Shown here: positions 1 through 64,000 of the stretch, in pieces
Numbering within the stretch: position 1 is the first letter of the stretch
Layout: each line of letters begins with the position of its first letter
NCBI GenBank assembly: GCA_963813815.1
Contig: CAWFAD010000008.1
Location: 64,001 to 128,000, forward strand
DNA length: 64,000 nt
Source: an uncultured bacterium
Lineage (GTDB): Bacteria > Krumholzibacteriota > Krumholzibacteriia > Krumholzibacteriales > Krumholzibacteriaceae
Direction of reading: 5' to 3'
Position numbers and translations under genes: made by a program
The notes under the pieces: model-generated
Seen by the model: only the letters and a program-made list of their open reading frames with translations
The model's database searches: none
What the model was told of the DNA's origin: nothing

Positions 1-1082
1 AACGAGGCGAGCCAATGCCCGCCCTCGTAATGCTCGCCCGTCACGGCGCGCACGCCGGACGCGGCGTGGACCGCCGCCGCCGCGCGAAGGGCCGGAATCC
101 GGATATCGTCCGGCGGAAGACCCCGGGCGATCCCCTCGAGCATCCAGGCGCGGCTCAGATTGAGGCCGTCGAGATGGACGAGCTTCCCGTCCGCCGGATC
201 GGTGACGGCGCCCGGCTCGAGCCAGTCGCCCCGGCCGTCGCGGGGGATCCCCGGGAGGAATGATTCGAGCCATTTCGCGTACTCCGACGGCTCGAGGACC
301 CGCCGCACGAGATCCGCCTCGGCAAGACAGGGGGAAAGAAAGTCCTCGCCCGATGGCTCATAGCCGAGAGGCGCATCTCGGTCGCCGAGAAAGAAATCCC
401 TGACGCGCGACTCGATGAGCTCCTCCGCCTTCCGGTCGCCCGAAACGCGGGCCCAGTCGAGCGCGAGCCCGAGGGCGAAGGCCGTCTGGCTGTGCTCCCC
501 CGAGCGAACCGGGCGGGTGAGCTTGGGAAGCCAGCTCCCGAGCCTCTCCATAGCGAGCTTCTCGAGCGGCGCGAGCGCCCTACCCCACTCCGCCGCCCGC
601 GGATCGTCCCATTCCCTGAGCTCCGCGGCGAGCTGCAAAAGCCAGGCGAGGCCGTAGGGCCGCTCGAAAGAAGCGCGGTCCTCGGCGGAGAGATAAGCGA
701 CCTCGGCGGCGATATTGCCGGAGGTCAGGCTTCGGCCCAGCGCTTCGCGGGCGGGCTCGACGAACGGAGCCCCGGGATAGAGACGCGCCAGCCGGACGAG
801 GAGCCAGTGGCCGTGCACGGCGGAATGCCAGTCGTAGCAGCCGCAGAAGGCCGGCGTCAGCCGCCGCGGCGGAAGCGCGTCGGCGTCGCTCGCGAGGGTA
901 TGGGCGATCTTGTTGGGATACTCCTGATGGACGCACTTCATGGCCAGCGCGGCGAAGCGGCCGGCCGCCGCCTCGTCGAGGCGGCGATTGTCCCCGCCCG
1001 CCGGACGAATCGATGACGACCAAAGAACAATTATCGCGACCGCTCCCGCGGCGAGGAGGATCGATGCCCGCGCGATTCCCAT
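1..1082 (-). CDS. DUF2891 family protein (3' end truncated by window edge)
   Basis: Absent from the ORF track because it has no stop in the window. Manual translation from ATG 1082 gives MGIARASILLAAGAVAIIVLW...QEYPNKIAH...PAFCGCYDWHSAVHGHWLL...EHYEGGHWLAS, motifs typical of DUF2891. Confidence 0.85.
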   Translation of the reverse strand, partial: MGIARASILLAAGAVAIIVLWSSSIRPAGGDNRRLDEAAAGRFAALAMKCVHQEYPNKIAHTLASDADALPPRRLTPAFCGCYDWHSAVHGHWLLVRLARLYPGAPFVEPAREALGRSLTSGNIAAEVAYLSAEDRASFERPYGLAWLLQLAAELREWDDPRAAEWGRALAPLEKLAMERLGSWLPKLTRPVRSGEHSQTAFALGLALDWARVSGDRKAEELIESRVRDFFLGDRDAPLGYEPSGEDFLSPCLAEADLVRRVLEPSEYAKWLESFLPGIPRDGRGDWLEPGAVTDPADGKLVHLDGLNLSRAWMLEGIARGLPPDDIRIPALRAAAAVHAASGVRAVTGEHYEGGHWLAS

Positions 1083-1135
1083 GAATGGATAGTAGTCCCA
1101 CGCGGCGGAATAAAATCAAGCGGAGGAAAAGACAA

Positions 1136-1165
1136 TTGACGCGGGAGGGCGTTTTGCTGTACGAT
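1136..1165 (+). promoter_or_regulatory. Putative sigma70 promoter of the oxidoreductase/peptide cassette
   Basis: TTGACG-18 bp-TACGAT in an AT-richer intergenic region. Confidence 0.45.
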
Positions 1166-1292
1166 TTCGCCCGAGCTTGCGAGTTTTTCGAAATCCTAGG
1201 GGTTGCAGTTAGCTCTTATTCCAGACAATGATTTCCTTCGCCATTTCCATGTGGACGAATGCATCCATTTCTTACGCCCGGAGGTGCGGTGA

Positions 1293-1902
1293 ATGCAGGG
1301 TGGCTTGAAACGCATAGCCGTCTTGAGCGTGGTCGTGGTCGTGGTCGTGGCCGTCGCCTACATCCTCGGATCGGCGACCGGCGCTTACCTGAGAGGCGGG
1401 AGCAGAGCAAAATCGAAAATGATGTATCGCAAAGAGGCAGGCCGACACGAGGGCGATGGCCGAGAGCACGGCGGCTGATAAGGTTGGAGCCGTTCTCCCC
1501 AATCATGTTTTCTCCGATCTCGACGGCAATCCCGTCACGCTCGCCGAGGTTCTCACGAAAAAAACGGTGCTGACCGTCTTCTCGGCGAACTGCGATTACT
1601 GCAAGGAAGAGATGGATCTAGTCCTGCGGCTCGCCGAAAACGACGGCGACTGGAAGACATTCGTCTTCATATCGGGCGACAGCACGCAGGCTCTTCGGGC
1701 GATGCGCGACACGCTGGATTCGAGGATGCGAATCCTCTACGACAAGGACTTCAAGTTCGCCTCGTCCTTCTTTGGCTTCGTGCCCTTCCCCTTCACGATC
1801 ATCACGGACAACACGGGAACGGTTCTGGATTTCATGGTTGGCACGCTCGTCGAGAGAGAGATAAAGGACATTCTCGCCTTCAACAGAAAACAGAAGGATT
1901 GA
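1293..1902 (+). CDS. TlpA/redoxin-family thiol-disulfide oxidoreductase with N-terminal membrane anchor (one extra base near 1440 splits it into ORFs 1293-1478 and 1456-1902)
   Basis: LPNHVFSDLDGNPVTL...FSANCDYCKEE CxxC redoxin fold, with the cis-Pro-like segment VPFPFTII. The upstream ORF supplies a TM helix. The span of 610 nt equals 203 codons plus 1. Confidence 0.75.
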
Positions 1903-1966
1903 TCGATGAAATCCGATGGCTCCGGCGTCATGGTACAAGGCTGCAAAGCGGAAGGGAGGTGATTTC

Positions 1967-2218
1967 ATGAAGAGCAATTTCCTGGCGATGTTGGCCCTGG
2001 CGTTTCTTTTTGCATTCGTGTTCTCCTTGGCAATGACATTCGCTGTGGATCTGAAGGCAAAAGATCCCTACTTTTGCGGCGGCTGCTGCTATATCCCGGC
2101 AAAGGTGAGGTGCACCGCGGGATGGGGGCGGCTGATTGACAACAAGTGCGACTGCAGAATAATCATCTGCCCGGCAATCGACCCGCCGTGCAGGTACGTG
2201 TGCCCGGTTTGCGGTTAG
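1967..2218 (+). CDS. Secreted cysteine-rich peptide 1 (83 aa, 10 Cys)
   Basis: Strong SD GGGAGGTG before ATG 1967; hydrophobic signal MKSNFLAMLALAFLFAFVFSLA; core CGGCCYIPAKVRCTAGWGRLIDNKCDCRIIICPAIDPPCRYVCPVCG. Confidence 0.85.
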   Translation: MKSNFLAMLALAFLFAFVFSLAMTFAVDLKAKDPYFCGGCCYIPAKVRCTAGWGRLIDNKCDCRIIICPAIDPPCRYVCPVCG

Positions 2219-2312
2219 CATCTCAATCGACAGCGGCTCACGCCTGACGCCGGAGCCGGAGGATAGAGGGGTCCCATCCGAGAACGCGAAAGACTCGAGG
2301 GGAGGTGATTTC

Positions 2313-2561
2313 ATGAAGCGTTACCTTCCGACAATGCTGGCCCTGCTGTTCCTGTTCGTGTTCGTGTTCTCAGTGGCCGCGGCGATCACCGGAGAGCTGA
2401 CCGCCGCGACGACGTACAAGTGCGGCGCGTGCTGCTACAAGCCGCCGACGACCAATTGCACCGCGGAGTATGGGCAATTGATCACCGGTATGGGCTGCAG
2501 CTGCAACGCCGTCGTGTGCTACCCGACGAAGTGCGTCTTCATCTGCAAGAGCTGCAGCTGA
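2313..2561 (+). CDS. Secreted cysteine-rich peptide 2 (82 aa, 10 Cys), paralog of peptide 1
   Basis: Identical GGGAGGTGATTTCATGAAG initiation region; signal MKRYLPTMLALLFLFVFVFSVA; core CGACCYKPPTTNCTAEYGQLITGMGCSCNAVVCYPTKCVFICKSCS. Confidence 0.85.
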   Translation: MKRYLPTMLALLFLFVFVFSVAAAITGELTAATTYKCGACCYKPPTTNCTAEYGQLITGMGCSCNAVVCYPTKCVFICKSCS

Positions 2562-2586
2562 GAGTTCGCTGCGACGTTCGATCATG

Positions 2587-2638
2587 GGCGGCGCCGGAGC
2601 CCGGCCGATGCGATCGGCCCCAAGGTTCCGGCGCCGCC
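2587..2638 (+). terminator. Long GC-rich stem-loop after the peptide genes (terminator or mRNA stabiliser)
   Basis: GGCGGCGCCGGAGCC pairs with GGTTCCGGCGCCGCC, enclosing an inner stem GGCCGAT/ATCGGCC. No U-tract follows. Confidence 0.55.
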
Positions 2639-2645
2639 GTCTCTC

Positions 2646-3938
2646 ATGGGAGGTTCGCGTACGTTGTTTTCCATTCGCCGGTCCGCCTGCTTCGCGGCCG
2701 CAGCGGCGGCCGCGCTCGCGCTCGCGTGGCGCTCCGAAGCGGCCGCTCAGACCGCGTGCGCCGAGGACTCGCTCCTCCAGGCGGGAGCGTCGAAGGTGTA
2801 CCTCGACCTGCCCGAGAAGTATCACGACTACATCAAGGCCGAGATCCCGTGGGTGAACTACGTTCGGGACCGCCATCTCGCCGACGTACAGATCCTCCTC
2901 ACGAAAGAGACCACGGGAAGCGGGGGCGACGAGTTCACGCTGACGCTCTTCGGGCGCGGCGAGTTCGATGGGGTGAACGACACGCTCGTTTTTTCACTGG
3001 AGCCCTCGTACACGGAGGACGCGGCGCGGAGCGCCATCGTCACGCATCTCGAGCGGGGTCTCGTGCGGTACGTCGAAAAGACGCCGGTCGCGGACTATCT
3101 CGATATTTCCTACACGAGGCGGTCCGCCCCCGAGGCGATGCGGGACCGATGGGATTACTGGGTATTCGCCGTGAGCGCGCAGGGATGGGCGCAGGGAGAG
3201 AAGAGCTACGACAACGCCTATCTCTGGAGCACCGTGAGCGCCGACCGAGTCACCTCGTCGCTCAAGATCGGTCTCGATCTCGGCTCGAGCTATAACGAGA
3301 GCGCTTTCGACGTGGGCGGGGCGACGATCACGAGCATCTCGCGATCGCATTACCTGAGCGGCACCGCCGTCAAGAGCGCCGGGGAACACTGGTCGTACGG
3401 GATCTTCACGGGGCTCAGCTCGTCGTCGTACGGCAATACCGATCTCGAGCTCTACGCGGGCCCCGCGGTCGAGTACAACGTCTTCCCGTACTCCGAGTAC
3501 ACGCGGCGGGAGCTCCGCGTCCTCTACCGCATTCTCTACTATCACGATCGTTATCTGGAAGAAACGATATACGGCTTCACCGAGGAGGACCGCCTCAAGG
3601 AGCGCCTCTCGATCGAGTACGTGGCCAAGGAGCCGTGGGGCTCGATCTCGGCGAGCGTCCTCGGATCCCACTACCTTCATGACTTCGACAAGAACCGGCT
3701 GACCTTCACCTGCGATCTATCCCTGCTCATCGTCCGCGGGCTTTCGCTCACGCTCGCCGGGAGCGCTTCGTTGATCCACGATCTCCTCTCTCCCGCGAAG
3801 GGCGAGGCGAGCACGGAAGAGCTCCTCCTCCGCCAGCAGCTGCTCGACACCCAGTACACCTACTACGTTTCGTTCGGGTTCCAGTACTCGTTCGGCTCGA
3901 TCTACACCAACGTGGTCAATCCGCGCTTCGGGGGCTGA
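2646..3938 (+). CDS. Outer-membrane beta-barrel-type protein, function unknown
   Basis: Signal peptide (AAAAAALALAWRSEAAA); aromatic/Ser-rich amphipathic strands; C-terminus YYVSFGFQYSFGSIYTNVVNPRF. Confidence 0.7.
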   Translation: MGGSRTLFSIRRSACFAAAAAAALALAWRSEAAAQTACAEDSLLQAGASKVYLDLPEKYHDYIKAEIPWVNYVRDRHLADVQILLTKETTGSGGDEFTLTLFGRGEFDGVNDTLVFSLEPSYTEDAARSAIVTHLERGLVRYVEKTPVADYLDISYTRRSAPEAMRDRWDYWVFAVSAQGWAQGEKSYDNAYLWSTVSADRVTSSLKIGLDLGSSYNESAFDVGGATITSISRSHYLSGTAVKSAGEHWSYGIFTGLSSSSYGNTDLELYAGPAVEYNVFPYSEYTRRELRVLYRILYYHDRYLEETIYGFTEEDRLKERLSIEYVAKEPWGSISASVLGSHYLHDFDKNRLTFTCDLSLLIVRGLSLTLAGSASLIHDLLSPAKGEASTEELLLRQQLLDTQYTYYVSFGFQYSFGSIYTNVVNPRFGG

Positions 3939-5180
3939 CGGCGGCCGAGCAGCCACACGAAGCCGGCCGCCGCGAGGGCGAGGACGAGGGGCTCGATCGG
4001 TATCCTATAGCGGATGGCGGAAGTGAAAACTGCGTGAACCGCCGTCTGGCTCGCGATGAGGATGACGAAGAGCAGGGTCGCGCCCCGCCGCCATCCGCGC
4101 CGCGCGGCATGAAGCGCCGCCAGCGGCAGGGCGACGCCGAAGCTCCCGATGGTCAGGAGACTCTGCCAGAGCGGAACCCGCGGGGAGTATACCTTCCAGA
4201 GCTGCCCGAGCCGCACGGCGCAGAGCTCGAGAAAGCGGCCGGGATGCGAGCGGATGAACGCCGCGGCGTCCGCCTGATACAGCCTGCCGCGCTGCGCCTC
4301 GTTGGGGTGCAGTTCGCGCGGGTGGATGAGGGACAGCTCTTCGCTGAACAGTCGAAAATCATGGCTCAGGATCCCCGTGGCCCGCGGATTATTCCCGATG
4401 TAGAGCTCGATCCCTCCCCCCGTCGAGGCCGGCACGAACTCGCCCTGAAGACGCGCGTTTCTCGCGGCCCACGGCGCGAGCACGGCGGCGAACGCGATGC
4501 ACGCGAGCGCCGCGGCCTCGATGCGACGCCGCCGGCCCGGCGCGACGAGGAGTATCCAGAGAACGATCCCCGGCACGAACGCCAAGCCGGTCGGCCGGCA
4601 AGAGCGCGCCCGCCCCGCCGAAGAGACCGGCGAGGGCATACCAGCGGAGCGAATTTCTCCGCCATCCCTCGACGAGGGCCCAGGCGAGCAGCCCCGTCGC
4701 CGTCGCGCTCGATAGGTCCGTGAGGAGGTCGCCGCCGTACCGCACCCAGTTCGGAAAAACCGCGGCGGCGAGGGCGCATATCATCCCCGCTCGCCTGTCG
4801 GCGAGGGCGCGCCCGAGGAGATAGCAGACCGGCACGAGAAGAGCGCCCAGCACGCACATGAGGACGCGGCCCCAAACGACGCTGGGTCCCGTAAAGTAAA
4901 AGAGCGCGGCCAGAACGAGGGGCACGCCGGGGGTTCGAGCCGAGCTCGGCCGTCCGTCCGCGCCGGCGACGCCTCGTCCTTCGACGAGACTCACCGCGCG
5001 CGCGTAGTAGTCCGGCTCGTCCCCGTCGAGCGGGCGATCGAGCCCCCCCGCCACCCACTCGGCGGCGGCGATGCGGAGAATAACCGCGACGAGGAAGACG
5101 CCCGCAAGGAGCACAGGGACGCGCGAGCGCGGGGACGGCGCGCGGGCCGCCGCGCCGAGATCAGGCGATGTGCCGCTCAT
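3902..5180 (-). CDS. ArnT/PMT-like (GT-C, family 39-like) membrane glycosyltransferase, one extra base near 4600
   Basis: DGDEPDYY loop, many TM helices, PWAARN...GGIELYIGNNP and RYRIP motifs. ORFs 4389-5180 and 3902-4639 join as GAL|CRPTG; the span is 426 codons plus 1 nt. Confidence 0.75.
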
Positions 5181-5916
5181 TGCGTTTCTCCGGCCATACC
5201 CGGCACTTCAGAAGACACCAGACCGCCTCGAAAAAATCACGATAGCCGATCTTCTTTCCCTCGGCGGCCGTCCGGTAGCGGTACGTTATCGGCACCTCTA
5301 TGATCCGATGCCCGCGCCGGATCACTCTCGCCGTGACCTCCGGGCAAAACTCGAACCGCCGGCACTCGAGGCCGATGTCCTTGAGGAGCGAGGTCCGAAA
5401 CGCCTTGTAGCACGTAGCCTCGTCCGTCACCCGTTGCAGGTACAGCACCCTCACGAGGAGATTCAGAGACAGCACCCCGATCTTGAACTTCGTGAAGGGG
5501 AGGTCGTTTTTCTTGCTGATGTAGCGCGAGCCGTAGACGACGTCGCTGTAGCCTTTGCGGATGATCTCCACGAGGAGCGGATAATCGTTCGGATTGTATT
5601 CGAGATCGGCGTCCTGAACGATGCACACGTCGCCGCGCGCGTGCGCGATGGCCGTCCGAATGGCGGCGCCCTTCCCGAGGTTGCGCTCGTGCCGGAGGAT
5701 CGTGTAGCCGGGTCGCCCGGCGTACTCGGCGAGTATCTCGCCCGTGCCGTCGGTGCTCCCGTCGTCCACGACGATAACTTGTTTCTCGTAGGGGGCCGCC
5801 TCGACGCGGGACAGCAGCTCCCGAATCGTGCGCGCCTCGTTGAACGCCGGAACGAGCACGGACAGCAGGAAATTCTCCTCGATGGCGCGCGACACGGTTT
5901 TTCCTTTGCCGTTCAT
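5161..5916 (-). CDS. Glycosyltransferase family 2 (polyprenol-phosphate glycosyltransferase/DPM1-like)
   Basis: VPAFNE, VDDGSTDGT, NLGKGAA, QDADLEY motifs. Confidence 0.92.
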   Translation of the reverse strand: MNGKGKTVSRAIEENFLLSVLVPAFNEARTIRELLSRVEAAPYEKQVIVVDDGSTDGTGEILAEYAGRPGYTILRHERNLGKGAAIRTAIAHARGDVCIVQDADLEYNPNDYPLLVEIIRKGYSDVVYGSRYISKKNDLPFTKFKIGVLSLNLLVRVLYLQRVTDEATCYKAFRTSLLKDIGLECRRFEFCPEVTARVIRRGHRIIEVPITYRYRTAAEGKKIGYRDFFEAVWCLLKCRVWPEKRNERHIA

Positions 5917-5920
5917 GATA

Positions 5921-6760
5921 TCAGTTGAGCGGGATCGTCATGCCGACGGAGAGCGACACGTCCGGCGACGAATCGGAGAGCCCGATCATCGCCGTTCCGC
6001 CGGCGCCGCGGCCTCCGCTCAGGAGGTAATTGAAACCGACGCCGATCTGGCGCGGCGGCTCCACGCCGGACACGATCTCGGTGCACGAGAGATAGATGAC
6101 GCTCGCGAGCGCTTTGCCGCCGTCGAAAGACCGGCCGAGACTCGCGCTGAGGGAAAGAGGATTCTCGAAGTCGGTATCCGGCAAATCGCCGAGCGCCCAG
6201 TACACCGCCTCGACGAGCAGGAGCGTGCTCCCCGCCGCCTTGGCGAGGGAGATCCCCGCGCCGTAATCCCACTCCCCCGTACCGAGGCCGCTCGACGTAT
6301 CCGCGAAGGGGATCTTCGCCTCTCCGATGAGCGTCACGACCGGGAGATGCTCGTGCGGGCCGATCGCCTCGATATCCACTCTCGCTATCGGATCGCCGAT
6401 GCCGTACACGCCCTCGCTCTCGCTCGTTTGATCGCTCCGGAGATAGACGCTCGCGCTCGACGCGTCGACTTCTCCCCGGGGAATCACTCCGGCGCCCGTC
6501 GTGGATACCCAAGAAGTGCTCTGCGCGATCAGCGGAAACCCCAACGAAACCCTGACCGGGTGTACGGAAAGGTTCAATTCGTTGAGAAAACTGAACCCCG
6601 TGGTGCGCTCCGTGAGGCCGTACGTGCCGGAGCTCAGGAGCACCGATCCGGCGTAGGCGAGATCGGCCGCGCGAACCGGAAATGCGGCGACCGAGACCGC
6701 CATCGCGATCCCGGCCGCCCATTTCACCAAATCAGAAGCTCTATCTTCGATTCGAAGCAC
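5921..6760 (-). CDS. Outer-membrane 'transporter'-like beta-barrel protein
   Basis: Signal peptide; GIGD...KIPFADTSSGLGTGEWDYG motif; GLSDSSPD near the C-terminus. Confidence 0.65.
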   Translation of the reverse strand: MLRIEDRASDLVKWAAGIAMAVSVAAFPVRAADLAYAGSVLLSSGTYGLTERTTGFSFLNELNLSVHPVRVSLGFPLIAQSTSWVSTTGAGVIPRGEVDASSASVYLRSDQTSESEGVYGIGDPIARVDIEAIGPHEHLPVVTLIGEAKIPFADTSSGLGTGEWDYGAGISLAKAAGSTLLLVEAVYWALGDLPDTDFENPLSLSASLGRSFDGGKALASVIYLSCTEIVSGVEPPRQIGVGFNYLLSGGRGAGGTAMIGLSDSSPDVSLSVGMTIPLN

Positions 6761-6764
6761 GCCG

Positions 6765-7328
6765 TTACTCTGTCGTTTCGGCCTGCCCGAGGCGCTTGTT
6801 CATGCGCTCCATGATCGTGAGCATGTTCTCCACGCTCTCGCCCATGTTCTTGAAGCTCTCGTTGAGCTGGAACATTTCCTGTTCCATGCGCGGGTCGGAA
6901 ACCATTTCCTTTTTCTGTATCATCTTCTGGAGCTTTTCCATGGACTTTTTCATGTCCTTGGTCATGGTTCCGACCGACTTGTTCAGGCCTTCCATAAGGC
7001 GCAGCTGCTCCCGCACGCGCACCTGATTCCTCTGGGGGTTCTCGGCCATCTCGTTGCCGAGATTGTTGACGCGCAGTTGCAGGCGGTTCGCGTACTCCAT
7101 CATCTCCTGGTTGCGCTTCATCTGCTGCTGCATGAGCTGCTGGTTCTTCTGGAGCATCTGCTGCTGCATCTGTTGCTGCTGCTGTTGCTGCATCTGCTGT
7201 TGCTGCTGCATCTGCTGCTGCATTTGCTGCTGCTGCTGTCCGCCCTGCTGGGCGAAAAGCGCGGTTGCCGCCGCGGCCAGAACGATCGCGACGACAAAGA
7301 CTGCGATGACTGCCTTTGACAGCTTCAC
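6765..7328 (-). CDS. Poly-Gln/Met-rich exported helical protein (187 aa)
   Basis: SD AAGGAGGT then GTG 7328; signal peptide ending ALFA; QQGGQQQQQMQQQMQQQQQMQQQQQQQMQQQM followed by a Met-rich coiled coil. Confidence 0.8.
   Translation of the reverse strand: MKLSKAVIAVFVVAIVLAAAATALFAQQGGQQQQQMQQQMQQQQQMQQQQQQQMQQQMLQKNQQLMQQQMKRNQEMMEYANRLQLRVNNLGNEMAENPQRNQVRVREQLRLMEGLNKSVGTMTKDMKKSMEKLQKMIQKKEMVSDPRMEQEMFQLNESFKNMGESVENMLTIMERMNKRLGQAETTE
7120..7249 (-). repeat. Imperfect CAG/CAA/ATG trinucleotide repeat (polyQ tract)
   Basis: (tgc)n runs on the + strand interrupted by tgt and cat. Confidence 0.9.
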
Positions 7329-7376
7329 TTGGCACCTCCTTGTGCACAAACCCCTATCGGACACAACCGGAAATTC

Positions 7377-7392
7377 GCATAAAACATGCCCA
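7377..7392 (-). promoter_or_regulatory. Possible sigma54 (-24/-12) promoter
   Basis: TGGGCATGTTTTATGC has GG-N10-GC spacing and lies about 50 nt upstream of the polyQ gene start. Confidence 0.35.
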
Positions 7393-7484
7393 ACATCTTC
7401 TCCCCTAGCGCCTGCGGGGAATTGTACGCCATCGACGACCCGCAATCCAGCACCAATAATAGCGCACGCGGAAACGGGCGGCTC

Positions 7485-8579
7485 TCAAACGTTGAATCTG
7501 AAATCGATGATGTCGCCGTCCCGGACGACGTAGTGCTTTCCCTCGAGACGCAGCAATCCCTTCGAGCGAGCCACGGAGAGGCTCCCGGCCTCGACGAAAT
7601 CGTCGTAGGAGACGACCTCCGCGCGGATGAAGCCCCGCTCGATGTCGGAGTGGATCTTTCCGGCGGCCAGCCGCGCCGGCACTCCCTTTCTCACCGTCCA
7701 GGCGCGCACCTCGTCCTCGCCGACCGTCAGGAAGGAGACGAGCCCGAGCATGTCGTACGACTCGCGGATCATGCGCTCACGCGCCGAGACGGCGACGCCG
7801 AGGTCCTTCAGAAAAACCGCGGCGTCCTCGGGGGGGAGCTGGGATATTTCCATCTCGATCTTCCCCGAGAGAACGATCGGGTCGACGGGCGCGTCCGTAA
7901 AGCGGGCGGTCCTGCCTCGAATCGCCGCGCGCCAGGCGTCGCTCTTCGCGCTCGAGAGATCCTCCTCGGCGACGTTGATGACCGCCATCACGGGGAGCAT
8001 CGATATGAAATCGAGGTGCCGCAGGGCGGCCCGTTCCGCCTCGTCGAGCGCGAGATAGCGGAGCGGCATCTCCCGCTCGAGCGCGTCCCGGCACGTGCGG
8101 ACGGCGGCCTCTTCCTCGCGTCTCGCGGGCTTCCCTTTTCTCGCGGATTCCTCCATGGCGGCAATGCGCTTCTCGGCGAGGTCGAGATCGAAGAGCACGA
8201 GCTCGGCTTCGAGCGTATCGAAGTCGCGGACCGGATCGACGGCGCCGAGGGGATGCGCCACGTGCTCCCCCTCGAACCCGCGGAGCACGTACACGAGCGC
8301 GTCCGCGTCCTTGATGAAGCCGATGACCTTCCGGTTCTGCTCGGCGTCTCCCCGCGAGAGCCCGAGGTAATCCATGTATTCGACCCGGGTGCGGGTCGTC
8401 TTCTTCGGCTTGAAAATCTTGGCGAGCTCGTCGATGCGCCGGTCGGGCACGCTGATGACGGCCACGTTGGGCCCCTCCTCGATCGCCGCGTAGTTCGTCG
8501 TCGCGGCCGCCTGGCCGGTCAGGCTGTTGAAGAGGGTCGTCCGACCCGAATTCGAGATGCCCACGAGCGCGAGCTTCAT
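7485..8579 (-). CDS. ychF: YchF/Obg-like ATPase (DUF933 C-terminal domain)
   Basis: P-loop GISNSGRTT; VPDRRIDEL; NVAE G4; FLTVGEDEVRAW, AGKIHSDIERGFIRAEV, EGKHYVVRDGDII. Confidence 0.9.
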   Translation of the reverse strand: MKLALVGISNSGRTTLFNSLTGQAAATTNYAAIEEGPNVAVISVPDRRIDELAKIFKPKKTTRTRVEYMDYLGLSRGDAEQNRKVIGFIKDADALVYVLRGFEGEHVAHPLGAVDPVRDFDTLEAELVLFDLDLAEKRIAAMEESARKGKPARREEEAAVRTCRDALEREMPLRYLALDEAERAALRHLDFISMLPVMAVINVAEEDLSSAKSDAWRAAIRGRTARFTDAPVDPIVLSGKIEMEISQLPPEDAAVFLKDLGVAVSARERMIRESYDMLGLVSFLTVGEDEVRAWTVRKGVPARLAAGKIHSDIERGFIRAEVVSYDDFVEAGSLSVARSKGLLRLEGKHYVVRDGDIIDFRFNV

Positions 8580-8708
8580 GACGTCTTTCTCCCGGGGACT
8601 CCGGAAACGACGAGCCGAGAGATTCTCCATCGGCCCTAAAATACTGAAATCTAACTTCTTTTTCGGAATTCGCAAGCGTTAAGGAAGGCCGCTTCGGGCG
8701 GAGCGGGG

Positions 8709-9866
8709 CTATCCTCCCGACCGTTTTCTCTTGCGGGCGAGAAGCGTCTGGTAGGCCTCGCCGACCCGCCGCGCGACGCTCTCGATGCCGAAACGCTCCT
8801 CGGCTACGGCCGCGGCCGCGGCCCCGAGGGAGCCCCGGAGCGCGGAATCTCCGAGAAGCCGGGATATCGCGTCCGCCGCCGCGACGGGGTCGCCCGGCGG
8901 CACTAGAATGCCGGTCTCGCCGTCCGTGATCGCGTCGGGTATCCCCCCGACGGAGGTCGCGACGATCGCCTTCCCAGCCGCCATCGCCTCGAGGAGCGAC
9001 ACGGGAAGGCCTTCCCGGATGGAGGTCAGCGCGAACACGTCGGCCGCCGCCAGAAAATCGGGAATATCGGTCCGGGCGCCGGCGAGAGCGACGGCGCCGG
9101 CGGCGCCGAACCGCTCGATCGCGGCCACCGCGTCGTCCCTCGCGCTCCCCTCGCCGACAATGAGGCACCGCGCGTCGGGGAACCGAGAACGCAGCAGAGA
9201 AACCGCCTCCACGAGGGTCGCGTAGCTCTTCGCCGGCACGAGGCGGCCGACCGCGAGCACGAGCCGGTCATTCGGCTCCCAGCCGAACTCGGCCATGACG
9301 TCCGCCTTGCCGCGCAGCGTCTTCCGGACGGAGGCCGAATCGACGCCGTTCGGAATGTACGCGAGCTTGTCCGGGGGCGTGCCCTCGCGGCGGCGCCGGA
9401 TCTCGATGATGTCGCGGCTCACGCAGATCCTGAGATCGGTCGCGGGCATGAGGAGCCGCTCGAGGAGAAGGTGCGGTTTCGATTTCCAGAGGTGCTTTCC
9501 GTGCTCGGTCGTGACGACGACGGGGACTCGAGCGATCGCTCCCGCGATTCGTCCCAGCACGTCCGCGAGCGAGAGATGGCAGTGCAGAACGTCGAATCGC
9601 CCGCGCTCGAGGTAACGAGCGAGCCGCAGGAGAGCGAACGGCAGGCTTCTCATGCGGAATTGAAGAACCTCATAGCCGTCCGCGAGCTCGCGCGCCCGCC
9701 TCTCCCACTCGGGGTCGCCCACCTTGAGGCAGCAGAGCGACACGTCGAACCGCGATCGATCGAGCCGCTCGAGGAGCTGCATGACGTGCGTCTCCGCTCC
9801 CCCGATACCGAGCCGCGGCAGGAGCAGGCACACGCGGATTTTTCCGGCGGCGGGGTCCTCCGGCAT
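8709..9866 (-). CDS. Glycosyltransferase family 4
   Basis: GGAE, TEHG, IPNGVD, EGLPVSLLEAMAAG. Start chosen after SD AAGGA; an upstream TTG at 9896 is also possible. Confidence 0.92.
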   Translation of the reverse strand: MPEDPAAGKIRVCLLLPRLGIGGAETHVMQLLERLDRSRFDVSLCCLKVGDPEWERRARELADGYEVLQFRMRSLPFALLRLARYLERGRFDVLHCHLSLADVLGRIAGAIARVPVVVTTEHGKHLWKSKPHLLLERLLMPATDLRICVSRDIIEIRRRREGTPPDKLAYIPNGVDSASVRKTLRGKADVMAEFGWEPNDRLVLAVGRLVPAKSYATLVEAVSLLRSRFPDARCLIVGEGSARDDAVAAIERFGAAGAVALAGARTDIPDFLAAADVFALTSIREGLPVSLLEAMAAGKAIVATSVGGIPDAITDGETGILVPPGDPVAAADAISRLLGDSALRGSLGAAAAAVAEERFGIESVARRVGEAYQTLLARKRKRSGG

Positions 9867-9898
9867 CGAATCCTTCATTCGTCGTTCGAGAGACAATA

Positions 9899-12150
9899 TC
9901 AGCGCAACAATATGAGCTTCTTGGCCTCGACTTGACCCTCGGCGATGAAGCTCGCGAAATACACTCCGCTCGCGAGCCGCGTTCCCGCGTCGTTCATTCC
10001 GTCCCAGCTCGCGGTGTGCGGCCCGGCCTCGGTCGTCCTGTCCGCGACGAGCGTTCTCACCCTGCGCCCCGCGACGTCGTAGATCGCGAGCGTCACCCTG
10101 GCGCGCTTCGCCAGATAATATTCGATGGTCGTCGCGGGATTGAACGGGTTCGGATAGGAGCCCCGGAGCATCGTCCGGCTTCCTCCATCGGGAAGATCGT
10201 GGCCCGTCGCGTCATCCGCGATGCCCGCGAGTCGAATGTCCCTGCACCGGAAGCCCTGATCGTCGACCGTAACGACCTCCATGAGGTACAGACCGCCCGG
10301 GAAGGGCGAGGTGTCCCACCGAAGCGTGTCCACGAGACCGTTGCCGCGGACCGGCCCGGAGGCGACAAGCAACCACGGCGCGCGATCGGCCGTCCCGAGC
10401 GAGCTTCTCGCGAGCGGGGAAGGCACCGGCGCGCCCTCGGGCGGCGAAACCTTGATGTACCCGGCCACCTTGGCGTCCCCTCCCGCCCCATTGAGATCGT
10501 ACCCCTCGGTCGACGGCTGACCCCCCCCGCCCGCGTCGAGCGGGTAGTCGTTGTCGGCCTGCGCGCCTCCGCCCCACGGATCCATGAAGTCGATACGCGT
10601 CTCGGGCGTTCCGGTGTAGTCCGAGTGCGTCGAGCCGAGGGTCACGGCGTGGGCGCTGGTGTCGCCGGCGGCCGTCGTGTCCTCGAGAATCACGATCACG
10701 TCCTCGCTGTCTGATTCGAACTCGCGGAACATTTCAGCGAGATCGGTGGCGTCGTCCACCGGGTGCCAATCGACCGCCCAGCCGCTCTCGCCGTGGCCCT
10801 GGAGGTAGCCGCCGATTCCGGCGACCATATTATCGGGGGTCGTTCCTTTACTCGTCGTTCCCATGGCGCCCTGCAGCTCCCTCGCCATATCCTCGCCGCT
10901 CATCTCGGGCCTCGCCTCGTCCCCGCCCACGTTATCGAGACCGGGATACCCCTTGCCGGCGAAGTACTTGAGACACGACGCCGCGGCCGCCGGCCCGCAC
11001 GACACCGAATCGAGATCTGTTCCGAGCCCGAGCTGGTCGACCGGGGTGAGCGCCCTCTCGAAATCCTTCTGCAGCGGGAACACCCAGATCTCGCTCATGC
11101 CGGGCGCCGGGAGCTCGTCGAAGAGCTGGTAGGTGACGTCGAAAAACGAATCGACGTCGTAATGCCCGATCGAGTCGCGTTGATGTCGAAGAACGAAGGG
11201 ATCGGCGGAGTCGGATCGACCCAAACGTCGACCGTATCCTTGAAAACCCCGTACGGAGGGATCAGGAGCGCCGCTTCGAACTGAACGCACTGGCCCTCGA
11301 AGGGCTCAGAGCCCGGGTCGAAATACGCGGACCACCCGTCGCCCGAGCCCATCGGTTGAATCGTCGACAAGGCGCGAGCCGAGCCGTCCGTATCGACGTG
11401 GAACGGAACGAAAGGCCCCAAATCGCCGCAGGGCCGGTAGCTGAAAATGGCCTCCTCCGCGCTGTAGTCTCCGGCGAGACCCGCCGACATGTGGATCATC
11501 CCGTCCTCGCCGACGATCGCCACCTCGGAGAGGTAGGCGGTCGAAACGGAGAGACGGACCTCGGGCTCGTAATGCGGGATCATCTCGTGCTCGATCGACA
11601 GCACCATGGCGGCGGTAGATCCGTCGCCGCGCAAAAGCGGAACGGGCGGCATGCCCGGCTCCGATTCGAAGCGGTCGAAATAGGGCGGCCAGCCGCGCGG
11701 CAATCCGAAGGTGCGGACCGGGACGCCGAAACTCAGCGTGTCCTTCGGAAAACGCTCGGGAATCACCATCTCGAAGGTGACGTCGAAGAAGCTCTCGACC
11801 CACGGCTCGGGATCGAGGAGATACGCCTTGCCCATGATGGGAAAGCCGGGAAGCTCCCTTCCCCAAACGCCGCTCCTGTTCCGCAAACGGATGGTATCGA
11901 TTCTCGAGTCGATCTCGAGATGCGGCGGGAAGAGCGGCGAGGGGTAGGGTGCGAGCCATTTCAGCTCGGCCGGCCCCCAGAGCCTGACGGTGTCCTGAAT
12001 GCCGAGCTCCGGGTAATCGATGAGCATCGTCATTCGCCAGTCGACCGTGGTCTCCTGCGGGCGCACCGCGGCCGGGAACAAGGCGCTCTGAAGAATCAAC
12101 ATCCCCACTGATGCGGCGAGAACGCAAACGGCCTTTCCCCTGATGTCCAT
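9899..12150 (-). CDS. Secreted protein with C39-like papain-fold peptidase domain and C-terminal FlgD-Ig/T9SS-like sorting domain (one base missing near 11179)
   Basis: Signal peptide; SCGPAAAASCLKYF, AHAVTLG and FMDPWG triad-like motifs; YPNPFNPATTI...SGVYF...KKLILLR. ORFs 11095-12150 and 9899-11290 join at FDIN|DSIGH. Confidence 0.7.
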
Positions 12151-12204
12151 GGATCGACCTCCCCTAATCGGCGCGAGCCGGACGAAGCCTGCGTGACCGG
12201 CGCA

Positions 12205-12213
12205 ATTATAGCA
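12205..12213 (-). promoter_or_regulatory. Extended -10 promoter (TGcTATAAT)
   Basis: Perfect TGnTATAAT 55 nt upstream of ATG 12150. Confidence 0.5.
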
Positions 12214-12304
12214 CGGGAAGGGCGGGAAACTCCACCGGTTAACGGCGCATGGCGGACGCGTCCATCGCGTTCATTTGCAACGGGCTCGACGCCCCATTCT
12301 CGTC

Positions 12305-12333
12305 TTGACTCGCCGCGCGAGGCGGAGCATACT
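12305..12333 (+). promoter_or_regulatory. sigma70 promoter of ompA-like gene
   Basis: TTGACT-17 bp-CATACT, followed by SD AGGAGGT. Confidence 0.55.
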
Positions 12334-12358
12334 GTCTCCCGGAAAAAGGAGGTCAGAC

Positions 12359-13027
12359 ATGAGAAACGTCATAGTAATGGTCCTTCTCGCCGCGATGCTG
12401 GCCGGCGTCCACGAGTCGTGCGGCCTCAGCAAGACGGTGCAGGGCACGGCCATCGGCGCCGCGGCGGGCGGCGTGGTGGGAGGCATCATCGGCAAGCAGA
12501 CGGGGAACACCGCGGCGGGCGCCATCATCGGCGCGGCCGTCGGCGGAGCCGCCGGAGCCTACATCGGGAACTACATGGACAAGCAGGCGGAAGAGATGCA
12601 GCGCGACCTCGAGGGCGCGACGATCGAGCGCGTCGGCGAGGGCATCATGATCACGTTCGACTCGGGCATCCTCTTCGACGTCGACAAGGCGGCGCTCAAG
12701 GTCGACGCGCAGGCGAATCTCGACAAGCTCGCCGTCATCCTCAACAAGTACTCCGACACGAACATCATGGTCGACGGGCACACCGACGCGACGGGCTCGG
12801 AGGAATACAACCTGAAGCTCTCCCAGAGCAGATCGCAGTCGGTCGCGAACTACCTCGCGGGACTGCAGGTGATCCCTACCCGCATGACGATCATGGGGTA
12901 CGGCGAATCGCGGCCGGTCGCGCCGAACGAGACCGAGGAGGGGCGGACCCTGAACCGCCGCGTCGAGGTCGGCATCATGGCGAACGACAAGCTGAAAGAG
13001 GCGGCCGAAAAGAGCGCCGCGGGCTGA
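12359..13027 (+). CDS. OmpA family protein with glycine zipper
   Basis: GAAAGGVVGGIIG glycine zipper; GHTDATGS..YNLKLS, GYGESRP and NRRVE peptidoglycan-binding motifs. Confidence 0.93.
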   Translation: MRNVIVMVLLAAMLAGVHESCGLSKTVQGTAIGAAAGGVVGGIIGKQTGNTAAGAIIGAAVGGAAGAYIGNYMDKQAEEMQRDLEGATIERVGEGIMITFDSGILFDVDKAALKVDAQANLDKLAVILNKYSDTNIMVDGHTDATGSEEYNLKLSQSRSQSVANYLAGLQVIPTRMTIMGYGESRPVAPNETEEGRTLNRRVEVGIMANDKLKEAAEKSAAG

Positions 13028-13109
13028 CGGTTTCGGAACGCCTTGCATGACGAGCGACGGCCGGGAGCCCTCGGGGCGCCCGGCTGTTCGCATGTTCGCC
13101 ATTTCTCGA

Positions 13110-13138
13110 TTGACACGCCGGTGCCCACGTCCTAGCAT
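13110..13138 (+). promoter_or_regulatory. sigma70 promoter upstream of the cobalamin riboswitch
   Basis: TTGACA-17 bp-TAGCAT. Confidence 0.7.
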
Positions 13139-13150
13139 TCGACCACACAT

Positions 13151-13311
13151 ATTCCTCAGGTGCTCGCGAGGAGCCGAACAGGGAAGAGGGTGAGAATCCC
13201 TCACGGACCCGCCACTGTGAATGGCGAGCCTCCCGCCCGAAACCACTGGCGTAACGCTGGGAAGGGGGCGGGGGCGACGGAGCCACAAGTCAGGAGACCT
13301 GCCTGAGGAAT
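13151..13311 (+). ncRNA. Cobalamin (AdoCbl) riboswitch
   Basis: P1 ATTCCTCAGG/CCTGAGGAAT; AGGGAA, GGTGAGAATCC, CCCGCCACTGTGA, CCACTG...GGGAAGG; B12 box AGTCAGGAGACCTGCC; directly precedes a TonB-dependent receptor. Confidence 0.95.
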
Positions 13312-13351
13312 CCAACGGCATCGAAACTCACGATGGTGGAGGTTTCGCCGC

Positions 13352-15238
13352 ATGACTCATCACCGACCCGCTAGAATTCTCTTCGCGCTCGCGCTTCTCT
13401 CCTCCCCCGCCGGAGGAGCGCGCGGCGAGCCCGCCGGCGACGGCGAGAAGACGTACCCCGGCCCCGAGATCGTCGTCACCGCGACGCGCATCGAGTGGCC
13501 CGTCGAAAAGACCGCGGGGTTCATCACCGTCATCACGAGGGACGACATCCGCGCCCGCCGCGCGGAGACCGTCGCCGACGCGCTCCGTGCCGTTCCCTCC
13601 CTCGCCGTGGCGCGATCCGGGAGCGCGGGCAAGGCGACGAGCATCTTCATGAGAGGCGCGGCGAGCAACCACGTCCTCGTCATGCTCGACGGAGTGCCGC
13701 TCAACGATCCGACGACGGGGGCTTTCGACTTCTCCGACCTCTCGACCGCGGGGGTCGAGCGCATCGAGATCGTGCGGGGAGCGCACGGCGTGCTCTACGG
13801 CTCGAGCGCGATCGGCGGCGTGGTCAACATCATCACGCACGCGAAGCGCTCCGGCGCCCGGCGGAGCCTCACCGCCGCGGCGGGCTCGCTCGGGAGCGCC
13901 GAGGGGGCCGTCGCGATCTCCGGGGGCGGCGCCTCGCACAGCTACTCGTACTCGCTCTCCGGCATGAAAACCGACGGCAGGACGGACAACGACTTTCACC
14001 GCCACGGAGCCTTTTCCGGCTCCGTCTCGACGGCGGTCACGGAGGCCGCGGACGTCTCGCTCAGCCTTCGCTGGAGCAGGGCGAGCACGGGGCTCAGCGG
14101 TCCGAGCTTCGACGGGGATCCCAACGCCCGGCAGGGCGGCGGCTCGTTCGTTTCGGCCGCGAACTACCGCCAGATCGTCAGCGGCTCCTGGAGCCACGAG
14201 GTCCGCGCCTCGTTTCTCTCGCGCGAGATCACGTGGAACGATCCCGTCGACCCGGCGGAGACGGATGAGTACGCGGGCGACGCCTTCTCGGAGATCAGCT
14301 CGAACGCGGCGAGCGCCGCCTGGCAGAACAATCTGCGGCTCGGCGAAGAGCTCTGGATCACCTCGGGCGCCGAATGGCGGGAGGAGCGGACGACGAACAG
14401 CGGTTACTCCCCCTTCGGCACGACGAGCTTCGACGACCGGATACGCAACGCGAGCGCGTTCGCGAACTGCATCGCCGACCGCGAGCGGCTCCCGACCATC
14501 TCCGCCGGCGCGCGCCTCGACGATCACAGCGAGTTTGGCTCGGTCGCGACGTGGCGGTGCTCCGCCTCGTACGCCGTTCCCCGCGTTGGAACGACGATCA
14601 AGGCCTCGGCCGGCACGGGGCTCCGCGCCCCGAGCCTGAACGAGCTCTACTACCCGGGCTACGGCAACCCCGCGCTCGTCCCCGAGCACAGCCGCGGCTG
14701 GGACTGCGGCGCGCGGCAGGATTTTTTCTCGGGCCGCGCGAGCGTCGAGGCGTCGTACTTCAACAACGAATACCGCGACATGATTTCGTTCGACTTCGCG
14801 ACCTTCATGGCGGGCAACATCTACGAGGCCTCGAGCGACGGCGTGGAGCTTCGCGCGGGGCTCCGGCCGAGCGGCGGAATCGCCGTCGAAGGGTACTACG
14901 CCTACACGCGGACCGAAGACCGCTCCACCGGCGAGTGGCTCCTCCGCCGTCCGCGGCACGCGGGCGGGGCGACCGTGGCGTGGGACGCGGGCCCGGTCGA
15001 GATGTTCGTCTCGGCGGCGGTCTCCGGCAGGCGGCTCGACAACGATTTCGGCGGTCCCCTCGGGGAGCATTACACGGAGGCCTACACGCTCCTCGACGCG
15101 GCGATCGCGTGGCGGCCCGCGCGGGGGTACGAGGTGTTTTGCCGGGGAGGCAACCTCCTCGACGAGCGGTACGACGAGGTCGCGGGGTATCCGGCGCCGG
15201 CGAGGTCGTTCGCCGTGGGGACGACGGTGGAATTCTGA
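13352..15238 (+). CDS. btuB: TonB-dependent receptor, BtuB-like cobalamin transporter
   Basis: TonB box EIVVTATR; plug IFMRG...VMLDGV, ERIEIVRG, LYGSSAIGGVVNIIT; C-terminal F; riboswitch upstream. Confidence 0.88.
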   Translation: MTHHRPARILFALALLSSPAGGARGEPAGDGEKTYPGPEIVVTATRIEWPVEKTAGFITVITRDDIRARRAETVADALRAVPSLAVARSGSAGKATSIFMRGAASNHVLVMLDGVPLNDPTTGAFDFSDLSTAGVERIEIVRGAHGVLYGSSAIGGVVNIITHAKRSGARRSLTAAAGSLGSAEGAVAISGGGASHSYSYSLSGMKTDGRTDNDFHRHGAFSGSVSTAVTEAADVSLSLRWSRASTGLSGPSFDGDPNARQGGGSFVSAANYRQIVSGSWSHEVRASFLSREITWNDPVDPAETDEYAGDAFSEISSNAASAAWQNNLRLGEELWITSGAEWREERTTNSGYSPFGTTSFDDRIRNASAFANCIADRERLPTISAGARLDDHSEFGSVATWRCSASYAVPRVGTTIKASAGTGLRAPSLNELYYPGYGNPALVPEHSRGWDCGARQDFFSGRASVEASYFNNEYRDMISFDFATFMAGNIYEASSDGVELRAGLRPSGGIAVEGYYAYTRTEDRSTGEWLLRRPRHAGGATVAWDAGPVEMFVSAAVSGRRLDNDFGGPLGEHYTEAYTLLDAAIAWRPARGYEVFCRGGNLLDERYDEVAGYPAPARSFAVGTTVEF

Positions 15239-15329
15239 CGGGCGCCGTGGTATACTGCCCGAGCCCGCTTCGCGCGGGTCTTCAGCCGGCGCGGCGCCGG
15301 CGTTCGCGAATCACGAAAGGGGGACCGCC

Positions 15330-15533
15330 ATGGCAGTCGCACGGGTAACCGAGATCGTCGCGTCCTCGCCGAAGGGTTGGGCCGAGGCGGCTCAGGAGGG
15401 CTTCAGGCGCGCGGGCAAGACGCTCCGCGGCATCACCGGTCTCGAGGTCGTCAAGCAGACCGCCCACATCGAGGGCGGCAAGATCGTCGAGTACCGCGTG
15501 ACGATGCGCTTGATCTTCGTTCTCGAGGAATAG
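15330..15533 (+). CDS. Dodecin family flavin-binding protein
   Basis: 67 aa, VARVTEIVASS...A.KTLRGI...EYRV.M...FVLE; extended -10 TGGTATACT at 15248. Confidence 0.9.
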   Translation: MAVARVTEIVASSPKGWAEAAQEGFRRAGKTLRGITGLEVVKQTAHIEGGKIVEYRVTMRLIFVLEE

Positions 15534-15592
15534 GCGCGCCCGCGTACGGACCGCGGCCTTCGAGCGAGCCCGGCCCCTCGGCCGGGCTCGTT

Positions 15593-16270
15593 TCACGTCT
15601 GCGACCGGTAGTCCTCGGCGTGGTGCCTCACGATGACGCCCTCCACCATGTAGATCACGTCTTCGGCGACGTTCGTCGCGTGATCGGCGATGCGCTCGAG
15701 GTGGCGCGAGCACGAGAGGAGATGGATGAGGCTTTCGAGCTGCTCGGGCCTCCGGCGGATGGCCTCCTGGATGCGGACGTACATGTCGCGGTTCATGGCG
15801 TCCACCTCGTCGTCGGCGACGAGCACCTCGCGGGCGAGCACCGAATCGCGGTTGATGAGCGCGTCGAGGCTCCGCCGGAGCATTCCCTTCGTTTTCTCGG
15901 CCATGAGCGGCAGATCGAGCGGGATCTCGGGGCGCTCGCGCGAGGCGAGAAACACCGCGCGCTCGGCGATGTTGACCGCGAGATCGCCCATCCGCTCAAG
16001 GTCGTTGTTGATCTTGAGAATGGCGACGATGAATCGCAGATCCCCGGCGACGGGCTGATGCAGCGCGAGCACCTTGAGACATTCCTCCTCGATGAGGATC
16101 TCGGTCTGATCGACGTCGCGGTCGTCCGACGCGATGACCTCTTCCGCGAGGGACGAGTCGCGATCGGTGAGCGCGCGGACCGCCTTGTAGACGTTGTCCT
16201 CGACGGTGGCGCTCAGCGCGAGCACCCGCTTTTTGAGAATACTGATTTCACGTTCCAGATGTTTGGGCAC
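15593..16270 (-). CDS. phoU: Phosphate signalling protein PhoU
   Basis: QPVAGDLR, DLERMGDLAVNIAE, LERIADHATNVAE. Confidence 0.96.
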   Translation of the reverse strand: MPKHLEREISILKKRVLALSATVEDNVYKAVRALTDRDSSLAEEVIASDDRDVDQTEILIEEECLKVLALHQPVAGDLRFIVAILKINNDLERMGDLAVNIAERAVFLASRERPEIPLDLPLMAEKTKGMLRRSLDALINRDSVLAREVLVADDEVDAMNRDMYVRIQEAIRRRPEQLESLIHLLSCSRHLERIADHATNVAEDVIYMVEGVIVRHHAEDYRSQT

Positions 16271-16326
16271 GATTCACTCCGTCCGGTTGGATTGTTTCGC
16301 CGCCGCGGGGCGGCGCCCGCCGCTCA

Positions 16327-17160
16327 TCAGCCGAAGCGGCCCGTGATGTAGTCTTCCGTGTGCTTCTCTTTCGGCTTCGTGAACACCCGATCGGTGTTGC
16401 CGAATTCTATCAGACGCCCCTCGTAAAAGTAAGCCGTCATGTCGGAGACGCGCGCGGCCTGCTGCATGTTGTGCGTGACGATCACGATCGTGTAATCGCC
16501 CCGCAGCTCGCCGATGAGATCCTCTATCCGGGCGGTCGAGCGCGGATCGAGGGCCGAGGCCGGCTCGTCCATGAGGAGAATTTTCGGATTCACGGCGATC
16601 GCGCGCGCGATGCAGAGCCGCTGCTGCTGGCCGCCCGAGAGCCCGAGGGCGTTATCCGCCAGCCGGTCCTTGACCTCGTCCCAGAGAGCGGCGCGCCTGA
16701 GGCTGCGCTCGACGGTCTCCGCGATTTTCGACCGGTCCCCCGTCCCGTGGATGCGCGGACCGAAGGCGACGTTGTCGAATATGCTCTTCGGGAACGGGTT
16801 CGGCTTCTGAAACACCATCCCGACCATCTTGCGCAGCGACACGACGTCGACGTCGGCGTCGTAGAGGCTCTGGCCGTCGAGGGCGAGCGAGCCGGCCGCC
16901 CTGCAGCCCGGGATGAGATCGTTCATGCGGTTGATGGCCCGCAGAAACGTGCTCTTGCCGCAGCCGCTCGGACCGATGATCGCCGTCACGAGGCCCGCGG
17001 GAATGTCGAACGAGGCCGCGTCGACGGCCGCCTTCGATCCGTAGAAGACCGAAAAATCCCGGGACGCGATGAGCGTCCGCGCCTCCGGCGCCGTCTCGCC
17101 GGCCCCCAGGGTCCGGGCCGGCCTCGTCGGCGGCCCCGTCGGATTGCTCTGTGCAGTCAC
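16327..17160 (-). CDS. pstB: Phosphate ABC transporter ATPase
   Basis: [40 protein letters not shown]. Confidence 0.97.
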
Positions 17161-17219
17161 TTCGCGAACCTCCGCATCGAACGCCCGCGAGCCGCCGCGG
17201 CCGCGGGCGGTGTGCCGTC

Positions 17220-18566
17220 CTAGCCCCGCAGCTTCCTCGCGATTCTCGCCCGCAGGATGATCGCGGTGAGATTGAGGAGCAGCACGAGGACGACGAGCGT
17301 GAGAACCATTCCATACTGTACGTGGCGGATCTCGTCGACCGCCTCATGCTCGGTCGCGAGATTGAATATGTTCCAGGGAAGCGCCGGCGTCGGCTGGGAG
17401 AACGTTTGCCAGATGGCGAGCGGTCTTCCGACGCTCACGGCCGCCGTGAAAATGATGGGGGCCGTCTCCCCCGCCGCGCGTCCCATGCTGATGATGATGC
17501 TCGTGAGAACGCCGGGCAGCGCCGCCGGCAGGATCACCGTCGCGATCGAACGCCACTTGCCGGCGCCGAGACTCATCGCCGCTTCCTTGTAGGTCGCCGG
17601 AACCGCCTTGATCGCCTCCTCCGAGGCGCGGATGACGGTCGGGAGCACGAGCAGGGCGAGCGTGAGCGATCCCGCAAGCACGCTCTTCGATGGCGAGACG
17701 TGCAGCGTATTGATGAAGAACGCGAGGCCGAAGAGCCCGAAGACGATGCTCGGCACGCCGGCGAGCGAGCTGATGCACGTGCGAAGCATGCTCACGAAGG
17801 CGCTCTCCCCCGCGTACTCGGCGAGGTAGATCGCCGTGGCCACCCCGAGCGGCACGGCGAAGAGCATCGCGCCGATCGCGAGGTATATCGTCCCGAGCAT
17901 TTCCGGCCAGATCCCGCCGAAGAAGTGCGCGTCGAACGACTCGTCGAAGAGGAACCGCCAGTATAAGGTCGGGCGCGGGCGGAGCATGGCGCGCGCGTCC
18001 CTCTCGAGCAGACCGAAGAGGGGCTCGAGCGCCGTGCCGCGGAACCGCTCGACGCGCGGAGAAAGCGTCTTGACTCCCATCCTGGCCTGATCGGAGTAGT
18101 CGTATTCCTCCACGAAAAGAATTTGGCCGAGCTTGACCCCAGCGCGATCCCAGCGCGTTTGGCCGTATTGATCGCGGGTGAGCACGGGGGTCTCCATCCC
18201 CGGTTCGGGGCCGAGCAGCTCGTCGACGAGATCGCGGACCTCGCGGAACTCCCCGCGATAGGTCCGCCGGTATTCGGCGTCCGCCGTGTCGAGCGCGGCC
18301 TCGAACCCGGCGATCGTCTCGTACACCGGCGCGCGCGCGGCCGCGGCCGAGGCGATTTCCCGCTCGATCGCCGCCCGGTCGCCCCGGTCGAACTTCTCGA
18401 GCATGAGCCGCCGGTACTCGATCGTGCCGCGGAAGACGAACGCGCCCGATCCCTTCGCGAAGATCGGCCACAGCAGCACGACGAGCGCCGAGGCCATGAG
18501 GGCGATGGAAAGCAGCCCCACGACGGTGAAGGAGCGATCGAACATCTTGCGCGACCCGACGTCCAT
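17220..18566 (-). CDS. pstA: Phosphate ABC transporter permease PstA with long periplasmic insert
   Basis: [22 protein letters not shown]; position in the operon. Confidence 0.93.
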
Positions 18567-18569
18567 CCC

Positions 18570-19697
18570 CTACCTCTTCCTCCCCCGGCGCACCCTGCGG
18601 ACGGCGAGCTCGCTCAGGAAATTCATGACGAACGCGACGGCCAAGAGACCGAGCGCCATCGCGAACAGCACGTGGTACCGGGCCGAGCCGTACACGTGAT
18701 CGGCCTCGCCCATGTCTCCGGCGATGGTCGCCGTGAGCGTGCGCACGGGCTCGAGGAAATTGAACCACGGTTGAGGGATCCTCGCGGCGTTTCCCGAGGC
18801 CATCCAGACGACCATCGTCTCGCCGATGGCGCGCATGACGCCGAGGATCACCGCGGCGAGAATGCCGCTCTTCGCCGCCGGAACGACGACGCGGAGCAGC
18901 GTCTCGGCGCGCGTCGCGCCGAGGGCGTAGCTCCCCTCGCGGAGCTCCCTCCCGACGGCGTTCAGGGCGTCCTCGGACACGCTCACGACGGTCGGAAGCG
19001 CCATGATGCCGAGGATGATGGAGACGTTGAGCGCGTTGGTGCCGCTCGCGACGTCGACGCGCCCGAACGCCTTCGCGAGCGCGAAGAGCCCCGCCGCGGA
19101 CAGCCCAGCCGCCAGCGCGATCGTAACCGCGCGCACGGCGCCGCGCGCCCGCTCGGCGACCCTCCCGGCCGCCGCGCTTCCCGCGGCGACGGAGGCGGCC
19201 AGCGCGAGCGGCGCGAGCACGATGAGCGCCCCCGCGGCGAGGAGATTTCCCCCGCGGGCCTGCAGGAGCGGCGCGAACACGACGAGCGCGAAGAATCCGT
19301 ACACCACCGACGGGATCGCGGCCAGCATCTCGATGACGGGCTTCACGATCTGGCGCACCGCGAACGGCAGAATGTCGCTCAGGCAGAGCGCCGCGAACAC
19401 GCCGAGCGGCACGGCGACGAGGCTCGCGCCGATCGTCACGAGGGCGCTCCCGACGAAGATGGCGAGCGCGCCGAACTCCGCGTCCTCCCGCGAGGGATAC
19501 CATCTCGCGCTCGCGAGAAACTCGCGGACCCCCTCGATCCGGAAGAAGGGGATCGCGTCCTTGATGATGAAATAGAAGATGAACAGAAGCGCGACGATCG
19601 AGCTCGAGGCGACCGCGACGAGCGCGGTGCGACCGAAGAGGGCGCCCAGGCGGTTTCGCCGCCGGGCGCCCCTGCTCATGAGAAGCTCCGCGCGCAT
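18570..19697 (-). CDS. pstC: Phosphate ABC transporter permease PstC
   Basis: LAAIPSVVYGFF, RAIGETMVV; ATG overlaps the pstS stop (TAATG). Confidence 0.93.
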   Translation of the reverse strand: MRAELLMSRGARRRNRLGALFGRTALVAVASSSIVALLFIFYFIIKDAIPFFRIEGVREFLASARWYPSREDAEFGALAIFVGSALVTIGASLVAVPLGVFAALCLSDILPFAVRQIVKPVIEMLAAIPSVVYGFFALVVFAPLLQARGGNLLAAGALIVLAPLALAASVAAGSAAAGRVAERARGAVRAVTIALAAGLSAAGLFALAKAFGRVDVASGTNALNVSIILGIMALPTVVSVSEDALNAVGRELREGSYALGATRAETLLRVVVPAAKSGILAAVILGVMRAIGETMVVWMASGNAARIPQPWFNFLEPVRTLTATIAGDMGEADHVYGSARYHVLFAMALGLLAVAFVMNFLSELAVRRVRRGRKR

Positions 19698-20542
19698 TAG
19701 TACTTGGTGACCGGCACGAAGCCGATCTCCTCGACGATCTCCTGCCCCTTCGGGCTCAGGTAGAGGGTGACGAAACCGTGCAGGTGGCTGCCGAGCTTCG
19801 GATAGCCGTTCGTGAACATGTAGAGCGGCCGGGCGACCGGATAGATTCCCGATGAAACAGTCGCGTTGTCCGGCAGAACGTTGTTGACCTTGAGCGCCTT
19901 CACCGTGCGGTCCGCGAAGCCGAGACCGACGTAGCCGATCGCGGCGGGCGTGCTCTGCACGCGCTGGCGGATGGCTCCGTTCCAACCGACGTACTCGGCC
20001 TTGTCCGACAGCTTGGCGTTCTTCATGACGAGGGTTTCGAAGCTCTCGTAGGTGCCGCTGTTCGTGTCGCGGCTGATCATGACGATCCGCACGTCCGGCC
20101 CGCCGATCTGCTTCCAGTTGACGATCTTGCCCGTGTAGATGTCGCGGACCTGCTCGACGGTGAGACCCGATACCGGGTTGCTCGGATGGACGATGATCGC
20201 GATGCCGTCGATCGCGACGACGTGAGCCACGGGGTAGATGCCCTTTTCGATCGCGGCCTTGAACTCCTCCGCTTTCATGAACCGGGACATGTCGGCGATG
20301 TCGCACATTCCGTTCACGAGCGCCTTTGCGCCGTTGCCGCTGCCCGACTCGCTCACCGTGATGTTGACCTTCGGGTTCTTCTGCAGGTAGTACTCCGCGA
20401 AGGCCTTGGCTATCGGACCGACGGTCGTCGAACCGTCGATGATGATCTTGTTGTCCTGCGCCGCGGCGGGCCCGCCGGCGAAGACGCAGGCGACGAGAAC
20501 CGCAGCCGCCGCCGCGCCGAATTTCATTCCTCGCATCATCAT
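19697..20542 (-). CDS. pstS: Phosphate ABC transporter substrate-binding protein
   Basis: DGSTTV.P, GSGNG, SRDTNSGT, YPVARPLY; SD GAGGAGG. Confidence 0.94.
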   Translation of the reverse strand: MMMRGMKFGAAAAAVLVACVFAGGPAAAQDNKIIIDGSTTVGPIAKAFAEYYLQKNPKVNITVSESGSGNGAKALVNGMCDIADMSRFMKAEEFKAAIEKGIYPVAHVVAIDGIAIIVHPSNPVSGLTVEQVRDIYTGKIVNWKQIGGPDVRIVMISRDTNSGTYESFETLVMKNAKLSDKAEYVGWNGAIRQRVQSTPAAIGYVGLGFADRTVKALKVNNVLPDNATVSSGIYPVARPLYMFTNGYPKLGSHLHGFVTLYLSPKGQEIVEEIGFVPVTKY

Positions 20543-20572
20543 TCGTACCTCCTCGTTCAAGCTCTTTTCCAT

Positions 20573-20626
20573 ACTATACTCGCCGCGCATGAAGCCATCG
20601 TTAACGCTTCGTTAGAAAATCGTTAG
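20573..20626 (-). promoter_or_regulatory. Pho-box-like array plus -10 of pstS
   Basis: CTAACG/CTAACG/TTAACG at an 11-bp period (+ strand cgtta at 20599, 20610, 20621); TATAGT at 20573-20578. Confidence 0.7.
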
Positions 20627-20644
20627 GGCCGCCGGGGGGCTTCC

Positions 20645-21766
20645 CTAGAACTTCACCTGCACGTCCGCCTGGAGCCTCCGGTACCCGCTCTCGTCGTCCG
20701 TATCTTTGAGGCCCTTCGTGTTGACGAAGTATGTGAGATCGAGGCTCACGTTCTTCACGACGCCGTACGCGGCCCCGAGCTCGAGCCCCTTGCCGTTCGT
20801 GCCGCCGCCGATGAAGTCCGAATCGGTGAACGCCCCCACGACGGCGTCGGACTCGAGACTGCGGTAGTTGGCGTAGATCCTCACAGCCCCCGCGTCCTTG
20901 CCGTAGCTCACGGCGCCCCCGAAGAGCCAGCCCGTGTTGAGGCTGTCGGCGGCGACGTTCCGCACATAGTCGCCGTACAGCTTGAGACCGGCCTTTTCGG
21001 AGAGCGAAACGGTCACGACGCCGAGCACCTCGACCTCGTCGAAGTCCGTCGCGTAGCCGTACACGTCTTCTTCCTCGTCCGCGCCGATGACCGTCTTGGA
21101 GTTGCCGTAGCTTTTCGCGGCGTTGTAGAACAGCGCCATGCCTTCGGCGCCCTCGTAGTCGTAGTATCCGGCCCCCATAGCTATCTTCACGTCATCCGAG
21201 GCCTTCACGTCGAATCCGGCCTGGACGCCGACGAGGTACGACTCGTCGTCCGGATCCCGGTCCTCGATATAGAAGCCGCCTCCGCTGAGATACATCGACG
21301 CCTTTTCGCCGAGGACGCGGCCGTACCGGATCGCGAGGCCCTCCGGATTGAGGTCTCCGTCCCAGATGAGCTCGGCCTTGTCCGCCGTCTCGAAGGGGAG
21401 GTTCATCTTGCCGCCGATGAGACGCAGCCCCTCGATCGAGGCCGGATGAAAATCGAAGTAGGCGAGATCGAGCCCGATCTGCTTCGTCGAGAATCCGTCC
21501 GTCAACGTCTGGTTCGTCGAGACCGGATCGTCCGAGCCCGAGGCGAGGCCGATCGCGGCGCTCCAGGCGCCGGAGATCTCCGCCGAAACGGAGAGCCGGG
21601 CGCGCATGCGCCACCGGTTTTGATCGTCCTTGTCCTCCTGCCGAATGAGCTCGTGGCGCTCGCGGACGTCGCCCTTGATCTTGACCTTCTCATACCACTC
21701 GCCCGCCTGTGCGATCGCCGGCGTCATCATGACGCCTATGATCGCCGCTGCTACTGACGTTCTCAC
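20645..21766 (-). CDS. Putative porin (phosphate-regulated)
   Basis: Signal peptide; KGDVRERHE, R.RARL, DPVSTNQTL, IWDGDLNPEG, FTDSDF.GGGTN; C-terminal F; inside the Pho locus. Confidence 0.85.
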   Translation of the reverse strand: MRTSVAAAIIGVMMTPAIAQAGEWYEKVKIKGDVRERHELIRQEDKDDQNRWRMRARLSVSAEISGAWSAAIGLASGSDDPVSTNQTLTDGFSTKQIGLDLAYFDFHPASIEGLRLIGGKMNLPFETADKAELIWDGDLNPEGLAIRYGRVLGEKASMYLSGGGFYIEDRDPDDESYLVGVQAGFDVKASDDVKIAMGAGYYDYEGAEGMALFYNAAKSYGNSKTVIGADEEEDVYGYATDFDEVEVLGVVTVSLSEKAGLKLYGDYVRNVAADSLNTGWLFGGAVSYGKDAGAVRIYANYRSLESDAVVGAFTDSDFIGGGTNGKGLELGAAYGVVKNVSLDLTYFVNTKGLKDTDDESGYRRLQADVQVKF

Positions 21767-21871
21767 GCTGGACACCTCCTTGGCTCGGGTTGGTGAGAGC
21801 GTTTGCCCGACGGCCCGCTTCTCCGAATCATGGCCGTCGCCCCTATGATGCGTGAGCGGCATTCAAGGAGA

Positions 21872-21898
21872 ATGAGCGGCGGGTTAGTTTTGTGTGAA
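21872..21898 (-). promoter_or_regulatory. Pho-box-like array upstream of the porin
   Basis: TTCAC/CTAAC/CTCAT at an 11-bp period (21894, 21883, 21872). Confidence 0.55.
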
Positions 21899-21915
21899 CG
21901 AGAGGGAGCGCCCGG

Positions 21916-23696
21916 TCACGATTCCCGGGGCAGATGAATCGTGAAGACGCTGCCCGCGCCGGGAGAGCTCGCGACGGTGACGCTTCCGCCGTGGGCCTGC
22001 GCGATGTGCTTCACGATCGAGAGCCCGAGCCCCGTGCCCCCGAGCTTGCGGCTCCGCGCCTTGTCGACGCGGTAGAAACGCTCGAAGATGCGCGCGAGGT
22101 GCTGCGGCTCGATGCCGGCTCCGTGATCGGCGACGTCGACGAGAACCTCGGGGCCCGCGGCTCGAACCGCGATATCGACCGAACGGCCGGCGTCGCTGTA
22201 CTTGACGGCGTTGTCGATGAGATTGACGAGCGCTTGCTCGAAGAGCGCCGGATTGACGCGCGCGGAGACGTCCTCCGGACAGTCGAGGGCGAGCGCGATC
22301 CCTTTTCCCTCGGCCTTTCGCCCGCAGACCTCCATCGCCTCGAGGATGACGCCCCGAGCGGCGTCCGCTCGAGCGGGATCCGCTCGTGCTTTCCGTTTTG
22401 CTCGAGGCGGGAGAGAAAGAGGAGGTCCTCGACGATCGAGTTCATCCGCTCGGTCTGCTTCGCGATGATGTCGAGAAATTTCCTCGCGTCTTCCGGGTCG
22501 CCGACGGCGCCGTCGCGAAGCGTTTCGACGAATCCCTTGATCGAGGTGATCGGGGTTTTGAGCTCGTGCGACACGTTCGCGACGAAATCCCGCCGCACCT
22601 CCTCGAGCCGCTGGAGCCGCGTGACGTCGTTCAGCACGATAACGGCTCCGATCCGGCGCCCGTCCTCGCCGCGGAGCTCGGCGCCGTGGGCCTGCAGGAA
22701 TCGATCCCCCGCCGCCCCCCGCAGCGTGACGTCTCCCTCGACGGGCTCCGCGGACGAGAGCGCGCGCTGCACGAACTGCTGGAGCTCGGGGTTGCGGACG
22801 ATCTCCTGAATGCTCTTCCCGGCGACGCTCTCCGGCACGTCGAGAATGGCGGCAGCCGCCCGGTTGATCCGCATGACCTTTTCATCGGTATCCACCGCCA
22901 GCAGCCCCTCGACCATGCTCGAGAGCACGGCCTCCTGCTCGTTGCTCCGGCGCACCTCCTCGCGGATGCGCTCGTCGAGGCGCGCGGCCATCTCGTTCAT
23001 CTCGCCGGCGATCTCCCCCATCTCGTCGAGGCGGTACACGGGGAGCCGGTACGAAAGGTCGCTGCCGGAGAATCGCTCCATCCCCCGCTTGATGTCGTCG
23101 AGGGGGCGGCTGATCCGGCGCGCGGCGGCGAAGCTCGCGAGCGCGGCGAGCGCCGCGGCGGCGAGGGCCCCGAGAGCGATGCGGAGCCTGACGCCCCCGA
23201 GCGCCGCGTCGATCCCGGTGAGCGGCGTCGAGATGCGCACCGCTCCGGCGACGGCGTCCCCGCGCGCGATCGGCACGGCGATGTACATCTCGTTTCTCCG
23301 GCGGGTGTCGCTGAACCGCATCGAGGTTCCCACGCGTCCCGCGAGAGCCTGGGCGATCTCCGGCCGGTCGCGGTGGCTCTCCATGTTCGCGGGGCGCTCC
23401 TCCGAATCGCCGATGACCCGCCCCGACGCCAGAACGACCGTGGCGCGCGTCTCCGTCGTTCGTCCGACATCCTTGCAGAGCGAATCGACGCGCGCCCACG
23501 CTCCCTCATCCGCGAGATCGACGCCGCCGAGCAGCCGCTCCACGAGCCGCGCGCGCGAGGCGAGGAAGTCCCTCGTCGTGCCGACGTGGAACTCGCGCAT
23601 CGACCGGGAGACGTATATCCCCGTCACGAGCAGCGCCGCCACGACGATGAGAAGGTGGTACGGGTAGAGATGCCAGAGTATCGTTCCGCGGCGCAT
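21916..23696 (-). CDS. phoR: Phosphate regulon sensor histidine kinase PhoR (one base missing in the run at 22352-22355)
   Basis: TM-HAMP-PAS-HisKA (FVANVSHELKTPIT) in one frame; HATPase (NLIDNAVKYS, FERFYRVDKARSR, GTGLGL) in the next. Confidence 0.9.
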
Positions 23697-24386
23697 CTAG
23701 CTCTCCCGGTAGCGGTAGCCGACTCCGCGGACCGTGTCGATGCGCTCCCCGAGCGCGCCGAGCTTCTTTCGCAGCCCCACGATGTGAACGTCCACGGACC
23801 GGTCGGTGACGGGGTACTCGTCGCCCCGCGCCGCGTCGATGATCTGCTGGCGCGTGAACACCCATCCGGGGCGGCGGGCGAGGAGATGCAGGATTCGAAA
23901 CTCGGTCGAAGTGAGATCGACTCTCTTCCCCTTCGCCGCGACTTCGTGGCGCCCCGGGTGGATCGCGAGATCTTTGAGCCTGATGACGACGGTCTCCTCG
24001 GACGGCGCCTTCGTCTTCCGCCTCAGCACGGCGCGGACGCGCGCCAGCAGGACGCGGGGGCTGAAGGGCTTGGTGACGTAATCGTCCGCGCCGAGCTCGA
24101 GCCCCGCCACGACGTCGGGCTCCTCGCCGCGCGCGGTGAGCATGATGACGGGCACGTTCGCCGTGCGCGGATCGCGCTTGAGCGTGTTGCAGACCTCGAA
24201 CCCGTCGACCCCCGGAAGCATGAGATCGAGGAGCACGAGATCGGGCGCCTTCGACCGCGCCGCCTTGATCGCCTCCTCGCCGGAAGCGGCCTTCGTCACG
24301 CGGTAACCCGCCTTCGCGAGGTTGTACGCCACGAGCTCGAGGATATCCTCTTCGTCGTCCACGATGAGAATGTGCTCGGTCGCCAT
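23697..24386 (-). CDS. phoB: OmpR/PhoB family response regulator
   Basis: LLDLMLPG, GADDYVTKPFS, DRSVDVHI..LRKKL, TVRGVGY; adjacent to phoR. Confidence 0.92.
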   Translation of the reverse strand: MATEHILIVDDEEDILELVAYNLAKAGYRVTKAASGEEAIKAARSKAPDLVLLDLMLPGVDGFEVCNTLKRDPRTANVPVIMLTARGEEPDVVAGLELGADDYVTKPFSPRVLLARVRAVLRRKTKAPSEETVVIRLKDLAIHPGRHEVAAKGKRVDLTSTEFRILHLLARRPGWVFTRQQIIDAARGDEYPVTDRSVDVHIVGLRKKLGALGERIDTVRGVGYRYRES

Positions 24387-24463
24387 GCCGTCCTTCCGTT
24401 TCCGCCGCCGACCCGCAGGCGACGCTAAGGATAGTATATCCAGAAATAAGAGTAATGGGAAAA

Positions 24464-24502
24464 TGCGAGCGGAGCGTGAGCGAAACGTGAGATTTCCGTT
24501 AG
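24464..24502 (-). promoter_or_regulatory. Pho-box-like array upstream of phoB (autoregulation)
   Basis: CTAACG/CTCACG/CTCACG/CTCGCA at an 11-bp period (24497, 24486, 24475, 24464); TATACT at 24433-24438. Confidence 0.65.
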
Positions 24503-24768
24503 GACGCCGTCCCCCGCCGCGTTCTCAGCTGGTAGAGGTTGTCGAGAAAGTCGCTCCCCGCGTACCCGGCGAGCGCGGCGAGCCGCCAGTCTCCCTCGCA
24601 AAGAGCGCCGGCGAGGGCGCCGGTGGCCGCCGCCGCGAGGATGGAAGCGGCGAGATAGCCGAGCCGGATGCCCGGGCCCTCGGGGCCGCTCCGTTCGAGG
24701 CGCTTGAGGATGCCGACGAGCGAGCGGACGAGCCCGCCGAGCGCCCCCATGCCGACGACGACGATCAT
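24499..24768 (-). CDS. Small membrane protein (89 aa)
   Basis: ATGA overlap with the upstream gene; MIVVVGMGALGGLVRSLVG...LAGYAGSDFLD; 2-3 Gly-rich TM helices. Confidence 0.65.
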   Translation of the reverse strand: MIVVVGMGALGGLVRSLVGILKRLERSGPEGPGIRLGYLAASILAAAATGALAGALCEGDWRLAALAGYAGSDFLDNLYQLRTRRGTAS

Positions 24769-25214
24769 TCGGATACGAGCTCCTCGAAAATCTCCACGGC
24801 GTCCCTCACGAGACGCGGACAGAGCGTGTCGAAGAGCCCCTCGCTCTTCGCGCGCTCGAACCCTTCCGGCGTGCCGATCCGGCAGCCGAGGAGCTCGCGG
24901 CACAGAACGGATCCGTTCCGTTCCTCGAACCGCCGCATGAGCTCTCGAGCCGCCGCATACGCCGCCTCCTTCTCGTCCTTCTGATCCGGGCGGCCTCCTC
25001 CGCGGGCGAGGCCGATCGCCATGAGCGCTCCCGTCACGGCGCCGCACGCCTCGCCTCGGCGCGCCATGCCGCCTCCGAAGGCGCAAGCCGTCCGCGCCGC
25101 GATCCCGCGATCGAGCCCGAACCGCGGCGCGAGAGCCGAGAACACCGCCTGCGAGCAGTTGAAGCCGTCCTTGAACACTACCGCCGCCTCTTCCGTTGTA
25201 TTCGCTCTTTTCAC
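24765..25214 (-). CDS. C-GCAxxG-C-C family redox protein
   Basis: FNCSQAV, FGGGM...CGAVTG, CRELLG, CPRLV. Confidence 0.88.
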   Translation of the reverse strand: MKRANTTEEAAVVFKDGFNCSQAVFSALAPRFGLDRGIAARTACAFGGGMARRGEACGAVTGALMAIGLARGGGRPDQKDEKEAAYAAARELMRRFEERNGSVLCRELLGCRIGTPEGFERAKSEGLFDTLCPRLVRDAVEIFEELVSE

Positions 25215-25245
25215 GAATGGATTCCTTTCGGTGGGGATTGAAAAG

Positions 25246-25323
25246 TGGTCGGGGCGACTGGATTCGAACCAGCGACCTCTTGCGCCCAAGGCAAGCGCGC
25301 TAGCCTGGCTGCGCTACGCCCCG
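25246..25323 (-). tRNA. tRNA-Pro(TGG)
   Basis: CGGGGCG acceptor stem; anticodon arm CTTGC-CTTGGGC-GCAAG; GGTTCGAATCC T-arm; encoded CCA. Confidence 0.97.
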
Positions 25324-26582
25324 ACCTTTTTTTTGCCGGCGATGCCGCTCCCCCGCCGCTCGCGCGCGACATCCCGATAGACGGCTGCAATCCGCTCGTA
25401 GTGGACGTCCGGCCCGTAGAGGCGCTCGGCTTTCTCCCTCCCCCGCCGGCCCATCTCCTCGCGCGCGGAGCGGCTTCCGAGCATTCTCCGCAGGCTCTCC
25501 GCGAGCGCGGCGACGTTCCCCATCGGGAAGAGGAACCCCGTCGCCCCGTCCTCCACCATCTCGGGAATGCCCCCGACGTTCGACGCGACGACCGGTTTCG
25601 AGCACGCCATGGCCTCCATGATCGCGAAGGGGAGATTCTCGTACCCGCGCGACGGGAGCACGACGAACTGAGATTCGGCCGTGAGCCGGCGAAGCTCCTC
25701 GCCGGTCTTGCGGCCGACGAACTCGACCCGGTTCGCGCCGAGCTCCCGCGCGAGCGCGCGAAGATCCCCCTCGGCCGGCCCCTCGCCGACGATGACGAGC
25801 CGCCCCGTCTCCAGCGCGGCCGCGGCGCGGATGAGATCGTCGAGCCCCTTCTCGAAGAGGAGCCTCCCGAGGTACACGAAGTAATCCTTCTCGGGCAGGG
25901 ATCGGTACGATCCGAGATCGACGAAGTTCGGAGCGGCGGTGATGCGTCCCGGATCGAAGCCCCCCGCGACGAGCTTCGCCTTGAGAAACTCGCTCGGCGT
26001 GAGGAAACGATCGATCCGCGCCGGCACCCTCGCCGCGCGGTCGTAGAGCGTCGTGATCATGGCGACGAGGCTCGCCGAGAGGCTCCCTTTCTTGCAGCGC
26101 TGGAGGAGCGCCTCGTAAAAACGGTTCGGGAGACAGCGCTCGCAGATCTCGCCGCGGGAGAGAAACGATGTGTTCGGGCAGACGAGCCTGAAGTCGTGGA
26201 GCGTCCACACGATGGGGATGCCCCTCGCCCGGAGCGGCTCGACGATCGAAGTCGTGAGATGCGCGTGAATGTTATGGAAATGCGCGACGTCCGGCTTCAC
26301 CGCGTCGGCGAGCGCGGCGATTTTCCGCCGGGCCTCGCCGCTGTAAACGCTCCTCGCGAGCACCCGCCACGCGGCGCGGGGGGACCGCCTCGCCAGCATC
26401 GACGGAAAGTCGATCTCGCTCACGAAATACGGCGCGTAGGGAGTCGGCAGGTTGTTCGGCGTCTCCATGCCGAAGGGAATCACCTCGTGCCCGCGCTCCT
26501 CGAGCAGCCTCGAGAGAGCGAGCATGTAGGTCGAGTCCCCTCCGCGGGGGTAGTAGAAGGTTTGCACCATGAGAACGCGCAT
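25314..26582 (-). CDS. Glycosyltransferase family 4
   Basis: YPRGGD, HFHNIH, WTLHDF, YLGRL..EKG, ENLPFAIMEAMA. Confidence 0.92.
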   Translation of the reverse strand: MRVLMVQTFYYPRGGDSTYMLALSRLLEERGHEVIPFGMETPNNLPTPYAPYFVSEIDFPSMLARRSPRAAWRVLARSVYSGEARRKIAALADAVKPDVAHFHNIHAHLTTSIVEPLRARGIPIVWTLHDFRLVCPNTSFLSRGEICERCLPNRFYEALLQRCKKGSLSASLVAMITTLYDRAARVPARIDRFLTPSEFLKAKLVAGGFDPGRITAAPNFVDLGSYRSLPEKDYFVYLGRLLFEKGLDDLIRAAAALETGRLVIVGEGPAEGDLRALARELGANRVEFVGRKTGEELRRLTAESQFVVLPSRGYENLPFAIMEAMACSKPVVASNVGGIPEMVEDGATGFLFPMGNVAALAESLRRMLGSRSAREEMGRRGREKAERLYGPDVHYERIAAVYRDVARERRGSGIAGKKKVGA

Positions 26583-26686
26583 CGTTTCACCTCCCGAACG
26601 GGCGCCGCCGACCGGTCCCCGAGCGGCCCGTCCGGTCGAACCTTACTCTAACGGAAACCGTCAGTTATCGCAAAGAAAATGCGAAA

Positions 26687-26715
26687 TTGACAATGGTCAC
26701 TTCGAATGCTATTTT
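26687..26715 (+). promoter_or_regulatory. sigma70 promoter
   Basis: TTGACA-17 bp-TATTTT with a TG extension. Confidence 0.5.
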
Positions 26716-26755
26716 CCACTTGATCGGGGATTTCAATAGGCCGCAAGGAGGAATC

Positions 26756-27373
26756 ATGGGCAGGATCAGAATCGGGGGGCTCCTCTTTTTTTTCATTGCC
26801 GCGGGAGCTTTCCTCGGGTGTTCCCAGGACGGCGATCTCGTCGTCGAGAACGATTGTAAAACCGATTTCGAGGGGTACGTCGACGGCCAGTACGTCGAGA
26901 TCGCGCCGGGCGAACAGGTTTCGATGAATATCTACATCGGAAGAACCGCCTTCGTGATCGGTCCGAACGACATCGACGTCGAGATATCGGGTTCCGCGTG
27001 GACCAAGAAAGCGTTCACGACGAGCGTCACCGTGGAGAGCGACGCAACGACCATCTATCCCATCGTCGACGACGTCTCCGCCATCTCGTTCCTGAACGCC
27101 CATAGCCTCCAGATCAACGAAATCAGCCTCAAGCCTTGCGACAGCCTCCAGTTCGGCGAAAGTTTGCTATCGAAGCTTCAGGTGCTCTCCCCCGGAACGG
27201 CGATGCTGATTCAGGTCGAGGAAAACTGCTGGGATATCCTCGTCAACTACGGCAGAGAGCAGTATCTCGATACGTTGTCAGTGCCGGTCGACAGCGTCGG
27301 CCAAGTGATTTCAATCGCGTGGGTTCCCGGATACGTGTATACGCCGGTTTCGCCCGCCCGGCTGCCTCGATAG
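26756..27373 (+). CDS. Lipoprotein, function unknown
   Basis: SD AAGGAGG; lipobox FLGC; beta-rich mature region. Confidence 0.75.
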   Translation: MGRIRIGGLLFFFIAAGAFLGCSQDGDLVVENDCKTDFEGYVDGQYVEIAPGEQVSMNIYIGRTAFVIGPNDIDVEISGSAWTKKAFTTSVTVESDATTIYPIVDDVSAISFLNAHSLQINEISLKPCDSLQFGESLLSKLQVLSPGTAMLIQVEENCWDILVNYGREQYLDTLSVPVDSVGQVISIAWVPGYVYTPVSPARLPR

Positions 27374-27383
27374 GAGGAACGAC

Positions 27384-27974
27384 TTGAAGATCGCGAAGAC
27401 ACTCTCAATCGTCGTCGCCGGCGCCCTTCTCGGCGCGGCGCTTCCGGCGGTCGCGTTCACGCAGGCCCTGCAGAATCAGTACGTCGCCGATTTCGGCGTT
27501 GCCTTCACGCAGGCGACCGTCGAAAAGGCCCAGATGGGGCTCGCCGGAATCGACATCCAGGTCGGCAAGATGATCACGAACTCGCTCTCCGTCGGCGTCT
27601 CGACGGGATTCGACATCTGCTCCTTCCGGTCCGTCGAGTACCCGGGGGGGAGCTCCGTGTACGAGCGGCTCGGCGTCATCCCCGTCCTTCTCAAGACGCG
27701 CTACTATCTCACGGTCGCCCCCCTCATGCAGATCTACGCGTCCGTCGCGGGCGGGGCCTACCAGACCGTTCCGCATCTCAACACGACGCCCATCGGCGGC
27801 GTGTGGGAATCCGGCCTTCATCCGGGCGGCGCCGGCGCGGTCGGGTTCACGTACGATTTCCTCGGAACGCAGGGGATCGGCTTCGAGTTCGAGTACCACT
27901 TTTTCGACGTGGGCTCGGACGAGCTCTTCTCCTATTTCGCGGCGCGCATCAACTACACGTTCATCAAGATATAG
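27384..27974 (+). CDS. Small outer-membrane beta-barrel (OmpW/OmpA-TM-like)
   Basis: SD AGGAGG then TTG; signal peptide; IPVLL..RYY...Y...AGGAY and FEFEYH strands. Confidence 0.7.
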   Translation: MKIAKTLSIVVAGALLGAALPAVAFTQALQNQYVADFGVAFTQATVEKAQMGLAGIDIQVGKMITNSLSVGVSTGFDICSFRSVEYPGGSSVYERLGVIPVLLKTRYYLTVAPLMQIYASVAGGAYQTVPHLNTTPIGGVWESGLHPGGAGAVGFTYDFLGTQGIGFEFEYHFFDVGSDELFSYFAARINYTFIKI

Positions 27975-28001
27975 CGCCGCGCCGCAGGCCGAGCGGTCAC
28001 G

Positions 28002-28036
28002 TCCCCGCCCCCCCCCGAGGGGGGCGGGGATTTTTT
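28002..28036 (+). terminator. Rho-independent terminator
   Basis: TCCCCGCCCCC/GGGGGCGGGGA stem plus TTTTTT, between convergent genes. Confidence 0.85.
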
Positions 28037-28042
28037 GCGCCA

Positions 28043-29299
28043 TTAGGCCCGCCGGAGCCACTTCAGGATCTCGCGCACGTCGGGACGCTTTCCGTACATG
28101 AGAATGCCGATGCGGAATATCTTCGCGGCGAGAAGCCCCGAGCCGTAGATGCTCGCGACGAGGATCGCGACGCTGAGGGCGATCTGCCAGGCAGGCGGCA
28201 TCAGGATGTTGATCCGCATGAACATGAGGATCGGGGCGAAGAAGGGGATCATCGAGAAGATCGTGGCGAAGGATCCATCGGGATTCTGCATCACCGCCAT
28301 CGGGATCACGATGGTGAAGGCGAGGCACATCACGATCGGCGTCTGGAGCTGCTGCGCTTCCTGATCGCTGTTGCACACCGCGCCGACCGCCGCGAAGAGC
28401 GTCGCGTAGAAGAGAAAGCCGAGCAGATAGAAGAGCACGAAAAAGCCGAGGACCGCGGGGTTGAGGTTCACGACGCCGGCCAACGCCCCCGTGCTGAGGG
28501 CATAAGCGGACAGACCGAGCCCGCACACGGCCCAGATCGCGTACTGCGTGAGCCCGACGGCGCCGACGCCGACGATTTTCCCCGCCATGAGATCGAAGGC
28601 CTTGAGCGAGGAGAGGAGCACCTCGATCACGCGGTTGTTCTTTTCGTCGATGATGCTCCGCTGCACCGCCATGCCCCAGAGCAAAATCGTCATGTACAGC
28701 ATCATGATGAAGATGAAGGTCGTGATGTACGTCTTCTCGAACTCGTTCGCCTTCTCGGCCCCCTTCATCACCTGCACCGTTTCGATCTTCACGCGATCGA
28801 GCATCTCGCTCACCTGCGCGTAGTCGAGCCCCTGCGCCGAGAGGCGGCGGGCGACGATCGTCTCGTTGAGCCCGTTCTCGATCCGCTCGAGGGTGCGGAT
28901 GTTGCTCACCTTCTTGCCGAAGTAGGTCGCCTTTCCCGTTTCCATGACGTCAGAGGGAATGACGAGGTATCCCTCGATCGCCCCGGCCTCGACCTCGGCG
29001 CTGAGCCGCTTCCGAACGGCCTCGAGCTCGGCTCCGGACGCCGGCACGGATCTCAGCGAAAACATGCGGCCGCCCCCCGAGAGCGTGTCGTCGAGAGCCG
29101 CGTCGAACCGGTCGAAGAGCGACCCCGTGAGGTCGACCACGGCGAGGTCCACGCGGCCCTCCGGCGCGTGCTCGAAGAGAAGCCCGGGGATCACGATGGT
29201 GGCGCCCATGAGGAGAGGGCCGAGGATCGTGCCGATGAGGAACGAGCGCTTGCGCACGCGCTCGAGATATTCCCGTTTAGCGACTACCAGCAGCTTCAT
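28043..29299 (-). CDS. ABC-2 type transporter permease (NatB/YhaP-like)
   Basis: REYLERVR..SF, EKNNRVIEVLLSS, GKIVG, IFRIGILMYGKRP. Confidence 0.9.
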   Translation of the reverse strand: MKLLVVAKREYLERVRKRSFLIGTILGPLLMGATIVIPGLLFEHAPEGRVDLAVVDLTGSLFDRFDAALDDTLSGGGRMFSLRSVPASGAELEAVRKRLSAEVEAGAIEGYLVIPSDVMETGKATYFGKKVSNIRTLERIENGLNETIVARRLSAQGLDYAQVSEMLDRVKIETVQVMKGAEKANEFEKTYITTFIFIMMLYMTILLWGMAVQRSIIDEKNNRVIEVLLSSLKAFDLMAGKIVGVGAVGLTQYAIWAVCGLGLSAYALSTGALAGVVNLNPAVLGFFVLFYLLGFLFYATLFAAVGAVCNSDQEAQQLQTPIVMCLAFTIVIPMAVMQNPDGSFATIFSMIPFFAPILMFMRINILMPPAWQIALSVAILVASIYGSGLLAAKIFRIGILMYGKRPDVREILKWLRRA

Positions 29300-30203
29300 C
29301 GCCCGCCTCGCCCCCTTTCGCCGTGACCTGAGCTATGAAGATGTCGTGGAGCGACATCTCCCCCAGCTCGAACCGCTCGACGCGGCCGCCCTCGAGGGCA
29401 TGCCGGAGCATCGCGTTCGTATCGCTCCCCGAGCGCAGGGTTATCGAATACTCCTGGCCGAACGTCCGCACGAGCTCGACGCCCGGGTGGCGTTCGAGAT
29501 GCTCCCGGGACCCCGAGTAGCGCATCGCGATGACGTTCTTGCTGAACCGCATCTTGATGTCGGAGAGGCGTCCTTCGAGCACCGTGCGGCCCTTGTCGAT
29601 GAGACAGATCCGGTCGCAGAGCTTCTCGACCTGATCCATGAGATGCGTCGAGAGTATGACCGTGCGCCCCTCGCGCCGCATCTCCTCGATGATGTCCTGG
29701 AGGAGCTGCGTGTTGATGGGGTCGAGGCCGGAAAAGGGCTCGTCGAGAATGACGAGCTTCGGATCGTGCAGGACGGTCGAGATGAACTGCACCTTCTGCG
29801 CCATCCCCTTCGAGAGCGACTCGACCGTCTTGTCGGCCCAGCCGCCGAGCTCGACGCGCTCGAGCCATCGCCGGGCCCGCTCCGCGGCCGTCGCCGCGCG
29901 CACTCCCTTGATCTCGCCGAGAAAGACGAGATGCTCGAGCACCTTCATCTTGCGGTAGAGGCCCCGCTCCTCGGGGAGGTAGCCGATGCGGTCCTTGAGC
30001 CGCTCGCCCATGGGCTCGCCGAACACGCGCACCTCCCCCTCGTCGGGCTGTATGATGCCCATGATCATGCGTATCGTCGTCGTCTTCCCGGCGCCGTTCG
30101 GGCCGAGGAGCCCGAAGATGCCGCCGGGCTCGACCGCGAGCGACAGGGAATCGACGGCGGTCACGCCGTCGTACCGTTTCGTGATGTTGACGAGCTCGAG
30201 CAC
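29277..30203 (-). CDS. ABC transporter ATP-binding protein (YhaQ-like)
   Basis: GPNGAGKTT, GYLPEERGLY, LSKGMAQK, DEPFSGLDP. Confidence 0.93.
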   Translation of the reverse strand: MLELVNITKRYDGVTAVDSLSLAVEPGGIFGLLGPNGAGKTTTIRMIMGIIQPDEGEVRVFGEPMGERLKDRIGYLPEERGLYRKMKVLEHLVFLGEIKGVRAATAAERARRWLERVELGGWADKTVESLSKGMAQKVQFISTVLHDPKLVILDEPFSGLDPINTQLLQDIIEEMRREGRTVILSTHLMDQVEKLCDRICLIDKGRTVLEGRLSDIKMRFSKNVIAMRYSGSREHLERHPGVELVRTFGQEYSITLRSGSDTNAMLRHALEGGRVERFELGEMSLHDIFIAQVTAKGGEAGDEAAGSR

Positions 30204-30215
30204 GCCCGTTCCTCC

Positions 30216-30821
30216 TTACGCCCAGCGGGACAGCAGATACTTCATTTCGACGAACGCCCGGTAGCGGTGGCTCACGGCGTTCTTCTCGGCCGGAGTCATC
30301 TCGGCGACGGTGCGGCCCGTCTCGGGCACGAGAAAAACGGGGTCGTACCCGAAGCCGCTCTCTCCCTTCGGCTCCCGCGCGATGCGGCCGTAGAGAAATC
30401 CCTCGGTCCAGAGCGCGCGGTCGCGGGCGAAGGGCGCCGGATAGAGAACGGCGACGCAGTGAAACCGCGCGCCGCGCCGCTCGTCGCTCACGCCAATGAG
30501 CTCGCCGAGGAGCCTTCGCCAGCGGTCCGCGTCGCCGATCCCGGGCCCCCCGTAGCGGGCCGAGCGGACGCCCGGAGCGCCGCCGAGCGCGTCCACCTCG
30601 ATCCCCGAATCGTCCGCGAGCGCGGGATACCCCGTCGCCGCGTGCACCGCCTTCGCCTTGGCGAGGGCGTTCGCGAGAAACGTCTCTCCGTCCTCGGCGG
30701 GCTCGGGGAAAGGCGGCGCGTCGCTCGCGTCGAGGAGCGCGGCGCCGAAGCCGGAGAGGATCTCCCGGATTTCGAGGATCTTGCCGGCGTTCCGCGTCGC
30801 GAGCATGATGTTCCCGATCAC
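30216..30821 (-). CDS. rdgB: dITP/XTP pyrophosphatase (HAM1 family)
   Basis: ATRNAGK..E, ADDSG, PGVRSARY, GFGYDPVF, KNAVSHR; GTGA overlap with murI. Confidence 0.95.
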   Translation of the reverse strand: MIGNIMLATRNAGKILEIREILSGFGAALLDASDAPPFPEPAEDGETFLANALAKAKAVHAATGYPALADDSGIEVDALGGAPGVRSARYGGPGIGDADRWRRLLGELIGVSDERRGARFHCVAVLYPAPFARDRALWTEGFLYGRIAREPKGESGFGYDPVFLVPETGRTVAEMTPAEKNAVSHRYRAFVEMKYLLSRWA

Positions 30822-31678
30822 TCGCCGCTCCCGTTCACGAGAACCGCCTCGAGATCGATCCGCTCGACGCGCTCCATCGGGCGCCGCAGGAAACGCTCGC
30901 CGACCTCCTGAAAGAGGTAGGGAATGTCCGTCACGTAGACCGTGATCCGGCCGGGGCGGGCGGCGTCGCTCCGGAGGCCCTTCGCTTCGAGCACGCGCTC
31001 CACCTCGACCGCGGTCTCGAACGCCGAGTCCACGAGCGCCACGCCGTCCCCGACGGCGCGGGAGATGACGCCCTTGATGACCGGATAGTGCGTGCAGCCG
31101 AGAACGAGCGCGTCGGCGCCGAACTCCCTCATCGGGTCGAGGTATCGCTTGGCCGTGAGATGGGTGATGTCGTCGTCGAGCCATCCCTCCTCGACGAGCG
31201 GCACGAAGAGGGGGCACGGCCGCGACCATATCTTGATGCCGCGGTCGATCCGGTAGAGCTCGTCCTCGTATCCTCCCGAACGGATCGTCGCGGTGGTGCC
31301 GATGACGCCGACGCGCCGGCTCTTCGTGGCCCGCGCGGCGGCCCGGGCTCCCGGCACGAGCACGCCGACGAGCGGCATCTCCTCCTCTTCGAGGAGGCGC
31401 GGAAGGGCGTTCGAGGAAGCGGTGTTGCAGGCGATCACGATCATCTTCACGTTCTTGCGCTTGAGAAACGCGAGGTTTTCCCGCGAGAAGCGGAGCACCG
31501 TTTCGGGGCTCTTCGAGCCGTAGGGGAGGCGCGCCGTATCGCCGAGATAGACGATATCCTCGTTCGGCAGGCGCATGAGCAGCTCGTGAACGACGGTGAG
31601 ACCGCCGATTCCGGAATCGAACACGCCGATCGCTTTGCGTTTCCCGTCGTCCGCGCGGGAAGCCCCCGTTCCGTTCAT
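30818..31678 (-). CDS. murI: Glutamate racemase
   Basis: FDSGIGGLTV, PYGSKS, ACNTAS, LGCTHYP. Confidence 0.97.
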   Translation of the reverse strand: MNGTGASRADDGKRKAIGVFDSGIGGLTVVHELLMRLPNEDIVYLGDTARLPYGSKSPETVLRFSRENLAFLKRKNVKMIVIACNTASSNALPRLLEEEEMPLVGVLVPGARAAARATKSRRVGVIGTTATIRSGGYEDELYRIDRGIKIWSRPCPLFVPLVEEGWLDDDITHLTAKRYLDPMREFGADALVLGCTHYPVIKGVISRAVGDGVALVDSAFETAVEVERVLEAKGLRSDAARPGRITVYVTDIPYLFQEVGERFLRRPMERVERIDLEAVLVNGSGE

Positions 31679-31679
31679 C

Positions 31680-32240
31680 CTACCGCCATTTCTTTACGTC
31701 GATCGGCTTGTCGATCGCGTAGTGCCCCGCGAGCGACTCCACGGTCTCGCCCTCGACGAGGATCTGAACCTTCGCCACCTGCGGAAAGTTGGCCGAGATC
31801 GTCTTGATGATCGAGCCGAGGGTGAAATACTCCCCCGTGCTCCCCCCCGGATGGTTGTCCGCGAAGGCGCGGTTGAAATCGAGCAGCAGCGTCTGCGTGT
31901 CCTCGACCCAGAACACCTGACGAAGATCCGATCCCTCCGGCATCGTGCCCACCTTGCCGGAGCCGGTCGAGCCCGCGACGAGCGCGCCGACGACCGCCTT
32001 GACCTCGTCCTCGAGGCTCCGCCCCGCGGGGACCTCGCGCGTCTCGGTCGCGAACCCGTCCCCCCCCGATCGGCCGAAGTAGAGCGTCGCGCTGCGGGTC
32101 TCGCCGGACACCTTCTCGGCGTCGGCCGGCGGGCGTTCGCGCCCCGGACGGAGCCGGGGCACGAGATACACGACGGCGACGCCCGCGGCGAGCGCCACGA
32201 GCGCGATCATGATCTTGCGTCCGATGTTCGTACCGATCAC
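31680..32240 (-). CDS. GerMN domain protein
   Basis: N-terminal TM; LYF, LLDF, HPGGS..E, VQILVEG....LAGH; between the amidase and murI. Confidence 0.85.
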   Translation of the reverse strand: MIGTNIGRKIMIALVALAAGVAVVYLVPRLRPGRERPPADAEKVSGETRSATLYFGRSGGDGFATETREVPAGRSLEDEVKAVVGALVAGSTGSGKVGTMPEGSDLRQVFWVEDTQTLLLDFNRAFADNHPGGSTGEYFTLGSIIKTISANFPQVAKVQILVEGETVESLAGHYAIDKPIDVKKWR

Positions 32241-33850
32241 CCTTTCGGGACCGCGTACCTGCTCTGGAACGTGCGCACCGCTCCGACGATCGCCTCGGCG
32301 ACGCGGTCGCGGAAGGCCGCGCTCTGAAGCAGCCGCTCCTCTTTCGCATTCGAGAGGAAACCGGTTTCGATGAGAACGCCCGGCATCGCGAGCCCCCGCA
32401 GCACGTAGAGCCCCGCCTGCTTGACGCCGCGGTTGCGGATATCGAGCGACTTCGCCATCTCGCGCTGGATCAGCTCGGCGAGATCGCTGCTTTCGTTGAT
32501 GTACTCGTTCTGGACCATGTCCCAGAGGATGAAATCGATGTCCGTGTCGCTCGCCTCGGGCCGGGCCGCCGACGCGCCCGCGGGGGCGTTCTCCTCGCGG
32601 GCGAGCCGCTCCTCGTCGGCCGTCCGCGGCGGAGCGAGGAAAAACACCTCGAACCCCTGCGCGTCGGAGGTGAACCAGCCGTTGCAGTGAATGCTGATGA
32701 AGATCTGCGCTCCCGCCGTGTTGGCCGTCTCGACGCGATCCTCGAAGGAGACGTCGACATCCTCGGCGCGCGTCATGACGACGTCGACGCCGAGCTCCTG
32801 CATGAGCCGGTCGCGAAGCGTGAGCGCGATCGCGAGGTTGACGTCTTTTTCCATGAAACCGGAAGGGCTCACCCGTCCGGCGTTCGCGCCGCCGTGTCCG
32901 GGATCGATGGCGATCGTGCGCACCGGATCGATGATGGCCCGGCGCGCCCCCTCCTCCAGCATCTCGATCATCTTCCTCCCGGCGAATTCCGCCGGGGGTA
33001 TATCGGGAAGCGGTCCGCGCTCGAGAAAGAGCACGAGTCGCCGCGAGGCGCCGTCGCGCTCCCCGGTCCCCGCCGCCTCGAACTCCACCTTGTAGCGCTT
33101 CACGGTCTTCTTGACGTCGAAATAGAGGTAGGTGTCGTGCTCCATCTGTTCGGCGCGCACGCGATTGAGAAGGCCCTTTCCGTCCGGAATCGCGAACTGC
33201 GCCGGATCGAGCCTGCCGCCGTATATCTTGAGGCGGAGTATCCCCGGCGTTTCGCTGTCGATGTGGTAGAGCAGCTCCTCGGTGAGCGTGAGCGCGGCGC
33301 GGGTCCCCTCGCGGCCGTCGGAGATCTCGATGCCCGTCACGTTGTATTCGGGGACGCCGATCGAGAGCAGCAGCCGCTGCCGGTCGAGCGAGATCTTGAG
33401 AGCCGAGCGCGGCGCGAGAATGTCCGTGATGAACTCGAGCGGGACCATGACGGCGCCGTCCTCGTACCGGACCGGAACGCGCATGAGCACCGGCGTCTCG
33501 TCCACGAGGACCGCTCGGGTGTCGAGCGTGAAGAGATACCGGCGGCTGCCGATCCGCATCACGAGCTTCCGGTTGCCGGGGTTCCAGAACTTCGTCGCCT
33601 TGAAGATGCGCGCGAGATCGAACGCGGATATGAAGAGCTCGTCGCTCTCCCGCTCGAGCTCGGCGAGCGCCACGTCCTCGGTCGGCCGGCCGTCGCTGTA
33701 GACGACGCCGAGGCTCTCCGACGACGCCGCCGATACGGCGCCGCCCCGCGCGGCGAGTACCGCGGCCGCGGCGAGAAACAGAAGCGCCATGCCGACCTTC
33801 CGCCTCATGATCCCTCGCGGGGCGCCGCCCGGGGACGGGCGCCCGCTCAT
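32237..33850 (-). CDS. N-acetylmuramoyl-L-alanine amidase (Amidase_3)
   Basis: IDPGHGG, EKDVNL, FISIHCN, VLIETGFLSN; start may be 33850 or 33808. Confidence 0.92.
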   Translation of the reverse strand: MSGRPSPGGAPRGIMRRKVGMALLFLAAAAVLAARGGAVSAASSESLGVVYSDGRPTEDVALAELERESDELFISAFDLARIFKATKFWNPGNRKLVMRIGSRRYLFTLDTRAVLVDETPVLMRVPVRYEDGAVMVPLEFITDILAPRSALKISLDRQRLLLSIGVPEYNVTGIEISDGREGTRAALTLTEELLYHIDSETPGILRLKIYGGRLDPAQFAIPDGKGLLNRVRAEQMEHDTYLYFDVKKTVKRYKVEFEAAGTGERDGASRRLVLFLERGPLPDIPPAEFAGRKMIEMLEEGARRAIIDPVRTIAIDPGHGGANAGRVSPSGFMEKDVNLAIALTLRDRLMQELGVDVVMTRAEDVDVSFEDRVETANTAGAQIFISIHCNGWFTSDAQGFEVFFLAPPRTADEERLAREENAPAGASAARPEASDTDIDFILWDMVQNEYINESSDLAELIQREMAKSLDIRNRGVKQAGLYVLRGLAMPGVLIETGFLSNAKEERLLQSAAFRDRVAEAIVGAVRTFQSRYAVPKG

Positions 33851-34305
33851 TTCCTCCGTTCCCGTTCCTTGATTTCCCGCTGCATGTCGCGGTCGGCCTC
33901 GCGTTCGGCGATCGCGCGGCGCTTGTCGATGTCCTTCTTGCCGCGGGCGAGCCCGAGCTCGACCTTCACCTTGCCGGCATCGTTGAAATAGAGCCGCAGC
34001 GGCACGACGGTGAACCCCTTTTCCTGCAACTTTCCGTACAGCCGCTGGATTTCCTTTTCGTGCACGAGCAGCTTGCGCGTGCGCGTCGGCTCGTGATTGA
34101 AACGGTTGCCCTTCGAGTAGACGCTGATGTGCGCGTGGTGGAGCCACAGCTCGCCGGCCTCGATGGCCGCGTACGAGTCCTTGAGGTGAGCCGCGTTCTC
34201 GCGGAGCGATTTCACCTCGGTCCCCACGAGCGCGATGCCCGCCTCCATCGTCTCGACGATGTTGTAGTCGTGGCGGGCCTTTCTATTCGTGCAGATGACT
34301 TTCAT
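33847..34305 (-). CDS. smpB: SsrA-binding protein
   Basis: NRKARHDY, EAGIALVGTEVKSLR, RKLL, GKK..DKR. Confidence 0.97.
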   Translation of the reverse strand: MKVICTNRKARHDYNIVETMEAGIALVGTEVKSLRENAAHLKDSYAAIEAGELWLHHAHISVYSKGNRFNHEPTRTRKLLVHEKEIQRLYGKLQEKGFTVVPLRLYFNDAGKVKVELGLARGKKDIDKRRAIAEREADRDMQREIKERERRK

Positions 34306-34535
34306 GGCGGCGCGCCGCGAGGGCGCATTCAACCTTTGCCGGGGCCGTGCGCGCGCGTAGCGCGAGCGCATTTCCCGGCTCGATTCACGCGTAACCTATC
34401 AGGAAGGCATCGGGCGCGCAAGCAAATTTGCCCCTTCCGGCGAAGGCTATCCCGATGGGCGCGCGTCAGTTTCGCTCTTGAACCGGAGCCGCCGATGTAC
34501 TATCTATGCGATATGCGCAATCACGGGAGCGACCT

Positions 34536-35159
34536 ATGACGAACGACGCGGCGCCATCCGGCGCGGGCGGCGCGAAGCCGAAGAGCACCTACCTTCCCCG
34601 CCTCATGCCCGTCGGCGCGGCCATCATACTGCTCATGATCCTCGTTCCCATGCTGCGGGAAGGACGGCGGAAGCCGTTCTCCCCGGCGGCCGTCGAGCCG
34701 CCGCTCGCGATGTCGCTGTACTCCACGGGGCATGCCCGGCTCGACTCGCTCGCGAACGAAGGGCTCCGGCACTTCGGGAGGCGCGAGTACGAGCGCGCAG
34801 CTCGATTCCTCGCCGAGGCGCATTTTCACTGGAACGTGAGGGTTCGCGAGGGCGTCGCGGAGCGGTACCCGGAGGACCTGCGGTTCTACCTCGGGCTCGC
34901 GCATTTCTATCGGGGCCGCCCGGAGCAGGGCGCGCCGCTCATCGAGGAAGAAGAGCTGGGCAATCCCTTCGGGGGAAAATACCCGTGGTTCCTCGCGAAC
35001 GTCTATTTCGCCCTCGGGCGGAAGGACGCGGGGAGGGCGAAGCTCGAACGCGCGGCGGCGCTCGGAGAGGCCTACGCCCCCGAGGCCCGAGCGGCGCTCG
35101 AGGCCCTCGGCGGCGTAACTCCAAGCGGCTCAAACGAGAAGGTCCCGCCCTCGCCTTGA
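34536..35159 (+). CDS. Membrane-anchored TPR-like protein
   Basis: TM helix followed by helical repeats (FYLGLAHF, WFLANVYFALG). Confidence 0.65.
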   Translation: MTNDAAPSGAGGAKPKSTYLPRLMPVGAAIILLMILVPMLREGRRKPFSPAAVEPPLAMSLYSTGHARLDSLANEGLRHFGRREYERAARFLAEAHFHWNVRVREGVAERYPEDLRFYLGLAHFYRGRPEQGAPLIEEEELGNPFGGKYPWFLANVYFALGRKDAGRAKLERAAALGEAYAPEARAALEALGGVTPSGSNEKVPPSP

Positions 35160-35184
35160 CAAGGCGGAGCGTTTCCGTTATCCT
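35156..35184 (+). promoter_or_regulatory. sigma70 promoter of tRNA-Leu
   Basis: TTGACA-17 bp-TATCCT. Confidence 0.65.
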
Positions 35185-35210
35185 TTCGCTTTGCAGAGCG
35201 CGGTATCTAT

Positions 35211-35293
35211 GCCTGAGTGGTGGAACTGGTAGACGCGCTGCGTTCAGGGCGCAGTGGGGATTCCCCGTGGGGGTTCAAATCCCCCCTCAGGCA
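35211..35293 (+). tRNA. tRNA-Leu(CAG)
   Basis: GCCTGAG/CTCAGGC acceptor stem; anticodon arm CTGCG-TTCAGGG-CGCAG; long variable arm; GGTTCAAATCC; CCA not encoded. Confidence 0.96.
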
Positions 35294-35322
35294 TTTTCAT
35301 TTTCCGTAACCGGAGGGGGGCT

Positions 35323-35721
35323 ATGGAAATTACCGTTCGTTTTCCCGGCAACAAGAAGGTGGACGCCGAGCTTCGAGGCTTCACGATCATGACCGATCAG
35401 CCGAAGGCGGCCGGAGGGGACGACTCGGCGCCGACGCCGTTCGAGCACTTTCTCTCGTCCATCGCCACCTGCAGCGGCATCTACGTCCTCGATTTCTGCC
35501 GCAACCGCGGCATCCCGCTCGACAACGTGCGGCTCGTGGAGAAGATCGCGCGACACCCGGAGACTCACATGGTCACGGACATCACGGTCTCGATCGAGCT
35601 TCCCCCCGATTTTCCCGACAAGTACCGCGACTCGCTCATCCGCGCGGTGGATCTCTGCACGGTGAAGAAGCACATCATGAATCCTCCCCGCTTCGAGATC
35701 GAAGCGGTGAGGGCGAAGTAG
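35323..35721 (+). CDS. OsmC family protein
   Basis: TDQP...GG..SAPTPFE.FL.S...C; second Cys in DLCTVKK. Confidence 0.88.
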   Translation: MEITVRFPGNKKVDAELRGFTIMTDQPKAAGGDDSAPTPFEHFLSSIATCSGIYVLDFCRNRGIPLDNVRLVEKIARHPETHMVTDITVSIELPPDFPDKYRDSLIRAVDLCTVKKHIMNPPRFEIEAVRAK

Positions 35722-35739
35722 CGGCGGCGCGCGACATCC

Positions 35740-36615
35740 GTGGCCGAATCGATATTCATAACGGGAGCGGCCGGCAAAACCGGCCGCTCGCTGCTCGCCC
35801 TTCTCGCGCGCGACCCGGAGCTCTCCTCCTCGCGGATCACCTGCCTCTCCCGGCCCGGCGGCCGCTGCGAAGCGCTTCTCCCCTACGGCGTGCGCATCGC
35901 CGGCGGAGACGCATCGAAGGGGCAAAGCCTCGCCGCGGTGTACGGCGGAGAGGAGATCGTCATCCACCTTTCATCGATATTTCACGCCGGGGCGGTGCTC
36001 GAGGGCTGCCGCGGCATGAAGCGGCTCGTCGCGGTGAGCTCGACGCGGATCTTCTCGCCGTCGTGGAAGCGCGCGAGGGAGATCGAGGCGGCCGAGCGGG
36101 CGATCGCGGAGTCCGGCGTGCCGTTCACGATCCTTCGCCCGACCATGATCTACGGGACGGCGGATGACCGGAACGTCTCGCAGCTCATCCGCCTCGTCGA
36201 GAAATGGCCCCTCCTGTTCCTCCCCGGGGGCGGCGGATCGATCTTTCAACCGGTGCACGTGGAGGATCTCGCCTCCTGCATCCTCGCCGCGATGAGATCT
36301 CCGGCGAGCCTCGGCAAAACATACGACGTCCCCGGCGGAAGCGCCCATTCCCTGCGGGAGATCGTGGAGATGATCGCCGGCGGGCTCGGGAAGAGGGTCT
36401 CGATCGTTCCCGTGCCGCTCCCCGTCGCGGAAGCCGGCGCCTCGCTCCTCCGCTTGGCCGGAGGCCGCTGGGCCCGGAGCGCCGAGCAGGTCCGGCGGCT
36501 TCGCGAGGGCAGGCCGTTCGATTACGCGGACGCGGCGCGGGATCTCTCCTACTCGCCGAGGACCTTTTCGGAAGGCCTCGCGCCGCAGATACGCTCGATG
36601 TCCGCGCCCCGCTGA
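35740..36615 (+). CDS. NAD-dependent epimerase/dehydratase (atypical SDR)
   Basis: ITGAAGKTG, TILRPTMIYG, QPVHVEDLA. Confidence 0.85.
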   Translation: MAESIFITGAAGKTGRSLLALLARDPELSSSRITCLSRPGGRCEALLPYGVRIAGGDASKGQSLAAVYGGEEIVIHLSSIFHAGAVLEGCRGMKRLVAVSSTRIFSPSWKRAREIEAAERAIAESGVPFTILRPTMIYGTADDRNVSQLIRLVEKWPLLFLPGGGGSIFQPVHVEDLASCILAAMRSPASLGKTYDVPGGSAHSLREIVEMIAGGLGKRVSIVPVPLPVAEAGASLLRLAGGRWARSAEQVRRLREGRPFDYADAARDLSYSPRTFSEGLAPQIRSMSAPR

Positions 36616-36618
36616 TTC

Positions 36619-36680
36619 CGCGGCCCGGCGAACGCTTTTCCAGTTGATCGCGCGGCCCGGTGAACGCCTTTCCAAATGAT
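36619..36680 (+). repeat. Tandem imperfect 30-bp direct repeat (32-bp period)
   Basis: CGCGGCCCGGcGAACGCtTTTCCAgtTGAT / CGCGGCCCGGtGAACGCcTTTCCAaaTGAT. Confidence 0.8.
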
Positions 36681-36735
36681 TATTCGGCCCCGTTGTGATA
36701 CAATTTATCCGTTCGCTTTTCACAGGGGGGTCGCC

Positions 36736-38148
36736 ATGAAATCTGCTATCGCTTCGGTCGTCGCGGGCCTCGCCGTTCTCGCGGCCGTCTCAACGGGACC
36801 GGCCTCGGCAGCGACGTACTTCGGACTCTACGCCGACGAGAACCGCTCGATCACGACCGTGAGCGGAACGCCCTATTACAGCGCCGAGATCTGGATCTGG
36901 GCGCTGCCGGACGAAGACGGGATGATGGCCGCCGAGTTCGGCATGGCATATCCGTCGAACGTCATACCATCGACCATCACCTGGAACAGCGCGATCTCCA
37001 TGAAGCTCGGGAGCCTTCCGGGAGGGATCAGCGTCGCCTTCAGCGCCTGTCAGGAAGGATGGACGTGGATCGCGCACCAGACGATCTGGGTGATGAACGA
37101 GGAGTACAGCGAGGTGAAACTCGTGCCGCCTTCGGGGGCAACCGCCATACAGATCGCGACATGCGGAATGGGGTACCCGATCGAGCCCGCGAGCGTGCTC
37201 TCCGGCACCATCAGCCTCAACTGCGAGTCCCTCCTCGAATCCCTCGAGCCCAAGCTCACCTCGGTCGAAGCGGTCGCTCCGAACGTCGTCCTCGCCACGT
37301 TCAGCGAATGGCTGGCCTCCGAGGCGTACTGGTTTCCGGAGCCGCACCACTTCCGCGTCATGAGCCTGACGAGCCCTCCGGAGACGCTCGCCGTTCTCGA
37401 GGCGTGGTTCAACGATGGCTATAACTACACCATCAGGCTCGTGCTGGGGGAGAATCTCGTCCCGAACACGAGCTACGTCCTCGAGGCGTACGAGATATGC
37501 CACAACATCTACTCGCTCTGCTGCGTTTGCTACTGCCTCGCCTGCGCCGACTCCGAGATGGAGTTCACCTCGGCGCCCATCGCGACGCTTCTCGCCGGAT
37601 CCTCCGTCGAGCTCGTCTCCGGGGGAATCCAGGTGAGCTGGAGCCTCGGCGCTCCGGCCGACGGGATTTCATTCCTCCCGGCGCGGCGCGAGAGCGGAGA
37701 CTCGGCGTTCGAGCCGCTCGCTGCCGACGTCATCGAGGACGGAACGCTCTCGTACCGCTTCGTCGACGCGAACGTTCGGCCGGGAACCACGGTCAAGTAC
37801 GCGATCGACTGCGTGATCGACGGCGAGCGGAGCGCGCTCTTCGAGACCGAATGGGTCGAGACGCCCGCGGCGAGGTTCGCTCTTCATCAGAACCTCCCGA
37901 ACCCGTTCAATCCGTCGACGCGCGTCGCCTTCGAGCTCGGGGAGCCCTGCCGGACGACGCTCTTTGTGTACGACGTCTCGGGAAAGCTCGTGCGGACGCT
38001 CATTGACGAGACGCTCCCCGCCGGCGCGCACGACGTCGAGTGGGACGGACGGGACGGCGCCGGGCGGCGGTGCGCGAGCGGCATCTACTTCTACCGGCTC
38101 CGGGCCGGATCCTTCGCGGAGACGAAAAAGATGGTGCTCCTGCGGTAG
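36736..38148 (+). CDS. Secreted protein with C-terminal FlgD-Ig/T9SS-like sorting domain
   Basis: Signal peptide; LHQNLPNPFNPST...WDGRD...SGIYFYRL...KKMVLLR; extended -10 TGATACAAT at 36696. Confidence 0.85.
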   Translation: MKSAIASVVAGLAVLAAVSTGPASAATYFGLYADENRSITTVSGTPYYSAEIWIWALPDEDGMMAAEFGMAYPSNVIPSTITWNSAISMKLGSLPGGISVAFSACQEGWTWIAHQTIWVMNEEYSEVKLVPPSGATAIQIATCGMGYPIEPASVLSGTISLNCESLLESLEPKLTSVEAVAPNVVLATFSEWLASEAYWFPEPHHFRVMSLTSPPETLAVLEAWFNDGYNYTIRLVLGENLVPNTSYVLEAYEICHNIYSLCCVCYCLACADSEMEFTSAPIATLLAGSSVELVSGGIQVSWSLGAPADGISFLPARRESGDSAFEPLAADVIEDGTLSYRFVDANVRPGTTVKYAIDCVIDGERSALFETEWVETPAARFALHQNLPNPFNPSTRVAFELGEPCRTTLFVYDVSGKLVRTLIDETLPAGAHDVEWDGRDGAGRRCASGIYFYRLRAGSFAETKKMVLLR

Positions 38149-38179
38149 GCGCCTCCCGCCGCGACGGCCGAAAAACGGC

Positions 38180-38210
38180 GAGGGGCGGACATCGCGTCCG
38201 CCCCTCTTTT
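38180..38210 (+). terminator. Rho-independent terminator
   Basis: GAGGGGCGGAC/GTCCGCCCCTC plus TTTT. Confidence 0.8.
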
Positions 38211-38236
38211 CTATCCGGCCCGGCCGCCCTTCGCGG

Positions 38237-39625
38237 CTATTCGATCGTGTCGATGTTCACGACCTCGATCGCGCCGAGCCCCTCAAGCTGCTCTTTCGTC
38301 TCGCCGTACTTCGTCATGAGGAACAAGAAGTTGCCGTCGAGCCAGTAGCGTTCCCGGGCCACCTTCAGGCAATCGTCCGCCGTCACGGCGTCGACCTTCG
38401 CGGAGTACTCCTCGACGTACGTGAGCGGTATGCCGTAATAGGTGAGCTCGACGAGCCAGTTCGCGAGATCGCGGTTCGTCTCGAGATCGAAGGGGAAAAG
38501 CCCCGTGACGTACTTCTTCGCGCTCGCGAGCTCCGCGTCGGTGAGCTTTTCGGTCCGCATCCGGCGCACCTGCTCGAGCGCGACGTCGACGCATTCGCGG
38601 AGCGACGCGTTCTTCGTGTACGTATAGACGCCGAAGAGGCCGCCGTGCTTGAGGTTCATGTTGACGCTCCGCGCCCCGTAGGAAAGCCCGCGGTTCACGC
38701 GGATCTCGTCCATGAGCCTCGACGTGAAGCCGCCACCGAGCACCGTGTTCGACACGACGAGCGGAAACTCCTCGCTCGTGCCTCGCGGAACGGTGACGTT
38801 TCCGAATCTGATCTGCGACTGCGTCGCGTCCGCCTTGTCGACGACGAGCACGCGGCGGCCGGCGCTCTCCCTCGGCTCGAGAGCCGGGATCGCCGATGCC
38901 TCGGCCTCTCCCTTCCAGCCGCCGAATCGCGCCTTGACGAGATCGAGAGCCTTCTTCGCGTCGACGTCTCCGACGACGGCGAGCACCGCGCCGCGCGGCA
39001 CGTAGTTCGCCCGGTAGAAGGCGAGCACCCCGTCGCGCGTTATCGCGCCCACGCTCTCCTCGCTCCCCTCGACCGGGTGCGCGTAGGGATGATCCCCGGC
39101 GAGCGAGCGCACGAACTCGCGCGTGGCGAGCGCCATGGGATTGTCTTTCGTGCCGGCTATCTCGGCCGCGATGAGACCCTTTTCGCGCGCGAGCTCTTCC
39201 TCGGGGAAGGCCGGGTCGAGCGTGATCTTGGCGAGCATGTCGACGGCGAGCGCGAGATCCTTGGCCATGAAGTTCGCGTACGCGCCCGAGTAATCGCGGC
39301 CCGTGAGACAGCGTATCGAGCCGCCGGCCGCCTCGATCATTTCGGCGATCTCGTCGGCGGTCAGGCCGCCCGCGCCCTTCATGAGGAGCCGGCCCGTCAG
39401 ATTGGCGACACCCTCGCCCCCCGCCCCGTCCATCGCGGACCCCGCCGGAACGAGGACGGCGACGGTGACGAGCGGCACCTCGCGCGTCTCCATGACGAAC
39501 ACCTTGAGGCCGTTCGCGAGCGTGCGTTCCGCGCGCGGCGGGAGCGTTACGGCGCCCGTGCCGGCGAGAGCGGCGGCGTGCATCGCGAAGGCGGCCGCGA
39601 GCGCGGCCAGAATGAGCTTCTTCAT
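38237..39625 (-). CDS. M16 family peptidase, non-catalytic subunit
   Basis: LANGL, VLGGGFTSRL..EIRV.RGLSYG; HxxEH replaced by NLTGR. Confidence 0.9.
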   Translation of the reverse strand: MKKLILAALAAAFAMHAAALAGTGAVTLPPRAERTLANGLKVFVMETREVPLVTVAVLVPAGSAMDGAGGEGVANLTGRLLMKGAGGLTADEIAEMIEAAGGSIRCLTGRDYSGAYANFMAKDLALAVDMLAKITLDPAFPEEELAREKGLIAAEIAGTKDNPMALATREFVRSLAGDHPYAHPVEGSEESVGAITRDGVLAFYRANYVPRGAVLAVVGDVDAKKALDLVKARFGGWKGEAEASAIPALEPRESAGRRVLVVDKADATQSQIRFGNVTVPRGTSEEFPLVVSNTVLGGGFTSRLMDEIRVNRGLSYGARSVNMNLKHGGLFGVYTYTKNASLRECVDVALEQVRRMRTEKLTDAELASAKKYVTGLFPFDLETNRDLANWLVELTYYGIPLTYVEEYSAKVDAVTADDCLKVARERYWLDGNFLFLMTKYGETKEQLEGLGAIEVVNIDTIE

Positions 39626-39641
39626 AGATTCTTCCCTTCCC

Positions 39642-41018
39642 TTACGCTTCCGGAATGAGCGTCATGACGCTGCGGTTCGCCGGCTTGAAATACTGCCCCG
39701 CGACGCGCTTCACGTCCTCGATGGTGACCGCCTGATAGCGATCCTGAACTTTGTAGATCTCGTTGAAATCGCCGAAGAGGAGCTCGTAGCGGCCGATCTT
39801 GCCGGCCTTGCCGTTCACCGTCTGGATGCTGTTGTAGAACTGGGCGAGAACGCCGTTCTTCGCCTTTTCGAGCTCCTTCGCCGCGATGCCGTTCGCCGCT
39901 ATGGCCTCGAGCTCCGCGTAGAACGCCTTTTCGCCGTCGGCCGGATTCATCCCGGGCCTCATCTTGATGTCGACGGTGAAGAGCCCCGGATTGATCTTCC
40001 ATTCGGCCCCGCACTGGGCGTAGACGGCGACGCCGAGATCGCGCACGAGCTTCTTGTAGAGTCGCGAGCTCTCTCCGTCGCTCAGCACGATCTGAAGAAT
40101 GTCGAGCGCATAGATGTCGGAGGATCGCACGTCCGGAATGTGGTATCCCATGAGCACGCCGGGCATCTCGGCGCTCTTGCGCAGCTCGCCCCGGCGCTCC
40201 CCCGACTGCTCCGGCTCCACCGTCCGCACCGCGGGAACCGGGGGCTGCGCGGGAATGTCGTCGTAGTACCGGTGCACGAGCGCGAGCGCCTGCTTCGTGT
40301 CGAAATCGCCCACGATCACGAGCACGGCGTTGTTCGGAGCGTAGTAGCTCTTCCAGTAGCCCACCGCGTCGTCCCTCGTGATGCTCTCGAGATCGGACAT
40401 CCATCCGATGACGCCCCAGCCGTACGGGTGCGCCTTGTACGCGAGCGCGGCGAGCTCCTCGACCATCATGCCGTCGACCGAGTTATCGACGCCGAGGCGC
40501 CGCTCCTCGCGGATGACGCCGAGCTCGGTCTCGACGATCTCCGGCTTGAGCGCGAGCGACCTCATGCGATCGCTGTCGAGATCGAGGCAGAGCTCGAGAT
40601 TGTTGCTCGCGAAATCCTCGAAGTACGCCGTCATGTCCTCGGAGGTGTACGCGTTCGAGTATCCTCCGTTCGACTCGAGGATGCGGTCGAACTCCTTGGG
40701 ACCGTACTTTTCGGCGCCGTTGAACATCATATGCTCGATGAAATGCGAGATGCCGGTGATGCCGGGGCGCTCGTTCCGCGCGCCGACGCGATAGAAGGTC
40801 CAGCGGCTCGTGATCGGCACCGAGTGGTCCTCGACGAGAATCACCTTCATGCCGTTCCGCAGGGTTTCCACCGTCGCCGGAAACCTCGCGAGCTCGGCCC
40901 CTGCGGCGCCCTTTTTGGCGGCCGCGGCCGGCGGGACCGAGGCGAGCGCGGCGACCACGAAGAGCGCCGCGAGCGGCGCCGCGAGTCGGCGCGCGAAACG
41001 ATCGAGTGCGGGGGTCAT
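39642..41018 (-). CDS. M16 family zinc peptidase, catalytic subunit
   Basis: GISHFIEHMMF (HxxEH), NAYTS.D.T.Y, EERR, HPY, YAPNNA. Confidence 0.93.
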   Translation of the reverse strand: MTPALDRFARRLAAPLAALFVVAALASVPPAAAAKKGAAGAELARFPATVETLRNGMKVILVEDHSVPITSRWTFYRVGARNERPGITGISHFIEHMMFNGAEKYGPKEFDRILESNGGYSNAYTSEDMTAYFEDFASNNLELCLDLDSDRMRSLALKPEIVETELGVIREERRLGVDNSVDGMMVEELAALAYKAHPYGWGVIGWMSDLESITRDDAVGYWKSYYAPNNAVLVIVGDFDTKQALALVHRYYDDIPAQPPVPAVRTVEPEQSGERRGELRKSAEMPGVLMGYHIPDVRSSDIYALDILQIVLSDGESSRLYKKLVRDLGVAVYAQCGAEWKINPGLFTVDIKMRPGMNPADGEKAFYAELEAIAANGIAAKELEKAKNGVLAQFYNSIQTVNGKAGKIGRYELLFGDFNEIYKVQDRYQAVTIEDVKRVAGQYFKPANRSVMTLIPEA

Positions 41019-41158
41019 CGACAACCTCCTTTTCGAAGAGAGAAACCGAATCGATTCGATCTTGCCCGGGCGAAAAATACGCGGGCAGGCGCCGCGGCCT
41101 TTCGCCCGCGCGCCTCGATGCCGTTCCGGGGGGGCAACCACGTCCGCATCGCGACGCC

Positions 41159-42440
41159 TCAGGCCGCCTTTCGCCTGACCCGCTTCCTGGTCTTTTTACG
41201 AGAATAATTCCGCACGAGTTCCATGAAAATTCCGAGGTCGTTCTCGAGATCGACCTGCGTTCCGTCGAAATAGAAGGTCCGGATGGGAATATGCTCGCAT
41301 TCGCGGCTCACGCGCGGGTAGATCGACTCGCACACGATGCCGTTCATGCAGGTGAAGGGGCTGATATCGACGATGCCGTCGGCCCCCTTTTCGTAGAGGT
41401 AGATCGCCTTGCCGACGCTGAGAACCATCTCGCCGAGGGCGCCGCGGTACGGAAGGTAGGGCCGGCTGCGTTCGAGAACCTCCCTGATGTCGTGCGGCTC
41501 CTCGAGCCCGGCGAACTCCCCGCGGAGCGGCGCGAGCAGCCGGCGCTCGTGATCGCGCTGGACGCGCATCTTGAGCCGCACCCTGAGCATGTCGAGCGAC
41601 AGCGCCGCGCCCGAGCATCTGGAGATTCTTCACGTGCTCCCGGTCGGTGTACCAGACCCACTCGGTGATGTCCGAAAGCCACGCCTGCACGCCGAAGTCC
41701 TCGAGACGGCGGATGAGATCCTCGTTGCTGAAGGTCGAGAGCCGGCAGAAGATCTCGCCGACGACGCCGACGAGCATCGTCTCCTGTCCGAAATCGACCG
41801 GCACCGCGCGAAAGAGGTCGCGCCCGGCGGCGAGCGCGCCGGCGAGCTGCGCGATCTTCCTCGGACCCACGGGCACCGTCGAATCGGCCAGCGCGTCGCA
41901 GAAGATCGAGAGGGCCCGGTCGCAGGCGCGGTCGGCGGCCCCGCGCTCCGTCTCGTACGGGCGGTAGATGTGGAGCATCTTGCGGAGCGCGTCGCTCCCG
42001 ATGAGCCCCCACCAGCCGAGCCGCATGAGCGGCCCCGCGTATTCGCCGAGCCCCGCGTAGCCGTCGGCGCTCGAGGGCTCCACGACGAGCACGTCGTCGT
42101 ACCCGGCCTCGTGCATGATCTGTCTCAGGAACGGGGCGTACTGTCCGAACCGGCACGGCCCCCCCGCCGTCGGCATGAAGAAGGCGACCTTCGCCGGGTC
42201 GAAGCCCGGCTGTTCCGTGACCTTGAGAAAATCGCCGACCGTCACGCGCTCGGGAAGACACTCGTCCCCCGACGTGAAACGTCCCGCGAGCTCGTACGTC
42301 CTCGCGTCGCCGGCCGGAGACGGATGCGCGTCTATTCCGAGATAACGGAATGCGGCCGCGAAGGCGCGGCTTCCCTCGTCCGACATTCGCGGGATGTAGA
42401 GGGTGCGCCCGCGGAGCCCTCCCCGCCCTTTTTCCACCAC
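41159..42440 (-). CDS. Partner of CoA-substrate-specific enzyme activase (2-hydroxyacyl-CoA dehydratase-like/DUF2229-related), one extra base near 41611
   Basis: TLYIPRM, SGDECLP, GGPCRFGQY, GVVGEIFCR, GEMVLSVG, PFTCMNG; SD AAGGAG then GTG 42440. Confidence 0.8.
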
Positions 42441-45400
42441 CTGAGCACTCCTTTGCTGTCGAGATACGCCTCGCAGCGCGTCATCATGCCGGCGTCGTTG
42501 CTGTGCCCGTCGAACTGCAGCGTGAGGTAGGGACGGCCGGCCGCGCGGACCGCGTAGTGCTTGACGTAGGAATCGGGCCCGCACTTGAAATTCGTGATGT
42601 AAATGATGTGCAGGTTGTCCTTCTGCGCCGCGAGCCTGCATGCCTGAAGGATCTTGCGGCCGAAGTTCCAGAACATGTTGTCGTTGATGTCGCGAATGCC
42701 GATTCCATCGATCGGCAGAAAGAAAATCGGGATCACGCTCATGCCGTAGTAGTCGCGGAGCTTCCCCGGCACGTCGAGGTTCGTTTCCTTGTCCATCACG
42801 TTGTAGGGGCGCCCGACGAGGATGATCCCCGCCTCTCCCATGCGGTCGAGCGTGTCGAGGGCGCTTCTCCCGGCCTTCTCGCACTCCTCGCGGAAAAGCC
42901 GCTGCGCCTCGTAGGCGGCCCGGACGGCGAGACGATGGCGACGGCGGCCGACGCCGAGGCGCCTCGCGGCCTCCCACAGCTCGCGCTCGACGAACTGCGC
43001 GCCCTGGCGGAAATGCACGATCGGATCGAGCAGCTCCGTTCCCCCGTCCTCGAACATCGGCGTCTGCCGGAGGACGAAGGGCAGTGTCTGCCCCCACGGA
43101 CACAGGTACGATTTTACCTCGGGGCAATCCGTCTCGGCGTCGATGACGTTCGGCGCGAGGATGAAATCGACCTCCTGATCGAGGAGCGCGGCCAGATGTC
43201 CGTGGGCGATCTGGATCGGGAAGCACGGCTCCGCCACCGCCGCCTCGATTCCCCGGTGGGCGATCTTCTTGTTCGTGCGGGGGCTCAGCACGACGTCCAT
43301 GCCGAGCGCGCGGATATAGGTTCCCCAGAAGGGATGCCGGTCGTAGAAATACATCGACCGGGCGACCCCGATGCGCGGCCTGCGAGGCCCGGGGGCGCCG
43401 CCGTCCGCGCCCCCCTTCCGCCTCTTCCCGCCCCGGGGAGGGGCGAGATCGATCCGCGTTCCGAGCGAGCGCTCGACGAGCGGGATCCAATCGCGCTCGA
43501 CGAGCTCCTGATAGAGCTTCATGAGATCGGGTATCGCGGGCGTGCGCTCGACCTTCGCGCGCTTACGGTAGCGGTCGCTGCACTTGTCGCCCCAGAAGGT
43601 CTTGTTCCCCTCGACATTGAACTCCTGAATGTCGCAGTAGTTCGTGCAGCCCTGGCAGGTGAACTCGCGGAGCCGGTAGTCGATCGCGGTGAGGTCGTAG
43701 CCGCGGAACGCCGTTTCGATTCCGAGGGATTGGACCTTCTCGCGCACGAGCAGGGCGGCGCCGATCGCGCCGATGACGCCGTTATAGGGCGGCACGATGA
43801 TCTCCTGCCCGAGGACCTCGGCGAAGGCGGCGGCCACGGCGTCGTTGTAGGCGGTGCCGCCCTGGAAAAAGATGACGGATCCGATCCGGCGGCCCCGGAC
43901 GACCCGGTTCAGGTAGTTCTGGACGACCGAGTAGGCGAGCCCCGCGATGATGTCGCGCTTCGCGGCGCCCTTCTGCAGGTACGCCGACACGTCCTGCTCC
44001 ATGTACACGGTGCATCGCTCGCCGAGACGGAGCGGCCGCTCGCTCGAGAACGCGAGCTCGGCGAACTGGTTCACGATGCTCACGTCGAGCTTCTCGGCCT
44101 GCTCCTCGAGAAAGGATCCCGTGCCCGCGGCGCATGCCTCGTTCATCGTGAAGTCGACGACGATGCCGGAGTCGATGCTGATGTATTTCGCGTCCTGGCC
44201 GCCGATCTCGAAGATCGTGTCGACCTTTTTCCCGATCATATGCTCGGCGATGAAGGAAGCGCCCGTCTTGTGCGCCGTGATCTCGTCGACGATCACGTCG
44301 GCGCCGACGAGCTCGCCGATGAGCTCGCGCCCCGAGCCCGTCGTGCCGACTCCGCGCACGCGCACGCGTTCCCCGAGCTCGCGCTCGATCTCCTGAAGTC
44401 CCTGATGGACGATCTCGATCGGACGGGCCTGCGTGCGGAGGTAGATGTCCTTTATGACGCGCCCGTCCCCGTCGACGAGGGTGAGATTCGTGCTCACCGA
44501 GCCGATGTCGATGCCGAGGTAGGCGTCGACCGGCCGCGCGCGTCTTTCGAAGGAGTAGCTCTCGACCCGGTCGCGGAGAAAACGCACCTTGTCGAGGGAA
44601 AGCGGCCGCCACGAGGGAAACTCGCCCGCGCCCTGCGGAGCCATTCGCGCGAGGCGCTCCCGGAGAACGCCGGCGTCGAACCTCGCCTCTCCCCGCCTGC
44701 GGCGGCCCGCGGAGACGTCGGCCCCCTCCGCGGCGCCCCCGCCTCCGCTCGCAATGAGGGCCGCCCCGATCGCCGAGAGGTGGACGCACTCGGCCGGCAC
44801 GAAGAAGTCCTCCTCCGCGAGCTCGAAGATGCGCCGCAGCGAGCCGTCGACGCCCTTGTTGAGCGCCATGCCGCCGATGAAGGCCGTCTTGCCGCGCACC
44901 GACTTGCCCTTCGCTATGTTGCTCTTGAAGTTGCGGGCGACGGACTCGCAGAGGCCCTTGAGCACCTCCTCTGGCTCGTACCCCTTCTGCTGGGCGTGGA
45001 TCATGTCCGATTTTGCGAAAACACTGCAGCGGCCCGCGATCTTCGGAGTGCGGCCGGCCCAGCCGACGATGTCCCCGACTTCCTCGATCCGGAAACGCAG
45101 CCGGCTCGCCTGCTGGTCCATGAAGGATCCCGTGCCCGCGGCGCAGTCGCCGTTTGTCTGGTAGTCGACGATGCCGCTCGAGCCCCCCTCGGTCGACAGG
45201 CGGATGTACTTGGAGTTCTCGCCCCCCATTTCAAAGATATTTTGCACGTCGGGGTAGAGCGCGGCGGTGCCGGTCGCCGCCGTCTTGAACTCGTTCTCGA
45301 CGGGAATGCCGAGAGCTCCTCCCACGAGCTTCGCGGCCGAGCCGGTGACGACGGCGCCGCCCACGTCCTCGACGCTCACGCGCTCGAAAAGCTCGCCGAG

Positions 45401-45607
45401 GAGCCCCGCCGCGGCCTCGAGCGGGCGCCCCTGAATGCGCCGGTAGGCCGAGAGCGCGACGGCCGTCGTCCGTTCGGCGGGGTGCGGCACGATCGCGCTC
45501 ACGAGACCGGGCGCGTTCGCCCCGATCGCCTCGATCCTGTCGCGCGGGCCGACGATCGCGAGCTTCGCGCTCACCGTCCCGACATCCATTCCGAGAAAGA
45601 GTTTCAT
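42332..45607 (-). CDS. Acyl-CoA dehydratase activase (tandem BadF/HgdC-type ASKHA domains) fused to a DUF2229-like domain
   Basis: GMDVGTVS and GIDIGSVST; two CAAGTGSF motifs; RCSVF and RCTVY; CQGCTNYC; EPCFP; GRPYN; FKCGPD. Confidence 0.9.
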   Translation of the reverse strand: MKLFLGMDVGTVSAKLAIVGPRDRIEAIGANAPGLVSAIVPHPAERTTAVALSAYRRIQGRPLEAAAGLLGELFERVSVEDVGGAVVTGSAAKLVGGALGIPVENEFKTAATGTAALYPDVQNIFEMGGENSKYIRLSTEGGSSGIVDYQTNGDCAAGTGSFMDQQASRLRFRIEEVGDIVGWAGRTPKIAGRCSVFAKSDMIHAQQKGYEPEEVLKGLCESVARNFKSNIAKGKSVRGKTAFIGGMALNKGVDGSLRRIFELAEEDFFVPAECVHLSAIGAALIASGGGGAAEGADVSAGRRRRGEARFDAGVLRERLARMAPQGAGEFPSWRPLSLDKVRFLRDRVESYSFERRARPVDAYLGIDIGSVSTNLTLVDGDGRVIKDIYLRTQARPIEIVHQGLQEIERELGERVRVRGVGTTGSGRELIGELVGADVIVDEITAHKTGASFIAEHMIGKKVDTIFEIGGQDAKYISIDSGIVVDFTMNEACAAGTGSFLEEQAEKLDVSIVNQFAELAFSSERPLRLGERCTVYMEQDVSAYLQKGAAKRDIIAGLAYSVVQNYLNRVVRGRRIGSVIFFQGGTAYNDAVAAAFAEVLGQEIIVPPYNGVIGAIGAALLVREKVQSLGIETAFRGYDLTAIDYRLREFTCQGCTNYCDIQEFNVEGNKTFWGDKCSDRYRKRAKVERTPAIPDLMKLYQELVERDWIPLVERSLGTRIDLAPPRGGKRRKGGADGGAPGPRRPRIGVARSMYFYDRHPFWGTYIRALGMDVVLSPRTNKKIAHRGIEAAVAEPCFPIQIAHGHLAALLDQEVDFILAPNVIDAETDCPEVKSYLCPWGQTLPFVLRQTPMFEDGGTELLDPIVHFRQGAQFVERELWEAARRLGVGRRRHRLAVRAAYEAQRLFREECEKAGRSALDTLDRMGEAGIILVGRPYNVMDKETNLDVPGKLRDYYGMSVIPIFFLPIDGIGIRDINDNMFWNFGRKILQACRLAAQKDNLHIIYITNFKCGPDSYVKHYAVRAAGRPYLTLQFDGHSNDAGMMTRCEAYLDSKGVLRWWKKGGEGSAGAPSTSRECRTREAAPSRPHSVISE

Positions 45608-45799
45608 GGACCCAGCCTCTCCGACGCATTCGTCCGAGCGAGTGCGCAACGGCGACCCGTCGATGCTCGAGCGGCGATATGAGCTTGTGGATTGGCCATG
45701 AATTGTACGTGCGCCGGCGCCGGAAACAAGATTTAGACAGGATTCGGTCGAAAATCGGGGGCGATCGGCCGCCGCGAGGACCTCACCGGCGCGCGGGAA

Positions 45800-46567
45800 T
45801 CACCACTTGAGCACCTTGCGGAGCTCGCGGGCCTGCGCGCGGCTCAGCGGAATCTCGGGACCGCTCTTTCCGCCCATCCTGAGGCGGAAGCTCCCGCTGA
45901 ACCACGGCGTGATTTCGTGGATGCGTTTGATGTTGGCGAGATACGACTTGTGCACCCGCATGAACTGCCTCGATCCGAGCTCCCGCTCGAGCTCCTCGAG
46001 CGAGCGAAAGCTCGCGATCCCCTCGGCGAGTTGGGCCACGACTCGCACGCTTCCCGATTCGATCGTGGCGTAGAGCACGTCCGCGGCGTCGACCATGACG
46101 AGCGACTCCCCCTGGCGGACGGCGAGTCGCTTCGCGCCCGCCCCGACGGCGTCGAGAAGCGCCTCGAGATCGGGACCGGGCTCGCCGCCCCGGCGGATGC
46201 GCCGGACCCGCTCGATCGCCTGAGCGAGTCGCCGCTCCTCGACGGGCTTCAGAACGTAATCGACGGCGTGGACCTCGAACGCCCTGATGGCGTACTCGTC
46301 GTACGCGGTGACGAAGATGATCGCCGGCATCATTTCCGCGCCGGAGATCTTCCCGACCACCTGAAAGCCGTCGAGGCCCGGCATCTGGATGTCGAGGAGC
46401 AGGGCGTCCGGCTCGAGCTTGCGGACGAGCCTCACCGCCTCGGGGCCGTCGGAGGCCTCCCCGGCGATCTCGACTCCCTCGAGCTTGCCGAGCAAGCGGC
46501 GCAGATCGCGCCGGGCATGGCTCTCGTCGTCGACGACGAGAACGCGCAGCTTCTCGCTCTTGGTCAC
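45800..46567 (-). CDS. LytTR family response regulator
   Basis: LDIQMPG, FVTAYDEYA..AF...AVDYVLKP, FMRVHKSY..N. Confidence 0.94.
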   Translation of the reverse strand: MTKSEKLRVLVVDDESHARRDLRRLLGKLEGVEIAGEASDGPEAVRLVRKLEPDALLLDIQMPGLDGFQVVGKISGAEMMPAIIFVTAYDEYAIRAFEVHAVDYVLKPVEERRLAQAIERVRRIRRGGEPGPDLEALLDAVGAGAKRLAVRQGESLVMVDAADVLYATIESGSVRVVAQLAEGIASFRSLEELERELGSRQFMRVHKSYLANIKRIHEITPWFSGSFRLRMGGKSGPEIPLSRAQARELRKVLKW

Positions 46568-46619
46568 GCCGCGCCCCCTTCCGGCGGGAACGCCGTCCCG
46601 CGGGCTCTTGCGAACGCCA

Positions 46620-47918
46620 TCATTCTCCCCCCGGTCCGCGCTCGACCGGAATATCGATTATAATCGAAGTCCCCTCTTCGCGCGCCGATTTGATTTCGAG
46701 GAAGGCCTGCTCCCCGTAAGCCGCCTTGAGCCGCTCGCGCACGTTGCGGAGTCCGATCCCCTCGCGCGCGTTCTCCCTGAAGCCGAGCCCGTTGTCGCGC
46801 ACGGCGACCGTGAGGCGGCGTCCCTCGCGGGAGGCCTCGACGCGGACGATTCCGCCTCCCACCTTCGGCGAGAGCCCGTGCCGAACCGCGTTCTCGACGA
46901 GCGGCTGGAGCATCATGGAAGGCACCGGCACGTCGAGCGATCGGGGATCGAGGTTCTTCTCGACGCGCAGCTTCTCGGCGCCGAACCGCGCCACCTCGAG
47001 GCTCAGGTAATCGTCGACGAACTCGATCTCGCGGGAGAGCGGCACGAAATCCTCCGAACCGCGGAGCAGCCGCCGGAGGATCCCCGAGAGCTTGACGAGG
47101 ATCCATCGCGCCTTCTCCGGCTCGCTCCAGATGAGCGAGGTCGCCGCGTTCATCGTGTTGAAGAGAAAGTGCGGGTTGATCTGGCTCCGCAAGGCGTCGA
47201 AGCGCGCCTGCATGGCGGCGGAGCGCTGCTCCTCGAGAAGCGCCTCGACCCGCGTGTTGTTCCAGATCTTGAGCGGTATGCCGACGCACGCGATCGTCGT
47301 GAGCCAGATGCAGATCGTCACCCAGAAATGCCCCGGATGAAAGGCGAAGAGCGCGCCGGGATACCGGCGGCTCGCGACGTAGCGAACCGTCTCGAGCCCC
47401 ACGAGCGCGATCGTGATCCACGCGCGCGAGTCGATTCTCCGCTCCCGGGCGAAGATCCGCCAGGAACGCGCGACGTTGTTCAGGATGAGCGGCGAGAAAT
47501 CCCAAAGCTCCTCCCGCCGCTCCGCCCGCGAGCGAATGAGCCCGCCGAGCGACCCGCAGAGGACCGTGAAGGGAAGCGCGAGCCATTCTCCCCGCAGGAG
47601 TGGCGGGAGGCCGACGAAAAATCCCACGAACGCGCCCGGCACCATCCCGCCGACGAGCCCGACGAGCAGGCTGCCCGAGAGGGAGAGATCCATCCCCTCG
47701 TAACCGACGAGCACGCGCACCGACGTTCCCGCCGCGAGCAGCGCGCCGAAGAGGGCGGCGAACTGCCAGTTCTGCTTCGCGCCGCGCCGGTCCAGAAATA
47801 TGAGCCGCTTGAAGAAGCTCGAGGTGATGAGCGCCCCCGCCATGGCCGCCATGATGCCGAGCTTGAGCAGCAGAACGAAGAGTATGAAGTTGTCGCCCGC
47901 CAGCGTGATGTGGGTCAC
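46620..47918 (-). CDS. LytS/YehU-type sensor histidine kinase
   Basis: Multi-TM N-terminus; LRSQINPHFLFNTMN; LQPLVENAVRHG; GIGLRNV.ERL; GTGA coupling to the upstream gene. Confidence 0.92.
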   Translation of the reverse strand: MTHITLAGDNFILFVLLLKLGIMAAMAGALITSSFFKRLIFLDRRGAKQNWQFAALFGALLAAGTSVRVLVGYEGMDLSLSGSLLVGLVGGMVPGAFVGFFVGLPPLLRGEWLALPFTVLCGSLGGLIRSRAERREELWDFSPLILNNVARSWRIFARERRIDSRAWITIALVGLETVRYVASRRYPGALFAFHPGHFWVTICIWLTTIACVGIPLKIWNNTRVEALLEEQRSAAMQARFDALRSQINPHFLFNTMNAATSLIWSEPEKARWILVKLSGILRRLLRGSEDFVPLSREIEFVDDYLSLEVARFGAEKLRVEKNLDPRSLDVPVPSMMLQPLVENAVRHGLSPKVGGGIVRVEASREGRRLTVAVRDNGLGFRENAREGIGLRNVRERLKAAYGEQAFLEIKSAREEGTSIIIDIPVERGPGGE

Positions 47919-48493
47919 CGCCGAGCCTCCCGCGCCCGCGGCGGCGGGACTCCCTGCCGCTGGGCCGCCTTGTACAGGGCGCGAACCGCCGCGAGATCGT
48001 CCCCGTAGGTTCCCGCCCCGAAGTCGGGGAACGTCCACACGAGGGGCCGAAACGCCCCCTCGTGGAACATGAGCACGGGGTCGGCGTAGACCCCCTCGCC
48101 GAGGTATATCTTCTGCGGCCCATCCTTGAACGAGGCGAGCACCACCTTGAAAAAATCCAGGTAGCCGACGTCGACGTTGACGCGCCGGTTGCCGCCCTCG
48201 GCGAGCAGCCCCTCGACGCGGGCGGAGGCGAGCTTGGCCTCGACGAGGCCGGCCGCGCTCGCGAGCGGCTCGAACGAGACGATCGTCCGGTGGAGATCCG
48301 GTCCCATCTCCCCGCTATAGTAATCGGTCACGGTGAAAGGATGCGCCTCTCCCCGAAAATCGATCCGCCCGAACCGCTCCTCGAGCGGCGGAAAGAGGCT
48401 CCGCTCGAGATCGAAGCCGCGCGGCGCGAGCAGGGCCGCGAGATATTTGACGGACGCCGCCTCGCGGGGCCGGCCCGCCTTTGGATGAGCCAT
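47915..48493 (-). CDS. DUF4416 family protein
   Basis: F..TDYY..EMG..L.R, R.VN.D.GY, VLAS.K, IYLGEGVYAD, WTFPD. Confidence 0.8.
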   Translation of the reverse strand: MAHPKAGRPREAASVKYLAALLAPRGFDLERSLFPPLEERFGRIDFRGEAHPFTVTDYYSGEMGPDLHRTIVSFEPLASAAGLVEAKLASARVEGLLAEGGNRRVNVDVGYLDFFKVVLASFKDGPQKIYLGEGVYADPVLMFHEGAFRPLVWTFPDFGAGTYGDDLAAVRALYKAAQRQGVPPPRAREARR

Positions 48494-48535
48494 GCCGCAC
48501 CTCGATCGTGCCCGCGCCGGACGCCGGGCGCGCCC

Positions 48536-49462
48536 TTACCCCGTGACGATCTTGAGACCCTTTGCGCCGCTTCTGCGCCAGGAGCTCCTCAGCCGCTCGA
48601 TATGCTCCCTCGCCTCGGCCGTCACGCCGGGCGGGATGCCGAAGTCGGCGGCGATCCGCGCCTCGAAGTCGCCCCTGATGTTTTCGTTCGCCTTTCCCTC
48701 GCGACCGCGCTTTCGCAGATGGTGATTCTTGACGTAGAGGTGCCCCTCGGGCGTGAGACGCGTCAGCAGCAGATTGTTCATCATCGGAAGAGCGAACGAG
48801 TCCTGCCAGTGCTTCATGAAATCGGCGTGCGAAACGCCCGCCGTTCGAACGGTGTACCGCCATTTGCGCTCGCCGCCCCTCGCGGCGACGGACGGGGAGC
48901 GCTCGCTCCTTCCGATGCCGGAGAGCTCGTCCCACCCGCCCTCGAGGGTGAACAGATCGTAGCTGTCGCCCCGGCGCGGCCGAAGCTCGACCGTGCCGAA
49001 GGTCGTCGCGACCCGCACGGGGACTCCCGCGAGCTCGACGGGCTCGCCGACGAGGTACCCCGGATCGACGAGGTAGCGCTTTCCCGCCGTCTCGACCACG
49101 AGCGCGCAGTGGATGTTCGGACGCTTCATGTCGGCCATGACGGGGAAGCAGCGGAACCCCGCGTTCGAGAGGATCGAGCCGAGGCAGTAGGTCAGCGAAA
49201 AGCACGTCCCGCCCGTCTGCCGCTCGATGAATCCCGAGACGACCTCGACCGGACCGCGAAGCCGCTCCTCCGGTGAACGCGCCGTGAACTTCTTGATGAT
49301 CTTCGTCAGGTTTTCGTACGGGAGATTCGAATATGCCGCGATCACGCGCCGCAGCAGCGCGAGGTCCGCGCCGCCGGACGGGATGCCGAAATGGCCCGCA
49401 AAGAGCTCCCGGGCCTCGCGGGCGCTCGAACTCAGCGGATCGTTCCATATCTCGAAGCTCAT
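48536..49462 (-). CDS. Arylamine N-acetyltransferase family protein
   Basis: PYENL; GGTCF, IHCAL and LVDPG Cys-His-Asp triad. Confidence 0.85.
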   Translation of the reverse strand: MSFEIWNDPLSSSAREARELFAGHFGIPSGGADLALLRRVIAAYSNLPYENLTKIIKKFTARSPEERLRGPVEVVSGFIERQTGGTCFSLTYCLGSILSNAGFRCFPVMADMKRPNIHCALVVETAGKRYLVDPGYLVGEPVELAGVPVRVATTFGTVELRPRRGDSYDLFTLEGGWDELSGIGRSERSPSVAARGGERKWRYTVRTAGVSHADFMKHWQDSFALPMMNNLLLTRLTPEGHLYVKNHHLRKRGREGKANENIRGDFEARIAADFGIPPGVTAEAREHIERLRSSWRRSGAKGLKIVTG

Positions 49463-49557
49463 GCGGCGCTCTCCCGTACGTTTCCTGTTTGCCGGGAAAA
49501 TATCATACCATATACTGGCCCCGCGCGATAACGGACGAATGCGCCGCGGGAGATCGA

Positions 49558-50649
49558 ATGGAAGAGGTCCTTCAAACGCTTCGCGTCTCGTCGCCGGGGC
49601 GGCTCTGCCTCTTCGGCGAGCACCAGGATTATCTCGGACTTCCCGTCGTCCCGCTCGCGATCTCGCTGCGCGTCTCCGTCGAAGGCAAACGTCGCGCCGA
49701 CCGGCTCGTCAGGGTCGATCTTCCGGACGTCGCCTCCTCAATCGAGTTCTCCCTCGAGGGGCCGCTCCGCTACGCGGGCCCGGCGGATTACCTGCGGGGC
49801 GCCGTCAACGTTCTGCGGCGCGAGGGGTTCTCCTTTCCCTCCGGTTTCGACTGCTCGGTGCGAGGCGGGATACCTATCGCGGCCGGCGCGTCGAGCTCCT
49901 CGGCGATGATCGTGAGCTGGATCGTCTTTCTCGCGCGCATGAGCGGCGAGCGGCGGACCCTTTCGCCCGCCGAGGCGGCCCGCCTCGCCCACGCCGCCGA
50001 GGTGCTCGAGTTCGATGGGGCGGGAGGCATGATGGACCATTGCGCCTCCTCCTTCGGCGGGGCCTCGGAGATCTCGTTTCATCCGGCGCTCTCCGTCGCG
50101 CCCCTCGACGCGCCGCGGGGAACCTTCGTCCTCGGCGATTCGCGCGAGCCCAAAGACACGCAGGCCGTGCTGTCGCGCGTGAGAAACGCCGTCGTCGACG
50201 TCGCGCGGCGCGTCTCGGCGAGGCATCCGGACTTCTCGCTCCGCGAGGCGCGATTCGAGGAGCACGGCCGCTACGCGGCGGGGCTCGCAGCCCCGGAGCT
50301 CGACCTTCTCGGCGCGACGCTCCTCAACCGCGACATCACGCGCAGGGGGGCGGCGCTCCTCCGGGAGGGCCGCTTCGACGACCGCGCCTTCGGCGCGATG
50401 CTCGACGAGCAACAGATACTGCTCCGCGAGGTGCTCGCGATATCGACCCCCAAAATCGATCGCATGCTCGATGCGGCGTTGCGGGCCGGGGCGCTCGGCG
50501 GTAAGATAAATGGCTCGGGCGGAGGCGGCTCTATGTTCGCCTACGCGCCGTCGAACGCGCCGGCCGTCACCGAGGCGATCGAGAGGGCCGGCGGCGTCGC
50601 GCACGTCGTGCGCGCCGACGAGGGCGTTCGAATCGAACGGGAAGGCTGA
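49558..50649 (+). CDS. GHMP family sugar kinase (galactokinase-like)
   Basis: PGRLCLFGEHQDY, PIAAGASSSSA, GGMMD, KINGSGGGGS. Confidence 0.88.
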   Translation: MEEVLQTLRVSSPGRLCLFGEHQDYLGLPVVPLAISLRVSVEGKRRADRLVRVDLPDVASSIEFSLEGPLRYAGPADYLRGAVNVLRREGFSFPSGFDCSVRGGIPIAAGASSSSAMIVSWIVFLARMSGERRTLSPAEAARLAHAAEVLEFDGAGGMMDHCASSFGGASEISFHPALSVAPLDAPRGTFVLGDSREPKDTQAVLSRVRNAVVDVARRVSARHPDFSLREARFEEHGRYAAGLAAPELDLLGATLLNRDITRRGAALLREGRFDDRAFGAMLDEQQILLREVLAISTPKIDRMLDAALRAGALGGKINGSGGGGSMFAYAPSNAPAVTEAIERAGGVAHVVRADEGVRIEREG

Positions 50650-50689
50650 TCGAGGCTGCGCCGAAGCGGCGCGCCGCGGAGGAAATCGA

Positions 50690-51547
50690 ATGGCGGACGC
50701 GAACATCGTGATACTCGCGGGGGGGGTCTCCTCGCGCATGAAAAAGGCCCTCGCCGAGGCGGCGAATCTCGACTCATCCCTCCGGCGGGACGCCGCGGAG
50801 AAGCCAAAGGCCATGATCGGCGTGGGAGGCTCCGGGCGCCCCTTCATGGACTATCTGCTCGACAACGTGGCGGCGGCGGGCTACCGCGACGTCTGCATCG
50901 TCGTCGGCGAGCGCGACGGCTCGATCCGGGAATATTACGAGAATCCGGCCAACGCGGGGCGGTACGCGGGCCTCGCGATCCGGTACGCGACGCAGCCCAT
51001 CCCAGAGGGACGCGCGAAACCCCTCGGCACGGCGGACGCGGTGCACCGCGCGCTCGCCGCGAGCCCCTCGTGGCGGGGGCAGCGCCTCTCCGTCTGCAAC
51101 AGCGACAACCTCTATTCCGTCGAAGCGCTTCGGGCGCTGCTCGAGGACGGGCATCCGAACGCCCTCATCGACTACGACCGCTCGGCCCTGCGCTTTTCCG
51201 CCGAGCGGATCGCGGCCTTCGCCGTCATCAAGAAGGACGCGGAGGGATTTCTCGTCGACATTCTCGAAAAGCCTTCGCCGGAGGAGATCAACGCGGCGGC
51301 GGATGCGCGCGGCAGGATCGGCGTCAGCATGAACATGTTCCGCTTCTCGTACGACCTGCTCCTGCCGTGCGTCGAGCGCGTGCCGCTCCATCCCGTCCGC
51401 CAGGAAAAGGAGCTCCCCGAAGCGGTGAGGATGATGATCGCCGGCCGTCCGCGATCGATGTTCACGATCCCCGTCTCCGAGCACGTTCCCGATCTCACCT
51501 CCCCGGCCGACATCATGCGGGTCAAAGGGGAGATCGAGGGGCAATAG
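50690..51547 (+). CDS. Sugar-phosphate nucleotidyltransferase
   Basis: ILAGGVSSRM, PKAMI, KPLGTADAV, NSDNLY, EKP. Confidence 0.88.
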   Translation: MADANIVILAGGVSSRMKKALAEAANLDSSLRRDAAEKPKAMIGVGGSGRPFMDYLLDNVAAAGYRDVCIVVGERDGSIREYYENPANAGRYAGLAIRYATQPIPEGRAKPLGTADAVHRALAASPSWRGQRLSVCNSDNLYSVEALRALLEDGHPNALIDYDRSALRFSAERIAAFAVIKKDAEGFLVDILEKPSPEEINAAADARGRIGVSMNMFRFSYDLLLPCVERVPLHPVRQEKELPEAVRMMIAGRPRSMFTIPVSEHVPDLTSPADIMRVKGEIEGQ

Positions 51548-51565
51548 AAAATTTGGTTATTTTTC

Positions 51566-51594
51566 TTGACCCGAAACTCCATGCGTGATAGCTT
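51566..51594 (+). promoter_or_regulatory. sigma70 promoter of the radical SAM gene
   Basis: TTGACC-17 bp-TAGCTT with a TG extension, in an AT-rich spacer. Confidence 0.5.
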
Positions 51595-51697
51595 AAGCCA
51601 TCGGCAAATAGCTGATGGCAATAGGAGTTGGGCTTACCTTGAAGAATTATTTCCAAATAAATAATCACTCCGAGGTAACTAATTGAAAGAGCCTTGA

Positions 51698-53059
51698 ATG
51701 AAAATATTACTCGTCAACCCGCCCGTCGGCTTCGGGTACTACAGCATGGGCCTCAGCCGGCCGCCCCTCGGCCTCGCCTACCTCGCCGCCCTTCTCACTG
51801 ATAAGCACCACGTCGAGATTGTCGATTTCAACATCGAATCGAAGAGCTGGAAGCGATATCCCTTCGAGGGATTCGACGTCGTCGGCATCTCCGCCGACAC
51901 GGCGCGGTACACCGTCGCCATGAAGATCGCCAGGCGCGCCAAGACCGCCGGCGCCACGACCGTCATGGGAGGACCCCACGTGAGCTTCTTCGACGAGGAC
52001 GCCCTGCGGAGCCTCTCCGTCGATTACATCATTCGGAACGAGGGCGAATACTCGTTCCTCTCGCTCGTGAGACATCTCATGGGAGAGATTCCGCTGGAGG
52101 AGGTCGCGGGCCTCTCCTGCCTCTCCGGCGACGGCATTCTCCGAACGCCGCCGGCCCCGTTCATCACCGACCTCGACTCGCTCCCCATGCCGGCGCGCGA
52201 GCTTCTGCCGCTTCGCCGCTACAAGGAAAAGATCGACGGGCGTCCCATGACCACGATGATCACCTCCCGCGGCTGCCCCTTCAACTGCAACTTCTGCTCC
52301 TCATCGCAGTTCTCCGGCGTCCGCTGGCGCCCCCGCTCGGTCGACGGGATCATGGCCGAGATCGATCTCATCTACCGGAAACACAACTACCGCGCGATCA
52401 ACTTCATCGACGACAACTTCACGCTCAATCCGAAGCGGGCGATGGAGATATCCGAGAGGATCATCGCGGGCGGATACGACCTCCACTGGGAGGCGATGTC
52501 GCACGTCGAGACGGTCGTGAAGCACCCCGAAATGGTCGAGACGATGGCCCGCTCGGGGCTCCGGTGGATGTTCCTCGGCTTCGAGAGCGGAAGCCAGGAG
52601 ATACTGAACGAGTACGGAAAGAAATCGAGCCTCGAGGACGCGCGGCGCGCGGTCGACATTCTCCACGCGAACGGCGTGAAGATCATCGGCGCCTTCATCC
52701 TCGGCGCGCTCGGCGACAGCGACCGGACGATGCGCGAGACGATCGAGCTCGCCAAGTCGCTCAATCCGAGCAGGGCGCAGTTCTCGCTGCTCACGCCCTA
52801 CCCCGGCACGAAGCTCTTCGAGCGGGTCAAGGGAAAGCTCCTCACGAGCAACTGGGAGATGTACTCGGGTCTCCACCCGACGATCAGACTCGACAAGATC
52901 ACGCCGCAGAGACTCAACCGGTTTCTCTTCAAGGCGTACGCGGGCTTCTACCTGCGCCCGCCGAAGGCGATCGAAAACTTCCAGTACATTTACCGGACGC
53001 TGCCGAGCGCCATCACGCTCATCGCGACGAATCTCTTCTCGCGAGGCTACCGGGTCTGA
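51698..53059 (+). CDS. B12-binding domain radical SAM protein (class B methyltransferase-like)
   Basis: PPLGLAYLAA, GGPHVS, SRGCPFNCNFC (CxxxCxxC), DDNF, GFESGS, TPYPGT. Confidence 0.92.
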   Translation: MKILLVNPPVGFGYYSMGLSRPPLGLAYLAALLTDKHHVEIVDFNIESKSWKRYPFEGFDVVGISADTARYTVAMKIARRAKTAGATTVMGGPHVSFFDEDALRSLSVDYIIRNEGEYSFLSLVRHLMGEIPLEEVAGLSCLSGDGILRTPPAPFITDLDSLPMPARELLPLRRYKEKIDGRPMTTMITSRGCPFNCNFCSSSQFSGVRWRPRSVDGIMAEIDLIYRKHNYRAINFIDDNFTLNPKRAMEISERIIAGGYDLHWEAMSHVETVVKHPEMVETMARSGLRWMFLGFESGSQEILNEYGKKSSLEDARRAVDILHANGVKIIGAFILGALGDSDRTMRETIELAKSLNPSRAQFSLLTPYPGTKLFERVKGKLLTSNWEMYSGLHPTIRLDKITPQRLNRFLFKAYAGFYLRPPKAIENFQYIYRTLPSAITLIATNLFSRGYRV

Positions 53060-53225
53060 GCCGGCCGCGTAACGTCTCTTCGCGCATCGAGTTTCGGGCG
53101 TTGACACGCCCGCCTCATTTGCTATAGACTAAACATTCAGTTATTCTGGAAATTCACGGCTTCAGGCCGTCTCGACTTCTGTGAAATCCGGGGTCCCTCA
53201 ATTCAACGCGGGAGGATCGGCGAGC

Positions 53226-55604
53226 ATGGCGCAGGAATCGGTCACCATGAAGAAGCTCGATTTCGGACCGCGGCGCGGCGTGTACATCGACATCGCGCCC
53301 GAGATCGGCAAATTCGACATTCCCGAGCTGACGATCAAGATGTACGAGGATTACGATCTCGTCTACCGCACGCTCTGCGGAATCCTCTACAACTTCGTTC
53401 CGACGTCGGGCCATCCGGGCGGGAGCATCTCCTCGGGACGCCACGTCGCCGCCGTGCTCTTTCACGCGCTCGACTACGACATCGGCGACCCCGAACGGGC
53501 CGACGCGGATCTCTTTTCGTATGCCGCCGGGCACAAGGCCATGGGGCTCTACGCCATGTGGGCGCTCCGGAACGAGGTCGCGCGAATCGGCCGTCCGGCG
53601 CTCCTCCCGAAGAGCGCCAAGATGCAGCTCCGCATCGAGGATCTCCTCGGCTTCCGCCGCAACCCGACGCAGGAGACACCGCTCTTCGCGAAATTCAAGG
53701 CGAAGCCCCTCGACGGGCACCCGACCCCCGCGACCCCCTTCGTCAAGCTTTCGACCGGCGCCTCCGGCGTGGGCGTTCCCGCGAGCTTCGGGCTCGCGTT
53801 CGGCGCACTCGACACCTACGGCGCCCGCGCGCCGCTCGTCCAGATCACCGAGGGAGAGGGCGGCATGACCCCGGGGCGCGTCGCCGAGGCGTTCGCGACG
53901 GCCTCCGCGGCGCAGATGTGGAACGTCAAGCTCCACATCGACTGGAACCAGGCGTCGATCGACTCGAACAAGGTCTGCCGCGAGGGAGACAAGCCGGGCG
54001 ATTACGTGCAATGGGATCCGGTCGAGTTCGCGTATCTCCACGACTGGAACGTCATATTCGCGGCGAAGGGGCACGACTTCCGGCACGTTCTCGCGGCCGT
54101 CGCCGTCGCCAAGGAGCGCCTGAACGACCAGCCCACGGCGATCGTGTATCGCACGACGAAGGGCTGGCAGTACGGGATCGAGGGGCGCAAATCGCACGGA
54201 GCCGGCCACAAGTTCTGCTCCCCCGAGTACTACAAGACGCTCGAGCCATTTGAAAAGCGCTTCGGCGCCGCCTTCCCGCGCTTCGCGGGCAAGCCGGAAG
54301 CGGTGGCGGTCGAGAAGAACTTCTGGGAGACCCTCCTCGTCGTGAGGGACGCCCTCGAAAAAAATCGCGAGATCGCGGAGTTCTTCGGCGGCCGCCTCGA
54401 GGACGCGAAGAAGCGCCTCGATGACGCCCGGCGCGCGAAACGCGAGGGTTGCCCGAACCTCGGCGCCGTGTATGGAGCGAAGGTCAAGAGCGAGGTCGTC
54501 CCGAGCGAGTGCACGTACCAGATCGGATCGCAGGTGACGCTCCGCGGTGCGCTCGGCGACGCCCTGAACTATCTCAACAAGGTCTCGGACGGCGCCTTCA
54601 TCGGAGCGTCGGCCGATCTGCTCGATTCGACGAGCATATCGAACCTCGCCAAGGGATTTCCCGAGGGGCTCTGGAACGCAATCGCGAATCCCAAGGCGCG
54701 CCTCGTCGCGACGGGAGGCATCTGCGAGGACTGCATGGGGGCGTTTATGGCCGGGATGTCCGCGTACGGAACGAACGTCGGAGCGGGCTCTTCCTACGGC
54801 GCCTTCATCGCGGCCCTCGAGCACATCGCCGCCCGGCTCCACGGCATCGGCCAGCAGGCGCGCCACGAGCTCCTCGGCGTTCCGTACAATCCGTTCTTCA
54901 TCGTCTGCGGCCACGCGGGGCTCAAGACCGGCGAGGACGGACCGACGCACGCCGATCCACAGCCGCTGCAGCTCCTCCAGGAGAACTTCCCGGCGGGAAT
55001 CATGATCACGCTCACCCCGTGGGATCCGCAGGAGCTCTACCCGGTGACGGTCGAGGCCCTGAAAAAGCGCCCGGCCGTGATCGCCCCCTTCGTCACCCGC
55101 CCGAACGAGCAGGTTCCGGATAGGGCCAAGCTCCGGCTCCCGCCCGCGACGGCCGCGGTCAAGGGAGTCTATGCGCTCCGCAAGGCCGTGAAGTCGGCGA
55201 AGAAACCCTACCACGGCACGCTCGTTCTTCAGGGAAGCGGGACGACGTGCGCGTTCATCGCCGAGGTGCTCCCGAAGATCGACGAAGCCCATCTCAACAT
55301 GAACATCTTCTACGTTGCGAGCGCCGAGCTCTTCTCGATGCTTCCCGCCGCCGAGCAGGAGCGGATCTATCCGGCGAGATTCGCCTCCGAGGCGATGGGC
55401 ATCACCGGATTCACGCTCCCGACGATGTATCGGTGGGTCACCTCGAAGGAGGGGCGCGCCCGCACGCTGCACGCGTTCGGCAAGGGCCACTTCCTCGGAA
55501 GCGGCCAGGCGCACAAGGTGCTCGAGGAGGCGGGGCTCGACGGCGCCGGACAGTGGGAGGCGGTGCGGTCCTACGCGAGGGCTGCCGCCCGGAAGGCGAA
55601 GTAG
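53226..55604 (+). CDS. Transketolase-like ThDP enzyme (atypical)
   Basis: SGHPGGSIS, AGH, LDGHP, GEGG...DWN, SADL..ST, GICE, GEDGPTH; SD GGAGGA; TTGACA promoter at 53101. Confidence 0.85.
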   Translation: MAQESVTMKKLDFGPRRGVYIDIAPEIGKFDIPELTIKMYEDYDLVYRTLCGILYNFVPTSGHPGGSISSGRHVAAVLFHALDYDIGDPERADADLFSYAAGHKAMGLYAMWALRNEVARIGRPALLPKSAKMQLRIEDLLGFRRNPTQETPLFAKFKAKPLDGHPTPATPFVKLSTGASGVGVPASFGLAFGALDTYGARAPLVQITEGEGGMTPGRVAEAFATASAAQMWNVKLHIDWNQASIDSNKVCREGDKPGDYVQWDPVEFAYLHDWNVIFAAKGHDFRHVLAAVAVAKERLNDQPTAIVYRTTKGWQYGIEGRKSHGAGHKFCSPEYYKTLEPFEKRFGAAFPRFAGKPEAVAVEKNFWETLLVVRDALEKNREIAEFFGGRLEDAKKRLDDARRAKREGCPNLGAVYGAKVKSEVVPSECTYQIGSQVTLRGALGDALNYLNKVSDGAFIGASADLLDSTSISNLAKGFPEGLWNAIANPKARLVATGGICEDCMGAFMAGMSAYGTNVGAGSSYGAFIAALEHIAARLHGIGQQARHELLGVPYNPFFIVCGHAGLKTGEDGPTHADPQPLQLLQENFPAGIMITLTPWDPQELYPVTVEALKKRPAVIAPFVTRPNEQVPDRAKLRLPPATAAVKGVYALRKAVKSAKKPYHGTLVLQGSGTTCAFIAEVLPKIDEAHLNMNIFYVASAELFSMLPAAEQERIYPARFASEAMGITGFTLPTMYRWVTSKEGRARTLHAFGKGHFLGSGQAHKVLEEAGLDGAGQWEAVRSYARAAARKAK

Positions 55605-55667
55605 CGGGGCCGAACGCTCCCCCGGGAAGCGCCGCGCCCCCGGCGGACGCCGCCCGGCCGCGCGAGA

Positions 55668-55706
55668 GAAAAAAAGAGGCTGCCGGTTTCGCCGGCAGCC
55701 TCTTTC
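55668..55706. terminator. Bidirectional rho-independent terminator
   Basis: AAAAAAAGAGGCTGCCGG-TTTCG-CCGGCAGCCTCTTT between convergent genes. Confidence 0.88.
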
Positions 55707-55727
55707 ATGTTTCCCGTAGAAGGGGCG

Positions 55728-58700
55728 TCAGCGCTTCTCGATCTTCGGTTCGTGATCGAAGATCTTTCCCTTGCCGCTGATCTTTCCGCTCAGGAACTCG
55801 ATCGCCTTCTCGAGCTGCACGTCGCGTCCCTGCTTCTCCATCTCGGGCGGGCTCTCGACGAATATGTCGGGAATGGCGCCCCGGCTCTCGAGCTGGGCGC
55901 CCGTGCTGACCTCCCAGATGCCGATGAAGGTTTTGCGGATCTGGCCGCCGTCGATGAGCGGATGCCCGGTCACGGCGATCACGAATCCGAGAGTCGGCGT
56001 TCCGATGAGCGTGCCGAGGCCGCGCTCCTTCATGGCGCTCGGGAACACCTCGGCGTCGGAGTACGAGTACTCGTTGATGAGCACGACGATCTCCCCCATG
56101 AAAACCTCGGTCGGCCGCGGCTCGGGGGACTGGTTGCGCGTCTTCTCGACGTGGTAGGGACGGCGCTCGAGGTAGTCGATGATCCGCTCGTCGATGCTCC
56201 CGCCGCCGTTGTAGCGGACGTCGATGATGATCGCGTCCTTGTAGCGGTACTTCTCGAACTTTTCGCGGAACTCGCCGAGCCCCGCCGTCTCCATGTCGGC
56301 GAGGTGCATGTAGCCGATGCGTCCTTCGCTCCGCTCGTCGACGAACCGCTCGTTCCGCCACGCCCAGTCGCCGTACCGAACCCGCGCCTCGTAGAAGAGC
56401 GGCATGAAGCGCGTCTTCACGGCGCCCTTCATTTCCGGCGCGCCGTTGGTCGTTATCGTGATCCTGTTCGAGGTCTTGTCGACGAGATACTGGTGAAAGT
56501 TCTCGAACGGCCGGATCTCCCGCCCGTCGATCGCGAGGAGGTAATCCCCCTCCTTCACCTTGACGTAGTCGTTGTTGAGCGGGGATTGCTCCATGCTCGA
56601 CGTCGACGCCTTCTCCCCGCGGAAAATCCGCGCGATGCGCGCGAAGCCCGTCTTCTCGTCGAGCTCGAGGGAGGCGCCGAGGTGCGCCATCGAGGCCGTG
56701 GGGGTCTCGCGTTCGTCCCCTCCGCTCGCCCCCTGGTGCGAGGCGTTGAGCTCGCCGACCATCTCGTTGAGGAGGATGTTGAGCTCGCCGCGGGTCTGGA
56801 CGTACGGCAGGAGGTTCCCGTAGTACTCCTTGACGCCGTCCCAATCCACGCCGTGGAGGTTCGGATCGTAGAAATGGTACTTCACCATTCGCCACGATTC
56901 GTCGAAGATCTGCCGCCACTCGGCCCGGCGATCGAGCTTCATGCGCGTGCGCTTCGCGAAATCGTACTTCTCCTTCGTGTCCGCGGCGTCGTCCTTCTTC
57001 GCAGCGGGCGCCTTGGAGCCGACCTTGACGAAGCTGAAAACGCTGCCGTCGTAGATGACGAGCTTTTCCTTGTTCGCCGCGATACCGTACGTGACGATGG
57101 ACGAGGCGATTTTCTCGCTCTTCAGCTTATCGACGCTGAACATGTAGAGATCGAAGGAGGGCCGGAAGAGAAACATCCGCGCGCCCTGCACGAGGTAGTA
57201 GTAGTGCTTCTCCGCGGCCTGGATGTTGTGCAGGCTGAGGCCGACGGCCTTCGGGAGCCGCCGGATGCGGTTCTCGATGCCGGCGAAGTCGATCTTCACC
57301 TCGACCTTTTTCTGGACCTTTTTCGCGGCCTTCCCCTTCTTGCCCGGTTTCCCGTCGGCGTCCTCCTCCTCGCCGTCTTCCTCCTCCGCCTCGCCGTTTT
57401 CGTCGTCCGAGCTCTCGTCCGGGGCGACGCCCGTTTCCTCGTCGTCCTTGAACTCGAAGGGCGCCTTTTCCTCGGGGAGGAGGCTCAGCCGCGCGAGCGC
57501 CGGCGAATCGCTGATGCGGGCCGTCATGAGAAGGAGATACTTGCCGTCGGGAGTGAACACGGGCTCCCAGTCGTCGCCGAGGTCGCGCGTGATCTGATGG
57601 TTCTCGCCCGTTTTCACGTGGTAGATGAAGATGTCGCGGTTGCGGTTCCGCGCGGAGAAGTCGTAAGCGATCCACTGTCCGTCCGGGGACCACGAGTAGC
57701 TCGTGATCTCGCGATGCTCGTTCTTGGCGACGAGCTTCGGCTCGCCCCCCTCGCGACCGAGCAGGTAGAGCGCGTTTTCCTCGGTCGTGAAGAGCAGCTG
57801 GTCGCTCCCCGGCGACCAGCCGAGATCGCTCTTGAAGTGCCCGCTCGAGGTGAGCTTCTTCTCCGTCTCCTCGCCCATCTGGTCGACGAGGTAGACCTCG
57901 TCCTCGCCCGACTTGTCGCTCACGTAGGCGATCCATTTCCCGTCGGGGGACCATGCGGGGCTCCCGTCGCGCGCCCCGGACGACTGCGTGAGGTTGCGCA
58001 CGTCGCCGTGCTCCGCGGGCATCGTGTAGATCTCGCCGCGCGCTTCGTAGACGATGCGCTTGGCCGAGGGAGACACGTCGAAGCCGCTCAAATGCTCGAT
58101 GGGGCTCACGTAGCTCACCATGTCGTTCCGCGCGTCGAGCGGCGCCCGGACGACCACCTCGCGGCTCTCCTCCGTCGCCGTGTCGAGAACGTAGAGGCGC
58201 GCGTCGCGCTCGAAGACGATCTTCGCGCCGTCCGCGCTCATCGAGGGCCACGTGACGCCGTGCTTCTCAAAGCGCGTCACCTGCTTCGCTTTCTTCGTCG
58301 CGAGATCGTAGCAGTAGATGTTGTTCACGCCGCCCTCGCGGTCCGAGGCGAAGTAGATCCGCTCCCCGGCCCACATCGGCCAGGCGTCGTTTCCCTCCCA
58401 GTCCGTGATCTTCGCGAAGGTGCCGGCCTTGAAGTCGTAGATCCAGACGTCCTGGTTGGCGCTCCCCTTGTAGCGCTTCCACCACCAAAAGGAATCGGAG
58501 CTCCGGTTGAAGGCGAGCTTCGCGCCGTCCGGGGAGTAGCACGCGAAGCTTCCCTTGCCGAGGGGGAGCTCCACGGGAAGGCCGCCGGCCGCCGGCACCC
58601 GGAAAAATTTCTTGAAGAAGCGCACGAACGACTCCTGCGTCGAGGAGTAGACGATCTCCTTGCCGTCGCGGGTCCAGCACACCGGCGAGCCCCCCGCGGC

Positions 58701-59045
58701 GTGCCACGTGAGCTGCACCGGCCCGCGCGTTCCGTCCGCGGACATCACGCAGACGCTGTTCGAACGCCCGTTGTAATCGCCCGAAAAGGCGATCCACTTC
58801 CCGTCGGGGGAGAATTTCGGATAATCCTCGCCCCCTTCGTGAACGGTGACGCGCCGCGCCTCGCCGCCCTCCTCGGGCACGAGCCAGAGGTCGCCCGCCC
58901 ACGTGAAGACGATTGTCCCGCCGTTGATGTCGGGACGGCGCATGAGCCGAATCGGCTCGGCGCCGGCGCTCGAGACGACCTCGCCCACCGAGGCCGCGAG
59001 GAACACGAACGTCGCCGCGAGCGCGAAGAGAACGGTCCGTTTCAT
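55728..59045 (-). CDS. Tricorn-like S41 family protease (beta-propellers, PDZ, S41)
   Basis: Signal peptide; repeated WSPDG(K/Q)W PD40 repeats; LHGVDW, ELNASH, IIDVRYNGGG, SDAE. Confidence 0.93.
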   Translation of the reverse strand: MKRTVLFALAATFVFLAASVGEVVSSAGAEPIRLMRRPDINGGTIVFTWAGDLWLVPEEGGEARRVTVHEGGEDYPKFSPDGKWIAFSGDYNGRSNSVCVMSADGTRGPVQLTWHAAGGSPVCWTRDGKEIVYSSTQESFVRFFKKFFRVPAAGGLPVELPLGKGSFACYSPDGAKLAFNRSSDSFWWWKRYKGSANQDVWIYDFKAGTFAKITDWEGNDAWPMWAGERIYFASDREGGVNNIYCYDLATKKAKQVTRFEKHGVTWPSMSADGAKIVFERDARLYVLDTATEESREVVVRAPLDARNDMVSYVSPIEHLSGFDVSPSAKRIVYEARGEIYTMPAEHGDVRNLTQSSGARDGSPAWSPDGKWIAYVSDKSGEDEVYLVDQMGEETEKKLTSSGHFKSDLGWSPGSDQLLFTTEENALYLLGREGGEPKLVAKNEHREITSYSWSPDGQWIAYDFSARNRNRDIFIYHVKTGENHQITRDLGDDWEPVFTPDGKYLLLMTARISDSPALARLSLLPEEKAPFEFKDDEETGVAPDESSDDENGEAEEEDGEEEDADGKPGKKGKAAKKVQKKVEVKIDFAGIENRIRRLPKAVGLSLHNIQAAEKHYYYLVQGARMFLFRPSFDLYMFSVDKLKSEKIASSIVTYGIAANKEKLVIYDGSVFSFVKVGSKAPAAKKDDAADTKEKYDFAKRTRMKLDRRAEWRQIFDESWRMVKYHFYDPNLHGVDWDGVKEYYGNLLPYVQTRGELNILLNEMVGELNASHQGASGGDERETPTASMAHLGASLELDEKTGFARIARIFRGEKASTSSMEQSPLNNDYVKVKEGDYLLAIDGREIRPFENFHQYLVDKTSNRITITTNGAPEMKGAVKTRFMPLFYEARVRYGDWAWRNERFVDERSEGRIGYMHLADMETAGLGEFREKFEKYRYKDAIIIDVRYNGGGSIDERIIDYLERRPYHVEKTRNQSPEPRPTEVFMGEIVVLINEYSYSDAEVFPSAMKERGLGTLIGTPTLGFVIAVTGHPLIDGGQIRKTFIGIWEVSTGAQLESRGAIPDIFVESPPEMEKQGRDVQLEKAIEFLSGKISGKGKIFDHEPKIEKR

Positions 59046-59181
59046 CGGATTCCTTTCTGTCCGGGACACGAAACTGACGCTTGCGTGCATATGCGAATAC
59101 ACTATAGCTTTTTTTGCGCGGCGCCCGAAATGCCCATGGCCGCGTGCGGCCCGCGGCGGGGGTTTCCGGCCGTTCGGGGAA

Positions 59182-59213
59182 GGAGAGGCGGCGCCCGCAG
59201 GAGCCGCCTCTCC
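59182..59213. terminator. Stem-loop downstream of the YCF48-like gene
   Basis: GGAGAGGCGGC/GCCGCCTCTCC stem; weak U-tract. Confidence 0.55.
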
Positions 59214-59244
59214 CGTCACTTTCATTCAGCCGTCCGGCGCCTCG

Positions 59245-61545
59245 CTACCGGAGCAGCACCATCTTGCGCGTCTGCTCTCCCGTGCTCGTCGAGAGCTGGT
59301 AGAAATACACGCCCGTGGCGAGACCGTCGGCCCGGAAGGCCACGGTGTAGTCCCCGGCCTCGAGGTCGCGGTTCATCACGGTCGCGACGAGCTTCCCGGC
59401 CGCGTCGAACACGTTGATGGTCACGTGATCGTCCGTCGCGAGCGTGAACGCGATCGTCGTCGACGGGTTGAACGGGTTCGGGAAGTTCTGATTGAGGACG
59501 AAGGGCAGGCTCTTCGGCGTGCCCGCGTCGGCGACCGCGTCGGCGCGGCTGAGGACGTTCGCGTAGTGGCAGCCGACCCAGAGGACGCCGGCGGCGCCCT
59601 GATAGTGAACCGCCATGACGTCGTACGTCGTGACGATCGGCGTCACGTTCGCGTTCGTCCAGCTGGCGCCGCTATCGATGCTGTAATAGAGAAGCTGATC
59701 GGCGCCGGCGACCCACAGCCGGTTCGGCGTGTTGAACGCGATGTACGTGAGGTTCACCGTGCCCCAGGGAACGGCCTGCACGGCCCACGTCGCGCCGCCG
59801 TCAACGGTCTTGACGAGCGTTCCGCCGTCGCCCGCCGCGAAGCCGGTGGTCGCGTTGATCATGACGACCTCTTCGAGATCGAGCGTGCTCGTCGCGATGT
59901 TCTCCGTGGCGTACGGCCACGTGACGCCGCCGTCCGCCGTGTAGCGGATGCGGTTGTCGTCGCCGACCGCGGCGCCGACCATCACGCTGCCGGGGGCGAA
60001 GGAGACGCCGTTCCACTGCATGCTCGTCGTGATGGCGGCATCCGGCCCGACGACCTCGACGAGCGTGACGCCTCCGTCGACGGTCTTCCAGATGACTTCG
60101 TCGCGCGAGGTGCCGTTGGCCTTGTGGCCGACGACGATGCCGTTCATCGTGTCGAACCAGTGCATGCCGAGATATCCATCCTGCAGGGCGAGCGTGTGGT
60201 AGAGCTCCGTCCACGTTCTGCCCTTGTCGAACGACTTGCAGAGGTATCCCGTGCCGCCGCTCGCGTACATGACGTCGTTGTAGCTCGGATCCCACGCGCC
60301 CGCGGGCGGGTCGTTGAGGTTCACGACGTACTCGAGCTCCCCGACCGTCGTCGGACCCCAGTTGTTGGGGGCGCACATGCCGTACGCGTAGGTTCCGGCC
60401 AGGCGGTTCCAGTAGAGCAGCGCCCCGCCGGCGCCGAAGCCCCAGATCTCGTCCTTGCCGCTGTTCGCGAAGGCCTGAACGCCCTGATACGGCATGCCGC
60501 CGTCGTACGAGAACGTCCACGTGGCGCCGCGGTCGCTCGAAATCGCGATGAGGCCGGACGCCCCGACGGCGACGACCTTGTTCGTTCCGGGCAGGGCGCA
60601 CGCATCGGAGATTTCATCGCCGTAGAAGGCCGGATACCGCGTCCACGTCGCGTAGCTCGGGCCCGTCCCGTGGATGGAAATGCCGGCCGACTGCGTTCCG
60701 CCGCCCACGATCATGACCTCTCCGTCGTCGAACGCGCCGATGCCGTTGCCGTACGAATAGGTCGCCCACGAATACAGAGGATCCGGGCTGTTGAACGTCG
60801 CGCCGCCGTCCGCCGAAACGAGAATAACGGTCGGCTGCGCGCCGACGTTCGATCCCCAGCCGGTGGCGACCCAGGTCGTCGCGCTCACCGGGAGGACGGC
60901 CTCTACGTCAAAACGCGAATAGGGATACATCCCGTAGTTCATGGTGGACCGGACCCAGTTCGCGCCGCCGTCCGTCGTGTACATGCAGCCGTTGCCGTCG
61001 ATGCCGGCGACGCCGACGGTCGCGCTCGCGAACTTGATGTCGGTGCACTGGTCGGTGGAGGGATTCGTGACGACGGCGTTGGCCCACGTCGCGCCGCCGT
61101 TCGTCGTCGAGTAGATCTGGCAGACCACGTTGTCGGCCCCGCCGCCGATCCACCCGTTCGCGCCGACCAACGACACGCCGTAGATGGCGGCGGTCGTGAG
61201 AACGCCGCTCTGCGCGTGAAGGGCCCAGTTCGTGCCGTCCGTCGTGTAGATGATCGTTCCGGCCGCGCCGACGGCGAAACCGTTCAGCGCGTCGGTGAAG
61301 AAGACGTCGTTCAAGCCGTTCGTCGTCGGCGACGTCTGCTGATTCCACGTGGCGCCGCCGTCGATCGTCTTGAAAATCGATCCGCTCGTGCCGACGATGT
61401 ATCCGACGGTCGCCGTCGGAAAGTGCACGGCGGTGAAGCTGTAGCTCAAATCCGGCTTGTATTCATATTGCCACTGCGCGAAGGCCGATCCTGCGAGAAG
61501 CAGCAGCAGCGCGACACACAGGCCAGCGATTCTGAATCTCCTCAT
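59245..61545 (-). CDS. Secreted YCF48/BNR (Asp-box) beta-propeller protein with FlgD-Ig/T9SS-like C-terminal domain
   Basis: Signal peptide; about 10 (T/S)xDGGxTW-type repeats; LNQNFPNPFNPST...GVYFY...KMVLLR. Confidence 0.88.
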   Translation of the reverse strand: MRRFRIAGLCVALLLLLAGSAFAQWQYEYKPDLSYSFTAVHFPTATVGYIVGTSGSIFKTIDGGATWNQQTSPTTNGLNDVFFTDALNGFAVGAAGTIIYTTDGTNWALHAQSGVLTTAAIYGVSLVGANGWIGGGADNVVCQIYSTTNGGATWANAVVTNPSTDQCTDIKFASATVGVAGIDGNGCMYTTDGGANWVRSTMNYGMYPYSRFDVEAVLPVSATTWVATGWGSNVGAQPTVILVSADGGATFNSPDPLYSWATYSYGNGIGAFDDGEVMIVGGGTQSAGISIHGTGPSYATWTRYPAFYGDEISDACALPGTNKVVAVGASGLIAISSDRGATWTFSYDGGMPYQGVQAFANSGKDEIWGFGAGGALLYWNRLAGTYAYGMCAPNNWGPTTVGELEYVVNLNDPPAGAWDPSYNDVMYASGGTGYLCKSFDKGRTWTELYHTLALQDGYLGMHWFDTMNGIVVGHKANGTSRDEVIWKTVDGGVTLVEVVGPDAAITTSMQWNGVSFAPGSVMVGAAVGDDNRIRYTADGGVTWPYATENIATSTLDLEEVVMINATTGFAAGDGGTLVKTVDGGATWAVQAVPWGTVNLTYIAFNTPNRLWVAGADQLLYYSIDSGASWTNANVTPIVTTYDVMAVHYQGAAGVLWVGCHYANVLSRADAVADAGTPKSLPFVLNQNFPNPFNPSTTIAFTLATDDHVTINVFDAAGKLVATVMNRDLEAGDYTVAFRADGLATGVYFYQLSTSTGEQTRKMVLLR

Positions 61546-61684
61546 GTTGTAACCTCCCCTGGCGCTGTATCAGGAAGGCCGGTTCCCGAACGAGTGCATT
61601 GATCTTTCCCCCCATCGAACGCTCGGGAACGCAGAGTCACTGATTTAGACGTTACGGCTGACGGCGCGGCACCACCTCCTTCTG

Positions 61685-63175
61685 TCATCGTTCGAGACGA
61701 GTGAACCAGAGAATTCCGCCGAGATCCTGTCTCTGGAGATCTTCGTACCCCGCGTCTTCGGTCACGTTGCGGGCGTAGAGCACCTGAGCCTCGACCCGCC
61801 ACCAGTGCCACTGATACGACGCGCCGGCGGTGAAGCGATAGCGATCGGTGTTGACGGGAAGCTTGAGCCAGCGGTCGGCGAGGTAGTCGGTGACCTCGAC
61901 GCCGCCGCGGACGGAGAACACCTGATAGGCCGCGTACTCGATCCCGAGCCGGCCGACGTTCTGCGCGAACTCCTGCGTCCGGAAGCTGTTCGCGCCGTAA
62001 TCCTCCGCGGAAATCTCCCAGCTGTTGAGAACGTACTCGCCCGACACGATGAGGTGCAGCGGCTCGTACGCGTAGCTCGCCCCCGCCCCGACCGAGCGCA
62101 GCCGCATCGGGTTGTTGTAGAGAAGCACGTCGTCGTAGCGGGGACGCATCGCCCAGCCGGTCTGATCGAGCGACCGCGCGCTGAGCCCCAGCACGAACGG
62201 CAGGCCGCGCGGCGTGTACCGGGCGAGGATCCGGGCGTCGACCGCCTCGTCCTCCCAGTAGCCGACTTCCTCGGGGTTCGACACGTTGTACCGGATCGAG
62301 TTGTCCGCGAAACGGTACGAGAGCTCGGCGCCCACCGTCACGGGGCCCCCCGAGACGAAGTTCTGCGCGACGAGCTCCGCGCCGCGCGATATCTCCCGGA
62401 GGCTGTAGGACGAGAACGAGCGGATCTCGTAGATCTCGTCTCCCGAATACCGGTAGATGATGTTGTCGAACCCTTCGTCCGTCTTCTCGAAGTTCGTGCG
62501 GTTCTGGAGCCGGAGCGGCCGCACGACGAAGCCGAGGCTCCACGATCGCCGCGGCGAGAAGAGGAGCCCGAAGTTGCCTCTCACGTAGTTGTGCACGATC
62601 TCGGGCCTCGTGTAGAAATCCTTGAGCCCCGTCGAGATTTCGTAGTCGAAGCCGAGGCCGACCGCGACCTTATCGGAGAGCCGGAGCGAGTAATCGGCCC
62701 CCATGACGGGGCCCCAGTGCGTGATGTCCCCCGTCGTGAGATCGGTGAGATAGAACGGATCGTTGTACTGATCGATCTCGAGGGAGCGCTCCTGCTCGTG
62801 CTGCAGGATACGCTCGTAGCGGAAAGATCCCGACGCGGCGTGGCGGTCGCCGAGGCGCTTCCGGCCCGCGAAGGCGGCGTACCCGTCGCTCAGGGTGCGC
62901 GGGTCGTACGGCCGCTTGAGATCCCCCTGCGATTCGGCGTACTCCACGGCGAGGCGGATCCACGAATCCTCGAAATCGTACACGAGGTAGGCGGGGTTCC
63001 GCCCGAAATCGTAGGGGTTGAGCTGGTTGTCGCGGTCGACGAGCGCTATCGAGCAGTTGCCCATCGTCGAGACCCTGATTCCGCCGGCCGACGCCGCCGC
63101 CGCGGCGAGAGCGATCGCGCCGAGCGCGAGCGCCGCCGCGCGGACTGTCGTTCGCATGACTGACGTCCCGTTCAT
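61685..63175 (-). CDS. Outer-membrane beta-barrel protein, DUF6850-like
   Basis: Signal peptide; NPAYL near the N-terminus, G.L.RP, DPFYLTD..TG; amphipathic strands; directly downstream of a DUF4876-like gene. Confidence 0.65.
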   Translation of the reverse strand: MNGTSVMRTTVRAAALALGAIALAAAAASAGGIRVSTMGNCSIALVDRDNQLNPYDFGRNPAYLVYDFEDSWIRLAVEYAESQGDLKRPYDPRTLSDGYAAFAGRKRLGDRHAASGSFRYERILQHEQERSLEIDQYNDPFYLTDLTTGDITHWGPVMGADYSLRLSDKVAVGLGFDYEISTGLKDFYTRPEIVHNYVRGNFGLLFSPRRSWSLGFVVRPLRLQNRTNFEKTDEGFDNIIYRYSGDEIYEIRSFSSYSLREISRGAELVAQNFVSGGPVTVGAELSYRFADNSIRYNVSNPEEVGYWEDEAVDARILARYTPRGLPFVLGLSARSLDQTGWAMRPRYDDVLLYNNPMRLRSVGAGASYAYEPLHLIVSGEYVLNSWEISAEDYGANSFRTQEFAQNVGRLGIEYAAYQVFSVRGGVEVTDYLADRWLKLPVNTDRYRFTAGASYQWHWWRVEAQVLYARNVTEDAGYEDLQRQDLGGILWFTRLER

Positions 63176-63190
63176 CGAACTCCTCTTCCT

Positions 63191-64000
63191 CTACCGTGCG
63201 TGACTGTACCCGGGCGTCGGTCTCGTCGGCTCGAAGTCGAACGCGCTGTTGTCGGAATCGAGCCCGGGGGTTTTTCGTTCCATCGATATACCGCTGTATT
63301 TCACGATCCCGTTGCCGCCGAGGGCGCCGTCGAGACGTTTCGTAATGTACCGCGGAGAGTCGGGATTGGCGGAGTACTCGACGGCGTCGAGGATCGTGTA
63401 GAGCGGCACCTCGACGTACTGGGAGCAGACGAGGCCGCCCGAGGTCGAGGTGTAGCAGTGCTCCGCGTGCCGGTACTCTTCGCCCGTCGCGAGCCAGAGC
63501 GCGCAATGCCCGATGTTGTAGCTGAAATCGCTCCCCAGCATCGAGATCGGCGTGAGATCGGGAACGGCGCGGTTATCGTAGTCGTTCGCGAGCGCGTTGA
63601 AGAACTCCCAGTCGGCCCCCAAGAGGTTGATGCACAGCGAGCCGTAGAGGTTGTGGTTCACCGCGTCGGAAGCGATCACGAGGTAATCGTACGGCGCGAT
63701 CGGGCACTCGCGCGTCACGCCTCTCACGCCGGGGAACCGGTAGACGTAGTAGCCGAGCGCGAAATCGACCGTTTCCCAATCCATAATATAGTCGACCTGC
63801 GTGCTCCGGCACACGATGTGTCCGTCGAGGTAGATCGTGTCGGCGGTCGAGTTGTAGAGCTCGACGAACTGGTCGTAGTAGTAAAAGATGGAGCCGTTGC
63901 AGCCGCAGAAGTAGACCTCGTTCAGGACGACCGGGGAAAGCTTCACGAACGAGAGGAGCAGGCTGTCCCTGAGCTCGGCCTCGTACCGGATGTTCATCTG
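63191..64000 (-). CDS. DUF4876-like (lamin-tail-domain-like) protein, 5' end truncated by window edge
   Basis: LNEVYFCG, DQFVELYN....IYLDG, AVNH, L.GADWEF, DN.AVPDL, ILDAVE, D.DNS..DF. Confidence 0.75.
   Translation of the reverse strand, partial: QMNIRYEAELRDSLLLSFVKLSPVVLNEVYFCGCNGSIFYYYDQFVELYNSTADTIYLDGHIVCRSTQVDYIMDWETVDFALGYYVYRFPGVRGVTRECPIAPYDYLVIASDAVNHNLYGSLCINLLGADWEFFNALANDYDNRAVPDLTPISMLGSDFSYNIGHCALWLATGEEYRHAEHCYTSTSGGLVCSQYVEVPLYTILDAVEYSANPDSPRYITKRLDGALGGNGIVKYSGISMERKTPGLDSDNSAFDFEPTRPTPGYSHAR

Follow-up and report, generated by a model that had tools for sequence, protein, structure and literature searches.

A redoxin-linked cassette for two small ten-cysteine peptides, with a proposed route of export and disulfide folding

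Among the described systems closest to the locus considered here, sublancin is a BdbAB-assisted, glycosylated peptide with two disulfides, and the knottins share a framework of the form C-C-CC-C-C, in which cysteines III and IV are adjacent and the knot is made by the pairs I-IV, II-V and III-VI. ResA and TlpA are reductases. In the available part of a preprint on a different route of disulfide formation (bioRxiv 10.64898/2026.03.05.709764), two MauE proteins substitute for DsbB in E. coli, MauD is the CxxC partner for the six-disulfide methylamine dehydrogenase, and MauE-dependent disulfide formation is proposed as a third bacterial route. Actifensin, as presented in the accessible sections of its description (PMC6989792), has three disulfides, ABC transporter genes and a C6-defensin motif with an N-terminal helix and a two-stranded sheet, that motif consisting of six cysteines in the arrangement C-X5-12-C-X3-C-X9-10-C-X4-5-C-X-C. 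Metal-binding proteins provide a further point of reference: in the accessible text of PMC7558416, bacterial metallothioneins are cytosolic, and TlpA reduces copper-binding cysteines ahead of metal loading, as for ScoI and CoxB.

The window, that is, the whole stretch of 64,000 nucleotides that was analysed, carries a cassette in which a promoter, a redoxin gene and two genes for cysteine-rich peptides follow one another on the forward strand. The reading preferred here, to which a probability of about 0.58 is given as a whole, is that the two paralogous peptides are likely exported via Sec and likely cut after residue 31; that the membrane-anchored redoxin, likely dedicated to them, would fold them into five-disulfide mini-proteins and would itself likely be re-oxidised by the MauE of the host; and that the folded peptides are likely variable binders of outside targets, acting in competition or defence.

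The peptide genes and their family

The tandem reading frames of 82-83 residues with a ten-cysteine framework that were noted in the preliminary description are real genes (Table 1). Each is preceded by the ribosome site GGAGGTGATTTC, of which the genome has no further copy. Their products are 42% identical (E 8e-20), with cysteine spacings of 2,0,7,11,1,4,6,3,2 in peptide 1 and 2,0,7,12,1,4,4,3,2 in peptide 2, and the calculated masses of the predicted mature forms are 5727.8 and 5388.3 Da when reduced and 5717.8 and 5378.3 Da when oxidised. The peptide genes are under coding constraint: among six gene copies, each of the 15 pairwise comparisons gives a pN/pS below 1 (0.35-0.76 for the signal and 0.17-0.92 for the mature region, where pS is near saturation); none of the 15 mature-region pairs has a ratio above 1 that would indicate positive selection.

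Table 1. Features of the cassette, in window coordinates
Feature	Coordinates	Strand	Basis or remark
Sigma-70-like promoter, TTGACG-18 nt-TACGAT	1136..1165	+	Promoter scan; kept in L012
Redoxin, 5' part, with the start codon and a membrane anchor predicted at about residues 8-26	1293..1478	+	Hydropathy 3.0
Stretch where related strains have five additional single bases; interrupts the redoxin gene	1395..1479	+	Contigs X1, X3, X4
Redoxin catalytic domain (AhpC-TSA/Redoxin; ResA/TlpA-like), with VPFP loop	1456..1902	+	Pfam
CDYC active-site motif	1591..1602	+	CDYC or CEYC in 15/15 relatives
Inverted-repeat 5' arm, 13-nt perfect, enclosing peptide gene 1	1918..1930	+	Same arm in L012
Ribosome-binding site, peptide 1	1955..1966	+	Identical to peptide 2 site, 2301-2312
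Peptide 1 (83 aa): signal predicted at residues 1-31, leaving a predicted mature part of 52 aa with 10 Cys	1967..2218	+	
Inverted-repeat 3' arm	2245..2257	+	In L012 and G031, related copies after peptide genes other than the last
Peptide 2 (82 aa): signal predicted at residues 1-31, leaving a predicted mature part of 51 aa with 10 Cys	2313..2561	+	
Strong hairpin at cassette end; left arm a variant of the inverted-repeat 3' arm	2587..2638	+	

Besides the window's two peptides, 14 close relatives were found (16 of 334 candidates in all), and two more close peptides were recovered from loci. A search of 1.84 billion representatives gave 24 matches, of which 18 short proteins are distant relatives, and the members examined therefore comprise 18 close and 18 distant peptides, 36 in total. 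Two long proteins with repeated partial matches, P0020 (1341 aa) and P0027 (855 aa), were excluded from all counts, and P0032, P0033 and P0035 are absent from alignment A2 yet included in the 36-member cysteine count.

The similar hydrophobic export signals pointed out earlier are recovered throughout the family as Sec-type N-termini, as judged by simple rules rather than by SignalP: all 36 peptides have a basic n-region and a strongly hydrophobic core, 31 of them have a signal-peptidase-like site of the form [VLA]x[AGS] at residues 27-34, and none of the 36 has a Tat motif. Across 17 aligned close members the signal core is 81% identical, whereas most loops between cysteines are 34-47% identical in pairwise comparison. 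A net charge of +1 to +5 is carried by 17 of 17 close members, whereas the distant ones range from neutral to acidic (-6 to +1).

The absence of a match to a characterised family, which the preliminary description took as essential to its proposal, is upheld. Neither window peptide matches a Pfam family at E <= 1, a Pfam search with 32 family members returned a single chance match (E 0.016), and NCBIfam matched none of 11 peptides. Likewise, no published description of the family was found in the open-access literature, as represented mostly by listings and abstracts. The peptides form a real and undescribed family, set in an arrangement of a known kind.

The redoxin and the layout of the cassette

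The membrane-anchored CDYC redoxin reported upstream of the peptides is present in its anchor, its catalytic domain and its position, but it lies in two frames and not in one open reading frame. Pfam AhpC-TSA and Redoxin both exceed their cut-offs over the catalytic domain. The subfamily is as narrow as that of the peptides, with 15 relatives at E <= 1.3e-47 beside 14 close peptide relatives, and in all 15 the thioredoxin fold, the CxxC and the N-terminal anchor are whole in a single protein of 199-201 aa, whereas they are split in the window. Residues 1-35/40 of all 15 align to the 5' part of the window's gene at 44-60% identity. That part leaves frame near 1396 in the present assembly, and when whole relatives are compared with the window, two frames account for most of each alignment, and for 12 of the 15 a weakly matching piece at about 1397-1423 falls in the third. 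The break coincides with five single bases that are additionally present in contigs of related strains from three runs (all five in record 4 of X1 and record 8 of X3, the first two only in record 16 of X4), and adding these five bases restores a single redoxin frame. The contigs closest to the window are 91-92% alike, with no near-identical contig spanning the break, and the only genome assembly found to contain the redoxin is the one with the broken copy.

Because the relatives are whole, the related contigs carry the five extra bases and nothing else in the cassette has decayed, the frame break is judged a probable assembly error, with the gene whole in the living strain; the interrupted interval would then reflect poor polishing of this part of an assembly made of long contigs. 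The alternative, in which the five bases were genuinely lost by mutation and this strain has no functional redoxin, concerns the window's copy and leaves the function of the family untouched. The break is, after all, present in the assembly, no identical reads were found (best share 0.15), and the genome G031, described below, offers an example of cassette decay. This alternative would, however, call for five separate one-base losses inside 85 nt in a gene whose next 420 nt have no in-frame stop and whose promoter, peptide genes and stems are intact, and the 16 long contigs of the assembly are of the kind that long-read assemblies would give. Decay of the window's copy is considered unlikely, if worth keeping in mind.

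Linkage of the redoxin to the peptides was followed across loci. Its recurrence, anticipated in the preliminary description, is borne out in an independent contig, L012, in X1 and X3 and weakly in X6, and fails in G031. L012 carries the promoter, a whole redoxin of about 201 aa (61% identical over the domain) and then three peptides; in record 4 of X1 the redoxin is followed by two peptide starts, in record 8 of X3 by peptide 1, and in record 17 of X6 a redoxin end is joined to a peptide start over 31 letters. A joint in X4 between 1880 and 2301 (23 letters) was excluded from the linkage counts, L011 is identical to L012 across their overlap and was not counted as independent, and L013, a chance match over the signal only in a low-GC contig, was dropped. 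Two other peptide loci have about 1 kb or more of upstream sequence, and the redoxin is present in L012 and absent in G031, where one whole and one 5'-truncated peptide lie 3' of an unrelated membrane-protein gene; the G031 genome (84% complete) gave no match to the redoxin. The metagenome scan, over 33 of 64 parts, gave at least three loci. The longest contigs of the peptide and redoxin clusters are equal in size (6875 and 1934), which is a hint only.

The promoter placed before the cassette in the preliminary description is also substantiated. A promoter scan found two sites where 0.5 were expected, and L012 retains the hexamers, the spacing and the GGCGTTTTG spacer stretch of the window's promoter unchanged. 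A promoter-like site at 2136 falls within peptide 1 and is attributed to chance. The GC content of the cassette is 56.7%, a value as low as which occurs in only 52 of 1767 segments of the genome. Of 208 genomes of the phylum, 2 carry the peptides and 1 carries the redoxin (at E <= 1e-8); the 15 other genomes of the genus have no such peptides. The flanking genes vary from locus to locus. Conserved flanks were considered and rejected, as the genes next to the DUF2891 gene and the 430-aa gene vary from one relative in the genus to another, and no peptide or redoxin of the cassette families came up when these loci were searched with profiles. The cassette behaves as a self-contained accessory unit with a patchy distribution. 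No immunity, exporter or receptor gene lies within the window's cassette, and neither a peptidase ABC exporter nor an immunity gene is found there or in the flank of locus L005; none of 560 candidate viral contigs matched, and Rfam gave no match at E <= 1 across 900-3000.

Peptide gene 1 is enclosed by an inverted repeat whose 5' arm extends to 20 nt at 85% (1911-1930). The 13-mer occurs twice in the genome, solely around peptide 1, which speaks against a REP-type repeat. A comparable repeat arose in 1 of 2000 shuffles and around none of 569 other genes with wide gaps, and L012 has the same arms, the 3' arm recurring there after the first two peptides. The stem forms in the minimum-energy and centroid folds of both the window and L012, with whole-region z values of -0.27 and -0.86 that are not significant. 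The large hairpin said to follow the cassette is likewise strong (z -3.28 for the fold of 2562-2660, equalled by none of 200 shuffles); it has no T-run and is absent from the terminator scan, and is therefore not a canonical intrinsic terminator. The repeat stems are read as putative processing or stabilising stems for the peptide messages; the inverted repeat may instead be a DNA-level product of duplication. A more elaborate account, in which the family would be a conotoxin-like exported library with 3-6 disulfides and a fold outside the PDB, made by bacteria without DsbB and VKOR and served by a MauE-redoxin relay, and in which long-range RNA stems would cut out or stabilise single-peptide messages and boost peptide over enzyme output, is considered less likely than not.

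Cysteine patterns, oxidising power and competing readings

The distribution of cysteines across the family bears most directly on the question of how the peptides are held together. The 36 predicted mature members have 12 cysteines in 8 cases, 10 in 11, 8 in 12, 6 in 4 and 7 in one (P0032, the sole odd count), and even counts are thus found in 35 of 36 members and in 8 of 9 distinct patterns. Changes in number tend to involve cysteines that are distant in sequence. Both extra cysteines of the 12-cysteine form are present in all eight of its members, 24-26 residues apart, one ahead of C1 and the other ahead of CxC, and both are missing from all ten close ten-cysteine members; C1 and C7 are jointly absent in eight 8-cysteine members; C10 is also gone from all three framework-alignable members that lack C4; and one member is without C9 and without one cysteine of CxC. 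Departures from these patterns occur in P0019, P0026 and P0036, which retain the N-terminal extra cysteine without C7 or C9, and P0033 and P0035 fall outside the shared framework. The close members are kin, and well-supported branches force just one origin of the 12-cysteine form.

The even counts in 35 of 36 members, together with the gain and loss of cysteines in sequence-distant pairs, favour disulfides over metal sites, and in this respect the disulfide reading of the ten-cysteine cores put forward earlier comes out strengthened. The same covariation suggests C1-C7, C4-C10 and C5 or C6 with C9 as predicted pairs, leaving two of the five pairs without a covariation-based assignment, and in the 12-cysteine members the two extra cysteines would form a sixth disulfide.

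The predicted model of mature peptide 2 has three short beta-strands and no helix (pLDDT 85, pTM 0.58). Compared with 48,161 representative chains, the mature-only model gave no match at Z >= 2, which leaves the fold unassigned and is no sign that it differs from known folds or is new, and Foldseek returned a single row at E 9.7. The full-length model matched through its signal helix only (Z <= 2.4), and A2, when run against PDB sequences, retrieved two antibody leaders (E 3-5). The best atlas feature scores, 0.80 and 0.79, are leads only, their structure rows coming from a model with pLDDT 0.43.

The oxidising power available to the host is of a particular kind. Among 43 genomes of the host family none matched DsbB or VKOR, and MauE is present in 40 of them, the window's genome included, with its CxC site (CGC) intact in all 20 loci fetched; the gene lies about 92 kb from the cassette on the same contig. 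MauE is the likely source of oxidant for the host. Because the genome G000 has no DsbA-like protein over the cut-off, the cassette redoxin would bridge the gap between MauE and a demanding peptide substrate. Both the MauE relay and an oxidising or isomerising action of the redoxin are inferred.

The same observations can be read in the opposite chemical sense, with the peptides as periplasmic metal-thiolate proteins and the redoxin as a DsbD-fed reductase that frees their thiols for metal loading. The CxxCC, CxC and CxxC motifs of the peptides would suit such a role, as would the replacement of C4 by His in two of the three C4-less members (both with six cysteines), and the thiol reduction carried out by TlpA before metal loading provides a precedent (PMC7558416, in the part available). 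The named families nearest to the redoxin are ResA, TlpA and DsbE, and DsbD is present in G000, DsbB and VKOR not having been found in the host family. A crude parity test in G000, based on home-made gene and signal calls and run with no positive control, showed no bias to even counts among exported proteins (104 of 267 predicted exported against 313 of 710 cytoplasmic). Against these points stand the 35 even counts, which include 6 and 10 and change in sequence-distant pairs; the absence of His from both mature peptides of the window; the lack of any recognised metal transporter or regulator among the adjoining genes; the oxidative route that MauE supplies; and the CDYC of the cassette redoxin, which differs from the CxPC of the four other thioredoxin-fold CxxC proteins of its type called in G000. 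A metal-thiolate function is accordingly thought quite unlikely; if it proved correct, the peptides would be exported metallothionein-like proteins, which would be likewise unusual.

A different role for disulfide-bonded peptides, as signals or as periplasmic ligands of the producer's own receptors, is in keeping with their small size, predicted export and variability between strains, with a cassette that has no immunity gene and with the neutral to acidic charge (-6 to +1) of the distant members. No receptor or regulator is linked to the peptides in the window, L012 or L005, however, the flanks differ, and several diverged paralogues in one cassette would exceed what a single signal needs; a signalling role is improbable. 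Still more remote is the suggestion that the redoxin cycles the peptides as electron carriers or thiol-disulfide buffers of the periplasm, for instance against oxygen stress: although cysteine makes up one residue in five and the partner belongs to the AhpC-TSA family (3 of its 15 relatives being labelled peroxiredoxin by their source), a buffer has no need of a fixed framework, variable loops and diverged paralogues, the cassette occurs in just 2 of 208 genomes, and the CxxC motif is thioredoxin-like and not a peroxidatic site.

Within the preferred reading, of peptides exported through Sec and folded by the redoxin, the part that concerns the fold and the redoxin is rated likely. Granted that part, a role in competition or defence is the least supported element, for and against which the odds are about evenly balanced. 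It is suggested by the rarity and low GC of the cassette, the copy number of 2 to 3, the fixed frame with variable loops, and the positive charge. That the cassette has no immunity gene suggests a target absent from the producer. If the reading is true, five or six disulfides in about 50 residues would amount to a new natural scaffold, and its modular cysteine pairs would make it a possible source of inhibitors or antimicrobials.

Comparison with described systems

The loci of bactofencin A (PMC7616364, accessible portion) and of sublancin resemble the cassette in linking a peptide gene to a thioredoxin-family gene thought to aid disulfide formation. In the portion accessible, bactofencin A is accompanied by a peptidase ABC exporter and an immunity protein, whereas the cassette has neither. 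The cassette also differs from both in its Sec-type signal, in its five or six predicted disulfides and in having no tailoring gene. The linked thioredoxin-fold gene that marks a bacteriocin locus with a dedicated oxidoreductase is found here and is absent at the G031 locus.

With the actifensins and laterosporulins the family shares small peptides built on a cysteine framework, variable loops and several paralogues per operon (PMC6989792, in the sections accessible), and its close members are cationic, like bacterial defensin-like peptides. It departs from actifensin in its 10-12 cysteines, its predicted all-beta model and its spacing, and in its redoxin, no linked counterpart of which is described for actifensin in those sections. 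The spacings of the peptides (2,0,7,11-12,1,4,4-6,3,2, with ten cysteines) do not fit the C6-defensin motif. A likeness to knottins and conotoxins is seen in the conserved signal, fixed cysteines, variable loops and tandem paralogues; the knottin framework itself is not reproduced, the invariant CC standing at the start of the core and CxC coming later (CxxCC-C-CxC-C-C-C-C). With the C6-defensin motif absent and the mature model matching no fold, the assignment of the peptides to a knottin- or defensin-like family in the preliminary description finds no support. Bacterial metallothioneins, cytosolic and without an export signal as characterised in the available text of PMC7558416, likewise differ from a family in which simple rules find a Sec-type N-terminus in 36 of 36 members.

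The redoxin resembles ResA, TlpA and DsbE in its N-terminal anchor, AhpC-TSA/Redoxin domain, CxxC and proline loop, and a PDB sequence search retrieves ResA at E 1.5e-7. It is set apart from them by C[DE]YC in place of CxPC, by scores far below all three NCBIfam cut-offs (39-47 of 170 bits for ResA, 24-30 of 230 for TlpA and 22-25 of 123 for DsbE; at best 47 against 170 bits) and by membership of a narrow subfamily tied to peptide genes.

In the case of MauD and MauE, as far as the accessible part of the preprint describes them (bioRxiv 10.64898/2026.03.05.709764), the likeness lies in pairing a thioredoxin-fold CxxC protein with a small, disulfide-rich exported substrate, and in a MauE with intact CxC encoded in the same genome. 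Two redoxin relatives match the MauD profile weakly (E 0.002 and 0.07), below its cut-off. The cassette differs from the methylamine dehydrogenase system described there in having no large subunit and no MauG, and its substrates would be paralogous peptides of 50 aa. The cassette would provide a concrete candidate substrate and partner for MauE-dependent disulfide formation.

Genes flanking the cassette

The redoxin-peptide cassette of the window stands divergent from a DUF2891 gene. DUF2891 is present in 22 of the 41 genomes searched, and the cassette was not found beside it in the other DUF2891 loci fetched. In two genomes of the genus (contigs G015:C25 and G010:C153) DUF2891 occurs in two pieces each, through either an assembly error or a broken gene. 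On the other side, a gene for a 430-aa protein starts 8 nt past the cassette hairpin. This protein, whose sequence pattern points to an outer-membrane barrel, has three matches within the host genome and is also matched in 12 of the 15 further genomes that represent the genus.

Features considered in this part
Feature	Location	Strand	Family match
DUF2891 gene	window:3-1082	(-)	PF11199, E 3e-128
430-aa protein gene	window:2646-3938	(+)	no match in Pfam or NCBIfam searches
Gln/Met-rich repeat protein gene	window:6768-7322	(-)	no family over cut-off in Pfam search
5'-truncated peptide copy	L005:2012-2170 (G031:C39)
MauE with FDCGCGFG	G000:C8:158866-159887 (L084)

Other genes of the host genome

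The Gln/Met-rich protein is hydrophobic at its N-terminus, and its long Gln/Met-rich repeat leads into a predicted coiled region. The FDCGCGFG motif of MauE is invariant in all 20 MauE loci fetched, and the gene directly upstream of MauE in the host genome is rhodanese-like by its motif.

Leader, decay and ends of the cassettes

The stretch CCTAGGGG, without an Rfam match, is kept in the cassette 5' leader of both the window (1196-1203) and the independent metagenome locus L012 (82-89; positions approximate). The truncated peptide copy in genome G031, which also lacks the usual stop and lies directly 3' of an unrelated membrane-protein gene, is a decayed cassette; the gene downstream of it matches the downstream neighbour of L011, a locus identical to L012 where they overlap. 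The cassette ends of L011 (850-880) and L002 (1785-1810, both approximate) differ from the terminal hairpin of the window: the last peptide is followed not by the repeat arm (the 3' arm of the inverted repeat enclosing peptide 1) but by a GC hairpin and then an AT-rich tail.
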